NCBI GenBank assembly: GCA_049317285.1
Contig: JBMOIO010000001.1
Span: 20,388 to 84,387, forward strand
DNA length: 64,000 bases
Direction of reading: 5' to 3'
DNA from: Minisyncoccia bacterium
Lineage (GTDB): Bacteria; Patescibacteriota; Minisyncoccia; Phycocordibacterales; UBA9973
Shown piece by piece: positions 1-64,000 of this stretch. Each line of letters starts with the position of its first letter. Position 1 is the stretch's first letter. The notes under the pieces were generated by a model. The model saw nothing but the letters and a program-made list of their open reading frames with translations. It was not told the DNA's origin and searched no databases. A program made the position numbers and the translations under genes.

Positions 1-1232
1 CTTTGACTCGCGAATAATAGAGATGACTCGGTCGATATGGTCAAGCGCCTTTTTCAAACCGAGCAAAATATGCTCACGGGCTTTTGCAGCGTTTAGGTCA
101 AACTGTGTACGGCGTCGCACCACCACTTCGCGGTGCCCAATAAAGGCAGTGAGGATAGACTTCAAAGAGAGCGTTTCTGGCACGCCATCAACGAGCGCCA
201 CCATATTGTAGTGGAAGGTCTGCTCGAGCTGGGTGTGCTTATATAAATAGTTGAGGACTTTCTGCGGATTGATCCCCGCCTTCAACGTAATCACAATGCG
301 AACATCTTTTGTTGAAAGTTCGTCGAGTGCTTTGATGCCTTCAAGCTTTTTTTCTTGAACCAAGGTTGCAATGGATTCAACAAAGGTTGATTTGTTGACC
401 TGATATGGAAGCGAGGTGATGACGATCTGGTACGCACCACTTTTTGCTTCTGCAACTTCGGCTTCACCACGGCACACCACTCCTCCGCGACCGGTAGCAA
501 ATGCATGTAAAATGTCTGCCTTGTTAAATGCGAGTCCTCCTGTTGGGAAGTCGGGGCCTTTTACAATCTCTGCCAAGTCTTCGGTTGTTGCATCGTCATT
601 TTCAATGAGGTGCAAGCAAGCGTCAACGATTTCGGTGAGGTTGTGAGGCGCGATACTGGTCGCCATACCAACTGCAATACCAAGCGTACCGTTGAGAAGA
701 AGGACAGGGAGCGCGGTTGGCATCACTGTCGGCTCTTTGCGGGTCGCGTCATAGTTTGGGCGGAAGTCTACCGTGTCTTTTTCCAAATCACGCACCAATT
801 CTGCCGCAATCTTCGACATGCGCGCTTCTGTATAACGCATCGCAGCTGGTGGGTCACCATCCATGGAGCCAAAGTTACCTTGGCCTTGCACAAGCATGTA
901 GCGGGTCGAGAAATCTTGCGCAAGCTTTACCATCGCATCATAGACACTAGTGTCGCCATGAGGGTGGTATTTACCTAAAACATCACCGACAATACGCGCG
1001 CTTTTTACAAACTTTGCGCTCGCAGTGTGCCCGCTATCAGACATAGAGTAGAGGATACGGCGATGCACCGGCTTGAGCCCGTCGCGCACGTCCGGCAATG
1101 CACGGTCGGTAATAACGCTCATCGCGTAGTCGATAAAGCTTTCGCGCATCTCTGTAACGATATTGAATGGAAGGACGTTTTGGCGCTCTCCCGCTGAATC
1201 AATCTCTGTTTCTGTTACTGCCTTTTTTGCCA
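1..1232 (-). CDS. gyrA: DNA gyrase subunit A, N-terminal part (3' end runs off window start)
   Basis: Reverse-complement translation from ATG at 1230-1232: [64 protein letters not shown]...[22 protein letters not shown] (GyrA active-site region). Not in ORF track because no stop lies within the window. Confidence 0.9.
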
Positions 1233-1339
1233 TGTGTCCGCCTAAATTTCTTTAATAATAAAATAGTCTTACTTATCCTTTTCGCCTTATATCCCTCGAC
1301 TTCAGGAAATTTCGGCGGATGAATTCCTCTATTATACCA

Positions 1340-1549
1340 CTATTTGTCCGTAAAATACGATTGTGTCCCCTCTAAAATCGTGGTGTAACCTGCTCGAATA
1401 CGGGCGCTCAGCGCCTCATCTTTCGCCTTGGTTGCGGGAGCGCTATATATCAAAACAAGGACGGTAAGAAGAATAATTCCAACCCCTACCGTACACCAAA
1501 ACGCAATATTTTTTCGCTTTTGCGGTGAATAGTGCTGGAAGTAGGCCAT
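1340..1549 (-). CDS. small hypothetical membrane protein (one TM helix)
   Basis: 69-aa ORF between gyrA start and the MBL-hydrolase gene; hydrophobic core IAFWCTVGVGIILLTVLVLIY; no recognisable family. Confidence 0.3.
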   Translation of the reverse strand: MAYFQHYSPQKRKNIAFWCTVGVGIILLTVLVLIYSAPATKAKDEALSARIRAGYTTILEGTQSYFTDK

Positions 1550-1560
1550 ATAATCAATCG

Positions 1561-2229
1561 TTAGCCTTGAGGAGCGAGGGCCATGATAAACCCTTGTTTA
1601 CCGTCGAGGTCCCGGCGCTTGAGTGTGGCCTTGTCCACTATCTCATTCTTTTCCTGTCCCCCTTCTTTCAAAAACTGCTTCAAGTCAGCGTCAGAGTATT
1701 CGTACGGAATGATGACATTTGGACTAAATGATACTGCGGTTTTGTACGCAGTCGTCGGATCGAGATCAAGCGCTCCTCCTACCGGAACAAAAAGCATGTC
1801 GGCATTTGAGGCGATTTCATGCGCTTCGGGAGAAAGCTGTTTGATATCTCCTTGGAGGCCGAGAAATGCAATCTTGATGCCGTCGAGCTCAAAACCGTAG
1901 ACCGTATTGATATATGTTTTTTTATCGATAACAACCGTGCTCTGCGCTCCTGCAAAAAACAATTCTCGCGCTTCGTAGCTTCCGGGACCATCAATGACAA
2001 ACAGCTCCTTGTCGCCCAACGTCACCGTCTCTGGACCGTCGGTTTCCGGTGTGTGCGTACTAATGAGCGCAATATCTGCACCAAAGCGAGGCGCTTTCCC
2101 GAATGCTTTTGAGTCTTTTGCGGGCGGATTGAGCGCAATCGTGAGGTCGCCGAGCGTGAGCTTGAAATAAGACTTGCCAAAATATGTGATAACCATGGCC
2201 GTAGTGTAGCAAAATAGCGAACTGAACAA
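1561..2229 (-). CDS. metal-dependent hydrolase, MBL-fold (UPF0173-like); likely true start at Met 2196 (MVITYFGKSYF)
   Basis: MVITYFGKSYFKLTLGDLTIALNPP...IALISTHTPETDGPE pattern of beta-lactamase-fold hydrolases. Confidence 0.7.
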   Translation of the reverse strand: MFSSLFCYTTAMVITYFGKSYFKLTLGDLTIALNPPAKDSKAFGKAPRFGADIALISTHTPETDGPETVTLGDKELFVIDGPGSYEARELFFAGAQSTVVIDKKTYINTVYGFELDGIKIAFLGLQGDIKQLSPEAHEIASNADMLFVPVGGALDLDPTTAYKTAVSFSPNVIIPYEYSDADLKQFLKEGGQEKNEIVDKATLKRRDLDGKQGFIMALAPQG

Positions 2230-2423
2230 AAGGAACCCCCTGCTTGAAATCTACATATATATATGGTATTGTCTGTGGACTCGATAGAGTATTAAGAACC
2301 GTTCCCCTTCCAGGAATAACCTCATTCCCCTACGTATCGGATTAGCCGTATGAAAGCAATGAAATCTTGGTAGGCATTCCTCATTGGAGGAGTGGCTGCC
2401 TCACGGTGGCCAATTTTTTATTT

Positions 2424-3569
2424 ATGACTACAGAACACAACACAGAAGAAGAAGTTATCGCAGTTACTGCGGAAACTCCTGAAACAGAAAAAGAGGAGCG
2501 CGAAACTCCTCACCCTCGCCTTGAAGACCTCGTAGAAGGTCCAGTGATCGCAGTGGGTAAAGCCGCTGTATACATTGATCTTGCACCCTACGGTACTGGT
2601 ATCATCTACGGCCGCGAATTTATCGCAGTGCGCGACCTTATCAAAAAGACCAATGTTGGCGACATCATCAAGGCCAAGGTTGTCGAGATTGAAAACGCTG
2701 ACGGATATGTCGAACTTTCATTAAAAGAAGCAAAGCAGGCACTCCTTTGGAGCGAAGCGGAGCGCGCTATCAAGGATAAAACTATCTTCGACCTCGTAAT
2801 CAAGGAAGCAAACAAGGGTGGTCTTATCATTGACTGGCAGGGCGTGTCAGGATTTCTTCCTGCAAGCCAGCTGAAAGCTGAGCACTATCCTCGTGTAGAA
2901 GACTCTGACAAGGACAAAATCCTTCGCGAGCTCAAGAAACTCATCGGTACCAAGCTTGCGGTCTCTATGATTTCTGCAAATCCGAAAGACGGAAAGCTTA
3001 TCTTCTCTGAAAAGGAATCAAATCCTGAAGAGCGCCAGGAAGTGGTGAGCAAGTACGCAGTCGGCGACGAGATGGAGTGCGAAGTAACAGGAATTGTTGA
3101 CTTCGGCGTATTCCTCAAGATCGAAGACGGTCTCGAAGGATTGGTACACATCTCTGAACTCGACTGGGGACTCGTGGAAGACCCACGAAGCATGTTCAAG
3201 CTCAAAGATAAAGTAAAAGCTAAGATTATCGATATCAAGGACGGGAAAATTTCACTCTCTATCAAAGCACTCAAAGACAACCCATGGAATGCATTTGCCG
3301 GAACACTCAAGAAAGGCGATGTAGTCAAAGGTGTAGTGATCAAGTACAACAAGCACGGTGCACTCGTTTCTATCAAGGAAGGAGTAGCGGGACTTGTACA
3401 CCACTCAACCTTTGGCTCAGATGAAAAGCTTCGCGAAGCGCTTCAGCTCGGACGAATGTACCCATTCACTGTCACTCTCTTTGAACCAAAGGAACAGCGT
3501 ATGACGCTTGTTGCCGGAGAGCAAAAGATTGAGGACGCTCCTGCTCCAGAAGAAGCAAAAGCGGAATAA
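2424..3569 (+). CDS. rpsA: 30S ribosomal protein S1-like (multiple S1 domains)
   Basis: Repeated S1-domain signatures (GxV..I...G.FV, GLVHISEL, GLVHHS); acidic N-terminus; start taken at ATG 2424 (MTTEHNT); long upstream leader of about 190 nt. Confidence 0.8.
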   Translation: MTTEHNTEEEVIAVTAETPETEKEERETPHPRLEDLVEGPVIAVGKAAVYIDLAPYGTGIIYGREFIAVRDLIKKTNVGDIIKAKVVEIENADGYVELSLKEAKQALLWSEAERAIKDKTIFDLVIKEANKGGLIIDWQGVSGFLPASQLKAEHYPRVEDSDKDKILRELKKLIGTKLAVSMISANPKDGKLIFSEKESNPEERQEVVSKYAVGDEMECEVTGIVDFGVFLKIEDGLEGLVHISELDWGLVEDPRSMFKLKDKVKAKIIDIKDGKISLSIKALKDNPWNAFAGTLKKGDVVKGVVIKYNKHGALVSIKEGVAGLVHHSTFGSDEKLREALQLGRMYPFTVTLFEPKEQRMTLVAGEQKIEDAPAPEEAKAE

Positions 3570-3585
3570 CATCCAGAGTATATGA

Positions 3586-3619
3586 AAAAGCCCAAACGAA
3601 TTCGTTCGGGCTTTTTTGT
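3586..3619 (+). terminator. rho-independent terminator after rpsA
   Basis: aaagcccaaacgaa/ttcgttcgggctt stem followed by a T-run. Confidence 0.6.
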
Positions 3620-3629
3620 TTGATTCTTT

Positions 3630-3884
3630 TTACCTTACTGTACGGCATTGTTGAATAAATGCGGCAAGATTGATTTTAAAAATACGCGCCATATGTCCTA
3701 ATATATTTATATCAGGAACATATGAACCATTTTTAATACGCTCTACAATATCTTCCGAAAGACTCAATTGAGAAGAGAGTGATTCGTTGGATATTTTTTT
3801 ACTTTCACAATAATCAGAGACTACTCTGCCGGTAATGTAGGGAATTAAAAATGAATGATCAGTAATTACAGTTTGTTTTCCCAT
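3630..3884 (-). CDS. small HTH (XRE-like) protein in an AT-rich patch
   Basis: 84 aa; C-terminal SQLSLSEDIVERIKNGSYVPDINILGHMARIFKINL resembles an XRE helix-turn-helix; local GC clearly below flanks. Confidence 0.35.
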   Translation of the reverse strand: MGKQTVITDHSFLIPYITGRVVSDYCESKKISNESLSSQLSLSEDIVERIKNGSYVPDINILGHMARIFKINLAAFIQQCRTVR

Positions 3885-3938
3885 AATTCTTTTGTTTATT
3901 TAATTATCTTTTACCACAAACCTTATGATTTGTACAGT

Positions 3939-4505
3939 CTAATTAAATGCTGTCATTATCTCCTCTTTACTCTTGTGTGGAAGGGATTCAATAACCGCGA
4001 TCGCACGCGCTATCCCCTCTTTAAGTGTTTCTTTTTCAAATGGTGCAAAGTTTGAGAGTAAGAATTTTTGAAATCCGTCGGGAGGCAAGATACGGTCTGC
4101 GAGCTCCTCATGGATTGGGCGCACGCCAACACGGATGCGGAAAAAGTCCTTGTGTCCAAGGTGGTCGATAATGCTCTGCACGCCATTGTGTCCACCTGCA
4201 CCCCGCCCAAACGAACACTTTATGTTCCCAAGCGAAATATCGATGTCGTCATACACCACCACCACCTGTGCGTCGGGGTATTGCTTCAAAAGCGCGCGCG
4301 CCGTAACCCCTGAGTGGTTCATAAAGGTTGTCGGCTTTGCAAGCAACAATTCACCCCACTGTGCAATGCTTGCGCTAAAAAGTCCTTTCTCAACAAAAAC
4401 AAAAGATTCCTTTTCCGCAACTGCATCAAGCACTTGGAAGCCAACATTGTGCCGCTGTTTTATATACGTACTTCCAGGATTGCCGAGCCCAATAACGATG
4501 ATCAT
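3939..4505 (-). CDS. pth: peptidyl-tRNA hydrolase
   Basis: MIIVIGLGNPGSTYIKQRHNVGFQVLD...HNGVQSII; start set at internal Met (complement cat 4503-4505), not the ORF-track start at 4604. Confidence 0.9.
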   Translation of the reverse strand: MIIVIGLGNPGSTYIKQRHNVGFQVLDAVAEKESFVFVEKGLFSASIAQWGELLLAKPTTFMNHSGVTARALLKQYPDAQVVVVYDDIDISLGNIKCSFGRGAGGHNGVQSIIDHLGHKDFFRIRVGVRPIHEELADRILPPDGFQKFLLSNFAPFEKETLKEGIARAIAVIESLPHKSKEEIMTAFN

Positions 4506-4571
4506 CCCTCTATTAAACAACAAAAAACGTTTCTTGTCGTGCATGCGTAAATCGTCTATACTACGCGTATT

Positions 4572-5160
4572 CATGGAACCCCTTACTAAGACTACTGCAC
4601 CCAAACTACCGCGCAGTATGCGCCTCTGGGCCTTTGTTGAAAATGTCCTCTATATTGCCGCTGCCGTCATCCTTGCAGTACTCATCCAGAGCTTTGTTAT
4701 CCGCCCGTTTATCGTCAGCGGTGCCTCAATGGACCCACGCATTGAAAACGGACAGTATCTCCTAATCGACGAGATCAGCTACCGCATGCATGAACCCGAG
4801 CGCGGTGATGTTGTTGTCTTTCGCGCTCCCCCTGAACCATCAAAATATTACATCAAGCGCATCATTGGTCTCCCTGGCGAAACAGTAGTACTGAAAGACG
4901 GTGTAATAACCATCATCAATGCCGAACATCCCGACGGCCTTGTACTTGATGAGCCGTATATTGTTCATACACAAAAGGACTCACTAATCAAAAAAGTTCC
5001 GATGGGCGAATACTTCGTCATGGGTGACAACCGCTCCGCGAGCTATGACTCCCGCGGATGGGGCACCCTTCCAAAAAAAGAAATCCGTGGACGAGCACTG
5101 TTGCGACTCCTTCCTATTAGCACTATTGACTACCTTCCGGGCAAAGAATCCTATGAGTAA
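4572..5160 (+). CDS. lepB: signal peptidase I
   Basis: TM segment then SGASMDPRI (catalytic Ser box), KRIIGLPGETV, GDNRSASYDSR; ORF-track N-terminal extension (4135-) overlaps pth and is rejected. Confidence 0.85.
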
Positions 5161-6442
5161 AGAAAAAAAGACAATTGAACCAGTAAGCCCAAAAGGCATG
5201 CGCGATATTATCGGAGAGGACTACTACAAGTTCCAGGGCTTTTTTGAAAAGGCACAGGAGGTGGCGGTGTACTACGGCTTCAAGCCGATTGAAACCCCTA
5301 TCCTCGAACACGAAACAACTTTCACCACCGCTGTTGGCGAAGGAACCGACATTGTAGACAAGGAAATGTACACGCTCAAAACAAAAGGTGGTGACCACCT
5401 CGCGCTTCGTCCTGAACACACTGCCGGGTTGATGCGCGCGTATATCTCCAATGGCATGCAAAACCAGCCGCAGCCGGTCCTTCTCTATCACTCAGGCCCG
5501 GTCTTTCGCCACGACAAGCCGCAGCGCGGACGATACCGACAGTTCTATCAGTTCGATGTTGATGCGCTCGGCAATGAAAAAAGTATTACTGATGCACTCG
5601 TGATCAAGACAATCTACACCATTTTGGAAGAAGCAGGTGCAAAAAATCTTGTAGTGACCATCAACTCAATTGGGGACAAAGACTCACGCCCAGCCTATAT
5701 CAAAGAGCTCACCAACTACTATAAAAAACACCTCAAAGATCTCTCTCCGATTGATCAAGAGCGCCTGAAGACCAATCCGCTTCGCATCCTCGACTCCAAA
5801 GACGAGAAAACAAAAGAGATAAACCAAAACGCACCGGACTCATTGAGCTATCTTTCAACATCCGGCAAGCGCCACTTCAAAGAAGTACTCGAATTTCTCG
5901 ACCAAATGGACATTGCGTATCAAATCGACAAGACGCTCGTACGCGGACTCTCCTACTACACGCACACAGTATTTGAAATCATCGAAACAAACGAAGAAGA
6001 CGGCATCAGTATGACTATTGCAGGCGGCGGGCGCTATGACTATCTCGGGCGCGAACTCGGCAGCAAAAAAGACATCCCTGCAATGGGTGGCTCTATTGGT
6101 ATGGACCGCATCATTGAGCGACCATGGTTCAAAGACCTTACTCCTCGCATCCTCAAGAAACCAAAAGTATACTTTATCCAAGTTGGCTACGAAGCAAAAC
6201 TGAAGAGCTTAAACGTCATCGAAATCCTCCGCAAAGCGCATGTGCCAATGATGCAGTCCCTTTCAAAGGATTCTCTTTCTGCACAGCTTGCAGTGGCCGA
6301 AAAATCCGACGCGCCATACACCCTCATTTTTGGGCAAAAAGAAGCGATGGAACAGTCAGTAATTGTGCGCAATATGGAAACACGCGAACAAGACACTGTC
6401 CCCCTTACAGAGCTCAACACTTATATCAAACACCTCAAGTAA
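5153..6442 (+). CDS. hisS: histidyl-tRNA synthetase
   Basis: MSKEKKTIEPVSPKGMRDIIGEDYYKFQ...HLALRPEHTAG...FRHDKPQRGRYRQFYQ class II motifs; ATGAGTAA overlap with lepB stop. Confidence 0.9.
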   Translation: MSKEKKTIEPVSPKGMRDIIGEDYYKFQGFFEKAQEVAVYYGFKPIETPILEHETTFTTAVGEGTDIVDKEMYTLKTKGGDHLALRPEHTAGLMRAYISNGMQNQPQPVLLYHSGPVFRHDKPQRGRYRQFYQFDVDALGNEKSITDALVIKTIYTILEEAGAKNLVVTINSIGDKDSRPAYIKELTNYYKKHLKDLSPIDQERLKTNPLRILDSKDEKTKEINQNAPDSLSYLSTSGKRHFKEVLEFLDQMDIAYQIDKTLVRGLSYYTHTVFEIIETNEEDGISMTIAGGGRYDYLGRELGSKKDIPAMGGSIGMDRIIERPWFKDLTPRILKKPKVYFIQVGYEAKLKSLNVIEILRKAHVPMMQSLSKDSLSAQLAVAEKSDAPYTLIFGQKEAMEQSVIVRNMETREQDTVPLTELNTYIKHLK

Positions 6443-6446
6443 TACC

Positions 6447-6935
6447 ATGAAAGAGATTGTCCAGGAACCACATGCAGTGCTCCGACAAGTCACTACCTCG
6501 GTCGCACAAGACGCAATCGTGAGTGCTGACATACAGGAAATCATTGCAGACATGAACGAAGCATTAAACCGCGAAGACGACGGCGTTGCTATTGCGGCAC
6601 CTCAAATCGGCGTGCCACTACGCATCTTTGTCGTTTCAAAAAAAGCGTCAAAACAGCTCAGCTCAAATACTGCATTTATTAACCCTGAAATTATCCGCAT
6701 TGGAAAACTCAAAGAAGACCTCTCCGAAGGGTGTCTCTCTGTTCGATGGAAATACGGCACCGTAAAGCGCTCAACAAGCGCTACAGTGCGTGCATTGAAT
6801 GCTGAGGGAAATGAATTTGTTGTCAGCGGCCGCGGACTTTTGGCACAGATATTTCAGCACGAAGTCGACCATTTAAACGGTGTACTCTTTATCGACAAGG
6901 CAAAAGATATTGAGGACCTGCCTCCTACCTCCTAA
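6447..6935 (+). CDS. def: peptide deformylase
   Basis: GVAIAAPQIG, EGCLSV, HEVDHLNG motifs; start at ATG 6447 (MKEIVQ). Confidence 0.9.
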   Translation: MKEIVQEPHAVLRQVTTSVAQDAIVSADIQEIIADMNEALNREDDGVAIAAPQIGVPLRIFVVSKKASKQLSSNTAFINPEIIRIGKLKEDLSEGCLSVRWKYGTVKRSTSATVRALNAEGNEFVVSGRGLLAQIFQHEVDHLNGVLFIDKAKDIEDLPPTS

Positions 6936-6936
6936 T

Positions 6937-7776
6937 ATGAAAAACATCGCATTCTTTGGAACACCAGACTTTACCACTGACTTTCTCGAAGTACTTACGG
7001 CACACGACCTCACGCCAGCACTTATTGTCACCAACCCCGACCGCGCGGCAGGCCGCGGAATGACGCTCACTGCCCCAAAACCTAAAGTATGGGCACACGA
7101 GCACAATGTGAAAGTCATTCAGCCTGAACGAATTGACGACGCAGTGCTCACCGAACTTGCACAGACACCATGGGACTTGTTCGTTGTCGTTGCATACGGA
7201 AAGATTCTCCCTGAAGCACTCATCTCTATGCCGAAATACGGCACCATAAATGTGCACTACTCGCTGCTTCCGAACTATCGCGGTGCAACCCCTGTCGAAT
7301 CTGCCATTTTACATGGTGATGACACTACTGGTGTCTGTATACAGCAAATGCGCTACAAGCTCGATTCAGGCCCGATTATTGCCACAGAAGAGGTAGTGAT
7401 AGATCCAGCTGATACAACCCTTACACTGCGCGCACGCCTCAATGACAAGGCATTAGAGCTGCTTCCTATAACGATAGAAAAGATTTTTGAAGGAACTATA
7501 ACAATGAAGGAACAGGATGAGGCACAGGCGACCCACTCTGGCAAAATCAGCAAGTCCGATGGCGAGATACAACTCTCGGATGACAGTGTCTTAAACGACA
7601 GAAAATTTCGCGCACATGCGGGCAATGTGGGGACGTATTTTTTTATACAAAAAGAAGGAAAAAGTATTCGCGTCAAAGTGACACGCGCTCACTTACATGA
7701 AAATAACTTCGTCATCGACGAAGTTATTCCTGAAAACGGCAAGCCTACTTCATACGAAATTTTTATAAAAGGCTAA
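6937..7776 (+). CDS. fmt: methionyl-tRNA formyltransferase
   Basis: MKNIAFFGTPDF...NVHYSLLPNYRGATPVESAIL; immediately follows def (classic def-fmt pair). Confidence 0.9.
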   Translation: MKNIAFFGTPDFTTDFLEVLTAHDLTPALIVTNPDRAAGRGMTLTAPKPKVWAHEHNVKVIQPERIDDAVLTELAQTPWDLFVVVAYGKILPEALISMPKYGTINVHYSLLPNYRGATPVESAILHGDDTTGVCIQQMRYKLDSGPIIATEEVVIDPADTTLTLRARLNDKALELLPITIEKIFEGTITMKEQDEAQATHSGKISKSDGEIQLSDDSVLNDRKFRAHAGNVGTYFFIQKEGKSIRVKVTRAHLHENNFVIDEVIPENGKPTSYEIFIKG

Positions 7777-8267
7777 TTCGCAATAGCATAGTTTTTTCCG
7801 TATCTGGGATAGGTTCCATTACCACCGGTGCCATTGCATGTTGTTTGAATATAGGCGATATCTGCAGACGAAGGGTTGTTTAATGTTGCGGACAAGGAAA
7901 AATACTGTTGCCCAAAAGCATTGGCGCAAATGTAGAGCATATAGTTTGCTTCGTTCACAAAGCCGGTACCGAGATATCCTTCTTCTGCAAGTTTGGTCGT
8001 TATTGCTTTTGGATACGACGCTCCGTCTGCATACGTTACCCACCCTGCACCCATATCCATATACCCTGACCCTACCGCAGCGTATGTTCCGTATGTATCA
8101 TAATACAACTCAAGCGCTGTCGCGATCTGCTTAAGTTCTGATTTTATTTTCGCATCAGCGCCTTTTTTGCGGGCACTGTTAAGTGACGCAAGAACAACAC
8201 TCGCCAAAATGCCGATCACTGCGATCACGACAAGGAGCTCAATCAATGTGAATCCTTTTTGCTTCAT
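7773..8267 (-). CDS. type IV pilin / pseudopilin-like protein (prepilin N-terminal cleavage-methylation domain)
   Basis: MKQKGFTLIELLVVIAVIGILASVVLASL N-terminus (GFTLIE motif). Confidence 0.8.
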   Translation of the reverse strand: MKQKGFTLIELLVVIAVIGILASVVLASLNSARKKGADAKIKSELKQIATALELYYDTYGTYAAVGSGYMDMGAGWVTYADGASYPKAITTKLAEEGYLGTGFVNEANYMLYICANAFGQQYFSLSATLNNPSSADIAYIQTTCNGTGGNGTYPRYGKNYAIAN

Positions 8268-8268
8268 C

Positions 8269-8625
8269 TTAAGAGCGGAATCCTTTGAGTATGTTTTTTA
8301 TGCGCTGAGAACCGCGCTTGAAGAGCGAGTGCTCTTTTCCTTTTGCGCTTTTTAGTTCGCGCACCAATTCGTCCCGCACAACATCAATCGCTTCATACAG
8401 GTCAGCTTTTTCAGTTTCTGCGCGATAGAGCTTTCCCAAGGATGTTGTGACATTTACGTTCGCAATAAAAATATCTCCGTTTCGGTGGTGGTTCGTGCTT
8501 TTACCAAGCTCAGCCTCAACTGATGCAATAGCCCCATACTTTCCAATACTTGAAAAGCGCTTCTCTGCATAATCCTTCAACGCCTCAGTCAGTTCCATGT
8601 TTGTTGCTTTGATTGAAATGGTCAT
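8269..8625 (-). CDS. hpf: ribosome hibernation promoting factor / RaiA family
   Basis: MTISIKATNMELTEALKDYAEKRF...GDIFIANVNV; typical HPF/YfiA fold signature. Confidence 0.85.
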   Translation of the reverse strand: MTISIKATNMELTEALKDYAEKRFSSIGKYGAIASVEAELGKSTNHHRNGDIFIANVNVTTSLGKLYRAETEKADLYEAIDVVRDELVRELKSAKGKEHSLFKRGSQRIKNILKGFRS

Positions 8626-8657
8626 ACTTACAGTATATCACTCTTCGATGTGCACAA

Positions 8658-9722
8658 TTAGGCCTTGCTTTTCCACTCTTTCTGGGCGTTTACGTCAATA
8701 CCCATATCGCGCTCTGTCTCTTCAATTGTCTCCACCATAATAGTCACCGCTTCAAGCGCATTTTCTCCCAATGCACTCTCTTCAGAGAGCATCACTGCGT
8801 CTGCTCCGTCATAGACAGAGTGTGCAATGTCAGATACTTCTGCACGGGTCGGCACAGGAGCGTTAATCATGCTCTCAAGCATCTGCGTTGCAACAATCAC
8901 TGGCTTTCCAGCCTCATTACATTTGCGGATGAGCATCTTTTGCACGGCCGGCACTTTTGCATGGCCAATTTCAATTGCCAAATCCCCTCGCGCAACCATA
9001 ATACCGTCCACCGCTTCAATGATTTCGTCGATTTTCTCCACCGCTTCAGGTGTTTCAATCTTTGCGATGATCATTTGGTTTCCGCCACCCTGTTTGATCA
9101 ATGCGCGCAATTCTTCAATGTCTTTTGCGGTGCGCACAAATGAAAGCGCTACATAATCAACTCCAGCCTTAATCCCAAATTCAAGATCGCTCTTGTCCTT
9201 TTCAGTAATCGCAGAAATAGAAAGAAAGGCATTCGGGATATTTACTCCGCGACGGCTTTTGATAACTCCTCCCACTAAAATAGTAGTATAGATGTCGCCG
9301 TTTTCTACCTTATCCACGCGAAGCTTTCTGCGCCCGTCATCAATCATGAGGAGTTGTCCCGGCTTGATATCAGTGTCGATGTTTGGGTAGTTGAAATACA
9401 CTTTGTAGGCATTCCCGCTTGCTTTTGTCCCACTGAGAATAAACTCATGCCCCGGGATAAGTTCAATAGAGCCGTCTTCAAAATCCCCAATGCGGATTTT
9501 CGGACCAGAAAGGTCTTGGAGAATGGCGATTGGAATATTCTCTTGTTTTGCCACCGCGCGAATAGTATCGATACGTGCCTGGTGCACTACCTGGTCGTCA
9601 TGGCTCATGTTGGTGCGCGCCACATTGATGCCGGCACGGAGGAGTTCTGCAAAGCGCTCAGGCTTTTCAGAGCGCGGGCCAATAGTTGCGACAATTTTTG
9701 TTTTTCGAGGATGTGTGTTCAT
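8658..9722 (-). CDS. pyk: pyruvate kinase, short form (~355 aa, no C-terminal allosteric domain)
   Basis: MNTHPRKTKIVATIGPRSEKPE...NMSHDDQ...MIIAKIETPEAV...MVARGDLAIEI; true start at internal Met (cat 9720-9722); the 129-aa upstream extension in the ORF track has no similarity. Confidence 0.85.
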   Translation of the reverse strand: MNTHPRKTKIVATIGPRSEKPERFAELLRAGINVARTNMSHDDQVVHQARIDTIRAVAKQENIPIAILQDLSGPKIRIGDFEDGSIELIPGHEFILSGTKASGNAYKVYFNYPNIDTDIKPGQLLMIDDGRRKLRVDKVENGDIYTTILVGGVIKSRRGVNIPNAFLSISAITEKDKSDLEFGIKAGVDYVALSFVRTAKDIEELRALIKQGGGNQMIIAKIETPEAVEKIDEIIEAVDGIMVARGDLAIEIGHAKVPAVQKMLIRKCNEAGKPVIVATQMLESMINAPVPTRAEVSDIAHSVYDGADAVMLSEESALGENALEAVTIMVETIEETERDMGIDVNAQKEWKSKA

Positions 9723-9770
9723 AAGAAATAGGTTGTTTGATTTGGTAAAAATGCAGTGTAGTATAGCCTC

Positions 9771-10025
9771 ATGGAGAAGGTTTTGGCAATTATATTCCTC
9801 GTGTTGTTCGTCTGGGTGGCAGTGCCACATATTGCGCGCGGAGAGTGGCTCGCCCCTACCGCAATGCCCTACGACCATTGGGCCTACGAGTACGCAGTCC
9901 CTGGGAGCCGGGAGATGCTCGCTACCCCGCCATCGGGATACGGGTGGTTTCGCTTTGATTTTTGGAATAATCCGCCCGCAACTGGCCGATCTGTCCAAAA
10001 GGGCGATTTTGCACTGCGGCGATAA
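9771..10025 (+). CDS. small hypothetical protein with N-terminal signal/TM segment
   Basis: MEKVLAIIFLVLFVWVAVPHIARG...; sigma70-like TTGATT-N16-TAGTAT upstream and terminator hairpin right after the stop. Confidence 0.4.
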   Translation: MEKVLAIIFLVLFVWVAVPHIARGEWLAPTAMPYDHWAYEYAVPGSREMLATPPSGYGWFRFDFWNNPPATGRSVQKGDFALRR

Positions 10026-10053
10026 ACAAAAAACACCGTAATGGTGTTTTTTG
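10025..10053. terminator. bidirectional rho-independent terminator
   Basis: aaaaaacacc gtaat ggtgtttttt hairpin; sits 3' of both the small + ORF and the minus-strand tRNA-Asn. Confidence 0.7.
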
Positions 10054-10116
10054 TTTATCAGATGATAAAAATACTGTGCTCCCCCGGTAGGATTCGAACC
10101 TACGACCAATTGCTTA

Positions 10117-10673
10117 CATTTATTCTCGCATTACTGCGGGCATGGACTATATCATCACCCGTTTCCATATTCATGGAAGTGTGGGTGCGAAGCGCTTCCG
10201 CCGACATCTGTCGGAGTACTCCACAAGGGATAGTCTCTGAACCTTCCCTTCAATTTCTTTCAGGGCTTGGCTGCTGATTGCCCTCATGAGTGAGGGGTTC
10301 CAGTCAATTCACTTCGTTATTCGACCCGTCTTTCGATCGGGAAGCTGCGTAATACCGTCGTGGATTTCCATATGACAGTTCGCACACAAGAGAATACATT
10401 TCTCTATTTCCATTTTAATCCTTTCCCAAGAACGGGTAAGTCCTTTGTCAGAGACACCGAAACTTTTCTGTTCTGGGTCAAGATGGTGAAATGAAAGTGC
10501 GCGACCGCATTTGTTATATCCACAAATCTCACATCGTCCGCCCTTATATTCGCGTGCCATAACACGAAGTTTGATTCTTCGTTTCTTTACGGCTTCGCGC
10601 ATATAGGCAGCTCGATCGGCATAGGTACGGGTTTCTGGCATACTCAATATAGTATACCATCGACTACCTTTCC
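10117..10673 (-). mobile_element. group I intron (self-splicing, homing-endonuclease-bearing) inside tRNA-Asn
   Basis: Contains the conserved P7 elements: R-like GGTTCAGAGACTA (compare Tetrahymena GUUCACAGACUA) and S-like GATATAGTCC (compare AAGAUAUAGUC). Terminal G immediately before exon2. Encodes an HNH ORF. Confidence 0.75.
10309..10647 (-). CDS. HNH homing endonuclease (intron-encoded)
   Basis: 112 aa; CEICGYNKCGRALSFHHLDPEQK...CANCHMEIH = HNH motif with flanking Cys pairs; lies wholly inside the tRNA-Asn intron. Confidence 0.8.
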   Translation of the reverse strand: MSMPETRTYADRAAYMREAVKKRRIKLRVMAREYKGGRCEICGYNKCGRALSFHHLDPEQKSFGVSDKGLTRSWERIKMEIEKCILLCANCHMEIHDGITQLPDRKTGRITK

Positions 10674-10845
10674 ACAGGCAACTGCGCTACCGCTGCGCCA
10701 CAGGGGAACACAATATTCTATTATCAAATGACCGGAAAACTATAGCATTTTACTTCCCTTTTTTCAATATTCAGCTATTTCTACCCCACCCCTCTTTTAT
10801 AAAGACCTATCATTTCATCTAGTATCCTTAAAAATAAAAAGTCCT

Positions 10846-11034
10846 CTATGCCGAGGACTTTGTAACAGCTTTGGGTTCGATATTTTCTCTCGAAACTTCT
10901 TTTCCACTGTTTAACGAAACCTTAAGACGAACAGTGTCTTTTTCGAGAAAAATATAGTAGTCGCTACGCTTTCCCTTTGCCTTACGCCACCCTTCAGCTA
11001 AAAGGTTCCTGATAGTTAAATCAAGTTCTGCCAT
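10846..11034 (-). CDS. small hypothetical protein (AT-rich patch)
   Basis: 62-aa ORF; a hairpin overlaps its stop; no family recognised. Confidence 0.25.
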   Translation of the reverse strand: MAELDLTIRNLLAEGWRKAKGKRSDYYIFLEKDTVRLKVSLNSGKEVSRENIEPKAVTKSSA

Positions 11035-11268
11035 TTTTGTAGTTATTAGGTAAATATTCAGAGAATTTAGTGCTACTTTACAGGATTATTTTTTTATGTC
11101 AATACAAAATACGCTACAGAAAACCATAAGGCGGTAATGCTCCCCTCATCAAAAACACCTCTAAAATCTTGGAAAGCTCCACTTCCCTTTTAATACTATT
11201 CCAATCTAGAGCTCTGAGCATCGCCCTCTCCCTCGACAGAAAAGTTCGAACTATGATAGAATTTACTC

Positions 11269-11859
11269 ATGAAAATCATCAATGGGAGAACGACGAAGTA
11301 CGATATACATGACCTATTCCTAAATCGTTATTCTCCACGAGCGATGTCTGGCGAAGTTATCACAAAAGAAGAGCTCATGACTCTATTTGAAGCTGCTAGA
11401 TGGGCACCGTCTTCTCGCAATGAACAACCATGGAGATTTTTATATGCGACGAAAGGAACATCCGACTTCGATCTATTCCTTTCATTCCTCTTAGAGAATA
11501 ATCAAACATGGTGTAAAAACGCTGGAGTTCTTGTCATAGGTCTTTCAAGGAAAACTTTAAGCGATGGTACTGTAAATACTACGCATTCATTAGACACAGG
11601 TTCCGCATGGGAGAACCTGGCCCTGCAAGGTACTGCTATGGGTTTGGTTGTGCATGGTATGGGTGGCTATAGCGATGATCTATTGAGAAAGGAGTTGCAC
11701 ATTCAAGACGACTATATGGTTGAACTCATGGTTGCTATAGGTAAACCAGGAAGGATAGAAGATTTACCAGAGAAACTTCAAGAGCGTGAACAACCGAGTC
11801 AAAGAAAAAATCTAGATGAGATTGTATTTGAAGGAAAAGCAGGGGTAAAGAATCTATAA
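11269..11859 (+). CDS. nitroreductase family protein
   Basis: RYSPRAMSGEVITKEEL...AARWAPSSRNEQPWRFLY; low-GC relative to flanks. Confidence 0.85.
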   Translation: MKIINGRTTKYDIHDLFLNRYSPRAMSGEVITKEELMTLFEAARWAPSSRNEQPWRFLYATKGTSDFDLFLSFLLENNQTWCKNAGVLVIGLSRKTLSDGTVNTTHSLDTGSAWENLALQGTAMGLVVHGMGGYSDDLLRKELHIQDDYMVELMVAIGKPGRIEDLPEKLQEREQPSQRKNLDEIVFEGKAGVKNL

Positions 11860-11935
11860 GTTATTTACTATACCCACCCTCTTTGCGAACCCTGTAGATG
11901 CTTCTCTGTTAGAAACAATACTGGCCCGACATAGT

Positions 11936-12583
11936 TTACTGTACTTCCACCAATACTTCATTGCGTGTCATCCACGGTGGAGTCCATGGCGCATTGTATC
12001 CAGCATAAGCAATGTTTCCTTCCGCCACAACTCCGTCTCGAGCGAGTGCCGAAAGTAGTCTTTCTTGCATACTTTTTACTCGTTTGTCCGAGCGATACCA
12101 TGAGAACTGCATAACTGCATATTTCTTGGCAGGAATCATAACAATTTTTACCCGTGAATCATTTGGTATTGGCAATGTTTCCAGTGTATAGGAACGAGGC
12201 ATTCCAAAAGAGATCGTCTGTGAATTACCATCAGTCGTCGCCACGACAGGTGCGGTCATAGCGATGCTTTCTGAAACTTTTTCCATAGTTTCATTTTGTG
12301 CAACTACAGGTGCAGTCATAGCGATGCTTTCTTTCTTGGTATTTCCACCAAAAATATATCCAGCCACAATTCTAAAACCACTACTCATAGATTCTCTATA
12401 GGAACCTTGTACTGTCGTCTGTGCCACGATATGTGCGGGGTATTCTCGTATCTCGTAGTCGTTCACCTTCTTCATCACTGTATAACCCGTCTGCTCCACT
12501 CGAGAACCAAAAAATCCCCAGGCGGACCAGAGTGCGATTATGGCAATAAGTGCGATGAGTATGGTGATCATATTTTTATGCAT
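11936..12583 (-). CDS. SOUL/HBP heme-binding-family protein with N-terminal TM anchor
   Basis: YEIREYPAHIVAQTTVQGS...FRIVAGYIFGGN...IAMTAPV pattern; contains an internal 19-aa tandem duplication (ESIAMTAPVVA x2). Confidence 0.65.
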   Translation of the reverse strand: MHKNMITILIALIAIIALWSAWGFFGSRVEQTGYTVMKKVNDYEIREYPAHIVAQTTVQGSYRESMSSGFRIVAGYIFGGNTKKESIAMTAPVVAQNETMEKVSESIAMTAPVVATTDGNSQTISFGMPRSYTLETLPIPNDSRVKIVMIPAKKYAVMQFSWYRSDKRVKSMQERLLSALARDGVVAEGNIAYAGYNAPWTPPWMTRNEVLVEVQ

Positions 12584-12595
12584 TGCTACTATTTT

Positions 12596-13456
12596 TTATT
12601 CTACCGGACAAGTGTTTTTGCCGATGGCGGCATAGAAACCACACCAGCTAAATAGTGCTTCGAAAATCGCAAAACCGGAGAAGAATATGAGGAGAGGGCT
12701 CCAGGTGGTGAGCATCGCAAAGAGGAGTAACCCTGCGCCAATAGCAAAGCGGATCAAACGATCACTCCTGCCGATATTTTGGGCAACACCGCGGGGAGAA
12801 CTCTTGGCAACTCTTTTTAAAATCGCACGGTAGATGAGTCCGACAATAAAAGCGAGAATGTACATTATAACTATAAGCCCCCAGCCAAACGGTGACTTGA
12901 TAAAACTTATTGGAGATACTTCAAAAAAATCCTTCTTTAGCTCGGGGATGACAGTGAGCGCATTCAACCCCTCCTTACCATCAAAGGCTTCTCTCTCGCC
13001 AATGGCAAGCGAGTATTTGCTGTCGTTGTGCGTACTTGAGACGCGGATCTCATATGTGCCGGCTTCAGCACGCGCTTTGTACTCCGGTCCCATCCAATAG
13101 GTGTCGGCACCAAAGGGTTCATAAAACTTCTTCCATTGAAAAGGTGTGCCGTCGAGAATAGCTAAGGGTTTCTCGCTATTGTCGTCTTTAATAACTACAG
13201 CAGAGACATCTTTCTTTTGGTCGACACTATCAGGCACCAAGACATTGACGTAGAGATCAAAGGGTTCGCTTGCTCTTATGACATAGACATCTGGCTCGCC
13301 AGTAAGCTTACCGTAATATGCTTTTGAGATTTCAGGACTAGGGACCTGCGTCAGTCGACTCTCGGTAATGCGAGGCTGATGGGCAAAAGCCAAAGAAGGC
13401 AAAAATAAAATTGCAAAAAGGGTGATTAGTAGTATTTTATACAATTTCTTTATCAT
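12596..13456 (-). CDS. secreted/membrane protein with C-terminal DUF2892-like membrane segment
   Basis: Signal peptide MIKKLYKILLITLFAILFLPSLAFA; C-terminal RLIRFAIGAGLLLFAML...CGFYAAIGKNTCP. Confidence 0.55.
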   Translation of the reverse strand: MIKKLYKILLITLFAILFLPSLAFAHQPRITESRLTQVPSPEISKAYYGKLTGEPDVYVIRASEPFDLYVNVLVPDSVDQKKDVSAVVIKDDNSEKPLAILDGTPFQWKKFYEPFGADTYWMGPEYKARAEAGTYEIRVSSTHNDSKYSLAIGEREAFDGKEGLNALTVIPELKKDFFEVSPISFIKSPFGWGLIVIMYILAFIVGLIYRAILKRVAKSSPRGVAQNIGRSDRLIRFAIGAGLLLFAMLTTWSPLLIFFSGFAIFEALFSWCGFYAAIGKNTCPVE

Positions 13457-13554
13457 ACATTCACTTTACCATTTTTGACCACCAAAGACTAAAGAATTCT
13501 GTCTTCCCATTCGCGCACCATTCCCAGAGAAGCCTTCAGTTTTCCTCTATTGGA

Positions 13555-13590
13555 TAAAAAAATCCCCGCTATTCGCGGGGATTTTTTTAT
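13555..13590. terminator. bidirectional rho-independent terminator
   Basis: aaaaaaatccccgc tatt cgcggggattttttt. Confidence 0.75.
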
Positions 13591-13602
13591 AAGAGCGGTG
13601 AA

Positions 13603-13734
13603 TTACGCAGTAACTTCTTCAGAAGGAGTAGTTTCTTCTTCTGTTACTTCTTCTGTACCTTCTTCCATTTCTGGAGTAGTAGCTACAACTTCTTCTTCTG
13701 TAGTCTCAGTTACGATGTTGTTTTCGTCTTGCAT
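13603..13734 (-). CDS. 43-aa highly acidic Glu/Thr-rich peptide (not in ORF track, under 60 aa)
   Basis: MQDENNIVTETTEEEVVATTPEMEEGTEEVTEEETTPSEEVTA; TATAAT immediately upstream of the ATG; terminator directly downstream. Confidence 0.35.
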   Translation of the reverse strand: MQDENNIVTETTEEEVVATTPEMEEGTEEVTEEETTPSEEVTA

Positions 13735-14125
13735 ATGATTATATGGTTGGACTGATAAGCCTAATTCGATAAATTAGAGGCTAATTATACATGCTTTTTT
13801 TAAAAAAGCTAGGGTTCCGAGTTATGACATATTGTTGGGCAATTGATAGTATCTATTCCCCTTTCGGGGTGCTATTGTATCTCTACGGTTATACCTTTTT
13901 GTTACTCGCATCTTTGGAAGCTTCAGGGGTCTGGATTGGAACTGCTTCACGGCAGTACTAGTCCACATACGAATGCTCGCTCACCCGCTATGAAAGTTTT
14001 CTCGGTATTATCTGAACTCGAAGACTCCGCAAGGAGTCTTCTTGCATTCTCTCCCATAAAAACACGCGGCACCACTTCGACGTACTTAAAAACAATTTGG
14101 TATTGGTAGAAAAATTAAAAGATTG

Positions 14126-14770
14126 TTATCCATTTTCCTTTTTTCGTTTTTTCTTTTCCTTGTGGCGATGGGTAACAAACGCGACAATACCGCTGACAAT
14201 TAAAATACCGATAATGGTCGGAATGGCTGCACTTCCTGCAACGCGCGAAAGAAGGTTTCCACCATAAATACCGACAAATGCCCATAATAATGATCCGACA
14301 AAGCTAAGCCCTGTGTAGGTGAGAACTTTCGTATTGCGGGCCCCCGCAAAAAATGAAGGCGTGGAGCGGACAACAGGAATGAGTTTTCCAAAAATAACAA
14401 TGAGCGCCAAATGCCGGTCAAACACATCCCATGATTTCTGATGCTTGCTTTCTACCACAAGTCGCTGCACCCACTTCCAGTGTTTGAATTTCTTGCCGAT
14501 AAAAAACCCGGTCATGTCCCCCAGAAAGCTTCCTATGGTAATAATGCTAATCGCGGTCAACGGCGCAATAAACCCTTCGGCGGAGAGACTTCCGACCAAG
14601 AGCGCAATGGTTCCTCCTGGAAGAATCGCGCCAACCACCGGCAACCCTTCGCCGTAAGCGAAGAGGAAGATAAGGATACTACGCAATACCGGAGTAAGCG
14701 TAAAAAAGAGTTCTGTTATTACATGAGAAAATTGTTCCACGACTCTATAATACCACAGAAATGGCACCAT
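14126..14770 (-). CDS. DedA/SNARE-associated family membrane protein
   Basis: ...IFLFAYGEGLPVVGAILPGGTIALLVG...GKLIPVVRSTPSFFAGA... Confidence 0.8.
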   Translation of the reverse strand: MVPFLWYYRVVEQFSHVITELFFTLTPVLRSILIFLFAYGEGLPVVGAILPGGTIALLVGSLSAEGFIAPLTAISIITIGSFLGDMTGFFIGKKFKHWKWVQRLVVESKHQKSWDVFDRHLALIVIFGKLIPVVRSTPSFFAGARNTKVLTYTGLSFVGSLLWAFVGIYGGNLLSRVAGSAAIPTIIGILIVSGIVAFVTHRHKEKKKRKKENG

Positions 14771-14805
14771 GCCTGCATATTTAAAAATCGCGGTACACTA
14801 TAGCA

Positions 14806-15399
14806 ATGGAAACAGAAGCACTCATTAGCACCCTTGGCACATTCTCCTATATTGGAATATTCGGCATTTCCTTATTGGCGAATATTGTTATCCCCGTCCC
14901 CGAGGAAATCGTCCTTTTGGCGCTTGGCTACCTTGCCGGAAGCGGACACGCCTCAGTCTATATAATCATCCCTATTATCATTTTAGGCCTTCTTGTCAGT
15001 GATCTTGTCATGTATTTCTTGGCTCGCTCCGGAAACAAATGGATACAAGGGTTTTATGATAAATTCTTTGCGCATCGACTCGAAGCAAAACAGGCCTGGA
15101 TAGAAAATAATATGGAAAAGGTAATTTTCTACTCGCGTTTTATGGTACAGCTTCGCTTTATCGGACCGTTTATGGCAGGGCATTTGAAAGTGCCGGTGCG
15201 CACATTCGTCACCTACGAACTCGCAGCCCTTGTCATCTATGTACCGCTCTTTGTATGGATCGGATACTATTTCCAAAGCCGTATTGTCCGGATTATCGAT
15301 ACTGTCGACATTATCCGAAATGCTATCCTTATCGGAGTTGCCATCATCATTGTGATATCATTACTGCGGTATTGGTACCGTCGCTTTATCCTCTCCTAA
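14806..15399 (+). CDS. DedA/SNARE-associated family membrane protein (second paralogue, divergent orientation)
   Basis: GIFGISLLANIVIPVPEEIVLLALGYLAG...FYSRFMVQLRFIGPFMAG. Confidence 0.8.
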   Translation: METEALISTLGTFSYIGIFGISLLANIVIPVPEEIVLLALGYLAGSGHASVYIIIPIIILGLLVSDLVMYFLARSGNKWIQGFYDKFFAHRLEAKQAWIENNMEKVIFYSRFMVQLRFIGPFMAGHLKVPVRTFVTYELAALVIYVPLFVWIGYYFQSRIVRIIDTVDIIRNAILIGVAIIIVISLLRYWYRRFILS

Positions 15400-15884
15400 T
15401 GAATCCTCCCTCAGAAACAGTCGTACAAAAACACCTCCACCGCGCATTTATTGCAACCGTTATCATGAACGGTGTTATTGCAGTCCTCGACATTCTCGCT
15501 GGATTTTTCTTTGCCTTTAAGCCAAGTATTGACGGCTACCTCTTGGGCTTTGTCTCGTATGGAGGAATTGTGGCGTCACTCGCGCAACTTATCATAGATA
15601 TGTCCGGACGAGTACAACTCATTGGTGCCTTTTATTTCTTCAGCCATGGCGCAGTGAAGCTCTTATTGGTCTGGGGACTCTGGAAGACAAAGCTCTGGGC
15701 GTACCCAGTCTCAATCCTATTTCTCACTGGGTTCAGTCTCTACCAGCTCTATGAAATCATCGTGCAATTCTCCCCTATTGTCACTGCATTTCTTTTGTTT
15801 AATACTGTTGTTATCATATTGGTCATACACGAATACCGCCAAGTGGTGGCGATGACCAAGCGCGCGTACAACAAACTGACATGA
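15399..15884 (+). CDS. DUF2127-like integral membrane protein
   Basis: Start at ATG 15399 (MNPPSE), 1-nt overlap with preceding stop; four predicted TM helices; ORF-track N-terminal extension rejected. Confidence 0.55.
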   Translation: MNPPSETVVQKHLHRAFIATVIMNGVIAVLDILAGFFFAFKPSIDGYLLGFVSYGGIVASLAQLIIDMSGRVQLIGAFYFFSHGAVKLLLVWGLWKTKLWAYPVSILFLTGFSLYQLYEIIVQFSPIVTAFLLFNTVVIILVIHEYRQVVAMTKRAYNKLT

Positions 15885-16576
15885 CTCCAAAAAAACTCCA
15901 CCGATTTCTTATAGAAAAAATCCCTTCTGGCGACACAGTCGTGATTTCGGACGAACACATTGTCCACCAGGCGCTCTCGATACTGAAGTTTTCAGTAGGC
16001 GAATCCTTTATTGTTTTTGTTGACGGGGGCCCTGATATCACGGTCGAAATCACCGACCGCGACAAGCGCTCCATGACAGTAAAAAAATTACTGGAAGAAA
16101 ACAGGTCCCCTCTTCCGCGGACAGTCATTGCGGCTGTCAGTATTATAAAAGGTGCGAGCTTTGAACTTGTCGTACAAAAGCTCACTGAGGTGGGCGTGAG
16201 CGCTATTGTCCCATTGCTTTCAGAGCGCACGGTAAAAACAGGGGTCCGTCTTGACCGCCTACAAAAAATCAGCGACGAGGCGCTTGAGCTCTCCGGAGGC
16301 AACATACGGGTGACCCTCCACACGCCGATGACTTTGCAAGAATGCTTCACGGCGTTTCCTCATAGCGCATTTGTCTGCGATGGATATGGCGGTGAATCTG
16401 TCGCCACTATTCCCCAAACAGTTGTTCTCTATGTAGGCCCTGAAGGTGGGTGGAGTGCCTCTGATGAGGCAGTGTTTGAACAACACAGTATTACTCGGCT
16501 TGCACTTGGAGAAACAGTGCTCCGTACTGAAACCGCAGCAATTATCGGTGCACACACTCTTCTATGGCACTCCTAA
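15881..16576 (+). CDS. rsmE: 16S rRNA (uracil1498-N3)-methyltransferase RsmE family
   Basis: HRFLIEKIPSGDTVVISDEH...GPEGGWSASDEAVFEQHSITRLALGETVLRTETAAI. Confidence 0.8.
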   Translation: MTPKKLHRFLIEKIPSGDTVVISDEHIVHQALSILKFSVGESFIVFVDGGPDITVEITDRDKRSMTVKKLLEENRSPLPRTVIAAVSIIKGASFELVVQKLTEVGVSAIVPLLSERTVKTGVRLDRLQKISDEALELSGGNIRVTLHTPMTLQECFTAFPHSAFVCDGYGGESVATIPQTVVLYVGPEGGWSASDEAVFEQHSITRLALGETVLRTETAAIIGAHTLLWHS

Positions 16577-17313
16577 CGCTTCATACGATCATTCTTGGCA
16601 TTATCGAAGGGTTGACGGAGTTTATCCCTGTTTCTTCAACGGCACACCTGCTCTTAGTCGGGCGTGTGATTACTGTTCCACAAGCATTTCTTGAAGTGCT
16701 CTCGATCAGCATTCAAAGCGGAGCAATCCTCGCCGCAGTGTGGTATTTCTGGGAGACCGTCTGGAGCAATCGATCGTTGATTCCAAAAGTACTCGTCGGA
16801 TTCATCCCCACTGCCGTTGCTGGCGTTCTCCTCTACCCCTTTATCAAACCACTTCTCTCAAGCACTACAGTGATCGCCTCTGCTCTGATTATTGGAGGAG
16901 TCCTCCTGATTCTTATTCGCCCCCGCGATACTGAAGAGCAGATTGAATCCATTTCGTACAAACAAGCGTTCCTTGTGGGACTCATGCAACTGTTTGCCTT
17001 TATTCCCGGTATGTCGCGAGCCGGGTCAACGCTTATCGGTGGCACACTTCTACGCATCCCGCGCCAAATCATTGTCGCTTTTTCATTCCTCATTGCGATT
17101 CCTACCATTCTCGGCGCAAGCGCGGTAGAAATCCGAAATACTCCGACTCTTACAGCAAGCGAGTGGCAACTCATCGCTTTGGGAAGTATTGTTGCATTTG
17201 TTGTCGCCCTTTTTTCTATCCGCTTTTTCATCACCCTCTTAACAAAAAAACCACTGTCGTGGTTTGGGTGGTACCGTATCCTACTCGGTATACTAGTATT
17301 ACTCTTTGTATAA
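16564..17313 (+). CDS. uppP: undecaprenyl-diphosphatase
   Basis: EGLTEFIPVSSTAHL, PGMSRAGSTLIGG signatures; 8 TM helices. Confidence 0.85.
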   Translation: MALLTLHTIILGIIEGLTEFIPVSSTAHLLLVGRVITVPQAFLEVLSISIQSGAILAAVWYFWETVWSNRSLIPKVLVGFIPTAVAGVLLYPFIKPLLSSTTVIASALIIGGVLLILIRPRDTEEQIESISYKQAFLVGLMQLFAFIPGMSRAGSTLIGGTLLRIPRQIIVAFSFLIAIPTILGASAVEIRNTPTLTASEWQLIALGSIVAFVVALFSIRFFITLLTKKPLSWFGWYRILLGILVLLFV

Positions 17314-17353
17314 ATAAAAAAGAACCTGAATACTCTATTCAGGTTCTCATGAT

Positions 17354-18019
17354 TTAATTTCTCGGGCGAGCTTTTTGCATAAGCTCTTCCCAGGCATCTT
17401 TTTTTGCCCCCTGCCCCTGAGGAATGACCCCTTGCTCCTTTTGATTTGAACGATTCTCTTCCATCGATTGGTTTCTAGAAAAAGTAAAATTAAAATCGGG
17501 AATAATATCCCCCTGTCCATCACGTATCCCAAGGACAGGTATCGGCAATTGACCATTGAGTGTGTACTTTGTATACCCATTCAGTGCCATTGCAGCAACT
17601 TTTTGTTGATCCGTCGGCAGTGTTTTAATCTGCTCCGAGGTTAACAAAGAGAGCTGTCCAATCGAGATAACACTGAGCGCAAAGCCCAAGTACGTATTGG
17701 GAGGCAACTGTGCCTCCTTGTAATAGTCTCGAGAACTCTCCATGTTCTCCTTGAGTTCTGAAAAGCCAGCGGGAGACATCATGACGAGCTTTGCTTTGCC
17801 CTTGGTTTTGCCGTCATCAGCTCCGAGGATAACAATTGTTTCCGGCAATACATTTTTATATTGCAGACTATCCGTCTGCGGAATATAAAACATATACACT
17901 TCGATCTTGTCCGGATCAACTTGCTCTCCTTGATTTTTTTTCTTTTTCAAGGATTGCGCCGTAGCACTTTGCATAACAACTATTGCCAGCAGTGCACACA
18001 CTATCAGTTTTATTTTCAT
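17354..18019 (-). CDS. secreted hypothetical protein
   Basis: Signal peptide MKIKLIVCALLAIVVMQSATAQS; no family recognised. Confidence 0.5.
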   Translation of the reverse strand: MKIKLIVCALLAIVVMQSATAQSLKKKKNQGEQVDPDKIEVYMFYIPQTDSLQYKNVLPETIVILGADDGKTKGKAKLVMMSPAGFSELKENMESSRDYYKEAQLPPNTYLGFALSVISIGQLSLLTSEQIKTLPTDQQKVAAMALNGYTKYTLNGQLPIPVLGIRDGQGDIIPDFNFTFSRNQSMEENRSNQKEQGVIPQGQGAKKDAWEELMQKARPRN

Positions 18020-18063
18020 TTCTTATAGATTTGTGAATTTCTTACAGTATATATGTTTATTGA

Positions 18064-18666
18064 CTATTTGTCAAGTATACGGTGAAGAAAGCTCTTGCGA
18101 TGAAGCGCTGTAGTGCCTTGTGTTATAAGGGTATTTCGGTGTTCAGTGGTGCCATAGCCCTTATTTTTATCCCAGTCGTATTCTGGGTTTTTGCGGTGCG
18201 CCTTAGTCATATACTTATCGCGATGAACTTTTGCAATGACAGAAGCATAGGAGATAGCGGGTTCTTTACTGTCGCCACGGATAATCGTTTGTTGGTGGAC
18301 ATATTGTGCGGGAGCTTTCAATCCCCCGTCCAACAGCACAACACACTGCTCGGGCGGTAGTGCGAGCTTTTTTAAACTACTCACAATGCACTCGCGAATA
18401 CACCGAGCAATCCCCCTTGTGTCGATTGTCTGAGCACTCCGACTGGAGAGCGCGTAGCGGATCATCCCCTTGCGCTCGAGTATAGACGCCTCGCGATACC
18501 ATTTTGTCCGAGCAGTAGCGGTCATTTTTTTGGAGTCCGTCAGGCCCGGCCACATCCCTCTTGTATAGCTCATATACGGCACCGCAACCGCGCACACAGT
18601 GACGGGCCCTGCAAGTGGTCCGCGCCCCACTTCGTCTATTCCAATTACCCATAGGGGCTTTTTCAT
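18064..18666 (-). CDS. rnhB: ribonuclease HII
   Basis: IGIDEVGRGPLAGPV...DSKKM...YASVIAKVHRD...GYGT. Confidence 0.85.
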   Translation of the reverse strand: MKKPLWVIGIDEVGRGPLAGPVTVCAVAVPYMSYTRGMWPGLTDSKKMTATARTKWYREASILERKGMIRYALSSRSAQTIDTRGIARCIRECIVSSLKKLALPPEQCVVLLDGGLKAPAQYVHQQTIIRGDSKEPAISYASVIAKVHRDKYMTKAHRKNPEYDWDKNKGYGTTEHRNTLITQGTTALHRKSFLHRILDK

Positions 18667-18874
18667 ATCACTACTATAGCAAAAAACCGCAAATCAACTC
18701 TGTGATTCGCGGTAAGGAATTCAGTGCACCCCATTTCCATCCCAGTGCGTAAATAAAGACCGCGGGATATAGTGTTCCAGTGCTCGTCATGCTATTTCTA
18801 GCATACACACTACTCTTTATACCGGTACTGTCAATATATTTCCAAGGGTGGCTGTGCGGTATACTAGCGATAGT

Positions 18875-21800
18875 ATGAGCTTCGTCCACCTCCACACCCA
18901 CTCCCACTATTCCCTCCTCGACGGGCTCTCAAAGGTTCCTCAGCTAGTCAAAAAAGCAAAGGAGTTTGGCATGCCAGCGCTTGCGCTGACAGACCATGGC
19001 GCACTGTACGGCGCGATTGAGTTTTACAATGCGTGCAAGAAAGCGGATATCAAACCGATCATCGGCGTGGAAGCGTACATGGCAGAGCGCACGCGCTTTG
19101 ACAAAGAACCCGGGATAGATAGCAAGCGCTATCATCTGACACTCTTGGTAAAAAACAATGTCGGATACAAAAACATAATGAAGCTCGTCACCAAGAGTAA
19201 CCTCGAGGGCTTCTATTACAAACCGCGCATGGATATGGATTTGTTGCGCGAGCATGGAGACGGGATCATCTGCCTTTCCGGATGCCCGGGGAGCCGATTT
19301 ATCACTCATCTTAAAAATAACAATATTCTCGAAGCCGAAAATCTTCTCGCAGAATATATCGATATCTTCGGTAAAGAACATGTGTATGTCGAGGTGATGT
19401 ATCACAAAGAGGTGGACTGGTATATTCCACTTGTTCCAACGATTGTTGAGATAGCAAAAAAAATGGACCTCCCGATTGTCGGTACTTGGGACTCGCACTA
19501 CATCAATAAAGAAGATGCTGATGCGCAAGACACCTTGGTTGCAATCAATACCGGGACCGAAGTGGGCAACAGTAAAATTTCAATGAAGGCGGGCAACTAC
19601 TCCTTTATCTCTCCTGAAGAAGCAAAGGAGATATTCAAGGACATTCCGGGAGCAATAGAAAATACGCTCAAACTCGCAGAAACCGTTGACCTTGAAATTG
19701 AGCTTGCACCATGGAAATTCCCTACCTACCCTATTCCCGAAGGCTCAAACTACGACGATGAATTGAAAAACGGTGTATTGGCCGGACTCCCAGGAATCGG
19801 CTACGCCTATGAGGGAATCATCAAAGAGCGCGTGGATTTTGAACTTGATATCATCAAAAACAAAGGATTCTCTTCATACTTTTTAGTAGAAGCTGACTTG
19901 GTGCAAGCAGCACGACGCATGGGTATTCAGACAAACACTCGAGGAAGTGCCGCAGGTTCACTGGTTTCTTATGCGATGCGCATCACCACTGTCGACCCGA
20001 TCAAATACAAGCTCCCCTTCGAGCGTTTCTTGAACCCGCTTCGCCCGGGTATTCCTGATATCGACCTCGATATTGCCGACGACCGCCGAGACGACCTCAT
20101 CAACTATGCTCGAGAAAAATATGGCACCATGGCAGTCGCACAAATCTGTACCTTTGGAACGATGGCAGCACGAGGGAGTGTCCGCGATGTTGCACGAGCA
20201 CTCGGCTATCCCTATGCCGTGGGTGACAAAATTTCAAAAATGATTCCGATGGGGAGCCAGGGCTTCCCGATGACTATCGACCACGCGCTCGAAATAATTC
20301 CGGAGCTTAAAGAGGAGTACGACAACGACCGCGGAACAAAGGAAATCATCGATATGGCAAAAAAGATCGAGGGTAATGTCCGCCATATTTCTGTGCACGC
20401 CGCAGGTGTCATCATTGCGCCCACCCCGGACGTTTCAGACTACACCCCTATCCAATACGACCCGAAAGGTGAAACAAAAATCATCACGCAGTACGACATG
20501 TTCTCCGGCGGGCGCGACGGCGTGGTAAACCTGCCAAAGTTTGACATGCTCGGAATCCGAAATCTGCAGTTCATTTCAGGAACGCTTGATCGCATCAAGA
20601 AAATCCACGGTATTGATATCGATATCGATACTATTCCACTCGACGACAAGAAAGTGTTTGAAATGCTTACCCGCGGAGAGACTATGGGAGTATTCCAAAT
20701 GGCGGGCGACGGCATGACGCGCTATCTCAAAGAATTGAAACCGACCAAGCTCGAAGACCTCATGGCGATGGTTGCGCTCTATCGCCCTGGACCGATGGAA
20801 GTGATTCCAGAATACATCAGGCGCAAAGAAAATGCTCGCTTGATTAAATACCCTGACCCTCGCCTCAAAGACGACCTAGAGGCATCCTACGGCCTCTTGG
20901 TGTACCAAGACGATGTGTTGATCACCTCGATTCGATTGGCGGGCTACACCTGGCTCGACGCCGACAAATTCCGCAAGGCGATGGGAAAAAAGATTCCTGC
21001 TGAAATGGCTGAGCAGAAAGAAAAGTTCTACAAAGGCTGTATGGAGTACGGTGGATTAGAGACAGAAAAAATCGATGAACTCTGGCACTTGATTGAGCCG
21101 TTTGCAGCGTACGGCTTCAACAAGGCGCATGCGGCAAGCTATGGTATGGTCGCATATAAAACCGCCTATTTGAAAGCAAACTACCCGGCTGAATATCTCA
21201 GTGCATGTATGACTGCCGAGAGCGGGGACATTGAAACGTGTAGCGAATATATCAATGAAGCAAAGCGTATGGGCTTTACGATTCTCCCGCCTGACGTAAA
21301 TGAGTCATATTCCGACTTTACTGTCGTCGTGGAAGAGGGCGTTGTCACTAACAATATCCGTTTCGGGCTTCGCAATGTAAAAAACTTTGGTGAAGAAATC
21401 GGAAAAGCGATTATTGCGGAGAGAAAAGCCAAAGGGCCCTTTAAAACAATCGAGGACTTTCTCGAGCGCGTACAGCACAAGAACATGAACAAGAAATCCC
21501 TCGAAGCACTGATTATGTGCGGAGCGATGGATGCTTTTGGCGACAGAGGGGTGCTCTACGGAAACTCAGAAGAGCTCTTGGCATTTCATAAGGGGCTCAA
21601 AAACCATAATGGCGCTGGACAAGACTCGCTCTTTGCAGGCCTGGACTCAAACCCAAATGCAACCCTTACGCTCCGCAACACACCAGAGGCAACCATGGCG
21701 CAAAAGCTTACTTGGGAGAAAGAGCTCCTTGGGCTCTACATTTCCGGGCACCCGCTCGACAGTTTCCTTGAAAAAATCCAGAAAGCCGGAACAACCATTA

Positions 21801-22105
21801 AAAAACTTCTTAGTGAACCGACGGTACCTCAGCGCGAGCGCTTTACCAAAAAGAAACATTCCTACCTCCTTGTCGCCCATATTGATACGGCAAAAATCAT
21901 TATGACAAAGACAACGAGCTTGAAGATGGCTTTCCTTTCATTAACCGACAAAACTGGAACAATAGAAGGAGTGGTATTCCCTGAAACATTTAAAACAATA
22001 GGTCCGCTCATAAAAGAAGGCTGTATTGTGGCAATAAAGTGCACGTTTGCCGACCGCGACGAGCGAAGAAGTGTGCTGATTGACGACATCAAAATCCTCT
22101 CCTAA
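18875..22105 (+). CDS. dnaE: DNA polymerase III alpha subunit
   Basis: MSFVHLHTHSHYSLLDGLSKV (PHP domain)...GIPDIDLDIADDRRDD...FNKAHAASYGMVAYKTAYLKANYP; ATG 18875 preferred over GTG 18848. Confidence 0.9.
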   Translation: MSFVHLHTHSHYSLLDGLSKVPQLVKKAKEFGMPALALTDHGALYGAIEFYNACKKADIKPIIGVEAYMAERTRFDKEPGIDSKRYHLTLLVKNNVGYKNIMKLVTKSNLEGFYYKPRMDMDLLREHGDGIICLSGCPGSRFITHLKNNNILEAENLLAEYIDIFGKEHVYVEVMYHKEVDWYIPLVPTIVEIAKKMDLPIVGTWDSHYINKEDADAQDTLVAINTGTEVGNSKISMKAGNYSFISPEEAKEIFKDIPGAIENTLKLAETVDLEIELAPWKFPTYPIPEGSNYDDELKNGVLAGLPGIGYAYEGIIKERVDFELDIIKNKGFSSYFLVEADLVQAARRMGIQTNTRGSAAGSLVSYAMRITTVDPIKYKLPFERFLNPLRPGIPDIDLDIADDRRDDLINYAREKYGTMAVAQICTFGTMAARGSVRDVARALGYPYAVGDKISKMIPMGSQGFPMTIDHALEIIPELKEEYDNDRGTKEIIDMAKKIEGNVRHISVHAAGVIIAPTPDVSDYTPIQYDPKGETKIITQYDMFSGGRDGVVNLPKFDMLGIRNLQFISGTLDRIKKIHGIDIDIDTIPLDDKKVFEMLTRGETMGVFQMAGDGMTRYLKELKPTKLEDLMAMVALYRPGPMEVIPEYIRRKENARLIKYPDPRLKDDLEASYGLLVYQDDVLITSIRLAGYTWLDADKFRKAMGKKIPAEMAEQKEKFYKGCMEYGGLETEKIDELWHLIEPFAAYGFNKAHAASYGMVAYKTAYLKANYPAEYLSACMTAESGDIETCSEYINEAKRMGFTILPPDVNESYSDFTVVVEEGVVTNNIRFGLRNVKNFGEEIGKAIIAERKAKGPFKTIEDFLERVQHKNMNKKSLEALIMCGAMDAFGDRGVLYGNSEELLAFHKGLKNHNGAGQDSLFAGLDSNPNATLTLRNTPEATMAQKLTWEKELLGLYISGHPLDSFLEKIQKAGTTIKKLLSEPTVPQRERFTKKKHSYLLVAHIDTAKIIMTKTTSLKMAFLSLTDKTGTIEGVVFPETFKTIGPLIKEGCIVAIKCTFADRDERRSVLIDDIKILS

Positions 22106-22127
22106 CACTCTTCTTCCCGACTCTTGA

Positions 22128-22160
22128 CTTGACTTTTAAATGTGTTTTGGTATTATAGAG
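22128..22160 (+). promoter_or_regulatory. candidate sigma70 promoter (TTGACT ... TATTAT) for ORF 22180
   Basis: cTTGACTTGACTtttaaatgtgttttggTATTATag about 20 nt upstream of ATG 22180. Confidence 0.3.
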
Positions 22161-22179
22161 ATAACCAAACTATAGTTCT

Positions 22180-22500
22180 ATGAATACGTTAAGAGATTTC
22201 ACGATTAGTGTCCTTAATTATTATTTTGGACTACGAAATGAGCCAGGAAGAAAAAAGACTAATAATGACTGGGAAATTGCTTGTACCCATGTCTACCAAT
22301 TAGCTCAGCAAGACTATCCTGATTTTAAAGAATTTAAAAGCGCTATCGGAAAAGACCGTAAGGCGTATAAAGAAGAAAGAGAACTCGCAAAATCCTCTAC
22401 TCCTGTAGAAAAAGTAGCAGTAATAAAAAGGACTATTGCAAGAGTAGTTCAAGGAGAACTCTTTCCCCCATCATGGTCTGAAAGAATTTCAATGACCTAG
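22180..22500 (+). CDS. hypothetical protein in AT-rich patch
   Basis: 106-aa ORF with promoter-like motif upstream and two hairpin terminators downstream; no family recognised. Confidence 0.4.
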   Translation: MNTLRDFTISVLNYYFGLRNEPGRKKTNNDWEIACTHVYQLAQQDYPDFKEFKSAIGKDRKAYKEERELAKSSTPVEKVAVIKRTIARVVQGELFPPSWSERISMT

Positions 22501-22505
22501 CAATG

Positions 22506-22534
22506 AAGAACGGCAACTGAGCCGTTCTTTTTTA
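22506..22534 (+). terminator. rho-independent terminator
   Basis: gaacggc aactga gccgttc tttttt. Confidence 0.65.
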
Positions 22535-22546
22535 CTCCCCGCATAA

Positions 22547-22580
22547 CAAAAATCCCTGACCGTTCGGTCAGGGATTTTTG
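22547..22580. terminator. bidirectional terminator hairpin
   Basis: aaaaatccctgacc gttc ggtcagggattttt; lies 3' of minus gene 22590-23171. Confidence 0.65.
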
Positions 22581-22589
22581 GAATAGTCT

Positions 22590-23171
22590 TTAGGCTTCAG
22601 CGATTACCACTGTTGCTTCAATTTTATTCATAAGAGCAATCACTTCATTAGCGTATGTTGGTACGACTGATGGAGGGTTGTACGCTTCGAGTTTACCGCG
22701 AAGCGTCTTACCGCCATAAGCGCGGGCCGTGCGGGGATTGTTACCACCAAGGTTGGTTGCAACGATCTCGATCGCATGGTCCCAGCTCTTAAAGTTGATT
22801 TTACATGAACCGAATCCAAACGGACTATAGGTGACACTTTTACAAGCGTGCTTACCACCAGTACTTTCGCGAACCGCGAGAGCTGGGATAATACGCCAGT
22901 CAATGTTGTTTTTTTCAGCTTCAATCACCATTTTCATACCAGTACCTGCAAGGGGCATATTACGCTTTGCAAAGTACGCATCGATTTTGGCAGCCTTCTC
23001 CTCTCTTTCCACTTGGAGTTTTGCTTCTTCTGCAGAAACTTCTGTTTGTGCGATGATTGGTGCAATTGCATTGTTCACTGAGGCCGTAAAGGCGTTCATT
23101 GAGATTGCAGTTGCTACTAACGGTACGATAATAAAGGACTTTGTTATTGAATATAGTTTTGTTGAACTCAT
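22590..23171 (-). CDS. secreted hypothetical protein (possible cell-wall glycosidase-like C-terminal domain; weak)
   Basis: N-terminal hydrophobic signal/anchor; C-terminal ...ALAVRESTGGKHACKSVTYSPFGFG... Confidence 0.5.
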   Translation of the reverse strand: MSSTKLYSITKSFIIVPLVATAISMNAFTASVNNAIAPIIAQTEVSAEEAKLQVEREEKAAKIDAYFAKRNMPLAGTGMKMVIEAEKNNIDWRIIPALAVRESTGGKHACKSVTYSPFGFGSCKINFKSWDHAIEIVATNLGGNNPRTARAYGGKTLRGKLEAYNPPSVVPTYANEVIALMNKIEATVVIAEA

Positions 23172-23351
23172 AGTTCCCGGTTGAGCTCCGGGGGAACTTC
23201 ATAGCAGTATATTTCCACACTGAATATCTGATGAATCAGTCTTCAAATGAAAATTCCTTATACAATTAATTGCTAAGGAAGTTCTTTTATAGTATCACAA
23301 AGCTTTATTTTTGTCAATAGTTATACAATGGAAACTACTACTGTCAAACAT

Positions 23352-23381
23352 AAAATACCCTTATAAAATAAGGGTATTTTA
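23352..23381 (-). terminator. rho-independent terminator after secA
   Basis: aaatacccttat aaaa taagggtatttt. Confidence 0.6.
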
Positions 23382-23434
23382 GAGGACATAACTTGCCACC
23401 TTGGCAAATAAATTGTCTTATTATTATGCTATTA

Positions 23435-25753
23435 CTAGACTTTATCGCTCACCCCTGCCGTGAGCTTCGTAATCCCATTGCTGAGGCTGATTACTTGGTC
23501 TTTTAAGCGCTCCTCCATCTCTTTAAAGAGTCGAGTTGACTCCTTTTTGTACTCAACAAGAGGTTCGCGCTGGCCGTATGCTCGAAGCCCTACTGACTGA
23601 CGGAGGTATTCCATAGTGTCGATGTGCTCGACCCACAGTGTATCGGTAGTAAACAGGATGACTCGACGAACATTCTCCCAAAAAGCGTCTTCGCCTACAA
23701 GAGCGGTCTTTTCCTTTACAATCGATTCCAACTGCTCCAGTTCTCCAAGAGTATAGAAAGTACTGATTACATGCCCTCGGTCCCCTTCTACCATTGCTCG
23801 TCGTCGGCTATAGATTTGCTCTCGCTGATACGAAAGAATCGTGTCATATTCCAGCGTGTGCTTTCGAGCGTCAAAGTGGAAGCCTTCGATCTTCTTCTGC
23901 GCACTTTCAAGTGCACGGGAAACAATACTGTTTTGAATTGCTTCGTCTTCCGGCAAGCCCAATCGCGCCATCATGGTCTTAATGCGCTCGCTTCCGAATA
24001 CGCGCATCAGCTCGTCCTCAAGAGAAACATAAAACTGTGTTTCGCCGGGGTCTCCCTGTCGTCCCGCTCGTCCGCGAAGCTGGTTATCGATACGGCGCGC
24101 TTCATGGCGCTCGGTACCGATGACAAAGAGTCCGCCAAGCATTTTCACCTCCTCCTGCTCACTCAGATTTGAAGGGTTGCCTCCGAGAATAATATCCACC
24201 CCTCGCCCTGCCATGTTGGTAGCGATGACTACAGAACCCTTGCGGCCTGCCTGTGCTGTCACTGTTCCTTCTTGTTCGTGGTTTTTCGCATTCAAAATCT
24301 GGTGCGGAATGCCTTCGCGCTTCAAATATGCTCCTAAGAGTTCGTTTTTTTCCACTGACACCGTACCGATCAGTACCGGCTGCCCTTTTTCATGGAGCTC
24401 TTTTACTTTTTTTGCTATCGCCTTGAATTTTCCTTCTTCTGTTTGGAAGATAAGATCGTTGTGGTCGATACGCTGTGTCTTTTTATTGGTCGGCACAGTA
24501 ACAACAGAGAGTCCGTACACTTTTGTAAACTCTTCTTCATTGGTCTTTGCCGTCCCTGTCATACCAGAGAGCTTTTCGTAGAATTTAAAATAGTTCTGGT
24601 AGGTAATAGAAGCAACAGAACGTGTTTCCTGCTCAATCTTTACGCCCTCCTTCGCCTCAATTGCCTGGTGTAAGCCCTCAGACCAGCGTCGGCCTGGCTG
24701 CATACGCCCAGTAAAGGGGTCGACAATAATCACCTCTCCGTCTTTGATCACATAGTCTTTATCTTTTGCAAAGAGCGCGCGGGCGCGAATCGCAGTTTCG
24801 AGGTAGTGGACATACTTAATCCCCTTTTCAGTATACATATCAGTAATACCAAGCATCTTTTCAGCCTTGGTAATCCCTTCGTCGGTAAGCTGAATTGCCT
24901 TGAGCTTTTCGTCTACAGTATAGTCAGTATCGACGACAAGCTTCATTGCAACACCTGCAACGGTTTTATAAAGCGCTGCTGAGTCTGCAACTGCGCTTGA
25001 AATAATCAAAGGGGTGCGGGACTCATCAATCAAAATAGAGTCCACTTCGTCGACGACGGCAAAGTAGTGTCCGCGCTGGACAATATCTTCTTTGGAACTT
25101 ACAAGATTGTCACGCAAGTAATCAAAGCCGAACTGACTGTTGGTACCATAGGTAATATCAGCACTATACGCATCGCGACGGCTCACTGGACGCAAAAACT
25201 GCTGCACTACTTTAAACGAACCTTCTTCGTCGCGCTCCTCATCGAGCTCTTGATGTGTTGGATCGTACACAAAAGATTTTGACTGGTCGTTGATGACGCC
25301 AATAGAAAGGCCCAGGAAATTATAGATTTGCCCCATCCAAGTCGCATCACGCCTTGCAAGGTAGTCGTTGACTGTCACCACATGAACTCCGCGACCAGTC
25401 AGTGCATTTAAATAGACTGGCAATGTCCCTACCAATGTCTTTCCTTCACCGGTGCGCATCTCAGCAATGTTTCCTCCGTTGAGTACCATTCCTCCAATCA
25501 GCTGTACATCATAGTGGCGTTTGCCAGATGTTCGTTTTGCGGCCTCTCGAACGAGTGCAAATGCACGAGGGAGAATGTCCTCGAGAGATTCGCCAGCTGC
25601 CAGTCGGGCCTTAAGCTCTGCCGTTTGTATCGGGAAGTCTTCGTCTGTCAATAGCGCGATAGATTCCTCCAAATCATTGATGCTTTTTACCCTTTTTTCG
25701 TATTGTTTTATTGCTCCTTTATCAAACAGGGTTTGGAAAAATGTGAATGCCAT
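23435..25753 (-). CDS. secA: preprotein translocase ATPase SecA
   Basis: AEMRTGEGKTLVGTLPVYLNALTGRGVHVVTVNDYLARRD...TNMAGRGVDIILGGNP; 772 aa (no C-terminal zinc-binding tail). Confidence 0.9.
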   Translation of the reverse strand: MAFTFFQTLFDKGAIKQYEKRVKSINDLEESIALLTDEDFPIQTAELKARLAAGESLEDILPRAFALVREAAKRTSGKRHYDVQLIGGMVLNGGNIAEMRTGEGKTLVGTLPVYLNALTGRGVHVVTVNDYLARRDATWMGQIYNFLGLSIGVINDQSKSFVYDPTHQELDEERDEEGSFKVVQQFLRPVSRRDAYSADITYGTNSQFGFDYLRDNLVSSKEDIVQRGHYFAVVDEVDSILIDESRTPLIISSAVADSAALYKTVAGVAMKLVVDTDYTVDEKLKAIQLTDEGITKAEKMLGITDMYTEKGIKYVHYLETAIRARALFAKDKDYVIKDGEVIIVDPFTGRMQPGRRWSEGLHQAIEAKEGVKIEQETRSVASITYQNYFKFYEKLSGMTGTAKTNEEEFTKVYGLSVVTVPTNKKTQRIDHNDLIFQTEEGKFKAIAKKVKELHEKGQPVLIGTVSVEKNELLGAYLKREGIPHQILNAKNHEQEGTVTAQAGRKGSVVIATNMAGRGVDIILGGNPSNLSEQEEVKMLGGLFVIGTERHEARRIDNQLRGRAGRQGDPGETQFYVSLEDELMRVFGSERIKTMMARLGLPEDEAIQNSIVSRALESAQKKIEGFHFDARKHTLEYDTILSYQREQIYSRRRAMVEGDRGHVISTFYTLGELEQLESIVKEKTALVGEDAFWENVRRVILFTTDTLWVEHIDTMEYLRQSVGLRAYGQREPLVEYKKESTRLFKEMEERLKDQVISLSNGITKLTAGVSDKV

Positions 25754-25804
25754 AAGAACCTCATTTTACCACAAAAACACCCTCTTTAAAAGACACCCAA
25801 ATAG

Positions 25805-25838
25805 CACAAAACCGCGGCCTTGTTGTCGCGGTTTTGTG
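25805..25838 (-). terminator. terminator hairpin downstream of the lysine-rich small gene
   Basis: cacaaaaccgcg gccttgttgt cgcggttttgtg. Confidence 0.55.
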
Positions 25839-25868
25839 TAAGTGGAAAGAGAGTGAGTGAGAAAAAGA

Positions 25869-26009
25869 CTATTTCTTTTTCTTCTTAGCAACCTTTTTCT
25901 TAGCTGCTTTCTTTACTGCTTTTTTAGCAACCTTCTTTACTGCTTTCTTAACTGTCTTTTTAACAGCCTTCTTCACAGCTTTCTTGGCTACCTTTCTTTT
26001 TGCTGCCAT
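25869..26009 (-). CDS. 46-aa lysine/alanine-rich histone H1-like basic protein (not in ORF track)
   Basis: MAAKRKVAKKAVKKAVKKTVKKAVKKVAKKAVKKAAKKKVAKKKKK; KKAV heptad-like repeats as in bacterial histone H1-like proteins (Hc1/AlgP type); terminator downstream. Confidence 0.45.
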   Translation of the reverse strand: MAAKRKVAKKAVKKAVKKTVKKAVKKVAKKAVKKAAKKKVAKKKKK

Positions 26010-26212
26010 AAATTTATGCGTAAGTTTATCTAGTAATACATCTGTGATGATCGACCACTGATTGTGATTGAACGCGTTACCACCACATGTATGTATATTA
26101 TCTCTCGCGCGTGATACACAAGCAATATTTTTTTATAAAAAACTGTGGATAACTCACTTTTTTTATAAAAATGTAAATGCAAATCGTTTGCGTTTATTTT
26201 CTTTAGAAGGCT

Positions 26213-27553
26213 TTATTGCGGATCAAAGATGCTATGCGGGAGTAGTTCTCCGTTTAACAATCGCGCAATGCGCTCTGCTCCATACACCGATGTAAGAATA
26301 CCGACGCCATTACAACCGAGATTATATAAGAGCCGTTTGTTTTTTGGTTCAAACCCCACCATGCGTACCCAGCTTTTTGTATACCCCATCAGTCCATGCC
26401 AATAGTAGTCCATATGCGGATGATGTTTGTAATGAAGAGATGAAAATGTTCCAAGTGCATCACTAATTTCAAGTGGGTATTCTTTGTGTGCGTCGTACGT
26501 TGCGCGGTCTGGGAGGTACACTTCTGGTCCACCAATACATACAAGATTGTGCGTTGCATTACTCTCGTCTTCAAATGGCCTGCGTGTTGTATAAAAATAA
26601 GGATTCCCTTCGCTTACTAATGCATGCGAATAAATGCTCGCAAAAGGTGCTCGATTGAGCCCTTCTTTGTACGCTGCCATATACCCCACTACCCCTTCAA
26701 CCTCCATATGAAATGCAGTATCGATATCGGCACCGCTTGGATTATCGATTTGTATCGACTCAAAACCATTTGTACACAATACAACAGTGGTTGTTGTCAC
26801 CATATTGATTCCGGTGTGGACCAATACCTCGCTCTCATTCAATACGACACGCGACACAGAGGTGTGTTCTTTGAGAATAAACCGCTCTGGAAATGTTGCG
26901 AGCAAGTACCCCGTAAGCTCTTCAGTAAACAGCGCGCTATTCATACAGCCAGAAAGAAATGGGAGTGCGGCAATATACTGCGTATCAGTCGTTTCTAAAA
27001 GTGCGAGAATATTTTCCTGGGCAACTACTAGTGTGTACGGCGTATATTCGCGTGGGATCATCCCGTGATCCACCCATTCTTTTGCTATCAACAGCGGGCG
27101 TACACGAAGACCCGCTTTTGCCTTAAGGGACAAATCATGAAGCGCTTCAATAACCTGGCGCTCAAGAGAAAGGCCATTGTATCCGATAAACTGCGAGAAT
27201 GGCGTCGAAAGTTCGGCATGCGCAAAAATATGCTCCAAGAGTGTGCGTGCATCTTCTTCAATTGCTCTGTGAGCTGCAGCTGTCTGCACTATGCCATAGC
27301 GCTCGGCGAGCTCGGTAAAGGTCTTTTCAAAATAACTCGTAATCTGTCCTGCATTATGCCCCGTTGCGCCATGAGCAACTTTCCCCGCCTCAAGCAGGAC
27401 TACACTCTTATTTGTTTTTGTGAGTATAAAATAGGCGGTTGTAATCCCTGCGATCCCCCCTCCTATAATAGTGGTGTCGACTGTAAGGTTCGAAGAAAGT
27501 GGTTCAACAGGTCGGGTTCGTTTGAGCTGGACTATCCAAGGCGAGTGATTCAT
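26213..27553 (-). CDS. FAD-dependent oxidoreductase (DAO superfamily)
   Basis: TIIGGGIAGITTAYFILTK...VLLEAGKVAHGATGHNAGQ Rossmann GxGxxG; start placed at MNHSPW (cat 27551-27553), outside the terminator hairpin. Confidence 0.7.
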   Translation of the reverse strand: MNHSPWIVQLKRTRPVEPLSSNLTVDTTIIGGGIAGITTAYFILTKTNKSVVLLEAGKVAHGATGHNAGQITSYFEKTFTELAERYGIVQTAAAHRAIEEDARTLLEHIFAHAELSTPFSQFIGYNGLSLERQVIEALHDLSLKAKAGLRVRPLLIAKEWVDHGMIPREYTPYTLVVAQENILALLETTDTQYIAALPFLSGCMNSALFTEELTGYLLATFPERFILKEHTSVSRVVLNESEVLVHTGINMVTTTTVVLCTNGFESIQIDNPSGADIDTAFHMEVEGVVGYMAAYKEGLNRAPFASIYSHALVSEGNPYFYTTRRPFEDESNATHNLVCIGGPEVYLPDRATYDAHKEYPLEISDALGTFSSLHYKHHPHMDYYWHGLMGYTKSWVRMVGFEPKNKRLLYNLGCNGVGILTSVYGAERIARLLNGELLPHSIFDPQ

Positions 27554-27573
27554 AGGTATCAGTATACCAAAAG

Positions 27574-27603
27574 AAAAAAACATCCGTTTAAGGATGTTTT
27601 TTC
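27574..27603. terminator. rho-independent terminator 3' of rnpB
   Basis: aaaaaacatcc gtttaa ggatgtttttt. Confidence 0.65.
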
Positions 27604-27606
27604 ATG

Positions 27607-27958
27607 TGTTGTACTCGTAAGCCGAATTCTGTTTTATCGATCATTTATCTGGGAGAGTTGTTACCAACTCCCTCAAGCAGCACTCCCCACGTCGCTCTTG
27701 CGAGCTATGCGGGGCACGGCCTTGCACACGAGTAAGGATTTAGCCGTTTCATTCTGTATGTTGCCATACAGATTCGCCCCACTTCGCCGAAGCTCCGCGG
27801 GGCGGCTTTCGCTTTCGCTCCAGCCGTCACTGTTCGCACCTCGTAGCTTGCGCTAGACGGGAATTACCCGCTACCTGTACGAATTAAATCGTTGTGTGTT
27901 CGGACTTTCCTTACCACTTCACCCAAAGGGCTCCGCGGCACGATCGAGCGGTACAACC
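27607..27958 (-). ncRNA. rnpB: RNase P RNA (bacterial type)
   Basis: Minus strand shows P4 5' strand GGAAAGTCCGAAC and P4 3' strand ACAGAAtTCGGCTTA, GTGCTGCTTGAGGGAG (compare E. coli GUAGGCUGCUUGAGCC), and P1 pairing GTTGTAC...GTACAAC at the ends; GC-rich structured ~350-nt intergenic region flanked by two terminators. Confidence 0.7.
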
Positions 27959-27973
27959 CCTCCATTATGCATA

Positions 27974-28006
27974 TAAAAAAACCTCATGCAATATGAGGTT
28001 TTTTTA
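27974..28006 (-). terminator. terminator after nrdA
   Basis: aaaaaaacctcat gcaat atgaggttttttt. Confidence 0.7.
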
Positions 28007-28007
28007 T

Positions 28008-39706: not shown

Positions 39707-41159
39707 AACACTTTCGTCACTATTGGAAACAATACCCTTTGAAGAGTGTCTTGGTACGACAGACCGTGTTATTACCGATGTCACAATTGATTCACGTACC
39801 GTCACTGCAACTGCACTATTTGTCGCGCAAAAAGGCGAAACACTCGATGGTCACGACTTTATCGGACAAGCTATTGAAAACGGTGCCCGGACAATCGTCT
39901 GTCAAACTATTCCTTCACTGCTTCACGACGGCGTGACCTATATCAAAGTTATCGATAGCCACCATGCCGCTGGTCTTATCGCAAGTTGGCTGTATGATTT
40001 CCCGGCTCGAGACCTTACCCTTATCGGTGTTACGGGCACCAACGGCAAGACAACGGTTGCAACACTGCTTTGGCAGTCACTGCGTCTCTTGGGCAATAAA
40101 GTTGGCCTTATCTCAACAGTTTCGCATTGGATAGATGAGTGTGAAATTCCCAGCACGCACACCACTCCCGACGCAATCACCTTACAAAAACTTTTTCGAA
40201 CAATGGCAGATGCCGGATGCACCCATGTGATCATGGAAGTCAGCTCCCATGCCATTGCGCAGAAGCGCATTGCGGGTCTGACATTTGCCGTGGGAATATT
40301 TACCAATCTTACCCAGGACCATTTAGATTTCCACAACACAATGGAAGCGTATGGGGCAACCAAAAAAACATTTTTCTCTTCACTTCAGTCGTCAGCATAT
40401 GCTATTACCAACTTCGATGACTCATATGGGGCCTCTATGGTAGATGATACTCAAGCGACCACACTCTCCTATGCAATAACCGCTCCTGCTGACTACGTAG
40501 CAAAAGATATACTCCTGAGTATTGACGGCACTTCTTTTACTATTGAAAACACCGCTCTCGCATCAACTCTTATTGGAGCATTTAATCTTTCTAACATACT
40601 TGCAGTCTACGCCTGCTTACGGACGCTTTCCTATAACCCTTCTGACATCGCGCAAATAATCCCCGCCCTTGTTCCCCCTCCTGGAAGACTGGAATTAATA
40701 AAAGGTCCCGAAGACCGAATAGGGGTCATCGATTACGCCCATACTCCTGACGGACTTGAGAAACTGCTCACTACATTGCAGGCCATTAAAAAACCACACA
40801 CACAGCTAATAGTAGTATTTGGCTGTGGAGGAGATCGTGATACGAGCAAGCGCCCTCTCATGGGCACTATTGCACTGACCCATTCGGACTACTGTGTTAT
40901 TACCTCAGACAATCCCCGCAATGAATCCCCCCAATCAATCTGCGATGACATCTTGAAAGGCCTCCCGGAGCAACGAGCTTCATACATCGTTATTGTTGAC
41001 AGAAAAGAGGCGATTTATCACGCAGTACAAAATAGTCTGCCGGGCGATACTATTGTGATTGCAGGAAAAGGCCATGAAGAGTACCAAATAATCGGCACTG
41101 ATAAGTTACCATTCTCAGATAGAACAGTTCTTGCAGAAGCATTTACGGCGCTCGAGTAA
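39699..41159 (+). CDS. murE: UDP-N-acetylmuramoyl-L-alanyl-D-glutamate--2,6-diaminopimelate ligase
   Basis: LIGVTGTNGKTTVATLL...DYAHTPDGLEKLL...GGDRD; 8-nt overlap with murC. Confidence 0.85.
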   Translation: MNKTLSSLLETIPFEECLGTTDRVITDVTIDSRTVTATALFVAQKGETLDGHDFIGQAIENGARTIVCQTIPSLLHDGVTYIKVIDSHHAAGLIASWLYDFPARDLTLIGVTGTNGKTTVATLLWQSLRLLGNKVGLISTVSHWIDECEIPSTHTTPDAITLQKLFRTMADAGCTHVIMEVSSHAIAQKRIAGLTFAVGIFTNLTQDHLDFHNTMEAYGATKKTFFSSLQSSAYAITNFDDSYGASMVDDTQATTLSYAITAPADYVAKDILLSIDGTSFTIENTALASTLIGAFNLSNILAVYACLRTLSYNPSDIAQIIPALVPPPGRLELIKGPEDRIGVIDYAHTPDGLEKLLTTLQAIKKPHTQLIVVFGCGGDRDTSKRPLMGTIALTHSDYCVITSDNPRNESPQSICDDILKGLPEQRASYIVIVDRKEAIYHAVQNSLPGDTIVIAGKGHEEYQIIGTDKLPFSDRTVLAEAFTALE

Positions 41160-41195
41160 ATAATAGTGTAAAAAAATAAACCCCCGTGAAGGAGT

Positions 41196-41645
41196 TCATT
41201 GTTGTAGCACTGATTCGACATGCAATAAATTTTCAAACGCTTCTGCAATTGTTCTCCCGTTAGCCATTCTCTTGTATATACCGGGAGGGCTGTTGACAGG
41301 AGGGCGGGTTTTAACAAATAGTATTTTCCACCCACCGTTTTCCATAGAAAGTTCTGTATATCCTTTGCAAAGAAATTGCTCCAATACAAGAGGATGCACC
41401 ATAGAGAGCGAATTCGGATAGGCTGCATTTGCTTCTTTTTCTAATCTTTTTCTTTTACGACTTTCTCGTTGAAAAGTCTCAATATGTAAAAGCATAAGTA
41501 AATGTCCAAGCCCTCGATCGGAATAGACGGTCCATGTGATGTCGTCGAGAGTAGCCGTGACTACAAAAAGATACTCAACCGGCGAGGCGATCCGGATACT
41601 ACCCTTCTCAAAGAAACGGGCGTACTGTTCTATAGTATTGTTCAT
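41196..41645 (-). CDS. hypothetical protein downstream of smc
   Basis: 150 aa from MNNTIEQYARFF; no family recognised; overlaps smc stop region. Confidence 0.4.
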   Translation of the reverse strand: MNNTIEQYARFFEKGSIRIASPVEYLFVVTATLDDITWTVYSDRGLGHLLMLLHIETFQRESRKRKRLEKEANAAYPNSLSMVHPLVLEQFLCKGYTELSMENGGWKILFVKTRPPVNSPPGIYKRMANGRTIAEAFENLLHVESVLQQ

Positions 41646-41682
41646 AATTGTACAGGTTTTGCCCCATACTATATGTTCACAG

Positions 41683-43962
41683 TTATTTTGCAACCTTTAC
41701 TGCGTCGTCGAATTTGATCGAAAGGAGTTTTGAAGCAGAGTCGGCTCCGAGAGTAACACCGTAGAGCACGCTTGCACGGGACATTGTTTCGCGGTTGTGG
41801 GTGACGACGATGAGCTGTGCGTATGCGGCCAACAGTTCGATCATGTCGCCGTATCGGCGAGAATTTGCTTCGTCGAGGGCTGCATCAGTTTCGTCCAATA
41901 CCAAAAATGGCGGTGGGTTCACTTGAGAAATAGCAAAGAGAAGTGCAATGGAAACGAGACTGCGCTCCCCGCCTGAGAGCATATGAAGCTCCTTCACTTT
42001 CTTCTCCGGCAGGTTTACATGCACGTCGATTCCACGTTCAAAGAAACGGTCATCCTCTTCGCTCTGCTCAGAGTCTTCGCCTTCGACTACGAATTGTTCG
42101 TCTGCTTTCTTTCGACGCTTCTTTTCAATAGTCACGGAAAGGAATGCGCTCCCCCCGCCAAACATTGTCTTGAAGAATTCTCCAAAGCGCTCATTAATCA
42201 CCGTCACCCCTGTGGTGAACTTCTCATCAAGGAGCTTTTTCAAATCGATAATAAGCGACTCGAGGTTGCGAATACTTGCTTCGATATCGGTCACTTCGCG
42301 AGCAAGGAATTCATCGCGCTCTTTTGTCGCTTCGTATTCTGCCGTTACATCATTACCTATTCCTGAGTGCTCATCAAGGCGAATCTTCAAGCGGTCGATG
42401 CTTCGCTTCATGTCGTGCAAATTCAATTCCGGAAGGGGTTGTGCGGATTGCAGTGCATGAATAAACGATGGCCCGAAAAGAAAGCCGGCTTCCTTGAGCT
42501 CTGCATCAAAATATTCTTTGCGCTCAAGAAATGCGCTTTTAGAAACGGCTAAAATCTGAAGCTCAGCTTCGCATTGGCGGATATCGCTTTGCAATTCGTA
42601 TCGCTTGCGAGTGCTTTCTTGGTTGCCGGTTAAGAGTGCTTCACGCGCAAGCTCAAGCGTGTTGATGCGCGCTACCACCTCGTCTTCCTGTCCCAATAGT
42701 GCGATAAGGTCTTTTTGCAATCCTTCCATTTCAAGGGCAGTGTCTTTCAGCGTATCGTGTGAAAGGCTGTTGTGATTTTCCTGCGGAGCTGGTTTATTCT
42801 CGCGAGTCTTCAAACGGGCAAGCAGGCTTTCAAGCTGGGAGAGTGTTGCGCGCACCGCGTCAACGCTCTCTGCGCTGCGCAAATTATTCAAGAAAAATTC
42901 GATATCGCTCACAAGCTGCCCGTATTCGGTTGCAGCAAAAGAAACGCTTGCGCTCGATACAGGAACAGCAGCCTGCCGTGCAATCATTTGTCGGTGAGCC
43001 TCGAGCATTCCCTCCAATCGGCTGATACGGCTCTCGAGCGCTCTTCGCTTGTCGCGAATTTCTCGCAATGTGTCTGCTAGAGTTGTGCGCTCTGTTGCCG
43101 TTGTGTCGTGCACTGCGCCTTCTTCGGGCAATGTTTCCAACAGTGCGGAGAGGTCAGCATGGCGTGTGCGGATTAATTGCTCCGCACTTCCGATACGTGC
43201 GTCTTCTTCTCCAAGGTGCGCACGCTCTGTTGCGAGATACTGTACAAGAGCATCTTCGAGCTCGACCCTGATTGCACGCCCTTTCTCAACTTTCTCAACT
43301 TGTTTTTGCAAAAATTTCAAATGCGGCACGATTTCTCGGCGCAATGACTGCACTTCTTTGAGCGTATCAAGTGCGCGAGCGAGTTTACTCTCGCTTTCTT
43401 TGATGCGGTAGTGGTATATCTTTAGTCCGAGGGCATCTTCAAGCATTTCGCGGCGGTCCCGCGGGCTTGCGCGCAAAATACCGTCAGCTTCCCCTTGCGA
43501 AATAATATGGTGGCCGGACGAACCGATGTTTACAGACGAAAGCAGTTCTGTCATCTGCTTGAGGCGTATCTCAGCACCATTCATCAAATATTTGCTGGTG
43601 CCATCAGCATAAAGCTCGCGGGTGAATGTCACGCTCTCAAACAATAGCGGCGAGCGCACAGTGCTTTCGGTGCTGCTTGGCGCAAAGGCAAACACTTTGT
43701 CGGAGTTGTCGAAGGTAATGGAAACTGATGCGCGAGAGAGCTTGCTTGTCCCGGTGCCTCCGCGGAAAATAAGGTCCGCCCCGCTTTTCCCGCGCATGCT
43801 TTTCATTGACTGTTCACCGAGTACGAAGCGAAATGCTTCAACGACATTACTCTTCCCTGAACCATTGGGCCCGACAACAGCAGTCACTGGCGCCGTAAAA
43901 GCAAGCGTGCTCTTTTTAGCAAACGACTTGAATCCGGCTATCTCTATGTGCTGCAGACGCAT
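41683..43962 (-). CDS. smc: SMC-family chromosome segregation ATPase (short, 759 aa)
   Basis: MRLQHIEIAGFKSFAKKSTLAFTAPVTAVVGPNGSGKSNVVEAFRFVLGEQS (Walker A) ... LSGGERSLVSIALLFAI...LVLDETDAALDEAN (signature/Walker B). Confidence 0.8.
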   Translation of the reverse strand: MRLQHIEIAGFKSFAKKSTLAFTAPVTAVVGPNGSGKSNVVEAFRFVLGEQSMKSMRGKSGADLIFRGGTGTSKLSRASVSITFDNSDKVFAFAPSSTESTVRSPLLFESVTFTRELYADGTSKYLMNGAEIRLKQMTELLSSVNIGSSGHHIISQGEADGILRASPRDRREMLEDALGLKIYHYRIKESESKLARALDTLKEVQSLRREIVPHLKFLQKQVEKVEKGRAIRVELEDALVQYLATERAHLGEEDARIGSAEQLIRTRHADLSALLETLPEEGAVHDTTATERTTLADTLREIRDKRRALESRISRLEGMLEAHRQMIARQAAVPVSSASVSFAATEYGQLVSDIEFFLNNLRSAESVDAVRATLSQLESLLARLKTRENKPAPQENHNSLSHDTLKDTALEMEGLQKDLIALLGQEDEVVARINTLELAREALLTGNQESTRKRYELQSDIRQCEAELQILAVSKSAFLERKEYFDAELKEAGFLFGPSFIHALQSAQPLPELNLHDMKRSIDRLKIRLDEHSGIGNDVTAEYEATKERDEFLAREVTDIEASIRNLESLIIDLKKLLDEKFTTGVTVINERFGEFFKTMFGGGSAFLSVTIEKKRRKKADEQFVVEGEDSEQSEEDDRFFERGIDVHVNLPEKKVKELHMLSGGERSLVSIALLFAISQVNPPPFLVLDETDAALDEANSRRYGDMIELLAAYAQLIVVTHNRETMSRASVLYGVTLGADSASKLLSIKFDDAVKVAK

Positions 43963-44014
43963 GCAAAGAGTATACCACCCGCTCCTTCTTATCTAAATCC
44001 CTTACAGGTGTCCT

Positions 44015-44050
44015 ATACTCAAAAATAAGCGATAGCATATTTTTGAGTAT
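44015..44050. promoter_or_regulatory. 13-bp inverted repeat upstream of smc (candidate operator or secondary terminator)
   Basis: atactcaaaaata-N10-tatttttgagtat. Confidence 0.3.
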
Positions 44051-44054
44051 TACA

Positions 44055-44093
44055 AAAAACAACTCCTCAGTATGCAGTGAGGAGTTGTTTTTA
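44055..44093 (-). terminator. rho-independent terminator after rnc
   Basis: aaaaacaactcctca gtatgc agtgaggagttgttttt. Confidence 0.7.
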
Positions 44094-44099
44094 TTTTTA

Positions 44100-44792
44100 T
44101 TATGCCCAGCCTTTTGCGACGAGTGCTGCTTGTGCTGCGGCTTGCTGTCCTTCTTGTTTACTTCGGCCTTTGCCTTCAGCGATTTTTTTGTCCCCGAAGA
44201 AAATGGCAATGGTAAAGTGCTTGTCGTGGTCCGGACCACTCTCGGACACAACAGTGTATGACGGTGTCACACCCACGCGCTCCTGCGCTTCTTCCTGCAC
44301 CTGACTCTTTGGATCTTTCCAACTTTTCAGTTTGATAATTTCTTCAAGTCGCGGAAGAAGTGTGTTAGTAACAAAGGTGTTGCACACTTCATAGCCCTGA
44401 TCGAGATAGAGTGCGCCGACAAATGACTCGTACGTGTTCGCAAGGATCGTTTGACGTGCGCGGCCAGTGTCTTTTGTTTCACCTTTCGAAAGAAGCAAGT
44501 AATCGTTCATTTTAATCACGCCTGCAACTTCGCCCATGATGACGGCATTCACCAGTGCGCTTCGATATGCAGTGAGCTCGCCTTCGGCTGAGTTTGGATA
44601 TGCGCGGAACAAATAATCGGTAACGATCAATTCGATCACGGCATCGCCAAGAAACTCAAAGCGTTCATTGTGCTCAAGTCCGCTTTTCGGATTTTCATTG
44701 ATAAAAGAACGGTGTGTGAATGCACGCGCAAGCAGTGCCTTATCGGTAAAACTGATGCCGAGCGACTGTTCAAAAGGAGTAAAATCTATCAT
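44100..44792 (-). CDS. rnc: ribonuclease III
   Basis: HNERFEFLGDAVIELIVTDYLF signature; C-terminal dsRBD. Confidence 0.9.
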   Translation of the reverse strand: MIDFTPFEQSLGISFTDKALLARAFTHRSFINENPKSGLEHNERFEFLGDAVIELIVTDYLFRAYPNSAEGELTAYRSALVNAVIMGEVAGVIKMNDYLLLSKGETKDTGRARQTILANTYESFVGALYLDQGYEVCNTFVTNTLLPRLEEIIKLKSWKDPKSQVQEEAQERVGVTPSYTVVSESGPDHDKHFTIAIFFGDKKIAEGKGRSKQEGQQAAAQAALVAKGWA

Positions 44793-44864
44793 ATATTTAG
44801 AGGATGGAAAGTGGAAAGTGGAATGTAGTGGGCCAACAGCCTTCTACGCTCTACTTTCTACTCT

Positions 44865-45770
44865 CTAATTTGGTTTGGTAATCTTTTCGATCGCCTTGGC
44901 GATCAGTGGCAATATATCATCATATATCGTCAGGTCAACTACCTCGTGGAGTTGGAACCATGCGGCGCGGTCAAGCCCGCCGTTTGAATGCATGTCGAGT
45001 TCTTGGTATTTTGCTTCCGCTAAATAGAAGGTAACCACCTTTCGGATCTTCCCTTTTTCAGGGTGGGATGCGACATAGTCGATAGAGCCAATCTCGGGAC
45101 CGAGCTCAACCTCGATACCAAGCTTCTCTTCAATCTCGCGCTTGCCGGCGATTTCATTTGTTTCTCCTTCTTCAAGTCCACCCTTTGGAAGCGTCCAGTA
45201 TCCAAACACATCGTGCACGAGTGCAACATAGTCCACGCCGTCATGTCGCGCGTGCACAATGCCTCCGGCCTTTGCTTCAACAACAAGCGTGCTTGGGTCT
45301 ACCGGCTCTTCAACTTTTTTTCCGCGCGGCACACTTGCCTGCTCTTTGCCCGGCTCGCCAATCTCTTTATAGACCGCCCCAAGCACGCCATTGACGAACT
45401 TTCCGGAGTTTTCTCCGCCAAATGTTTTTGCAAGCTCAATCGCTTCGTTGATCGCAACCTTTGGAGGAACCTGTTCGCGGTCGCCAAACAATAATTCCGC
45501 AAGCCCCATGCGAAGGACATTGCGGTCAACATTAGAAATTTTTTCGAGTGGCCACTCGGGAGCGGCCTTCATGATGATGTCGTCAATGACTGTCTGCTTG
45601 CGCTGGACTGTCTCTGCGAGTTCGTAGATAAATGCAGTATCGTTATGCCCCGGAGCGAACTCCGCAATGTCGCGATCAATCACCGCCTTAAGTTCCTCTG
45701 GTTGGCCAGAGAAATCCCATTCGAACAGTGATTGAAGAACAATTGACCTCGAGAGGTGGCGGTTTGCCAT
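44865..45770 (-). CDS. nusB: transcription antitermination factor NusB fused to a C-terminal NUDIX hydrolase domain
   Basis: N-terminal RSIVLQSLFEWDF...KVAINEAIELAKTFGGENSGKFVNGVLG (near-identical to the E. coli NusB core) plus C-terminal GYWTLPKGGLEEGETNEIAGKREIEEKLGIEV (Nudix box). Confidence 0.8.
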   Translation of the reverse strand: MANRHLSRSIVLQSLFEWDFSGQPEELKAVIDRDIAEFAPGHNDTAFIYELAETVQRKQTVIDDIIMKAAPEWPLEKISNVDRNVLRMGLAELLFGDREQVPPKVAINEAIELAKTFGGENSGKFVNGVLGAVYKEIGEPGKEQASVPRGKKVEEPVDPSTLVVEAKAGGIVHARHDGVDYVALVHDVFGYWTLPKGGLEEGETNEIAGKREIEEKLGIEVELGPEIGSIDYVASHPEKGKIRKVVTFYLAEAKYQELDMHSNGGLDRAAWFQLHEVVDLTIYDDILPLIAKAIEKITKPN

Positions 45771-45785
45771 GGATACTATTATATA

Positions 45786-45992
45786 CTACTTATCCTTTTT
45801 AGCTTGCTTTTTTTGCACAGCTTTTACTGGATCGCCAATAACTGACTTTCCCTTGTACATGCCGTCGAGACTTGCGCGGTGACGGATGTGCAGTGTGCCA
45901 TCATTGTCTTTAGAAAGCGCTGGGTCTTTTAGGGCATGGTGGCTGCGGCGATTTGCCGTATGCGCACGTGTGTGTCTCATTCGAACTACCAT
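45786..45992 (-). CDS. rpmF: 50S ribosomal protein L32
   Basis: MVVRMRHTRAHTANRRSHHALKDP...HIRHRASLDGMYKGKSVI; start at internal Met (cat 45990-45992). Confidence 0.8.
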   Translation of the reverse strand: MVVRMRHTRAHTANRRSHHALKDPALSKDNDGTLHIRHRASLDGMYKGKSVIGDPVKAVQKKQAKKDK

Positions 45993-46050
45993 AATGGACT
46001 CATCATACCCTATTTCTCCAAATATGCAAATAAAAAAGCCTACCGGGGCA

Positions 46051-46632
46051 TTATGCGGCGGTAGGCTCATACTTTTTTCTGAAAGCGAATCTTTTTATCA
46101 ATTGTGGTTCTTTTTTCATTGCTTCCTGGACTAAGTCCAAAATCCAATGGTGACCTTCCCATAAATGATGCCGTATCATCGACTGCGGTATCCATAAAGG
46201 GATACCTGTTTTTCCATCCGACGGCGGATTTTTATGGATGTTTGTATCATCATAGTCATAAATCCAGTATGCATGCTGCAAGTGGACTCCAGCAACCTTT
46301 TCATGGTGCGGTCTTTGCCTGTAGCCAAGATCCTTTGTTTGACGGACCTTCATCCCAGTCTCCTCCATTAACTCACGAATCATTGTACCGATAGGCTCTT
46401 CCAAATAATGCATTTCGATAACCAACTCTTTGTTTTCCGGCAACCACAATTGATGCAGCTTTGGGACACACCAGTACTCATACTCATTAATATCAAGGTT
46501 AAACCGGGTAGCAATCCCCATCGATGCAGAGGTGCCTGTATTGTCGGCATTCTCTCCTCCGGGAACCACTATCATGTTTTTGTTTTGCTTATGACTCCAC
46601 AACTGACTCGCTATTTTTGATAAATAGTTCAT
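46051..46632 (-). CDS. NUDIX-like hydrolase (degenerate Nudix box)
   Basis: EEPIGTMIRELMEETGMKV resembles E-x7-RE-x2-EE-xG; start at MNYLSK (cat 46630-46632). Confidence 0.45.
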   Translation of the reverse strand: MNYLSKIASQLWSHKQNKNMIVVPGGENADNTGTSASMGIATRFNLDINEYEYWCVPKLHQLWLPENKELVIEMHYLEEPIGTMIRELMEETGMKVRQTKDLGYRQRPHHEKVAGVHLQHAYWIYDYDDTNIHKNPPSDGKTGIPLWIPQSMIRHHLWEGHHWILDLVQEAMKKEPQLIKRFAFRKKYEPTAA

Positions 46633-46687
46633 CGTATCTGTTTTTAAAATGTACGTATTATTCTCATAATACCAAACAATACACAAT

Positions 46688-48478
46688 ATGTCAATAATGG
46701 GAGAAAAGGCAGTAAAATGCTATAGTTTTTCCATGTCACACAACATCGAACACACCCGCCACTCCCTCGCCCACCTCCTTGGTGCGGCCATTTTAGAGCT
46801 CTATCCTGACGCGCAATTGACGCTTGGACCTGCAGTCGACGACGGCTTTTATTACGATACAAAGTTTTCAAATGCCATTGGCACCAATGAATTGCCTGCG
46901 ATTGAAGCGAAGATGCGCGAGCTTCTCCCTACCTGGACTAGTGTTACCCACAAAGAGCTCAGTAAAGAAGAAGCGCTCGAATACTTTAAAGGAAACCAAT
47001 TTAAAGAAGAATTGATAAACGAAATCGCTGAGAAAGGCGAAGTTATTACTCTCTATACTATGGGCAACTTTACTGACCTCTGCCGAGGAGGACACACAGA
47101 TGACTTAAGTGGTATTGATCCAGCTTCATTCAAACTCGACCGTGTTGCCGGAGCATACTGGCGCGGGAGCGAGCACAACCCGATGCTCACCCGTATCTAC
47201 GGCCTTGCCTTCTCTACTAAAGAAGCACTGGAGAAGCACGAGTGGCAACTCGAAGAAGGAAAAAAGCGTGATCACCGAAAACTCGGGCGTGAATTAAAGC
47301 TCTTTACCATTTCAGATTTGGTCGGAGCGGGCCTTCCTCTCTTTCAGCCCAACGGTATGATTATTAGAAAAGCAGTCGAGGACTACTTATGGGAATTGCA
47401 CAACGATAAAGGATACGACCGAGTATGGACACCACATCTTGCAAAAGAAAGCCTCTATGAAGTCTCTGGGCACGCCGGCCACTATATGGACGACATGTTT
47501 GCCGTAAAGGGTGGGAGCTCCAAAGAAGATTTTTATGTAAAGCCGATGAACTGCCCACACCACATGCAGATTTTTGCAGACAACCAGTTCTCCTACCGCG
47601 ATATGCCAGTGCGCTACTTTGAACCAGCCACCGTGTATCGCGATGAAAAGACCGGCCAGCTTGGCGGACTTACCCGTGTGCGCTCTATCACCCAAGATGA
47701 TGGGCACTTGTTCTGCCGTGCCACACAGATTGGGGACGAAATAAAAACAATCGTTTCAATCATCAAGTCATTTTATACAACAATGGGAATGATCGAAGGG
47801 TATTGGGTGCGCCTCTCGCTTCGCGGAGACGATACTTCTAAATACCTCGGAAGCGACGAAGTATGGAACATGGCAGAAACTGCACTGACTGAAGTATGTA
47901 TCGATGAGAACCTCCCTTACACTCCCGCAAAAGATGAAGCGGCATTCTACGGACCAAAGCTCGACTTTATGTTCAAAGACGCTATCGGGCGCGAATGGCA
48001 GCTCGCAACAATTCAGTGTGACTTTAATCTACCAGAGCGGTTCGATCTTTCGTTTACCAACGAAAAGGGTGAAAAAGAACGCCCTGTAGTGATTCACCGC
48101 GCAATCTCAGGCTCGCTTGAGCGCTTTATGGGCGTCATGATTGAGCACTTTGCAGGAGCATTCCCAACCTGGCTCGCACCCACTCAAGTTGCGATTATTC
48201 CTGTTGCCGAAGCGCATGCTGACTACGCGCAAACAGTTTTACGCACACTTCGCGCGCAAAACATTCGCGCAACACTACTCCTCGACGACAGCCTCGGCAA
48301 GCGCATCCGCTCTGCAAAGACTGAAAAGATCCCGTACCAAATTATCATCGGGAACAAAGAAATAGAGAGTAATACCCTTACTGTTGAAGGGCGAAATGAA
48401 TTGAAGCTTGAGAATATTTCAACAGAGGACTTTACTGCTCGTGTGGTTTCTGAAATAAAAGACCGAAAGGATATATAA
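46688..48478 (+). CDS. thrS: threonyl-tRNA synthetase (no N-terminal TGS domain)
   Basis: HSLAHLLGAAILELYPD...HRKLGRELKLF...MNCPHHMQIF...RVRSITQDDGHLF class II motifs; start could be Met 46733. Confidence 0.85.
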   Translation: MSIMGEKAVKCYSFSMSHNIEHTRHSLAHLLGAAILELYPDAQLTLGPAVDDGFYYDTKFSNAIGTNELPAIEAKMRELLPTWTSVTHKELSKEEALEYFKGNQFKEELINEIAEKGEVITLYTMGNFTDLCRGGHTDDLSGIDPASFKLDRVAGAYWRGSEHNPMLTRIYGLAFSTKEALEKHEWQLEEGKKRDHRKLGRELKLFTISDLVGAGLPLFQPNGMIIRKAVEDYLWELHNDKGYDRVWTPHLAKESLYEVSGHAGHYMDDMFAVKGGSSKEDFYVKPMNCPHHMQIFADNQFSYRDMPVRYFEPATVYRDEKTGQLGGLTRVRSITQDDGHLFCRATQIGDEIKTIVSIIKSFYTTMGMIEGYWVRLSLRGDDTSKYLGSDEVWNMAETALTEVCIDENLPYTPAKDEAAFYGPKLDFMFKDAIGREWQLATIQCDFNLPERFDLSFTNEKGEKERPVVIHRAISGSLERFMGVMIEHFAGAFPTWLAPTQVAIIPVAEAHADYAQTVLRTLRAQNIRATLLLDDSLGKRIRSAKTEKIPYQIIIGNKEIESNTLTVEGRNELKLENISTEDFTARVVSEIKDRKDI

Positions 48479-48485
48479 TACCTCT

Positions 48486-48674
48486 ATGGAAAACAATAAC
48501 ACCTACAACCTCATGACCCAGCTGACCCAAGAATCAAAAAGCCTCTGGCGCATTAAGAACAATTATCTCCCTGAAGCGGATACTGAAGAAGTAAAAGCAT
48601 TCTGGACAGCCCTCATGGAAGACAAAGAAAAGCACATCAAAGAACTCCGTGCATTGATAAAAAACTCTCTCTAA
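48486..48674 (+). CDS. small hypothetical protein
   Basis: 62-aa ORF right after thrS, followed by a terminator. Confidence 0.35.
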   Translation: MENNNTYNLMTQLTQESKSLWRIKNNYLPEADTEEVKAFWTALMEDKEKHIKELRALIKNSL

Positions 48675-48677
48675 TAT

Positions 48678-48706
48678 AAAAACTCCCACTGATGTGGGAG
48701 TTTTTA
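48678..48706. terminator. bidirectional terminator (overlaps gyrB stop)
   Basis: aaaactcccac tgat gtgggagttttt. Confidence 0.65.
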
Positions 48707-50782
48707 AATATCGAGATTCGCAAGTTTTGCGTTGGATTGAATAAAGCTTTTTCGAGGAGCAACTTCGCTCCCCATCAGGACATCAAAGATAGTATCAGCC
48801 TCAACAGCGTCGTCGATAGTGATTTGTTTCATCACGCGACGAGCAGGGTCCATGGTAGTTTCCCATAGTTCGTCGGAATTCATTTCACCCAAACCTTTAT
48901 ATCGCTGAATAGAGATTTTTGTCGCGCGCTTCTTCTTTGTTTCTTCGCCTTCTCCCTCCTCTTCTTCTTCAGACATTGCTTCTTCTCCTTCTTCCAGTAC
49001 AACTTCCGGTGCTACTCCTCCGATACTCTTAAGCACTGCTTCTTTTTCAGTATCGTTGTATGCATAAAAAAGCTCTTTTCCTTTTTTGATCTTATAGAGT
49101 GGCGGCTGTGCAATATACACATACCCCGCATCAATAACAGCACGGAAATAGCGGTAAAAGAGCGTGAGAATAAGGGTGCGGATGTGTCCACCGTCGGTAT
49201 CCGCGTCCGTTGCAAGCACGATTTTATGGTAGCGCATCTTTTCAAGATCAAACGTGTCTCCGATAGAAGTTCCCATCGCAATCACCAGGTTCTTAATCTC
49301 CTGGCTCCCGAGCATACGGTCAAGACGCGCTCGCTCAACATTCAAAATTTTTCCGCGAAGTGGAAGGATTGCCTGGGTTCGGCGATCACGCCCCATCTTT
49401 GCAGTACCCCCCGCGGAGTCCCCCTCAACAATAAAGAGTTCGCTCTCGGAAGCGTCCTTAGTCTGGCAGTCAGCGAGCTTCCCTGGAAGAGTCATCCCTT
49501 CGAGTGCACCCTTGCGGAGAATATTATCTTTTGCAGCTTTTGCAGCTTTTCGTGATCGAAGTGCCAAAAGCCCTTTCATAATGATTGCCTTTGCCTGGTC
49601 GGGATTTTCCTCCAAGAAAGTGGAGAATGCGTCGCCAAACACGCTCGTAGTTGCGCCCTGCGCTTCCATTGAGCCGAGCTTTGCTTTTGTCTGGCCCTCA
49701 AACTGAATCTCGGCAAGCTTTACAGAAACCACGACAGTGATTCCTTCTAGGACATCGTCTCCAGTAAAAGGACCGTCTGCATCTTTGATAAGATTGTTTT
49801 TCTTGCCGTAGGTATTAAGGACACGAGTGAGTGCAGTTTTAAAACCGGTAATATGCGTTCCGCCTTCAGAGTTGTAAATATTGTTTGCAAACGGCACGAT
49901 ACGCGCACTGATATCGTCAACATACTGAAGCGCGACTTCAACACCAACACCGTCGACATCTTTTTCACAGTAAAATACCGTGTCGTGAATCGACTTTTGG
50001 TGTTGGTTGTAGTGGCGCACCATGGACTGGATTCCTCCTTCAAAATAGTAGGTGATAGAAGGCGCTTCAACAGCAAGTTCGGAGAACCAAAATGCTTTTG
50101 TTGCATCAAATGACTCTTCCGCATTTCGCGCATCGATAATAGTGACACGCAATTTTTTGACAAGGTATGCCTGCTGACGAAGGTGGTCAACAATTGTTTT
50201 CCAATCAAACACAATCCCTTCTTTAAAAATAGTCGGGTCCGGCTGAAAGGTAATGATTGTTCCGTTCATTTTTGTGGTGCCGATTTTCTTTACTGCCGCC
50301 TTCTTATTCCCTTGCGAATATTCCTGTACCCAAATAGCACCTTCTTTGTGCACTTCTGCGCGTGTATAGTCAGAGAGCGCATTTACTACTGATGCACCGA
50401 CACCATGAAGCCCTCCGGACACCTTGTACCCTGACTCGTCTCCACCAAATTTTCCTCCGGCATGGAGTGTAGTCATCACCGTTTCAAGCGCTGACACTTT
50501 TGTTTTTGGATGAATACCTACTGGAATACCTCGACCATTGTCGACAACGCGCACCTGATTGTTTGGCAAGAGCGTTAACTCAACATGGTCGGCAAAACCA
50601 CCCATCGCTTCGTCGCGTGAGTTGTCAAAAATTTCCCATACCAGATGATGAAGTCCGGTCGGCCCCGTAGAGCCGATATACATTCCGGGACGGCGGCGCA
50701 CCGGTTCAAGCCCCTCAAGGACTGAGATTTGTTCTGGGCCGTAGCTTCCCCCTTTCTTTTTTTCAGCTTCAGATTTTGCCAT
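48704..50782 (-). CDS. gyrB: DNA gyrase subunit B
   Basis: ...LEGLEPVRRRPGMYIGSTG...LHHLVWEIFDNSRDEAMGG (GHKL ATPase) ... Toprim ... C-terminal QRYKGLGEMNSDELWETTMDP. Confidence 0.9.
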   Translation of the reverse strand: MAKSEAEKKKGGSYGPEQISVLEGLEPVRRRPGMYIGSTGPTGLHHLVWEIFDNSRDEAMGGFADHVELTLLPNNQVRVVDNGRGIPVGIHPKTKVSALETVMTTLHAGGKFGGDESGYKVSGGLHGVGASVVNALSDYTRAEVHKEGAIWVQEYSQGNKKAAVKKIGTTKMNGTIITFQPDPTIFKEGIVFDWKTIVDHLRQQAYLVKKLRVTIIDARNAEESFDATKAFWFSELAVEAPSITYYFEGGIQSMVRHYNQHQKSIHDTVFYCEKDVDGVGVEVALQYVDDISARIVPFANNIYNSEGGTHITGFKTALTRVLNTYGKKNNLIKDADGPFTGDDVLEGITVVVSVKLAEIQFEGQTKAKLGSMEAQGATTSVFGDAFSTFLEENPDQAKAIIMKGLLALRSRKAAKAAKDNILRKGALEGMTLPGKLADCQTKDASESELFIVEGDSAGGTAKMGRDRRTQAILPLRGKILNVERARLDRMLGSQEIKNLVIAMGTSIGDTFDLEKMRYHKIVLATDADTDGGHIRTLILTLFYRYFRAVIDAGYVYIAQPPLYKIKKGKELFYAYNDTEKEAVLKSIGGVAPEVVLEEGEEAMSEEEEEGEGEETKKKRATKISIQRYKGLGEMNSDELWETTMDPARRVMKQITIDDAVEADTIFDVLMGSEVAPRKSFIQSNAKLANLDI

Positions 50783-50855
50783 TTACTTGATACAGTATAG
50801 CATTTTTTTGCACTAAGAGCGAGCTTGCCAAATAACCCTTTTATTCACTAATACA

Positions 50856-53795
50856 CTATAAAACCCCATATTTATGGGCCATAGCACAATACTTACACAC
50901 ATCCCCTTCTCTATAGAGTTTCGCATGGCAGGATCTCGTCACCCACTCTCCATTTTTGACCAATTCGTCATATTCCAAAATATCCTGACGCAATCTCTCA
51001 ATTTCTTGCGAAGTGATATGGCGAGAAACAATAGCGTTTTTATCCCCCGCCTTTGCCTCAAGAAAGACAAGGCGGGACTCTGACACAGTAGTAGTATCTC
51101 GTGTCATCCCCTGTAATAGATACGAATACATGGCAAGTTGGCGCAGATATGATGACATGCGACCTTCTTCATCAGACTTTTCAATATCAGCTTTTGTTTT
51201 TGTGCCTCCTGTTTTCCAGTCGGTTACCCGCACTTCCTGAGTTATAATTTCTTCTACTAAATCAATTTTTCCAAACAGTGTGAGATGTGCAAAGTCTGGA
51301 TCAACATAAGAGAGTGCTCGCTCGGTACTGTACGGCTGTATAATATCCGGAAGTGTTGTCTTGATCCATGAGTTCACAATAGGTGTCGCTTGTACGACTA
51401 ATTGTTTTGTATGAGCTTCATCATAGCGTGCTTCACGGAATGCAAGCGCCTCTATTATTTCCTTACAGTCTGCACTACCACTTTTAAGTACCGCCTCAAT
51501 TGCGCCGTGTACCACCGTACCGACGTGGAGAGACTCATTTTCAGGCTCCGGCAATTGCAATAAATTTCTAAAATACCACTTCCAGGTGCATTCAAAAAAG
51601 TTGTTGAGCATGGTCACTGAGACACGGCGTTTTGCATATTCTTCTCGTACCATTTCTTGCAATGCAACACGTGTTTCTGTCTTTTCAGGTGCAACTGCAT
51701 CGGTATACAAGCGCGGCGCGTGCCCGAGAATAAGAGCTTCAGATTCTTCTGCAGTGCTTTTTTCAAACAATTCACCAGGAAGTGCAGCAACGACACTTGC
51801 AAGAGACTGGTCGCTTCCGCTATAGCTGTGTCGCGCGTAGGAAATAGTGCAAAACCGCTTTGCCCGAGTAATCGCCACATAGAGCTCGCGTTTCTTCACC
51901 GACTCATCGTGTAATTCCTCTTCTTTTGAGAGCGCTTCTGGTAGTGTAAATGCCTGCCGTTTACTTCCCATAAAGGACCGCTCATCCATGTGCGCAATCC
52001 ATACCACATCAAATTCAAGCCCCTTAGATCCGTGAAGTGTGAGCACTTTGACGCCCTGCCCGGCCCCAAACACGGCAAGTGGAATATCTTCATCATAGGC
52101 TTCTAATCGTGCAATAAATGCCAAGAAATCCAAGACCGTGACCTTTTTTCCGCGTTCGCTCTGCGAAAGTGCAAGATGCAAGAAGGTCCGGACAATTTCA
52201 ACACGGCGACGTAGTACTTCATCTGTAGCTTCGGTGGCGAGAAAACAATCTTCTGCAATATGCTGAACAAGTCCGTAGGCATCAGTTGTCTGTGCAAGAG
52301 TAATCCAACTCGAAAGTGTCTCACCCCAAGTCCGTATTGGATCATCGGAAGACTCGAGTACTCTTTCAACTGTGATTTTTTTATTGGTCGAAAGATAGCG
52401 ATGTGCAGTCATCGGTGGAATGCCAGCAAGCGGGTCAAGTAGCGTGTGTGCGACTGAAACCACATCAAACGGATCAGCCACAATGCGAAGCATTGTGAGT
52501 AATGACTGCGCTTCGGGCAATTCAAATAACTGTAGTGTCGTGCTTGAGGAAACTTGGAGCCCCATGTCGCGGAGCGTTTGCATCGCGCTTTTTACCTGGC
52601 GGTTTTTGGGCACCAGAATCGCACAGTCATTACTATCTACCCCTTGTGCAATTTTTTCTTGTATCGAAAGCCCTGCAAGAATGATCTCGTCGCGCGGGTA
52701 ATCAGCTTCAATAAGGCACAGTGGGTGCGCTTCTGCAGTACTACCGGTGAGCTTCCCTTCTGCCAGGTCGCTTTGCAAAAGCGTTTCAGCCATATCCAAT
52801 AGTGTTTGTGTTGAGCGATAGTTTTCAGTAAGTGTAATCAGTGTTACCGCTCCGAACCCTCGTTTAAATGCTTCAAAGTGTGACAATGACGCTCCCCCAA
52901 ATCCATAGATCAACTGACGGTCATCCCCCACCACAAAAAGGTTTGGTTGCTCAGTATCACCCCATACCAAACGCAAAAATTCATTTTGAATCCCGCTTGA
53001 GTCTTGGTGCTCGTCAACCAATACATACAAGTATCGCTCTCGAATACTATCGCGGACATCATCGGAAGTTTCTACCAATCGCACCAAGTGTTCAAGTACA
53101 TCATTGTAGTCGATCAGTCCGCGCTCGTTTTTTATCTCTTCATAGAGTGCATAAAAGGCTCCCGCCTCCATACTTCGCTCAAAGCTCTCTAATTTCTTTT
53201 CGACATCCTTTTTTATCTGCCCCTTTGTCTCTCCCCGAGAAGAAATGCTTGCTGGATCATTTTTCAAAGAATCCATTTCTCGCTCTATGCTTTCAATAAA
53301 TGCCGCCGGAGTGATTCGGTCGCGCTTCAGGGTTCCTATGAGCGACTTGAGATCGCGAAAATACATCGAAGGCGCGGCGCGGGGGCGTAGATACTGCCAG
53401 TCGCGCATATACAGCAGTTCATCAAAAAGTGCGACCGTTGAAGTATCTTCTAAAAGTACCGGCACCACATCATAGTCCAGTGCGTGATAAAACTCTTCAA
53501 TCAATGAAAGCGTAAAACTGTGAAAGGTGTTGACCTTTACCCGAAGTGCAGAAGGGCCAATGTATCGCATCAAGCGCTCGCGCATGGCTTTGACTCCAGC
53601 ATTCGTAAATGTCAGACACAATACGCCGTCTGGCGGAGTATCTGTCTTGGTCAGGATGTTTGCAATGCGAAGAGCAAGCACCTGGGTCTTGCCGGTACCC
53701 GGGCCCGCTATCACCATGACAGGCCCTTCAATAGTGTCGACCGCTTCTTTTTGCTTGGTATTTAAGGTCTTATACGCTGCTACGAAGTTTTCCAT
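50856..53795 (-). CDS. UvrD/PcrA-type SF1 helicase fused to a C-terminal PD-(D/E)XK (RecB/Cas4-like) nuclease domain with a 4-Cys cluster
   Basis: N-terminal AGPGTGKTQVLALRIANIL, DEHQDSS (Walker A/B); C-terminal GKIDLVEE...DWKTG nuclease motifs and C...CHAKLYREGDVCKYC. Confidence 0.8.
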   Translation of the reverse strand: MENFVAAYKTLNTKQKEAVDTIEGPVMVIAGPGTGKTQVLALRIANILTKTDTPPDGVLCLTFTNAGVKAMRERLMRYIGPSALRVKVNTFHSFTLSLIEEFYHALDYDVVPVLLEDTSTVALFDELLYMRDWQYLRPRAAPSMYFRDLKSLIGTLKRDRITPAAFIESIEREMDSLKNDPASISSRGETKGQIKKDVEKKLESFERSMEAGAFYALYEEIKNERGLIDYNDVLEHLVRLVETSDDVRDSIRERYLYVLVDEHQDSSGIQNEFLRLVWGDTEQPNLFVVGDDRQLIYGFGGASLSHFEAFKRGFGAVTLITLTENYRSTQTLLDMAETLLQSDLAEGKLTGSTAEAHPLCLIEADYPRDEIILAGLSIQEKIAQGVDSNDCAILVPKNRQVKSAMQTLRDMGLQVSSSTTLQLFELPEAQSLLTMLRIVADPFDVVSVAHTLLDPLAGIPPMTAHRYLSTNKKITVERVLESSDDPIRTWGETLSSWITLAQTTDAYGLVQHIAEDCFLATEATDEVLRRRVEIVRTFLHLALSQSERGKKVTVLDFLAFIARLEAYDEDIPLAVFGAGQGVKVLTLHGSKGLEFDVVWIAHMDERSFMGSKRQAFTLPEALSKEEELHDESVKKRELYVAITRAKRFCTISYARHSYSGSDQSLASVVAALPGELFEKSTAEESEALILGHAPRLYTDAVAPEKTETRVALQEMVREEYAKRRVSVTMLNNFFECTWKWYFRNLLQLPEPENESLHVGTVVHGAIEAVLKSGSADCKEIIEALAFREARYDEAHTKQLVVQATPIVNSWIKTTLPDIIQPYSTERALSYVDPDFAHLTLFGKIDLVEEIITQEVRVTDWKTGGTKTKADIEKSDEEGRMSSYLRQLAMYSYLLQGMTRDTTTVSESRLVFLEAKAGDKNAIVSRHITSQEIERLRQDILEYDELVKNGEWVTRSCHAKLYREGDVCKYCAMAHKYGVL

Positions 53796-53847
53796 ATCTC
53801 TATTGTATCACGGGGTTTCGCCCTCAATTCCTGCTATACTGACACTC

Positions 53848-54960
53848 ATGATTTCAACAAAACTGCTTTTTGGTATTCTCGTATTCCTTGGATTTATCGG
53901 CCTTATTGTCCTCTCGGGGAAAATGTACGCCAGCGCCTTCCGGCTTTCTCCGTACTGGTCAAAAGCTGCGATGGCCTCCGGAGTTCTCGTCCTCGGCGGA
54001 TTTATCCTCGCCATGACAATGGGGAGAAGTGCTCAGTCACTCCACCCGAGTATGTATACAATACTCAATATCATTGCAGGGTTTGGATTGTATCTCTTTC
54101 TTGGAGGAATTGCGCTTTCAGTAGTTTCTTTCGGTTTCCATCTTGCCAAAGTATCCCTTCCTCTTGCAGTTCCTATTGTGTTCCTCAGTATCTCTCTTCT
54201 CTTTGGTATCACTGGACTCATCCAGTCGCGATATATTACAACAGTAGAATATGCTGTGACGCTGCCGAACTTGCCCGAAGAATGGAATGGTAAGCGAGCC
54301 GTCCTTGTTGCCGACACGCACTTTGGCCTAGTGAATCATGTAGGATTTTCCGACAAGGTAGTAAACAATATCCTTGCTCTCAATCCTGATCTTGTTCTTA
54401 ATGCCGGAGACTTTTATGACGGACCGAAAATTGAGACGGCACCAATCACTGCTTCATGGAAACGCCTTGCGGATACTATTCCGGTGTTTTATGCACCAGG
54501 AAACCATGAGGCATACGGCGATTACGAAGCATTTGTGCACTCCGTGCGAGATGCAGGTGTGACAGTGCTCGACAACAAATTGATTGAACATAAGGGTGTG
54601 CAGATTGCAGGAATTACCTATTATGGTACTGATGAAGAAAGCAAAGTCGCCGCAAAGAGTGCTCTGGAGAATCTTTCGCTTAATAAAGCTATGGCGGCGA
54701 TTCTTATCAACCATCCACCTACTTCCCTTGCTGAAGCAGAAACTGCCGGAGTAAATCTTATGGTTTCAGGACATACGCACAACGGACAGTTTTGGCCGAT
54801 GACCTATGTAGTCCGCCCAATCTATGGCATCTATTACTATGGACTCAATCTCTTCAATACAATGCAGGTGCTCACGACAAGCGGTGTCGGAACATTCGGT
54901 CCCCCATTCCGCACCTTCAATGCTCCTGAGCTTGTTGTTATTACGTTTAAGGCGCAATAA
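53848..54960 (+). CDS. membrane-anchored metallophosphoesterase (calcineurin-like)
   Basis: 4-5 N-terminal TM helices then VADTHFG...NAGDFYDG...GNHE...GHTHNGQ phosphoesterase motifs; the ORF-track upstream part overlaps the helicase and is rejected. Confidence 0.75.
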   Translation: MISTKLLFGILVFLGFIGLIVLSGKMYASAFRLSPYWSKAAMASGVLVLGGFILAMTMGRSAQSLHPSMYTILNIIAGFGLYLFLGGIALSVVSFGFHLAKVSLPLAVPIVFLSISLLFGITGLIQSRYITTVEYAVTLPNLPEEWNGKRAVLVADTHFGLVNHVGFSDKVVNNILALNPDLVLNAGDFYDGPKIETAPITASWKRLADTIPVFYAPGNHEAYGDYEAFVHSVRDAGVTVLDNKLIEHKGVQIAGITYYGTDEESKVAAKSALENLSLNKAMAAILINHPPTSLAEAETAGVNLMVSGHTHNGQFWPMTYVVRPIYGIYYYGLNLFNTMQVLTTSGVGTFGPPFRTFNAPELVVITFKAQ

Positions 54961-54993
54961 TAAAAAGCCTCACCTAATCGGTGGGGCTTTTTA

Positions 54994-55518
54994 TTATCTT
55001 CCTAGAGGCAGAATGCATGATACATACGACGACGTTACGGAATTCGTTAAACCAGGTCCGCACATTCCCGACCTGTACGGCAGTTCCAAAATCCAATGAA
55101 GTACCGGACCAGGCCCCGGGAGAGTGACGCCATCGTAAACAGTACTTGGCCCTGTTGAAGGGTGATACAAATATCCGCCGTATCCGCGTCCTCCGGGCGG
55201 ATCTACAGGTAGTGTTGGCATAGCTGTTTGAAGAAATGAATTGACCGTTGAATTTCTAGTGTACCCAGCCCATCCTTCATAACAAGTCGCACTCACACAA
55301 GCCCATCCCCCGGTACTCCCAGTAGTGTCCGGATATACCCCTGTATCGCCCGCCGCCAATGCAAACGCATTTTGAAGCTCTCGTACATCTGCATTGCGCC
55401 GTGCATTGCGTGCTTTCACTCGAGCGCTATTTAAGCTTGCCATAACTACTGATGCCAAAATGCCGATGACTGCAATCACGACGAGAAGTTCTATTAAAGT
55501 GAAGCCTCGGTTTTTCAT
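54994..55518 (-). CDS. type IV pilin-like protein (paralogue 1 of tandem pair)
   Basis: MKNRGFTLIELLVVIAVIGILASVVMASLNSARVKARNARR prepilin leader and methylation motif. Confidence 0.75.
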   Translation of the reverse strand: MKNRGFTLIELLVVIAVIGILASVVMASLNSARVKARNARRNADVRELQNAFALAAGDTGVYPDTTGSTGGWACVSATCYEGWAGYTRNSTVNSFLQTAMPTLPVDPPGGRGYGGYLYHPSTGPSTVYDGVTLPGPGPVLHWILELPYRSGMCGPGLTNSVTSSYVSCILPLGR

Positions 55519-55536
55519 TACTTTAGTATACCCCAC

Positions 55537-56058
55537 TTATGGATTGACCTGCAGCATGCACGACGCATGGGTGCCACTTACACCGAAACTCAAGATTCCT
55601 CCCGGCGCACAAGAACTTTCAGTTGCAGGCATTTCAACATTCCAATAGATATATGCTCCCGCAGGAAACGTCAGTCCATTATACCGAACACTTCCTGCCC
55701 ATGCATCGTAATACAAATACCCCCCATATCCGCGATTTCCTCCTGTTGGATCTGATGGTTTTGTCGGAAGGTATGGTGCTAAATAATTATCCACAGCACT
55801 AACAGCTACTTGTCCGCTCCAGCCGTCATAACAGGTGGCACTGACACATGCCCATACCCCGCCCGTGCTCGGGAGAGAACCTGATCCATCAAGACCTAAC
55901 TGAAATGCATTAAGAAGCTGTTTAACATCACTTGTGCGCCGTGCATTGCGCGCTTTTACACGAGCACTGTTCAGTGAGGCCATTACGACACTTGCAAGAA
56001 TACCGATGACAGCAATAACGACGAGGAGTTCTATGAGGGTGAAGCCGCGGTTTTTCAT
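55537..56058 (-). CDS. type IV pilin-like protein (paralogue 2 of tandem pair)
   Basis: Identical 41-aa N-terminus MKNRGFTLIELLVVIAVIGILASVVMASLNSARVKARNARR; divergent C-terminal domains, both with a conserved Cys pair. Confidence 0.75.
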   Translation of the reverse strand: MKNRGFTLIELLVVIAVIGILASVVMASLNSARVKARNARRTSDVKQLLNAFQLGLDGSGSLPSTGGVWACVSATCYDGWSGQVAVSAVDNYLAPYLPTKPSDPTGGNRGYGGYLYYDAWAGSVRYNGLTFPAGAYIYWNVEMPATESSCAPGGILSFGVSGTHASCMLQVNP

Positions 56059-56150
56059 TGAAGTAGTATAACAAATTTGCGGAGGCAGTTTTAGCTTTGT
56101 CGCGAGAGACGTCATTTTTTGCACTAAGTACATAACAGCAAAGCAGGTAA

Positions 56151-56525
56151 CTATTCTATTCTATATTTTGCTGTCTTTTTTGCTATGCGTTTTGGCTGTT
56201 TAACCCACTGATGACCTTCTTTTGTTCCTATTTGTTTCGCACGATTTGTTGCTCTTTTTTCCTCAACAGTTAGATGCTCACGTGCCTTTTTTGGTAAATA
56301 CCGGCTTTGTTTTGGTTTTCCTGTATACCCCCAATCCTCTTTTGTCCATTTTACTAAACTATTTTGTTGTGACTTTACTCCACTGTATCCACCCCCACGG
56401 TCTTTGTATAGCTTTACCGCATATTGCATAGCACGGGCAGAAAATTTACCCATCTTTTCCACCGCTTCAGTTTTACAATATTCCCACAGTGGTTCGTTGT
56501 CTCTTTTTGCGGATGTTTTTTCCAT
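56151..56525 (-). CDS. basic hypothetical protein (DUF5872-like)
   Basis: KTEAVEKMGKFSARAMQYAVKLYKDRGGGYSG...; low-GC region. Confidence 0.45.
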   Translation of the reverse strand: MEKTSAKRDNEPLWEYCKTEAVEKMGKFSARAMQYAVKLYKDRGGGYSGVKSQQNSLVKWTKEDWGYTGKPKQSRYLPKKAREHLTVEEKRATNRAKQIGTKEGHQWVKQPKRIAKKTAKYRIE

Positions 56526-56535
56526 GGGTTAAAAA

Positions 56536-56940
56536 CTAGATAACAACATGTACTATATATAAAATAACAAGAGCCATTGTGAGCATTCCTATCGCAGGGA
56601 GTATCTTTACTAGAGGATCTTTTATTTTTATATGCATTGTTATCGCGCCGAGCATAAGAACTGATAGTAGCATAAGTGCTGGTACCCCAAGTAGTGGCAT
56701 TAATTGCTGTATAAACAAAGCAAGAAACAGTATTATAGCGATGACGATTTTTAAAAAACCAACAACGTACATGAACCATGACGGTAGTCCATATACAGAA
56801 AATTCTTCTTTCATAGTATGTGCCCCTGCACCACGATATTTTGTCGCACGGCCAAACCTAAAAATCCATACATTGATTAACCCACTAGCAATCACAACCT
56901 GCAAAATAGGCACTGTCCAAATTATTACTATTTCTGACAT
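56536..56940 (-). CDS. DoxX-family membrane protein
   Basis: Four TM helices; DoxX-like layout; low GC. Confidence 0.55.
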   Translation of the reverse strand: MSEIVIIWTVPILQVVIASGLINVWIFRFGRATKYRGAGAHTMKEEFSVYGLPSWFMYVVGFLKIVIAIILFLALFIQQLMPLLGVPALMLLSVLMLGAITMHIKIKDPLVKILPAIGMLTMALVILYIVHVVI

Positions 56941-57176
56941 AATTAAAAAATTAAAAGCTTATAAAAAACTTGTCTTAATGGTACCATTTTAGCGATCAAA
57001 TCCCCATCACTTAATTTTTATGGGTGGTGATTTATAGTCGGTAATTTGTAATGGAAGAATCTCACGTCATCGTATAGTTCTTGTATTTGCGGAGGTGGGT
57101 TTATAGTCGCTGAGCATTTATATGAGCGCATGCGGAGGCATTATATAGTCGCTTTCGCTCCTTATAATGCACTGCG

Positions 57177-57406
57177 CAAAATATGGTCGCACTTCGTGCT
57201 CCCTATTTTGCGGTATTCATTGTACAAAATTCGAACCTTTTTTGAAAGCAATCCTGATGAGGAGTGATGCACGCCTCGTCCGCTCCCTTCGGTCGCGGGA
57301 GCAAAAACCAAAAATTTTCCTTACCTTTCTTTTAGATTTTCGGCGGGGGGTGTGGGGGGAGCCGACAAAAAATGGAAAGGAAATTTTTGGTTTTGCTTCG
57401 CCGTTT
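57177..57406 (+). repeat. 228-bp inverted repeat, copy A
   Basis: Near-identical (one 1-nt indel) to the reverse complement of 60676-60902. Confidence 0.85.
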
Positions 57407-57676
57407 CAGACTACAAAATGAACATTTGTATTATATCATTTGTGGTTCTTTGGAGTTGTTCATTTCTCCGTCCTCACGGCGATACGAGGCGCTTCCTCTC
57501 GGCGTTCTGTGGTATCTCTAAACTCTGTGACTTCGACCGAGTTCGGTGGTAACTCAAAGAATATGGATTGTGCACAGCACAAACAAATCTGTATGTGCTT
57601 GCCCCGCCCACCCTGTGCGTGCACACAAATCCCCACCGTTTTTAGGAGATATTATAAAACGGCGGGGATTGCTCCC

Positions 57677-58666
57677 TTAAACCTCAAATTCCTTATCAGT
57701 TTCTGCAAGATGTGTTTTCAATTCGTTAAGTCCCGCATCTAAAGCATCAATATAAACTTCTAGTTCGTAATTTTCAAATTTTCGAGTATTTTTAAATGTT
57801 TCAATTTTAGAAAACACAAAATCTAATTTTTTGATCACTTCGTGAGTTCCTGGAATTCTTATGGCTTCGCCAAATTTACCAAAACGGTCTTCCAATCCCT
57901 TTCTAATCTTTTTATATAATTCATGGTAATGATCGAAGCTCGGCCACGCTAAATGGTCATTCCACTGGAAACCGTAAATAAGATTTACTTGATATAGAGA
58001 TGGCTTATTTAGAAGCTCACCGAGCTTCTCACCCTTAAATTTTGTTTTATGTTGTTTTTCTTCTTTTTGTAATTCTTTCATAACAGTTTCAAGCTCAACC
58101 CCAAGATATTTATCCTGCAATTCAATAATTTCTGAAAACTTGATTGTTCTACTTTCTGTTTTTGTGTGCATGTATAGCATGTAGCGGAAGCCGTCTTTTG
58201 TTAAAGACGAGCGATCAATCATACAAGAAGTAACCTCGTCATTAGCATAAGTTGATTTTCTACCTTTTCTTTCTGTCTTAACAGGATGCCCGATAGTTTC
58301 GTTTCTTACCTGTCTGATTTTTGCCAATTCAGCATATTTTGCATTACCCCAATCAATTTTCTTATCATTACCAAACAAAGATATTTTCAAATAATTGACG
58401 GCATCTTGTTGAGTAAAAAGAGCTTGCAAGATTCCATAAGTTGCCAGATATGGATTTTTTATGAACAAATCATTCGGGTCTTGTTGAAAATTTTGGATAG
58501 CCAAACAAGTATCCCCAATAGTATCCAACGCCGCGCAAAACTGATTCCAATCACCATTCTTTTTCTTTAAAAAGACATTCGTCTTTTTAATAGTGGACAC
58601 GTTAAAAAAATTCCTGATTTGATTGCTCGTCTCTTCTATTTTAAGCTTTTTGTCTTCTTCGGCCAT
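57677..58666 (-). CDS. hypothetical cytoplasmic protein (island cargo)
   Basis: 329 aa, Lys/Glu-rich, no family recognised; flanked by ~31-bp direct repeats containing TATAAT. Confidence 0.55.
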   Translation of the reverse strand: MAEEDKKLKIEETSNQIRNFFNVSTIKKTNVFLKKKNGDWNQFCAALDTIGDTCLAIQNFQQDPNDLFIKNPYLATYGILQALFTQQDAVNYLKISLFGNDKKIDWGNAKYAELAKIRQVRNETIGHPVKTERKGRKSTYANDEVTSCMIDRSSLTKDGFRYMLYMHTKTESRTIKFSEIIELQDKYLGVELETVMKELQKEEKQHKTKFKGEKLGELLNKPSLYQVNLIYGFQWNDHLAWPSFDHYHELYKKIRKGLEDRFGKFGEAIRIPGTHEVIKKLDFVFSKIETFKNTRKFENYELEVYIDALDAGLNELKTHLAETDKEFEV

Positions 58667-58704
58667 GATTTGGTAAATATTATAAAACGGCGTGGATTGC
58701 TCTC

Positions 58705-59859
58705 TTAAGAAGTTACCACGTTTAATTTTCTAGTATCTAAAAACCAGAAGTAAATAAATATGATTCCGACAGACAAGAATATAAGCGGTAAATAATTATG
58801 AAGAAGTATTGCTATAGAAAATAATATTAGTCTACCGAGTACCGTTGGTATTTCACGCAATACCAAGAATTGGGCATCGTCTTTGCGCGCTTGATTGTAC
58901 ATAAGTGAACTGTAAGGTACAAGAAAAACCTTTAATGACAATGTGGCAAAAATGGTAGCTATATAAAATAAATATTGATTAGGGAAAAATTCTCCAATAG
59001 CAAAATTGATAAACCACACAATGCTTACAAGAAACGCACCTATTTTTATTAGTTTATGTTTGTTCCATTGGTCAGTTAATTTTCCTAAAGTTAGCGTAAA
59101 AAATAATGATGCAACTGATGTAATTGTTCCTATGATTCCTACTTCTAAAGTGCTTGCGAGCTGTAAAAAGATAAAAATTGTCCATAGCGCCATAGCATCT
59201 TCAGCCAAGTTATCTATAATTTCTGGTACAAAATACTGCTTGTTTTTTTGCCAAATTTCTTTAAATTTTTCTTTTGAAAAAATAAAGTTTGTTTTTTCTG
59301 ACTTCAATGACAATATCGGTAGAAAAGTAAAAAATAATAAAAACATCGCAAATGCAAATAAAATATTAAATCCGTAATGTATAGCAATAAATGCCCCCAC
59401 AAGAGGCCCTGCCATAGACAAAGCTTTTGGGACAACAAAAAATTTACTCATAGATTTCCCCATGTTTTCTTCTTTGGTATTTCGAACAAAAAGAATGTTG
59501 AGGGGTATCCAGTAGAATGCAGATTCTGCACCAGAGATAATAGGGATTATATAAAAGAGCATTGGCATATCTTTCAGTCCAAACAAAAGAAGTAAAAAAT
59601 ACGTGAGCAGTAGTCCGAATCTTACATGTAGAGAATGTACTAATCCTATTTTGTTCGATACTTTAACTGTGACAAAAGCAAACAAAAGTAGGGTGGCATG
59701 ATGTATCATCATCCATATCATCACCATTTGAAAAGAGTACCCTAAGTTAAAAAGATAAATAGGAATGAATATTGCTACAAAAGACATTGCAAATCCATTC
59801 AGACTCATCATTCCTAGTACTTTATTAAAACCATTACCTGTGATGTCTTTGTTCTCCAT
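58705..59859 (-). CDS. MFS-type transporter (10-12 TM helices)
   Basis: Hydrophobicity pattern and length typical of the major facilitator superfamily; very AT-rich. Confidence 0.65.
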   Translation of the reverse strand: MENKDITGNGFNKVLGMMSLNGFAMSFVAIFIPIYLFNLGYSFQMVMIWMMIHHATLLLFAFVTVKVSNKIGLVHSLHVRFGLLLTYFLLLLFGLKDMPMLFYIIPIISGAESAFYWIPLNILFVRNTKEENMGKSMSKFFVVPKALSMAGPLVGAFIAIHYGFNILFAFAMFLLFFTFLPILSLKSEKTNFIFSKEKFKEIWQKNKQYFVPEIIDNLAEDAMALWTIFIFLQLASTLEVGIIGTITSVASLFFTLTLGKLTDQWNKHKLIKIGAFLVSIVWFINFAIGEFFPNQYLFYIATIFATLSLKVFLVPYSSLMYNQARKDDAQFLVLREIPTVLGRLILFSIAILLHNYLPLIFLSVGIIFIYFWFLDTRKLNVVTS

Positions 59860-59863
59860 ATAT

Positions 59864-60403
59864 TTAAATATTTTCTATATATCTTATCAACCGATCATAT
59901 TCCTCGGCGTGCGGTACCAACATAGATTTTTCATCTTTAGTTATTAACTTAAATTCTTCAAATTCAATCCACTTTAATTCCGAAACTTCCTCATCAGAAT
60001 GCATTTGAGAAAGTTCAATATCCATATGAACTACATATACATCTTGAAACTCATTGTTTACATATGTCCCTTTATTCAAAATAATATTTTCTTTGAGGGT
60101 GCATAAGAATATAAAAGCCTCATCAGGTAGAGACAATCCGAGTTCTTCTTTTGTTTCCATCTGAGCCCCTTCCAAGCTCGTCTGACCTGCAGAGATGTGA
60201 CCAGCAGCGGAAATATCCCAATAATCAGGGTAAGCTAGTTTATTACTAGCCCTTTTTTGAAGCAGTATTTGTTTTTTTGAATTCACAAACCAAACATGAG
60301 CTGTTCGGTGAATAAAACCCTCTCGATGAACCTCATCGTAAGATTTAGACTCACCAGTTTTTTCACCTTTCTTATTTAATATGTCGAGATATTCGTCCGC
60401 CAT
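59864..60403 (-). CDS. NUDIX hydrolase (isopentenyl-diphosphate isomerase-like)
   Basis: HRTAHVWFVN...YWDISAAGHISAGQTSLEGAQMETKEELGL; start at MADEYL (cat 60401-60403). Confidence 0.7.
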   Translation of the reverse strand: MADEYLDILNKKGEKTGESKSYDEVHREGFIHRTAHVWFVNSKKQILLQKRASNKLAYPDYWDISAAGHISAGQTSLEGAQMETKEELGLSLPDEAFIFLCTLKENIILNKGTYVNNEFQDVYVVHMDIELSQMHSDEEVSELKWIEFEEFKLITKDEKSMLVPHAEEYDRLIRYIENI

Positions 60404-60407
60404 ATAT

Positions 60408-60614
60408 TTATTTGAGCAATTCATTAACCGAAACCCCGACCGCTTTCGCCAATTTTGCAATTGTCGCAAGTGTTGGATTCGTTTTTCCGTTTTCTATTGT
60501 ACTAATAAAACCGCGACTTACTTCCAGTTCGCGAGCAATATCTCCCTGCGAAATACCTTTCTTGGTTCTGATCCTTTTCAAGTTCAGACCCAATTTTGCA
60601 GATTCGTTTATCAT
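60408..60614 (-). CDS. XRE-family HTH transcriptional regulator (68 aa)
   Basis: MINESAKLGLNLKRIRTKKGISQGDIARELEVSRGFISTIENGKTNPTLATIAKLAKAVGVSVNELLK; the ORF-track N-terminal extension runs through the repeat and the tRNA and is rejected. Confidence 0.65.
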   Translation of the reverse strand: MINESAKLGLNLKRIRTKKGISQGDIARELEVSRGFISTIENGKTNPTLATIAKLAKAVGVSVNELLK

Positions 60615-60675
60615 TATCCACAGTATATCGCATTGGTATAGTATATCACAATGATATGATATAATGTAACTATGA

Positions 60676-60902
60676 CGGCGAAGCAAAACCAAAAATTTCC
60701 TTTCCATTTTTTGTCGGCTCCCCCACACCCCCCGCCGAAAATCTAAAAGAAAGGTAAGGAAAATTTTTGGTTTTTGCTCCCGCGACCGAAGGGAGCGGAC
60801 GAGGCGTGCATCACTCCTCATCAGGATTGCTTTCAAAAAAGGTTCGAATTTTGTACAATGAATACCGCAAAATAGGGAGCACGAAGTGCGACCATATTTT
60901 GC
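60676..60902 (-). repeat. 228-bp inverted repeat, copy B (begins at the first nucleotide after the tRNA-Ser 3' end)
   Basis: Reverse complement matches 57177-57406. Confidence 0.85.
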
Positions 60903-60988
60903 GGAGGATGGGAGATTCGAACTCCCGAGGGCATTACTACCCTGCCACGTTTCCAACATGGTGCACTAGACCGCTATGCGAATCCTCC
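60903..60988 (-). tRNA. tRNA-Ser(GGA), long variable arm, CCA not encoded
   Basis: Minus strand GGAGGAT TC GCAT...CCATG TTGGAAA CGTGG C AGGG tagtaatg CCCT C GGGAG TTCGAAT CTCCC ATCCTCC; acceptor 7 bp, T arm canonical, anticodon GGA. Confidence 0.8.
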
Positions 60989-61006
60989 AAGCAACTAAAC
61001 TTACCA

Positions 61007-61903
61007 CTACTGAGCCATTTCGTGCAAGCGGGCGATGCGCTTCTCGGCTGGTGGGTGCGTCATAAACAAATGCGCAATACCGCTTGCCGCCTTTCCTCCA
61101 AAGGGATTACTAATGTACATGTGGGCCGTCGCATTTGTTGCGTTTGCCATTGGTCGACCATAGCTTGAGATTTTTGCAAGCGCATTCGCCAAACCCTCAG
61201 GATAGCGGGTAAGGAGTGCACCAGTTGCGTCCGCCAAGTATTCACGCTTTCGGGAAATCGCGAGCTGTATCATAACTGCAATAATCGGCGAGAGGATAAC
61301 AAAAATAATGCCGATAATCGCAATAATATTATTTCCTTTATTATCATTGTCACTGTGCATCCCACCAAAAAGCAAACTCCTTGAAACCATATCCGCAATG
61401 ATAGAAATAAAGCCGACAAGCACTGCGACCATGCTTTGGAGCAAAATATCTTTGTTACCAATATGTGCAAGCTCGTGCGCAATCACGCCTTCAAGCTCGT
61501 TGCGCTCGAGTAGTGCAAGCAAGCCTTCGGTTACTGCAACTGACGCATGTTTTGCGTTGCGCCCCGTAGCAAATGCATTCGGGGCAGGGTCCGGAATAAT
61601 ATACACTCCTGGCTTTGGAAGTCCGGCGGTGATAGAGAGGTTTTCAACAATGCGATGAAGCTCAGCATACTGCTCTACTCGGGCCGGCACAGCATGTGCA
61701 AGGCGAAGCGCTATCTTGTCGGAGAACCAATAGCTTGTGATATTCATCACGACCGCAAAGACAATCGCTATAGTCACAATCCCTGGGTTGTTATAGTACG
61801 CTGACAGGAAATACCCGATAGCGAGCACAACCGCCACAAAGACTCCGACAAGGAGCCATGTTTTTGTAACATTTTCAGCTTTGTGCGTATAAATTGTGGC
61901 CAT
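61007..61903 (-). CDS. htpX: zinc metalloprotease HtpX (M48)
   Basis: HELAHIGNKD (HExxH) and four TM helices. Confidence 0.85.
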   Translation of the reverse strand: MATIYTHKAENVTKTWLLVGVFVAVVLAIGYFLSAYYNNPGIVTIAIVFAVVMNITSYWFSDKIALRLAHAVPARVEQYAELHRIVENLSITAGLPKPGVYIIPDPAPNAFATGRNAKHASVAVTEGLLALLERNELEGVIAHELAHIGNKDILLQSMVAVLVGFISIIADMVSRSLLFGGMHSDNDNKGNNIIAIIGIIFVILSPIIAVMIQLAISRKREYLADATGALLTRYPEGLANALAKISSYGRPMANATNATAHMYISNPFGGKAASGIAHLFMTHPPAEKRIARLHEMAQ

Positions 61904-61920
61904 GAGAAACTACTAGAGAT

Positions 61921-62472
61921 TTAGAACTTCACTTCAACAACTTGAGATTCTACTCCGTCGTCTGGAATATCAAAGTATTCTTTTGAAGTGAATGAGAACA
62001 GCTTGCCGACAACATTTGAAGGTGCAGTTTCAAGCTTGGTGTTGTAGTCGCGAACATTGCCATTGAAGAAACGACGTGCTGCTTGGATTTTGTTTTCAGT
62101 GTCAGAGAGCTCGCGCTGAAGTTCAAGGAAGTTCGTATTCGCCTTAAGGTCTGGGTAGGCTTCACTGATTGCAAAGAGGCTTTTGAGTGTTCCAGAAAGT
62201 TCGCCTTCTGCTTTTGAGTGCTCAGCTGCTGTACCTGCCTGCATTGCCTGGCTTCGGGCTGCTGTTACCTTTTCAAAAACACCAGACTCATGTGCAGCAT
62301 ATCCTTTAACCGTATTAATTAAGTTCGGAATCAGGTCATAGCGACGCTTGAGCTGAACCTCAATATCCGCCCACGCTTCTTCCACGCGATTTCTAATAGT
62401 GACAAAACCGTTATAGGTAACGATAAACCACAGTACGAGAACAGCTACAATTGCAATTATTATCCATGTCAT
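61921..62472 (-). CDS. lemA: LemA family protein
   Basis: MTWIIIAIVAVLVLWFIVTYNGFVTIRNRVEEAWADIEVQLKRRYDLIPNL. Confidence 0.8.
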   Translation of the reverse strand: MTWIIIAIVAVLVLWFIVTYNGFVTIRNRVEEAWADIEVQLKRRYDLIPNLINTVKGYAAHESGVFEKVTAARSQAMQAGTAAEHSKAEGELSGTLKSLFAISEAYPDLKANTNFLELQRELSDTENKIQAARRFFNGNVRDYNTKLETAPSNVVGKLFSFTSKEYFDIPDDGVESQVVEVKF

Positions 62473-62491
62473 ACAGTCAGCATAGCACGGG

Positions 62492-62531
62492 CACAAAAAC
62501 CCGCAAGGAAGATTCCGTGCGGGTTTTTGTA
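62492..62531 (-). terminator. terminator after secF
   Basis: acaaaaacccgca aggaagattccg tgcgggtttttgt. Confidence 0.6.
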
Positions 62532-62542
62532 TTGAAATACGC

Positions 62543-63433
62543 TTATTTTTCCTTCTTTTGCGCCTGTTCCATCACTACCAAAAGCGGACTTGCCAAGAAT
62601 ATTGATGAATACGTCCCGAAGAACATACCGATTGCAAGCACTGTTGCGAAAAGTTGGGTGCTTTCCGGTCCAAATACTGCGAGAGAAATAACCATCACCA
62701 GCACAACAACCGAAGTGTTCACTGATCGAGCAAAGGTCTCTTTCAAGCTCTCTCCCACAAGCTCGGGAAACGGCTGTTTTTTATTGTTGCCAAGATGTTC
62801 GCGGACACGGTCAAATACCACAATGGTGTCAGAAATTGAAAGTGCGAGCGTTGTAAGGAGTGCCACAATAAACAACGTATCGAGCTCAGCTCCCGTAAAA
62901 TGCGCAATTGTAGCGAATGCCCCTAACGGAATAACAATGTCGTGTACCAAGGCCAAAATTACAGCGAGGCCAAACTTCCATGACGACACTGGTTCGGAAA
63001 CCTTTCGGAATGCGTAAGCAACAAAACAGATAATTGCAAGCAGCGACAATAGGACCGCAATAATCGCTTTGTTTCGAAGTTCTGCCCCTACAGATGGTCC
63101 AATCATGGTAAAGCCCTGCTGGACCACTTCTCCTGTTGTACCAACAGCACGAACAACTTCAGCACGACCTTCTTCTGTGAGCTCCCTGTTTTTGATGATA
63201 ATAGTACTCTCTCCTGTCGGCTGAACTACGGCATCTTCATAACCGGCAAGTACGAGTGCTTCTTTAATGACAGAAACTTCAGGTCGAGCAGTAATATAAG
63301 AAAGCTCCAATGATGAACCACCCTTGAAATCAATCCCCAACGGAAGACCAAAGAATGCAACTGCTCCGAGAGAAACGGTCATGAGGAATAAAGAGAGTGC
63401 GATGAAAAATTTTCTGTACTGAATGATAAACAT
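62543..63433 (-). CDS. secF: protein translocase subunit SecF
   Basis: Six TM helices; SecF core LALVHDIVIPLGAFATI...LSISDTIVVFDRVRE. Confidence 0.9.
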   Translation of the reverse strand: MFIIQYRKFFIALSLFLMTVSLGAVAFFGLPLGIDFKGGSSLELSYITARPEVSVIKEALVLAGYEDAVVQPTGESTIIIKNRELTEEGRAEVVRAVGTTGEVVQQGFTMIGPSVGAELRNKAIIAVLLSLLAIICFVAYAFRKVSEPVSSWKFGLAVILALVHDIVIPLGAFATIAHFTGAELDTLFIVALLTTLALSISDTIVVFDRVREHLGNNKKQPFPELVGESLKETFARSVNTSVVVLVMVISLAVFGPESTQLFATVLAIGMFFGTYSSIFLASPLLVVMEQAQKKEK

Positions 63434-63452
63434 GATAAAACGTTATGATTGA

Positions 63453-64000
63453 TTATGATCGAAAGCCGCTACTAAAAAGAAATTTTCCAATGCGCGTGTT
63501 CTCCATCTTTGGAAGTGATACGAGAAAGAGCTTTGTAATAGTGATTGCACTGATAAGGCTCACGAGAACACCGAGACCAAGCGTTAGGGCGAAGCCCTTG
63601 ATCAGTGATGACCCGAACCAGAACAATATTACAGCAATAATAATGCTCGCGATATTTGCGTCCCGGATAGAGTGCCATGCGCGGGCAAAGCCGTCATTGA
63701 GTGCGTCGTTGTTTTTCTTTCCGTGTGCGCGTTCTTCGCGGAAGCGCTCAAAGATGAGAATGTTTGCGTCAACCGCAATACCGATTGAAATGATAAATCC
63801 AGCAATTCCGGCCGCAGTAAGGGTTACTGGAATAAGCTTGTAGAGTGCGAGTGTCATGATGACATAGAGCGCAAGGGCGAGCACTGCCACAATTCCCGGC
63901 AACCGGTACCAGAGAATAAGGAGTACTGCCACGACAATAAAACCGATAAGTGCGGCCTGTATACCAGAGAGGATAGCATCAGTCCCCAGTGTTGCTCCCA
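63453..64000 (-). CDS. secD: protein translocase subunit SecD, C-terminal part (5' end runs off window end)
   Basis: ...GIAGFIISIGIAVDANILIFERFREE... SecD/F RND-like motif; reading frame continues open to position 64000. Confidence 0.85.
   Translation of the reverse strand, partial: GATLGTDAILSGIQAALIGFIVVAVLLILWYRLPGIVAVLALALYVIMTLALYKLIPVTLTAAGIAGFIISIGIAVDANILIFERFREERAHGKKNNDALNDGFARAWHSIRDANIASIIIAVILFWFGSSLIKGFALTLGLGVLVSLISAITITKLFLVSLPKMENTRIGKFLFSSGFRS

Follow-up and report, generated by a model that had tools for sequence, protein, structure and literature searches.

The DNA analysed here (the window, 64,000 nt in all) carries on its minus strand two tRNA halves separated by an insert with an open reading frame. 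A sequence-only reading of it had taken the halves for a canonical 72-nt tRNA-Asn(GUU) and the 557 nt between them for a group I intron which encodes an HNH endonuclease. The question raised by this locus is whether a tRNA gene is here interrupted by such an intron and whether the intron is mobile. Comparison with related sequences makes it very probable, in our view, that the locus is the tRNA-Asn(GUU) gene of a bacterium of the Paceibacteria type (Patescibacteria/CPR), in which an IA-like group I intron with an HNH gene in its P1 loop separates nucleotides 35 and 36, and that it would work by the scheme of splicing and homing set out in the last section. Unless otherwise stated, all the features below lie on the minus strand, and their coordinates are those of the window.

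The split gene and the ribozyme

The 5' exon (10674-10707; TCCCCTGTGGCGCAGCGGTAGCGCAGTTGCCTGT when 10707-10674 is read on the minus strand) is 34 nt long, covers nucleotides 1-35 of the standard numbering and ends with CUGU (10677-10674), the 5' strand of P1, whose last nucleotide, U35, is U-1 of the 5' splice site. The 3' exon (10079-10116; TAAGCAATTGGTCGTAGGTTCGAATCCTACCGGGGGAG when 10116-10079 is read) has 38 nt, starts with UAAGC and runs from U36 to the discriminator G73, the CCA being not encoded. Once joined, the exons give a 72-mer which folds into a regular cloverleaf and which ARAGORN calls tRNA-Asn(gtt); its four arms (acceptor, D, anticodon and T) and its discriminator G are all as the sequence-only reading had listed them. 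That reading had also proposed an intron-aware scan, and ARAGORN, when introns are allowed, reports tRNA-Asn(gtt) i(35,557) at the locus itself. With its default settings the program misses the split gene and the sole tRNA it calls in the window is a tRNA-Ser. No second tRNA-Asn gene is found within the 64-kb window, introns being allowed.

The intron (10117-10673) has 557 nt and is supported by Rfam model RF00028, ARAGORN and covariation; its final nucleotide, omegaG, is at 10117 according to both the sequence and ARAGORN. An insert placed directly after a U, ending in G and carrying the P7 elements (GGTTCAGAGACTA at 10243-10231 and GATATAGTCC at 10153-10144) had been described from the letters alone, and every part of this description is confirmed. 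A covariance search, which had been suggested as a check, gives for RF00028 (Intron_gpI) a match at 10415-10124 over the full model (1-253), with 71.6 bits and an E value of 3e-16, the gathering score of the model being 50 bits. At the three homologous loci checked, the scores are 69-76 bits.

We aligned 85 distinct cores from the guide sequence to omegaG, namely those of the window, of 74 fetched loci and of 10 published tRNA-Asn introns, including the intron of GCA_016700035.1 which was spliced in vitro. The window aligns over its full length with the 10 published introns, and the conserved blocks GTGAATTG, GCAGCCAAG, AAGGTTCAGAGACTA and GATATAGTCC are shared with them. P2, P3, P4, P5, P6/P6a, P7, P7.1, P7.2, P8 and P9 were drawn on the window sequence. 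P2 (10325-10341) is a hairpin, CCCGAUC-GAAA-GACGGG, with a GNRA loop, and all 6 of its pairs show compensatory changes among the 85 sequences. The catalytic core as a whole, delimited by alignment and covariation, occupies 10125-10316: P3 is formed by 10316-10310 and 10194-10188, P4-P5 by 10306-10272, P6/P6a by 10271-10241, P7 by 10237-10231 and 10149-10144, P7.1 by 10230-10220, P7.2 by 10214-10201, P8 by 10187-10156 and P9 by 10140-10125. Standard pairs are found in 90.9% of the cells of the alignment, and sliding the 3' partners by 1-3 columns lowers this share to 34-46%. Changes on both sides are seen at 41 of the 55 pairs, and the observed covariation values were reached by none of 500 shuffles. 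P7 is invariant and hence uninformative in this respect. P7.1 and P7.2, which sit between P7 and P3', are backed by covariation and fit the published assignment to subgroup IA; we accordingly speak of an IA-like intron. The conclusion that the insert is a group I intron lying between nucleotides 35 and 36 of a tRNA-Asn(GUU) is supported by these data.

The internal guide sequence GCAG (10345-10348), which is the 3' strand of P1, pairs with the CUGU of the exon, with a G.U at the splice site. Its universality in our alignment is partly by construction, as the selection of the cores required GCAGC. P1 has 4 bp in the window and in its homologues, and 6 bp in the homologue spliced in vitro; since the anticodon loop does not vary, neither does P1, and this means that covariation cannot test it. 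The guide was located by comparison: in the homologues devoid of endonuclease, among them the one spliced in vitro, GCAG occupies the same place directly 5' of P2 and is found 4-30 nt past the splice site, whereas in the window it is 328 nt downstream. Hence the open reading frame is an insertion in the P1 loop. A proximal P1, in which CUGU would pair with GUAG (intron nucleotides 7-10) and the reading frame would lie between P1 and P2, was discarded since the endonuclease-less homologues put GCAG directly 5' of P2. The sequence-only reading had named the folding of P1 and P10 around the junctions as a test; a P1 does form, though with 4 bp only, but no conserved P10 was found, AUUAC on the 5' side of GCAG failing to pair in register with UAAGC and nothing there being conserved across the family. 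P10 is dispensable in tRNA introns, the exons being aligned by the anticodon stem.

The endonuclease gene in the P1 loop

The reading frame (10309-10647) encodes 112 aa from a TTG (10647), or 110 aa from the ATG at 10641. The earlier claim of a 112-aa HNH protein holds, in that the frame is open from the TTG and the motif CxxC...FHH...CANCHMEIH is as described. Situated in L1, the frame continues across the guide sequence, P2 and J2/3 to a TGA (10311-10309) located in the P3 5' strand / J3/4, where it spans the end of the P3 5' strand. The C-terminal TQLP is encoded by ACG CAG CTT CCC, that is by the guide sequence and the P2 5' strand, GCAG falling within the codons for Thr-Gln. Free-standing copies of the gene, which are described below, end differently (…KIPKK…), as expected if TQLP is imposed by the RNA and not by the protein.

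None of 23 homologues departs from the four cysteines (CxxC…CxxC) or from the H-N-H residues. A comparison with Pfam HNH (PF01844), also proposed beforehand, does give a match, but its score of 20.9 bits is 0.5 bit short of the curated cut-off of 21.4. The HNH assignment rests consequently on the motif, on the PHROG HNH families (which match the reading frame with an E value of 4e-29) and on the fold. The AlphaFold model (mean pLDDT 79) has a long N-terminal helix followed by the two strands (51-55 and 84-88) and the helix (89-96) of an HNH core. With Foldseek, the best matches in the PDB are all HNH nucleases, the top ones being Cap5, a Geobacter HNH nicking endonuclease, the HNH domain of Cas9 and T4 endonuclease VII; these matches are weak (E >= 0.13), which means that there is no close solved relative. 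By sequence, only McrA and the HNH domain of a group II maturase (E 0.02) are matched in the PDB, both marginally. The view that the product is an HNH endonuclease is supported by this comparison of sequences and predicted folds. We also considered an IS element or an IStron and discarded both, as no transposase or TnpB-like reading frame is present in or beside the intron and the family is tied to tRNA-Asn in every scored locus.

Upstream of the reading frame, within the P1 loop, we noticed an extended -10-like element, TGGTATACT (10651-10659). The motif TGGTATA(C/A)T precedes the gene in 55 of the 64 scorable endonuclease copies. The conserved start codon is 6 nt away from it in 26 copies and, in 14 others, 9-10 nt away; the window has an in-frame TTG 3 nt past TGGTATACT and an ATG 9 nt past it, so that the endonuclease mRNA would be nearly leaderless. 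No consistent Shine-Dalgarno sequence was found across the scored copies, and the data fit a message which is leaderless or nearly so. From this conservation we infer that TGGTATACT is the promoter of the endonuclease gene.

The same element is the 5' arm of a hairpin predicted over the start codon, UGGUAUACU-AUAUUG-AGUAUGCCA (10636-10659; centroid fold, -11 kcal/mol). Its 3' arm contains the AUG (10641-10639) and its loop the alternative UUG (10647-10645). In the family at large, the 3' arm TAT[G/A]CC contains or abuts the start codon. Of 67 distinct homologous introns, 62 have the stem here with 6 bp or more and no mismatch, and a few (e.g. L072 and L012) show compensatory changes. As the 3' arm is in differing reading frames among the members, its conservation is not due to coding. 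On the other hand the -10-like motif and the hairpin overlap, and the conservation cannot be assigned to one function. The 5' arm of the hairpin would be part of the pre-tRNA but would be absent from an mRNA started at the internal promoter. Such an arrangement is known from I-TevI, I-TevII, I-TevIII and mobE of T-even phages, where it limits the entry of ribosomes into the intron core (PMC2988022). In those endonucleases, as in the present one on partly observed and partly inferred grounds, the gene has its own promoter in the intron and a hairpin formed only on read-through masks the initiation of translation; comparative data suggest that the regulation is similar to that of the phage T4 intron endonucleases. 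There are two differences. The phage introns lie in protein-coding genes of the phage, whereas the present one lies in a cellular tRNA gene; and the phage hairpin masks a ribosome-binding site, whereas here it would mask the start codon of an apparently leaderless message.

At nine related loci, an intact HNH homologue stands free, outside the tRNA gene. Its orientation varies and it is about 10-135 bp away from tRNA-Asn, except in L036, where some 12 bp at the 3' end of the homologue overlap the tRNA. The 35/36 introns of these nine loci have 216-317 nt and no reading frame. In the free-standing copies the motif of the TGGTATACT type is kept, and so is its distance from the start codon; of the 8 which were scored, 7 have TGGTATA(C/A)T and the eighth TGGTATATT. 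This argues for assigning the motif to the endonuclease cassette rather than to the ribozyme. T4 mobE is an example of collaborative (or trans) homing, in which the site where an endonuclease-less intron inserts is the target of a free-standing endonuclease (PMC2790892; PMC2988022). The likeness, an HNH gene beside an endonuclease-less 35/36 intron, concerns the nine related loci only and not the window.

We put forward tentatively the possibility that the HNH gene is an autonomous cassette, made up of the extended -10, a leaderless start and a hairpin masking it on read-through, which occurs both free-standing and in the P1 loop, the composite being still in the course of spreading among Paceibacteria; we do not go so far as to prefer this reading. 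If it were true, a plain ribozyme would have been turned into a mobile intron by the route of "collaborative homing" in a cellular rather than a phage setting, contrary to the published view that the transfer of tRNA introns is limited.

Distribution and probable mobility

Homologues of the HNH protein fall in more than 4,800 clusters (best identity 88%), whose source names include Nomurabacteria, Kaiserbacteria and Paceibacterota. A scan of the genomes representing GTDB species shows that at least 222 of them encode a relative of the reading frame (best identity 92%). With so many species-level genomes and several thousand protein clusters holding a relative, the endonuclease-bearing form is common. 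From the scan of these 222 genomes 80 loci were kept, nearly all of them from MAGs of the Patescibacteria type; the loci nearest to the window are in MAGs labelled Nomurabacteria or Paceibacterota, and share 60-79% identity with the window in the flanking genes. Besides the window, our own exon finder detected a tRNA-Asn(GUU) split at 35/36 in 79 of the 86 fetched loci with a homologue of the reading frame, which excludes chance; the remaining 7 are mostly cut off at the end of a contig. The scorable homologues are all located in or beside a tRNA-Asn split at 35/36.

We then compared the endonuclease of the window and of its nearest relatives (96 codons outside the tail constrained by the RNA) with the genes for a pyruvate kinase and an S30AE-family protein, which are located downstream of the tRNA on the same strand together with a pilin-like reading frame. 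For 11 relatives, the amino-acid identity is 79-93% for the endonuclease, 60-79% for pyruvate kinase and 54-62% for S30AE. The corresponding dN values are 0.04-0.14, 0.17-0.34 and 0.30-0.41, and dS, which is 0.7-1.3 for the endonuclease, is saturated for both pyruvate kinase and S30AE. The ratio dN/dS of the endonuclease, about 0.04-0.17, means that the gene is under purifying selection. At four-fold degenerate sites (8 relatives), the identity is 63% for the endonuclease (169/269), against 31% for pyruvate kinase (277/882) and 35% for S30AE (83/236), the random expectation being 25-32%. Hence the ancestor of the endonucleases is more recent than that of the genomes which surround them.

Metagenomes were scanned for the junction without an intron, with 26 bases of the anticodon arm as the probe and its two most frequent stem variants accepted. 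Of the loci obtained (at least 120), at least 108 have an ordinary uninterrupted tRNA-Asn(GUU) and an identical 26-bp anticodon arm, some of them with flanking genes related to those of the window. Among the matches listed for these 108 loci, none is an HNH homologue near the uninterrupted tRNA-Asn. Two loci show that the state of the intron is not predicted by the divergence of the host: in L021, whose pyruvate kinase is 66% identical to that of the window, an intron is present and is 86% identical, while in L133, where pyruvate kinase is 67% identical, tRNA-Asn is uninterrupted. From these comparisons we favour a recent horizontal spread of the endonuclease-bearing intron by homing, with the caveats that the gene is short (96 codons) and that a constraint at the level of the RNA may partly lower dS. 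An intact HNH gene had been taken from the start as a hint of mobility; selection and unsaturated synonymous sites now indicate that this mobility is recent.

It could be objected that the intron, although real, is immobile and inherited vertically, the HNH gene being kept for another role (help in splicing, for instance) or having not yet decayed. Most bacterial tRNA introns have indeed no endonuclease gene (12 of 333 carry one), the published survey judged the horizontal transfer of tRNA introns limited, and complete genomes have as a rule no tRNA-Asn other than the split one (PMC13011429), so that the intron is not easily lost. We nevertheless consider this unlikely. The strong purifying selection, the contrast between the unsaturated synonymous sites of the endonuclease and the saturated ones of the flanking host genes, and the opposite states of L021 and L133 at a similar host divergence all argue against it, as do the free-standing copies of the gene, which cannot act as parts of an intron. 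Under the reading which we favour, that of a mobile intron, the comparative data suggest that the endonuclease-bearing form is under selection and younger than the host lineages.

Proposed mechanism, published introns and the host gene

We propose the following mechanism. The pre-tRNA would be transcribed from the upstream promoter and the intron would fold in it, P1 being formed by C32-U35 (CUGU) with the GCAG located 328 nt downstream and being stacked on the anticodon stem, while P2-P9 would make the catalytic core. Free guanosine would then attack after U35, and omegaG would direct the ligation to U36 to give a normal 72-nt tRNA, as has been obtained in vitro with an endonuclease-less homologue (PMC13011429). 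The endonuclease gene would be a separate module with its own promoter of the extended -10 type, TGGTATACT; in the pre-tRNA, this element would pair with the region of the start codon and would thereby keep ribosomes out of the ribozyme. The family to which the protein belongs and the evolutionary pattern suggest that it would nick or cut the uninterrupted tRNA-Asn, and that repair from an intron-bearing copy would transfer the intron together with its gene, which is homing.

The kind of locus to which the window belongs was already published in 2025-2026 and the window holds a further example of it. Nakagawa et al. (mSystems 2026, PMC13011429) described Patescibacteria whose tRNA-Asn(GUU) genes have a group I intron at 35/36: in 95 complete genomes, 15 tRNA-Asn(GUU) and 3 tRNA-Asp(GUC) genes carry such introns, which were placed in subgroup IA, and precise self-splicing in vitro was obtained for one tRNA-Asn and one tRNA-Asp intron. 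The tRNA-Asn intron spliced in that work, from GCA_016700035.1, is endonuclease-less and its splicing depends on guanosine. HNH (PF01844) endonucleases were reported in four tRNA-Asn introns, all of more than 500 bp (PMC13011429). The sequence of the window has no match among the sequences listed in that paper and its source is not among the 95 genomes, which makes it a further member of the family and not a re-discovery. Window and published introns are alike in their host tRNA, the 35/36 site, U-1, omegaG, the sequence and helices of the core and the features expected of type IA; a homologous HNH reading frame is found at the same place in GCA_023898525.1, GCA_016699425.1, GCA_001029735.1 and GCA_000503835.1. 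The sequence-only reading was right that the site is not one of the four classic ones, but the site is no longer new: according to PMC13011429, tFind (Williams 2020 preprint) was the first to list the 35/36 type, before the study of Nakagawa et al. (2025/2026). The classic group I introns of tRNA genes are located at 34/35 in tRNA-Leu UAA (cyanobacteria), at 33/34 in tRNA-fMet and at 36/37 in tRNA-Arg, and belong mostly to IC3. The intron of the window differs from them by its 35/36 position, the presence of P7.1/P7.2, a published class which is IA and not IC, and the endonuclease gene which it carries.

By itself, the locus of the window changes little, being one more case of a described family. 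What the present analysis adds to the published kind is a structure backed by covariation, a reading frame located in L1 and overlapping P1', P2 and P3, evidence for selection on the endonuclease and for its recent transfer, a cassette-like promoter and hairpin, and the free-standing copies; the overlap, the -10-like motif with its hairpin and the free-standing copies are not discussed in PMC13011429. The family offers a convenient natural setting in which to examine how ribozymes and homing endonucleases come to be joined, and also how a minimal genome keeps an intron in a tRNA gene which is essential and present in a single copy.

Two other readings concern the host gene. One could imagine a dead tRNA gene with a decaying intron, the functional tRNA-Asn being encoded elsewhere, all the more as our view is limited to 64 kb of the genome. 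This seems to us very improbable: the helices of the core and the conserved junction sequences are all intact, the exons form a perfect cloverleaf, the split copy is typically the sole one in the published complete genomes (PMC13011429), and the tRNA is flanked by two sites suggestive of expression. Upstream, TTGAAA-17-TATAGT with a TG preceding the -10 (10739-10767; 10/12 matches in a consensus scan) is promoter-like by its match to the consensus. Downstream, AAAAAACACC-ATTAC-GGTGTTTTTT (10028-10052) is a terminator-like hairpin read from the sequence; the consensus scan lists none at 10052-10028.

That the host gene should be a tRNA-Thr(UGU) with its intron at 33/34, two bases further 5', is hardly credible, even though ARAGORN with introns calls tRNA-Thr(tgt) i33 at 26 related loci and published tools (ARAGORN, tFind) likewise reported tRNA-Thr for the described introns, since ARAGORN gives Asn, with the intron at 35, for the window itself, an intron cut out at 33/34 would have A and not G as its last nucleotide, GCAG could not pair with the bases preceding U33 and P1 would be broken, the exons have a discriminator G and resemble uninterrupted tRNA-Asn genes, and the spliced products sequenced after the in vitro reaction show an excision at 35/36 (PMC13011429).

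The published introns share with that of the window the fact that their genes are missed or mislabelled by standard tRNA finders. A genome whose split gene is missed in this way appears to be without tRNA-Asn and is scored as less complete, a point of annotation which is made in PMC13011429 as well.

Free-standing endonuclease genes and the endonuclease start region

At nine of the related loci fetched from other genomes (L035, L036, L038, L041, L048, L051, L053, L054 and L060), an intact homologue of the HNH ORF is found as a free-standing gene, in one orientation or the other, at a distance of about 10-135 bp from the tRNA-Asn gene. In L051, for instance, the free-standing ORF (about 3001-3327) stands beside a tRNA-Asn gene at 3337-3643; in L036 the two overlap by some 12 bp. 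At all nine loci the 35/36 intron, which interrupts tRNA-Asn(GUU) between anticodon nucleotides 35 and 36, is short and devoid of any ORF. Judged from sequence, this combination looks like either a forerunner of the mobile intron or a partner to it, in a scheme of collaborative homing, where a free-standing endonuclease targets the insertion site of an endonuclease-less intron.

An extended -10-like motif, TGGTATA(C/A)T, is conserved in the window and in related introns, 6-10 nt upstream of the endonuclease start codon, and it also pairs with the start-codon region to form a hairpin. Motif and hairpin occupy window positions 10659-10636 (minus strand) and recur at the corresponding position in 62 of the 67 related introns. 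This arrangement suggests that the endonuclease mRNA may be leaderless, transcribed from a promoter internal to the intron, while on the pre-tRNA the start codon would be masked by the hairpin.

tRNA labels and host assignment

ARAGORN, with introns allowed, called many of the related split tRNA-Asn genes (L005, L024, L030 and others) Thr(tgt/cgt) i33, His(gtg) or Glu, because the junction was shifted. The identical labelling artefact is reported by Nakagawa et al. (mSystems 2026; PMC13011429). One locus, L058 (JAMPXW010000003.1), comes from a MAG labelled Burkholderiales bacterium and has the HNH-bearing split tRNA-Asn seen at the Patescibacteria loci. A contig misplaced in binning is the probable explanation, not an occurrence across phyla.

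rRNA genes and the tRNA-Asn neighbourhood

A 16S rRNA gene matches the model at window 31885-33563 (minus strand); it is 1679 nt long, against 1533 model positions, and one insertion, roughly 60 nt in length, falls close to model position 80. Within the 64-kb window neither a 23S nor a 5S rRNA gene scored at threshold, and the rRNA genes therefore appear unlinked.

Genes for pyruvate kinase and an S30AE-family protein adjoin the split tRNA-Asn gene (window 10079-10707) and also its counterparts in the nearest relatives (L001-L003), where their orientation relative to the tRNA gene is inverted. Gene order around the conserved intron has therefore undergone rearrangement. Directly behind these two genes in the window lies an ORF (7773-8267, minus strand) whose N-terminus (GFTLIELLVVIAVIGILA) resembles that of type IV pilins.

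Follow-up and report, generated by a model that had tools for sequence, protein, structure and literature searches.

The window, a 64,000-nt stretch from a Minisyncoccia bacterium (GCA_049317285.1 JBMOIO010000001.1:20388-84387), contains a long inverted repeat, one copy of which lies against a tRNA gene. In a local alignment, copy A (57172–57404, plus strand) and copy B (60906–60675, minus strand) span 232/233 nt; a single mismatch (57174, G versus C) and a 1-nt indel within a run of Gs are the only differences. A repeat search without gaps recovers the same pair, and the window has exactly two occurrences of a 28-nt probe taken from the repeat, where shuffles give an expectation of 0. Copy B begins at the 3' end of tRNA-Ser(GGA) [60901–60988, minus strand, start at 60901/60902; found by ARAGORN, 48.8 bits against the Rfam tRNA model and 100% identical in L003, the closest relative], 2–4 nt being common to both. 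The GC content is 0.29–0.37 between the copies (30–35% in the genes) versus 0.44–0.50 outside. These measurements uphold the initial annotation, which had described a near-perfect inverted repeat abutting the tRNA-Ser 3' end and enclosing an AT-rich interior.

The genes between the copies all lie on the minus strand, and domain searches agree with the identities first proposed for them (XRE, IDI-like NUDIX, MFS and a 329-aa unknown). The gene nearest the tRNA (60408–60623) encodes an XRE-type, C-protein-like HTH regulator (Pfam HTH_3, 1.5e-16; PADLOC 'control protein') and has its own promoter-like and operator-like region within the unique segment. It is followed by an IDI-related NUDIX hydrolase (59864–60403; Pfam NUDIX, 5.4e-13), which the IDI models of NCBIfam match below cut-off and which is also present, called at 179 aa, in a Logan contig, and by an MFS transporter (58705–59859; Pfam MFS_1, 1.3e-15). 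The 329-aa protein (57677–58666) has no match in Pfam, PADLOC, NCBIfam, PHROG or PDB. Its family occurs mainly in Patescibacteria and comprises 78 homologue clusters, with variable, defence-like gene contexts and an invariant RNETIGHP motif that, as a lead only, may be likened to the HEPN Rx4-6H motif. Directly upstream of the 329-aa gene, the repeat search finds an extra half-copy (58669–58708, minus strand) of the terminal element of W, the conserved module described below. It is 88% identical to 57641–57680, contains a promoter-like TTAAGA-18-TATAAT (promoter scan) and has matches in L083, L144 and L053; its position leaves the 329-aa gene bracketed by direct repeats. Not one of the four proteins of the island has a match to a recombinase model. 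The view that no integrase lies inside or beside the segment also held, as tblastn of the 64-kb window finds no homologue of the large serine recombinase (LSR) discussed below, and no invertase gene was found in or next to the segment by tblastn of the window or by domain searches of the island proteins.

L003 (HtpX 96% identical in amino acids) has the tRNA-Ser gene, hairpins H1 and H2 and the same flank, and the sequence corresponding to window 57214–60896 is missing; L003 11552–11640 aligns to window 57213–57131 at 86.5%. The same flank with one hairpin and no island identifies the window segment as an insertion, and the empty tRNA-Ser site sought in related genomes is thus present. At the distal end, 57175–57210 (minus strand) comprises a CG core and H1, the native hairpin, which here keeps the ancestral orientation; because this stretch is contiguous with the ancestral flank, it is an attR-type junction of W, core and native post-tRNA sequence. 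The 34-nt hairpin is kept, with compensatory changes, in island-free relatives. At the tRNA end, H1' (60868–60901, minus strand) is an exact reverse-complement copy of this native 34-nt post-tRNA-Ser hairpin and is surrounded by inverted cores, CCG at 60904–60902 and CGG at 60867–60865. Junction comparison places the recombination core at the former, the last bases of tRNA-Ser(GGA) on the minus strand. A direct repeat of ~10 nt, CCGCAAAATA, is found on the minus strand both at the tRNA end (60904–60895) and at the W/H1 junction (57213–57204). The locus has in common with tRNA islands an empty site and a core shared by both junctions, and it lacks an integrase of its own.

The GC contrast, and the breaks that short-read assemblers make at this repeat, would also suit a chimera in which a foreign low-GC fragment was joined via the shared repeat. 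However, both outer flanks are syntenic with L003. In an independent assembly (Logan, SRR30676221), contigs L001 and L002 end exactly at the repeat boundaries, which is the expectation for a genuine two-copy repeat and shows that the repeat does not come from one assembler alone, and the L001/L002 graph topology requires the repeat at both ends of a unique segment. The architecture also recurs in dozens of independent assemblies, including 389-kb contigs, and an artefact is extremely improbable.

The window repeat is the first ~233 nt of W, a conserved non-coding module of ~515 nt. In a sample of at least 120 metagenome contigs matching a 20-mer from W, the shared architecture is a truncated W, a small XRE gene, 1–6 variable cargo genes, a terminator hairpin and an inverted full W, and the window has truncated W, XRE, cargo and inverted full W in this order. 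Truncated and full W recur as inverted pairs (nhmmer), with window-to-family E-values down to 1e-110. The truncated arm of the window (60675–60867, minus strand; alignment and nhmmer), the family-conserved part of copy B, has GCGGTATTCATTGTACAAAATTCGAAC as its first bases and GCTTCGCCGT at its inner end. The full arm consists of an outer part (57211–57404, plus strand), the family-conserved stretch of copy A, and the unrepeated, conserved non-coding part Y (57405–57676, minus strand; nhmmer), which is 77% identical to L083 with compensatory hairpin changes. The W terminal hairpin (AATCCCCACCGTTTT ... AAAACGGCGGGGATT; 57628–57670, no strand assigned) recurs in 34 family members, where compensatory changes preserve it; it resembles a terminator and marks where cargo gives way to W. 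Homologues of the window XRE adjoin the truncated arm in 18 other paired loci (BLASTP, window XRE as query), and the wider XRE cluster provides the conserved first gene of the cargo module in 27/31 loci analysed. The remaining cargo is diverse and includes restriction-modification systems, a metal ATPase and Ddl. W defines a large, apparently undescribed family of gene-carrying islands of ultra-small (Patescibacteria) bacteria.

Of the 19 arm pairs that reach 90 nt or more, 16 show at least 97% identity within a locus; between loci the identity is 70–85%. Arms that are near-identical within a contig and divergent between contigs point to gene conversion. The initial annotation had ascribed the identity of the two copies to recent duplication or gene conversion; the arms evolve in concert across the family, which favours the latter, whereas a recent local duplication of the repeat is contradicted by the truncated/full arm pair being ancestral to the whole W family. 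The outer 34-nt hairpin is the sole part of the repeat that is locally duplicated.

At ~30 loci an LSR homologue lies between the tRNA gene and the truncated arm, or adjoins W or the tRNA, in fixed geometry. Complete members read tRNA, core, LSR, core, truncated W, XRE, variable cargo, inverted full W, core and host flank; in eight canonical loci, a 112–147-nt inverted repeat (V) brackets the LSR. The LSR gene is convergent with the tRNA, whose 3' end is overlapped by its last ~10 codons. In the 135 flanking proteins, the leading families are Resolvase, Recombinase and Zn_ribbon_recom, and the LSR domain architecture was confirmed on four proteins, one of which matches PHROG 'integrase' at 2.9e-81. 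The 3' end of the LSR is followed by the core and then by either antisense tRNA or the start of W. This core of 8–9 bp, common to the host tRNA 3' end and the W start, is TTTTGGCGG for tRNA-Ser and TTTTGGTG for tRNAs ending in CACCA, and it covaries with tRNA type (Ser, Lys, Leu, Val and Arg). In the window both arm junctions read ..TATTTTG-CGG-TATTCATTGTACAAAATTCGAAC and the antisense tRNA ..TATTTTG-CGG-AGGATGGG, so a W start beside a matching core, as in the W/LSR family, is found here too. The tRNA-Ser(GGA) beside HtpX holds LSR elements in L030, L045 and L068. Junction comparisons of this kind suggest the positions of the att sites of the family, and the islands appear to be inserted by a large serine recombinase at the 3' ends of tRNA genes. 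The window retains the cargo module, its two arms and the two types of junction, and between tRNA and truncated arm the LSR and V are absent and only the 34-nt hairpin is present. Other LSR-less loci show tRNA, a palindrome and then W (L191, L208, L158 and L132), and in L187 a V'/V palindrome occupies the expected position of the LSR module.

The 3.7-kb segment from tRNA-Ser(GGA) to the native hairpin is probably a serine-integrase cargo module that has lost its recombinase module. The original proposal of a tRNA-targeted element minus its recombinase gains support from the empty site, the LSR-bearing family and the core matching the tRNA 3' end. The LSR would recombine at the core, making each W arm an element-side att half, and the initial ~30 nt of W, which contain a T-loop-like motif (TTCGAA), may mimic antisense tRNA. 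The two arms would be inverted copies whose identity is maintained by gene conversion. In an ancestor of the window element, the LSR module would have been deleted and the break repaired by copying that started in the other arm and ran outward across the native hairpin as far as the next CG core, giving the extra inverted hairpin and lengthening the repeat to 233 nt. This inverted duplication of the hairpin would require a non-conservative repair step; a duplication of the same type is found in L191, and a systematic mechanism may lie behind it. The best reading of the window element is that it is either stranded or moved and flipped in trans: the island may now be immobile, or may rely on an LSR elsewhere in the genome for excision or inversion, and homologous recombination between the arms could still flip the XRE-cargo segment. 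The XRE protein would act as a C-protein-like controller of cargo expression. Serine integrases usually need sites of ~50 bp, and the conservation of ~230–515 nt of W is left unexplained by the att-site model. Canonical elements keep an intact attP-like site (V, core and truncated W) inside the integrated element, and no characterised LSR element is known to do so.

The arms could instead serve a programmed flipping of the XRE-cargo segment, with the LSR as invertase or via RecA. Depending on the orientation, the tRNA-Ser promoter would have XRE-cargo or the non-coding Y downstream of it, an on/off switch that is compatible with the loss of a recombinase module. Arm identities of 97–100% within genomes imply ongoing recombination. 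At the same HtpX/tRNA-Ser locus the tRNA is followed by truncated W in the window and by full W in L132, the cargo module has opposite orientations in L118 and L185 versus L144 and L177, the LSR module is found in both orientations (L165 versus L144), and some members carry the tip of the repeat's long hairpin in inverted form. However, these differences in orientation are seen between species only and could equally reflect integration via either of two inverted att sites; the Logan contigs simply end at the repeat, and an outside promoter is not required as XRE has its own promoter-like region. Inversion of the window segment is plausible; its being a programmed switch is held to be rather unlikely.

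The varied cargo in a constant frame would also be explained if the inverted W arms and their att cores were a platform on which elements swap cargo modules, either through two site-specific recombination events, in a natural counterpart of recombinase-mediated cassette exchange, or, once DNA had been taken up, through homologous recombination within the conserved arms. The cargo is wholly different despite very similar arms, even at the same locus (window versus L132), and arm blocks of 40 nt are identical across lineages. The inner boundary of the truncated arm is near-constant in the four other pairs examined (L144, L096, L191 and L101), and single cargo genes are bracketed by extra W terminal elements in the window, L175 and L204. 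This support is purely comparative, and ordinary insertion and deletion could produce the turnover of cargo; cassette exchange is held to be quite unlikely.

An RNA-level role has also been considered, in which the full arm would encode a structured RNA of ~470 nt on the cargo strand (minus; Y plus 57211–57404). Its 3' half would be complementary to the 5' leader from the truncated arm, so that the cargo operon or the expression of the LSR could be controlled by an antisense or RNase III-type mechanism. The helices are conserved with compensatory changes, C.A/A.C mismatches in two helices on the W strand are G.U on the opposite strand (7 sequences versus 1), folding of the repeat's complementary strand gives z = -4.5, and a promoter-like TATAAT lies within the conserved terminal element. 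On the other hand, covariation contributes little (-1 to -2.4 kcal/mol), the terminal hairpin is without strand bias and DNA hairpins would produce similar compensatory changes. There is no Rfam match either: 56800–61100 gives only chance-level, miRNA-like matches (E >= 0.65), with nothing at gathering score. A ~470-nt RNA is possibly the function of W, and we regard the regulatory role as doubtful. The small RNA co-transcribed with the tRNA that had been suggested at first is not supported in that form, the existing strand evidence favouring the opposite strand of copy A.

A non-autonomous TIR transposon (a mobile insertion cassette or a MITE with passengers) moved by a DDE transposase would account for the long terminal inverted repeats, the passenger genes and the lack of an internal transposase. 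This origin is very improbable since five fully resolved elements lack a target-site duplication (the arms of L144, L096 and L101 have no direct duplication beside them, and those of the window and L191 an inverted one), the elements insert specifically at tRNA 3' ends where the core matches, and the enzyme of the family is a serine recombinase, not a DDE transposase. An integron cassette was rejected, the arms being inverted and the associated enzyme a serine recombinase, not IntI; the 25 commonest Pfam families, which are those listed for each census (73 cargo and 135 flanking proteins), do not include IntI.

Serine-integrase elements and prophages (TP901-1, phiC31, Bxb1, A118, SCCmec Ccr and Tn4451 TnpX) have the same Resolvase, Recombinase, Zn-ribbon architecture as the W-family LSR (24–27% identical to TP901-1-type integrases), an int gene at one element end beside att, and a short core common to host and element. 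Unlike these, the W family targets tRNA 3' ends, has an LSR ORF that spans the crossover point, keeps an internal inverted attP-like site and carries its LSR and cargo modules each within long near-identical inverted repeats (112–147 and 230–280 nt, respectively); the window copy is moreover without any LSR. Islander-type tRNA islands with a tyrosine integrase are alike in tRNA 3' insertion, deviant GC, accessory cargo and empty site, but the window has no tyrosine integrase, inverted-repeat ends and, in place of a long direct repeat restoring the tRNA, only the ~10-nt repeat. Integrase-less satellites (IMEX using XerCD, mobile insertion cassettes and degraded islands) likewise have sites and cargo without a recombinase; the sites of the window, however, match the LSR family rather than Xer/dif or IS ends, and have no target-site duplication. 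With flip-flop systems (Gin/Hin/Cin and 2-micron FLP) the window shares a unique segment between identical inverted repeats, complete W relatives have an adjacent serine recombinase gene, and both orientations occur among relatives. The sites of those systems are 26–34 bp, whereas the W repeats are 230–280 nt, the recombinase is of the large integrase type and inversion is a plausible reading of the sequence comparison. In C-protein-controlled restriction-modification cassettes, too, a small XRE HTH protein leads the operon, with the PADLOC 'control protein' match as a further likeness, and several W-family members carry restriction-modification cargo; the W-family regulator differs in leading unrelated cargo (transporters, NUDIX, metal ATPase and cell-wall enzymes).

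It is conceivable, though we are sceptical, that the W/LSR elements form a new class among serine-integrase mobile elements, set apart by four unusual traits. They would target many different tRNAs at the CCA/acceptor end, via a matching, co-evolving core. Two inverted attP-type sites would split the excised circle into LSR and cargo segments, 2-micron-like; with them the element could integrate either way round, invert and exchange cassettes naturally. The ~470-nt structured RNA would run across the att core, and either this RNA or the alternative C-terminus of the LSR (integrated versus excised) would set directionality in place of a protein recombination directionality factor. The window element would then be a cargo cassette still serviced in trans.

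Beyond the native hairpin, 57020–57171 (minus strand) contains hairpin H2 and three 'GCGACTATAWA..CCTCCGCA' units, each of which ends in a copy of the tRNA-Ser 3' end. The units also occur in island-free relatives, where this copy covaries with the tRNA end; they may be old att-like scars or a separate small repeat, in either case older than the island.

The low-GC island is bounded by a near-perfect inverted repeat, as the initial annotation had described: copy A (57172-57404, plus strand) aligns with copy B (60906-60675, minus strand) over 232/233 nt; the two differ by a single mismatch and by a 1-nt indel within a G run. In the 64-kb window, a 28-nt probe drawn from the repeat finds only two sites, one in each copy (chance expectation 0), and the repeat extends neither past GCTTCGCCGT nor into the outer flanks. 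Logan contigs from SRR30676221 break off precisely at the repeat [L001 comprises the unique segment with 30 nt of repeat on each side; L002 stops 27 nt into the repeat], and these breaks are independent support for a genuine two-copy inverted repeat. Since tRNA-Ser(GGA) occupies 60901/2-60988 on the minus strand, copy B starts, again in agreement with the annotation, at the tRNA 3' end; it has the last bases of the tRNA in common with it. Four genes lie inside the island, all on the minus strand: a small HTH regulator (XRE, 60408-60623), an IDI-like NUDIX hydrolase (59864-60403), an MFS transporter (58705-59859) and a 329-aa protein without family match (57677-58666). The AT-richness reported for this gene set holds, with a GC content of 0.29-0.37 within the island against 0.44-0.50 outside. 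A tblastn search of the 64-kb window finds no encoded large serine recombinase (LSR).

HtpX, LemA, SecDF and the type IV pilins assign the window to Patescibacteria/Paceibacteria. The empty tRNA-Ser site that the annotation had proposed seeking in related genomes is present in L003 (DASWWS010000001), the closest relative found (HtpX 96% amino acid identity). Its tRNA-Ser is 100% identical and is followed directly by a hairpin of ~38 nt (H1), the next hairpin (H2) and pilin genes, with L003 11552-11640 aligning to window 57213-57131; this order makes window ~57214-60896 an insertion relative to L003. Many relatives also have H1 after their tRNA-Ser, and its stem shows compensatory changes among them. 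In the window, H1 lies beside copy A in the ancestral orientation and is continuous with the ancestral flank. The hairpin beside the tRNA (H1') is the exact reverse complement of H1, so the '228-bp repeat' owes its outer 34 nt to a host hairpin that was duplicated locally in inverted orientation.

The remainder of the repeat belongs to a larger conserved non-coding module, W (57211-57676, read forward on the plus strand). The contig L083, reached through a homologue of the 329-aa protein, has a contiguous non-coding stretch of ~480 nt that is 77% identical to window minus strand 57681-57198, with compensatory hairpin changes, and covers the 'unique' 57405-57676 region plus copy A. Full W opens with copy A (its first ~233 nt), and copy B is a truncated W. 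A 20-mer from the inner end of the repeat matches at least 120 metagenome contigs exactly; the family sample is defined by this one 20-mer in one collection, and many of the contigs are short. Searching with W (nhmmer) identifies a recurrent pair, a truncated W (model ~35 to 235-265) and a full W (~35-515), inverted around 1.2-5.7 kb. In the four other fully resolved pairs that were examined (L144, L096, L191, L101), the truncated arm stops on its inner side at almost the same point, GCTTCGCC(GT...), hence the pair is probably ancestral to the W family and reflects no recent local duplication. Of 19 within-contig arm pairs that span 90 nt or more, 16 are at least 97% identical, W is 70-85% identical between contigs, and we interpret the within-contig identity as concerted evolution by gene conversion. 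The annotation had offered recent duplication or gene conversion to account for the identity of the two copies; the arm comparison favours the latter, and local duplication survives only for the outer 34-nt hairpin. No target-site duplication flanks the arms in the five fully resolved elements. The search that the annotation had suggested, for known RNA families in the repeat, gave no match in Rfam at gathering or permissive thresholds; W has no match at either threshold, in phage records or in plasmids, and repeat-derived patterns gave 0 matches against viral contigs. ORF-like conserved stretches in W were rejected as coding, the alignment indels not being multiples of 3. In L083, L178, L191, L201 and L128 the tip of the long hairpin within the repeat (~35 nt; CGGCGGGGGGTGTGGGGGGAGCCG; window 57332-57366 and 60713-60746) is turned round, giving a C-rich apex on the same strand; this amounts to a small inversion flanked by 28-nt arms.

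In a Pfam census of the 135 proteins encoded up to 4 kb outside W, the top families among the 25 most frequent that were listed are Resolvase (6), Recombinase (5) and Zn_ribbon_recom (5). The W-flanking recombinases form one cluster of ~510-580-aa LSRs, with 24-27% identity to TP901-1-type integrases; the LSR domain architecture was confirmed in four proteins, and one matches PHROG 'integrase' (2.9e-81). The LSR or fragments of it are found in ~30 loci (tblastn), many of the remaining contigs being too short to include one. The order is constant: tRNA, LSR (convergent with the tRNA), ~120-150 nt of a flanking repeat (V), truncated W, XRE, cargo and inverted full W. V duplicates the LSR 3' end and the LSR gene is thus itself bracketed by an inverted repeat, of 112-147 nt and 96-100% identity in 8/8 canonical loci tested. 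The target tRNAs include Ser-GCT, Ser-TGA, Ser-GGA, Lys-TTT, Leu-TAA, Leu-GAG, Val-TAC, Arg-CCT and Gln-CTG; at the HtpX-linked tRNA-Ser(GGA) itself, L030 and L045 have LSR elements and L068 retains an LSR remnant. The LSR ORF reaches 27-38 nt into the tRNA 3' end (L144 4649-4678; L177 2965-3002; L098 2425-2459; L150 1938-1973; L209 3126-3152), so that in integrated elements the antisense of the tRNA 3' end encodes the last ~10 LSR codons, and integrated and excised elements would therefore encode LSRs with different C-termini.

The LSR 3' end (V) runs through a short core into either the antisense tRNA, the integrated junction, or the start of W. In L144 ..CAATTT-TGGCGG continues as AGACGG (tRNA) or TGTGTATT (W), in L177 ..CTGTTT-TGGTG as CCCCG (tRNA-Lys) or TATTTA (W), and in L118 ..TGTTTT-GTGC as CCGGAC or AGAAATAC. 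These junction pairs identify the core as the CCA/discriminator/acceptor end of the target tRNA, with the first bases of W covarying with the target. On the 3' side of the core W has a TTCGAA motif at about the antisense T-loop position of the tRNA, and the sequences suggest that the half-site on the element side is a mimic of its tRNA counterpart. Each W arm would thus be an element-side att half-site, with V|W attP-like, V|tRNA one hybrid junction and host-flank|W the other.

Read on the minus strand, the right junction of the window is ..GAATA-CCG-(CAAAATAGGGAGCAC GAA GTGCGACCATATTTTG)-CG-CAGTGC.. (native flank). This succession of W, core and native tRNA-downstream sequence is exactly what integration at the tRNA-proximal core would predict. 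The left junction, tRNA..CCTC-CG-(CAAAATATGGTCGCAC TTC GTGCTCCCTATTTTG)-CGG-TATTC.. (truncated W), has the inverted hairpin instead of the LSR and V module. We infer that the LSR module was lost from the window element and that gap repair, templated by the other arm and proceeding outward through H1 as far as the next CG, gave rise to H1'; CTGCG and CTCCG would have supplied the microhomology. Other LSR-less loci (L191, L208, L158, L132) also read tRNA, palindrome, core, W, and head-to-head W copies around a perfect palindrome flanked by inverted cores occur in L141 (36-540), L187 (110-859), L175 (~3990-4330) and L122. In L187 the palindrome arms between the W copies are V sequence, which identifies it as a collapsed LSR module. 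An H1'-type inverted duplication recurs in L191, a recurrence that the loss-and-repair step does not explain. A split of H1/H1' into perfect-palindrome attB/attP halves carries no information here, since any inverted duplicate can be split this way and the asymmetry of the L003 empty-site hairpin is that of the flank-side copy in the window. Judged from sequence comparison, as is every mechanism proposed here, the window copy appears to be a degraded member of the W/LSR family, and its odd-looking repeat is accounted for as a scar-bearing remnant of such an element.

Both orientations are found among relatives. The full arm adjoins the LSR in L118 and L185 and the truncated arm does so in L144, L177 and L200; in L165 the LSR module is inverted; and L132, at the same HtpX/tRNA-Ser(GGA) locus, has full W beside the tRNA and a different XRE-led cargo converging on it. 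This distribution fits flipping of the segment and equally integration via either inverted att site, and is not proof of a switch in the window genome. W folds into conserved helices with compensatory changes. In two helices of Y (the non-repeated part of full W), pairs that read C.A or A.C on the W strand become G.U when the opposite strand is read (7 vs 1 sequences), and further, G.U-rich helices are predicted only on that opposite strand, which is the strand of the cargo operon. The W terminal element contains a conserved TATAAT, and a second half-copy of this element forms a promoter-like site before the 329-aa gene. Helices, strand asymmetry and TATAAT together make an RNA of ~470 nt, from ~57645 to the hairpin at 57175, possible. 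CUGAUGA in the repeat was rejected by inspection as a hammerhead ribozyme, as it is sequestered in a stem, is not followed by GAAA and has no Rfam match.

An XRE HTH protein of 65-90 aa adjoins the truncated arm in 27/31 loci analysed, and BLASTP with the window XRE finds homologues (30-94% identical) in 18 of them. The cargo beyond XRE is unrelated between elements and includes restriction-modification genes (HaeIII- and TdeIII-type restriction enzymes, C5 and EcoRI-type methylases), an HMA domain with a P-type ATPase, D-Ala-D-Ala ligase, aminotransferase, carbamoyltransferase, methyltransferases, pilins and DUF2157. The 329-aa protein has no match in Pfam, PADLOC, NCBIfam, PHROGs or a PDB profile search; its family comprises 78 clusters, mainly from Patescibacteria. 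R118, R121, G126, H127 and P128 are invariant and N122 nearly so ('RNETIGHP'), a pattern that fits the Rx4-6H motif of HEPN RNases, as a lead only. Elsewhere the family occurs in defence-like surroundings: a homologue in L087 adjoins restriction-modification systems and RelA/SpoT- and RhuM-domain genes, and homologues in L161, L163, L191 and L200 are paired with a conserved 196-aa protein; the 329-aa protein may be a defence or abortive-infection effector. Extra W terminal elements in direct orientation bracket single cargo genes in the window (57641-57680/58669-58708), L175 (2680-2768/4590-4680) and L204 (12121-12359/13481-13537), suggesting gene-by-gene accretion at the W/cargo boundary.

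Little is known about the mobile elements of Patescibacteria (Candidate Phyla Radiation). Among known kinds the serine-integrase integrative element comes closest to the W/LSR family, and serine integrases are not known to target tRNA genes (PMC7192596). Unlike such elements, the W/LSR family targets tRNA 3' ends, has an integrase ORF that spans the crossover point, keeps an internal inverted attP-like site, brackets both integrase and cargo with long homogenized inverted repeats, carries a conserved non-coding module of ~500 nt and frequently gives LSR-less derivatives. No description of the family was found in a full-text literature search (PMC12455944 has no relevant text). The family appears widespread, given the number of contigs reached with one exact 20-mer, and through it tiny genomes receive restriction-modification, transporter, metal-resistance and cell-wall genes. 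With an att core that tracks the tRNA 3' end, these LSRs form a natural set of related integrases, each with a different and predictable specificity, which makes them useful to consider for genome engineering, and the double inverted-repeat layout may be a natural cassette exchange or inversion system.

The region beside tRNA-Ser has further variable features. Copies of 'CCTCCGCA' to the left of copy A were rejected as attL/attR of the island, since they also occur in relatives without it. One to three units, each consisting of a hairpin, GCGACYATAW.. and a copy of the tRNA 3' end (CCTCYGCAAA) that covaries with the tRNA end of its own lineage, lie 3' of tRNA-Ser with or without an island (window 57020-57171, minus strand; L003 11596-11645; L012, L016, L020, L011, L074). 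Hairpins like these (CGATTTATAAGGAGCGAAGCGACTATATAAATCG) are scattered through L053 and L074, and the units could represent ancient att scars or form a small repeat family of their own. Between these units and the pilin genes, window 56151-56940 holds a DoxX-like gene and a 124-aa ORF (GC 35-39%); both are also absent from L003, which marks a second variable segment at the same hotspot. Two tandem type IV pilin paralogues at 54994-56133 (minus strand) share a 181-nt direct repeat whose copies are 73% identical and lie 540 nt from each other; in L003 one of the two pilin genes sits between HtpX and tRNA-Ser, a placement that points to local rearrangement around the tRNA.

Elsewhere in the window, the 16S rRNA match at 31885-33563 (minus strand) is 1679 nt long against a 1533-nt model, implying an insertion of ~150 nt; 16S rRNA insertions are common in the Candidate Phyla Radiation. 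Intron-split tRNA genes have been described for Patescibacteria (PMC13011429), and window 10085-10440 (minus strand) is one that ARAGORN missed, with an Rfam group I intron at 10124-10415, a tRNA 3' half (GGTCGTAGGTTCGAATCCTACCGGGGGAGCA) directly after it and an HNH-like ORF (..CILLCANCHMEIHDG..) before it.
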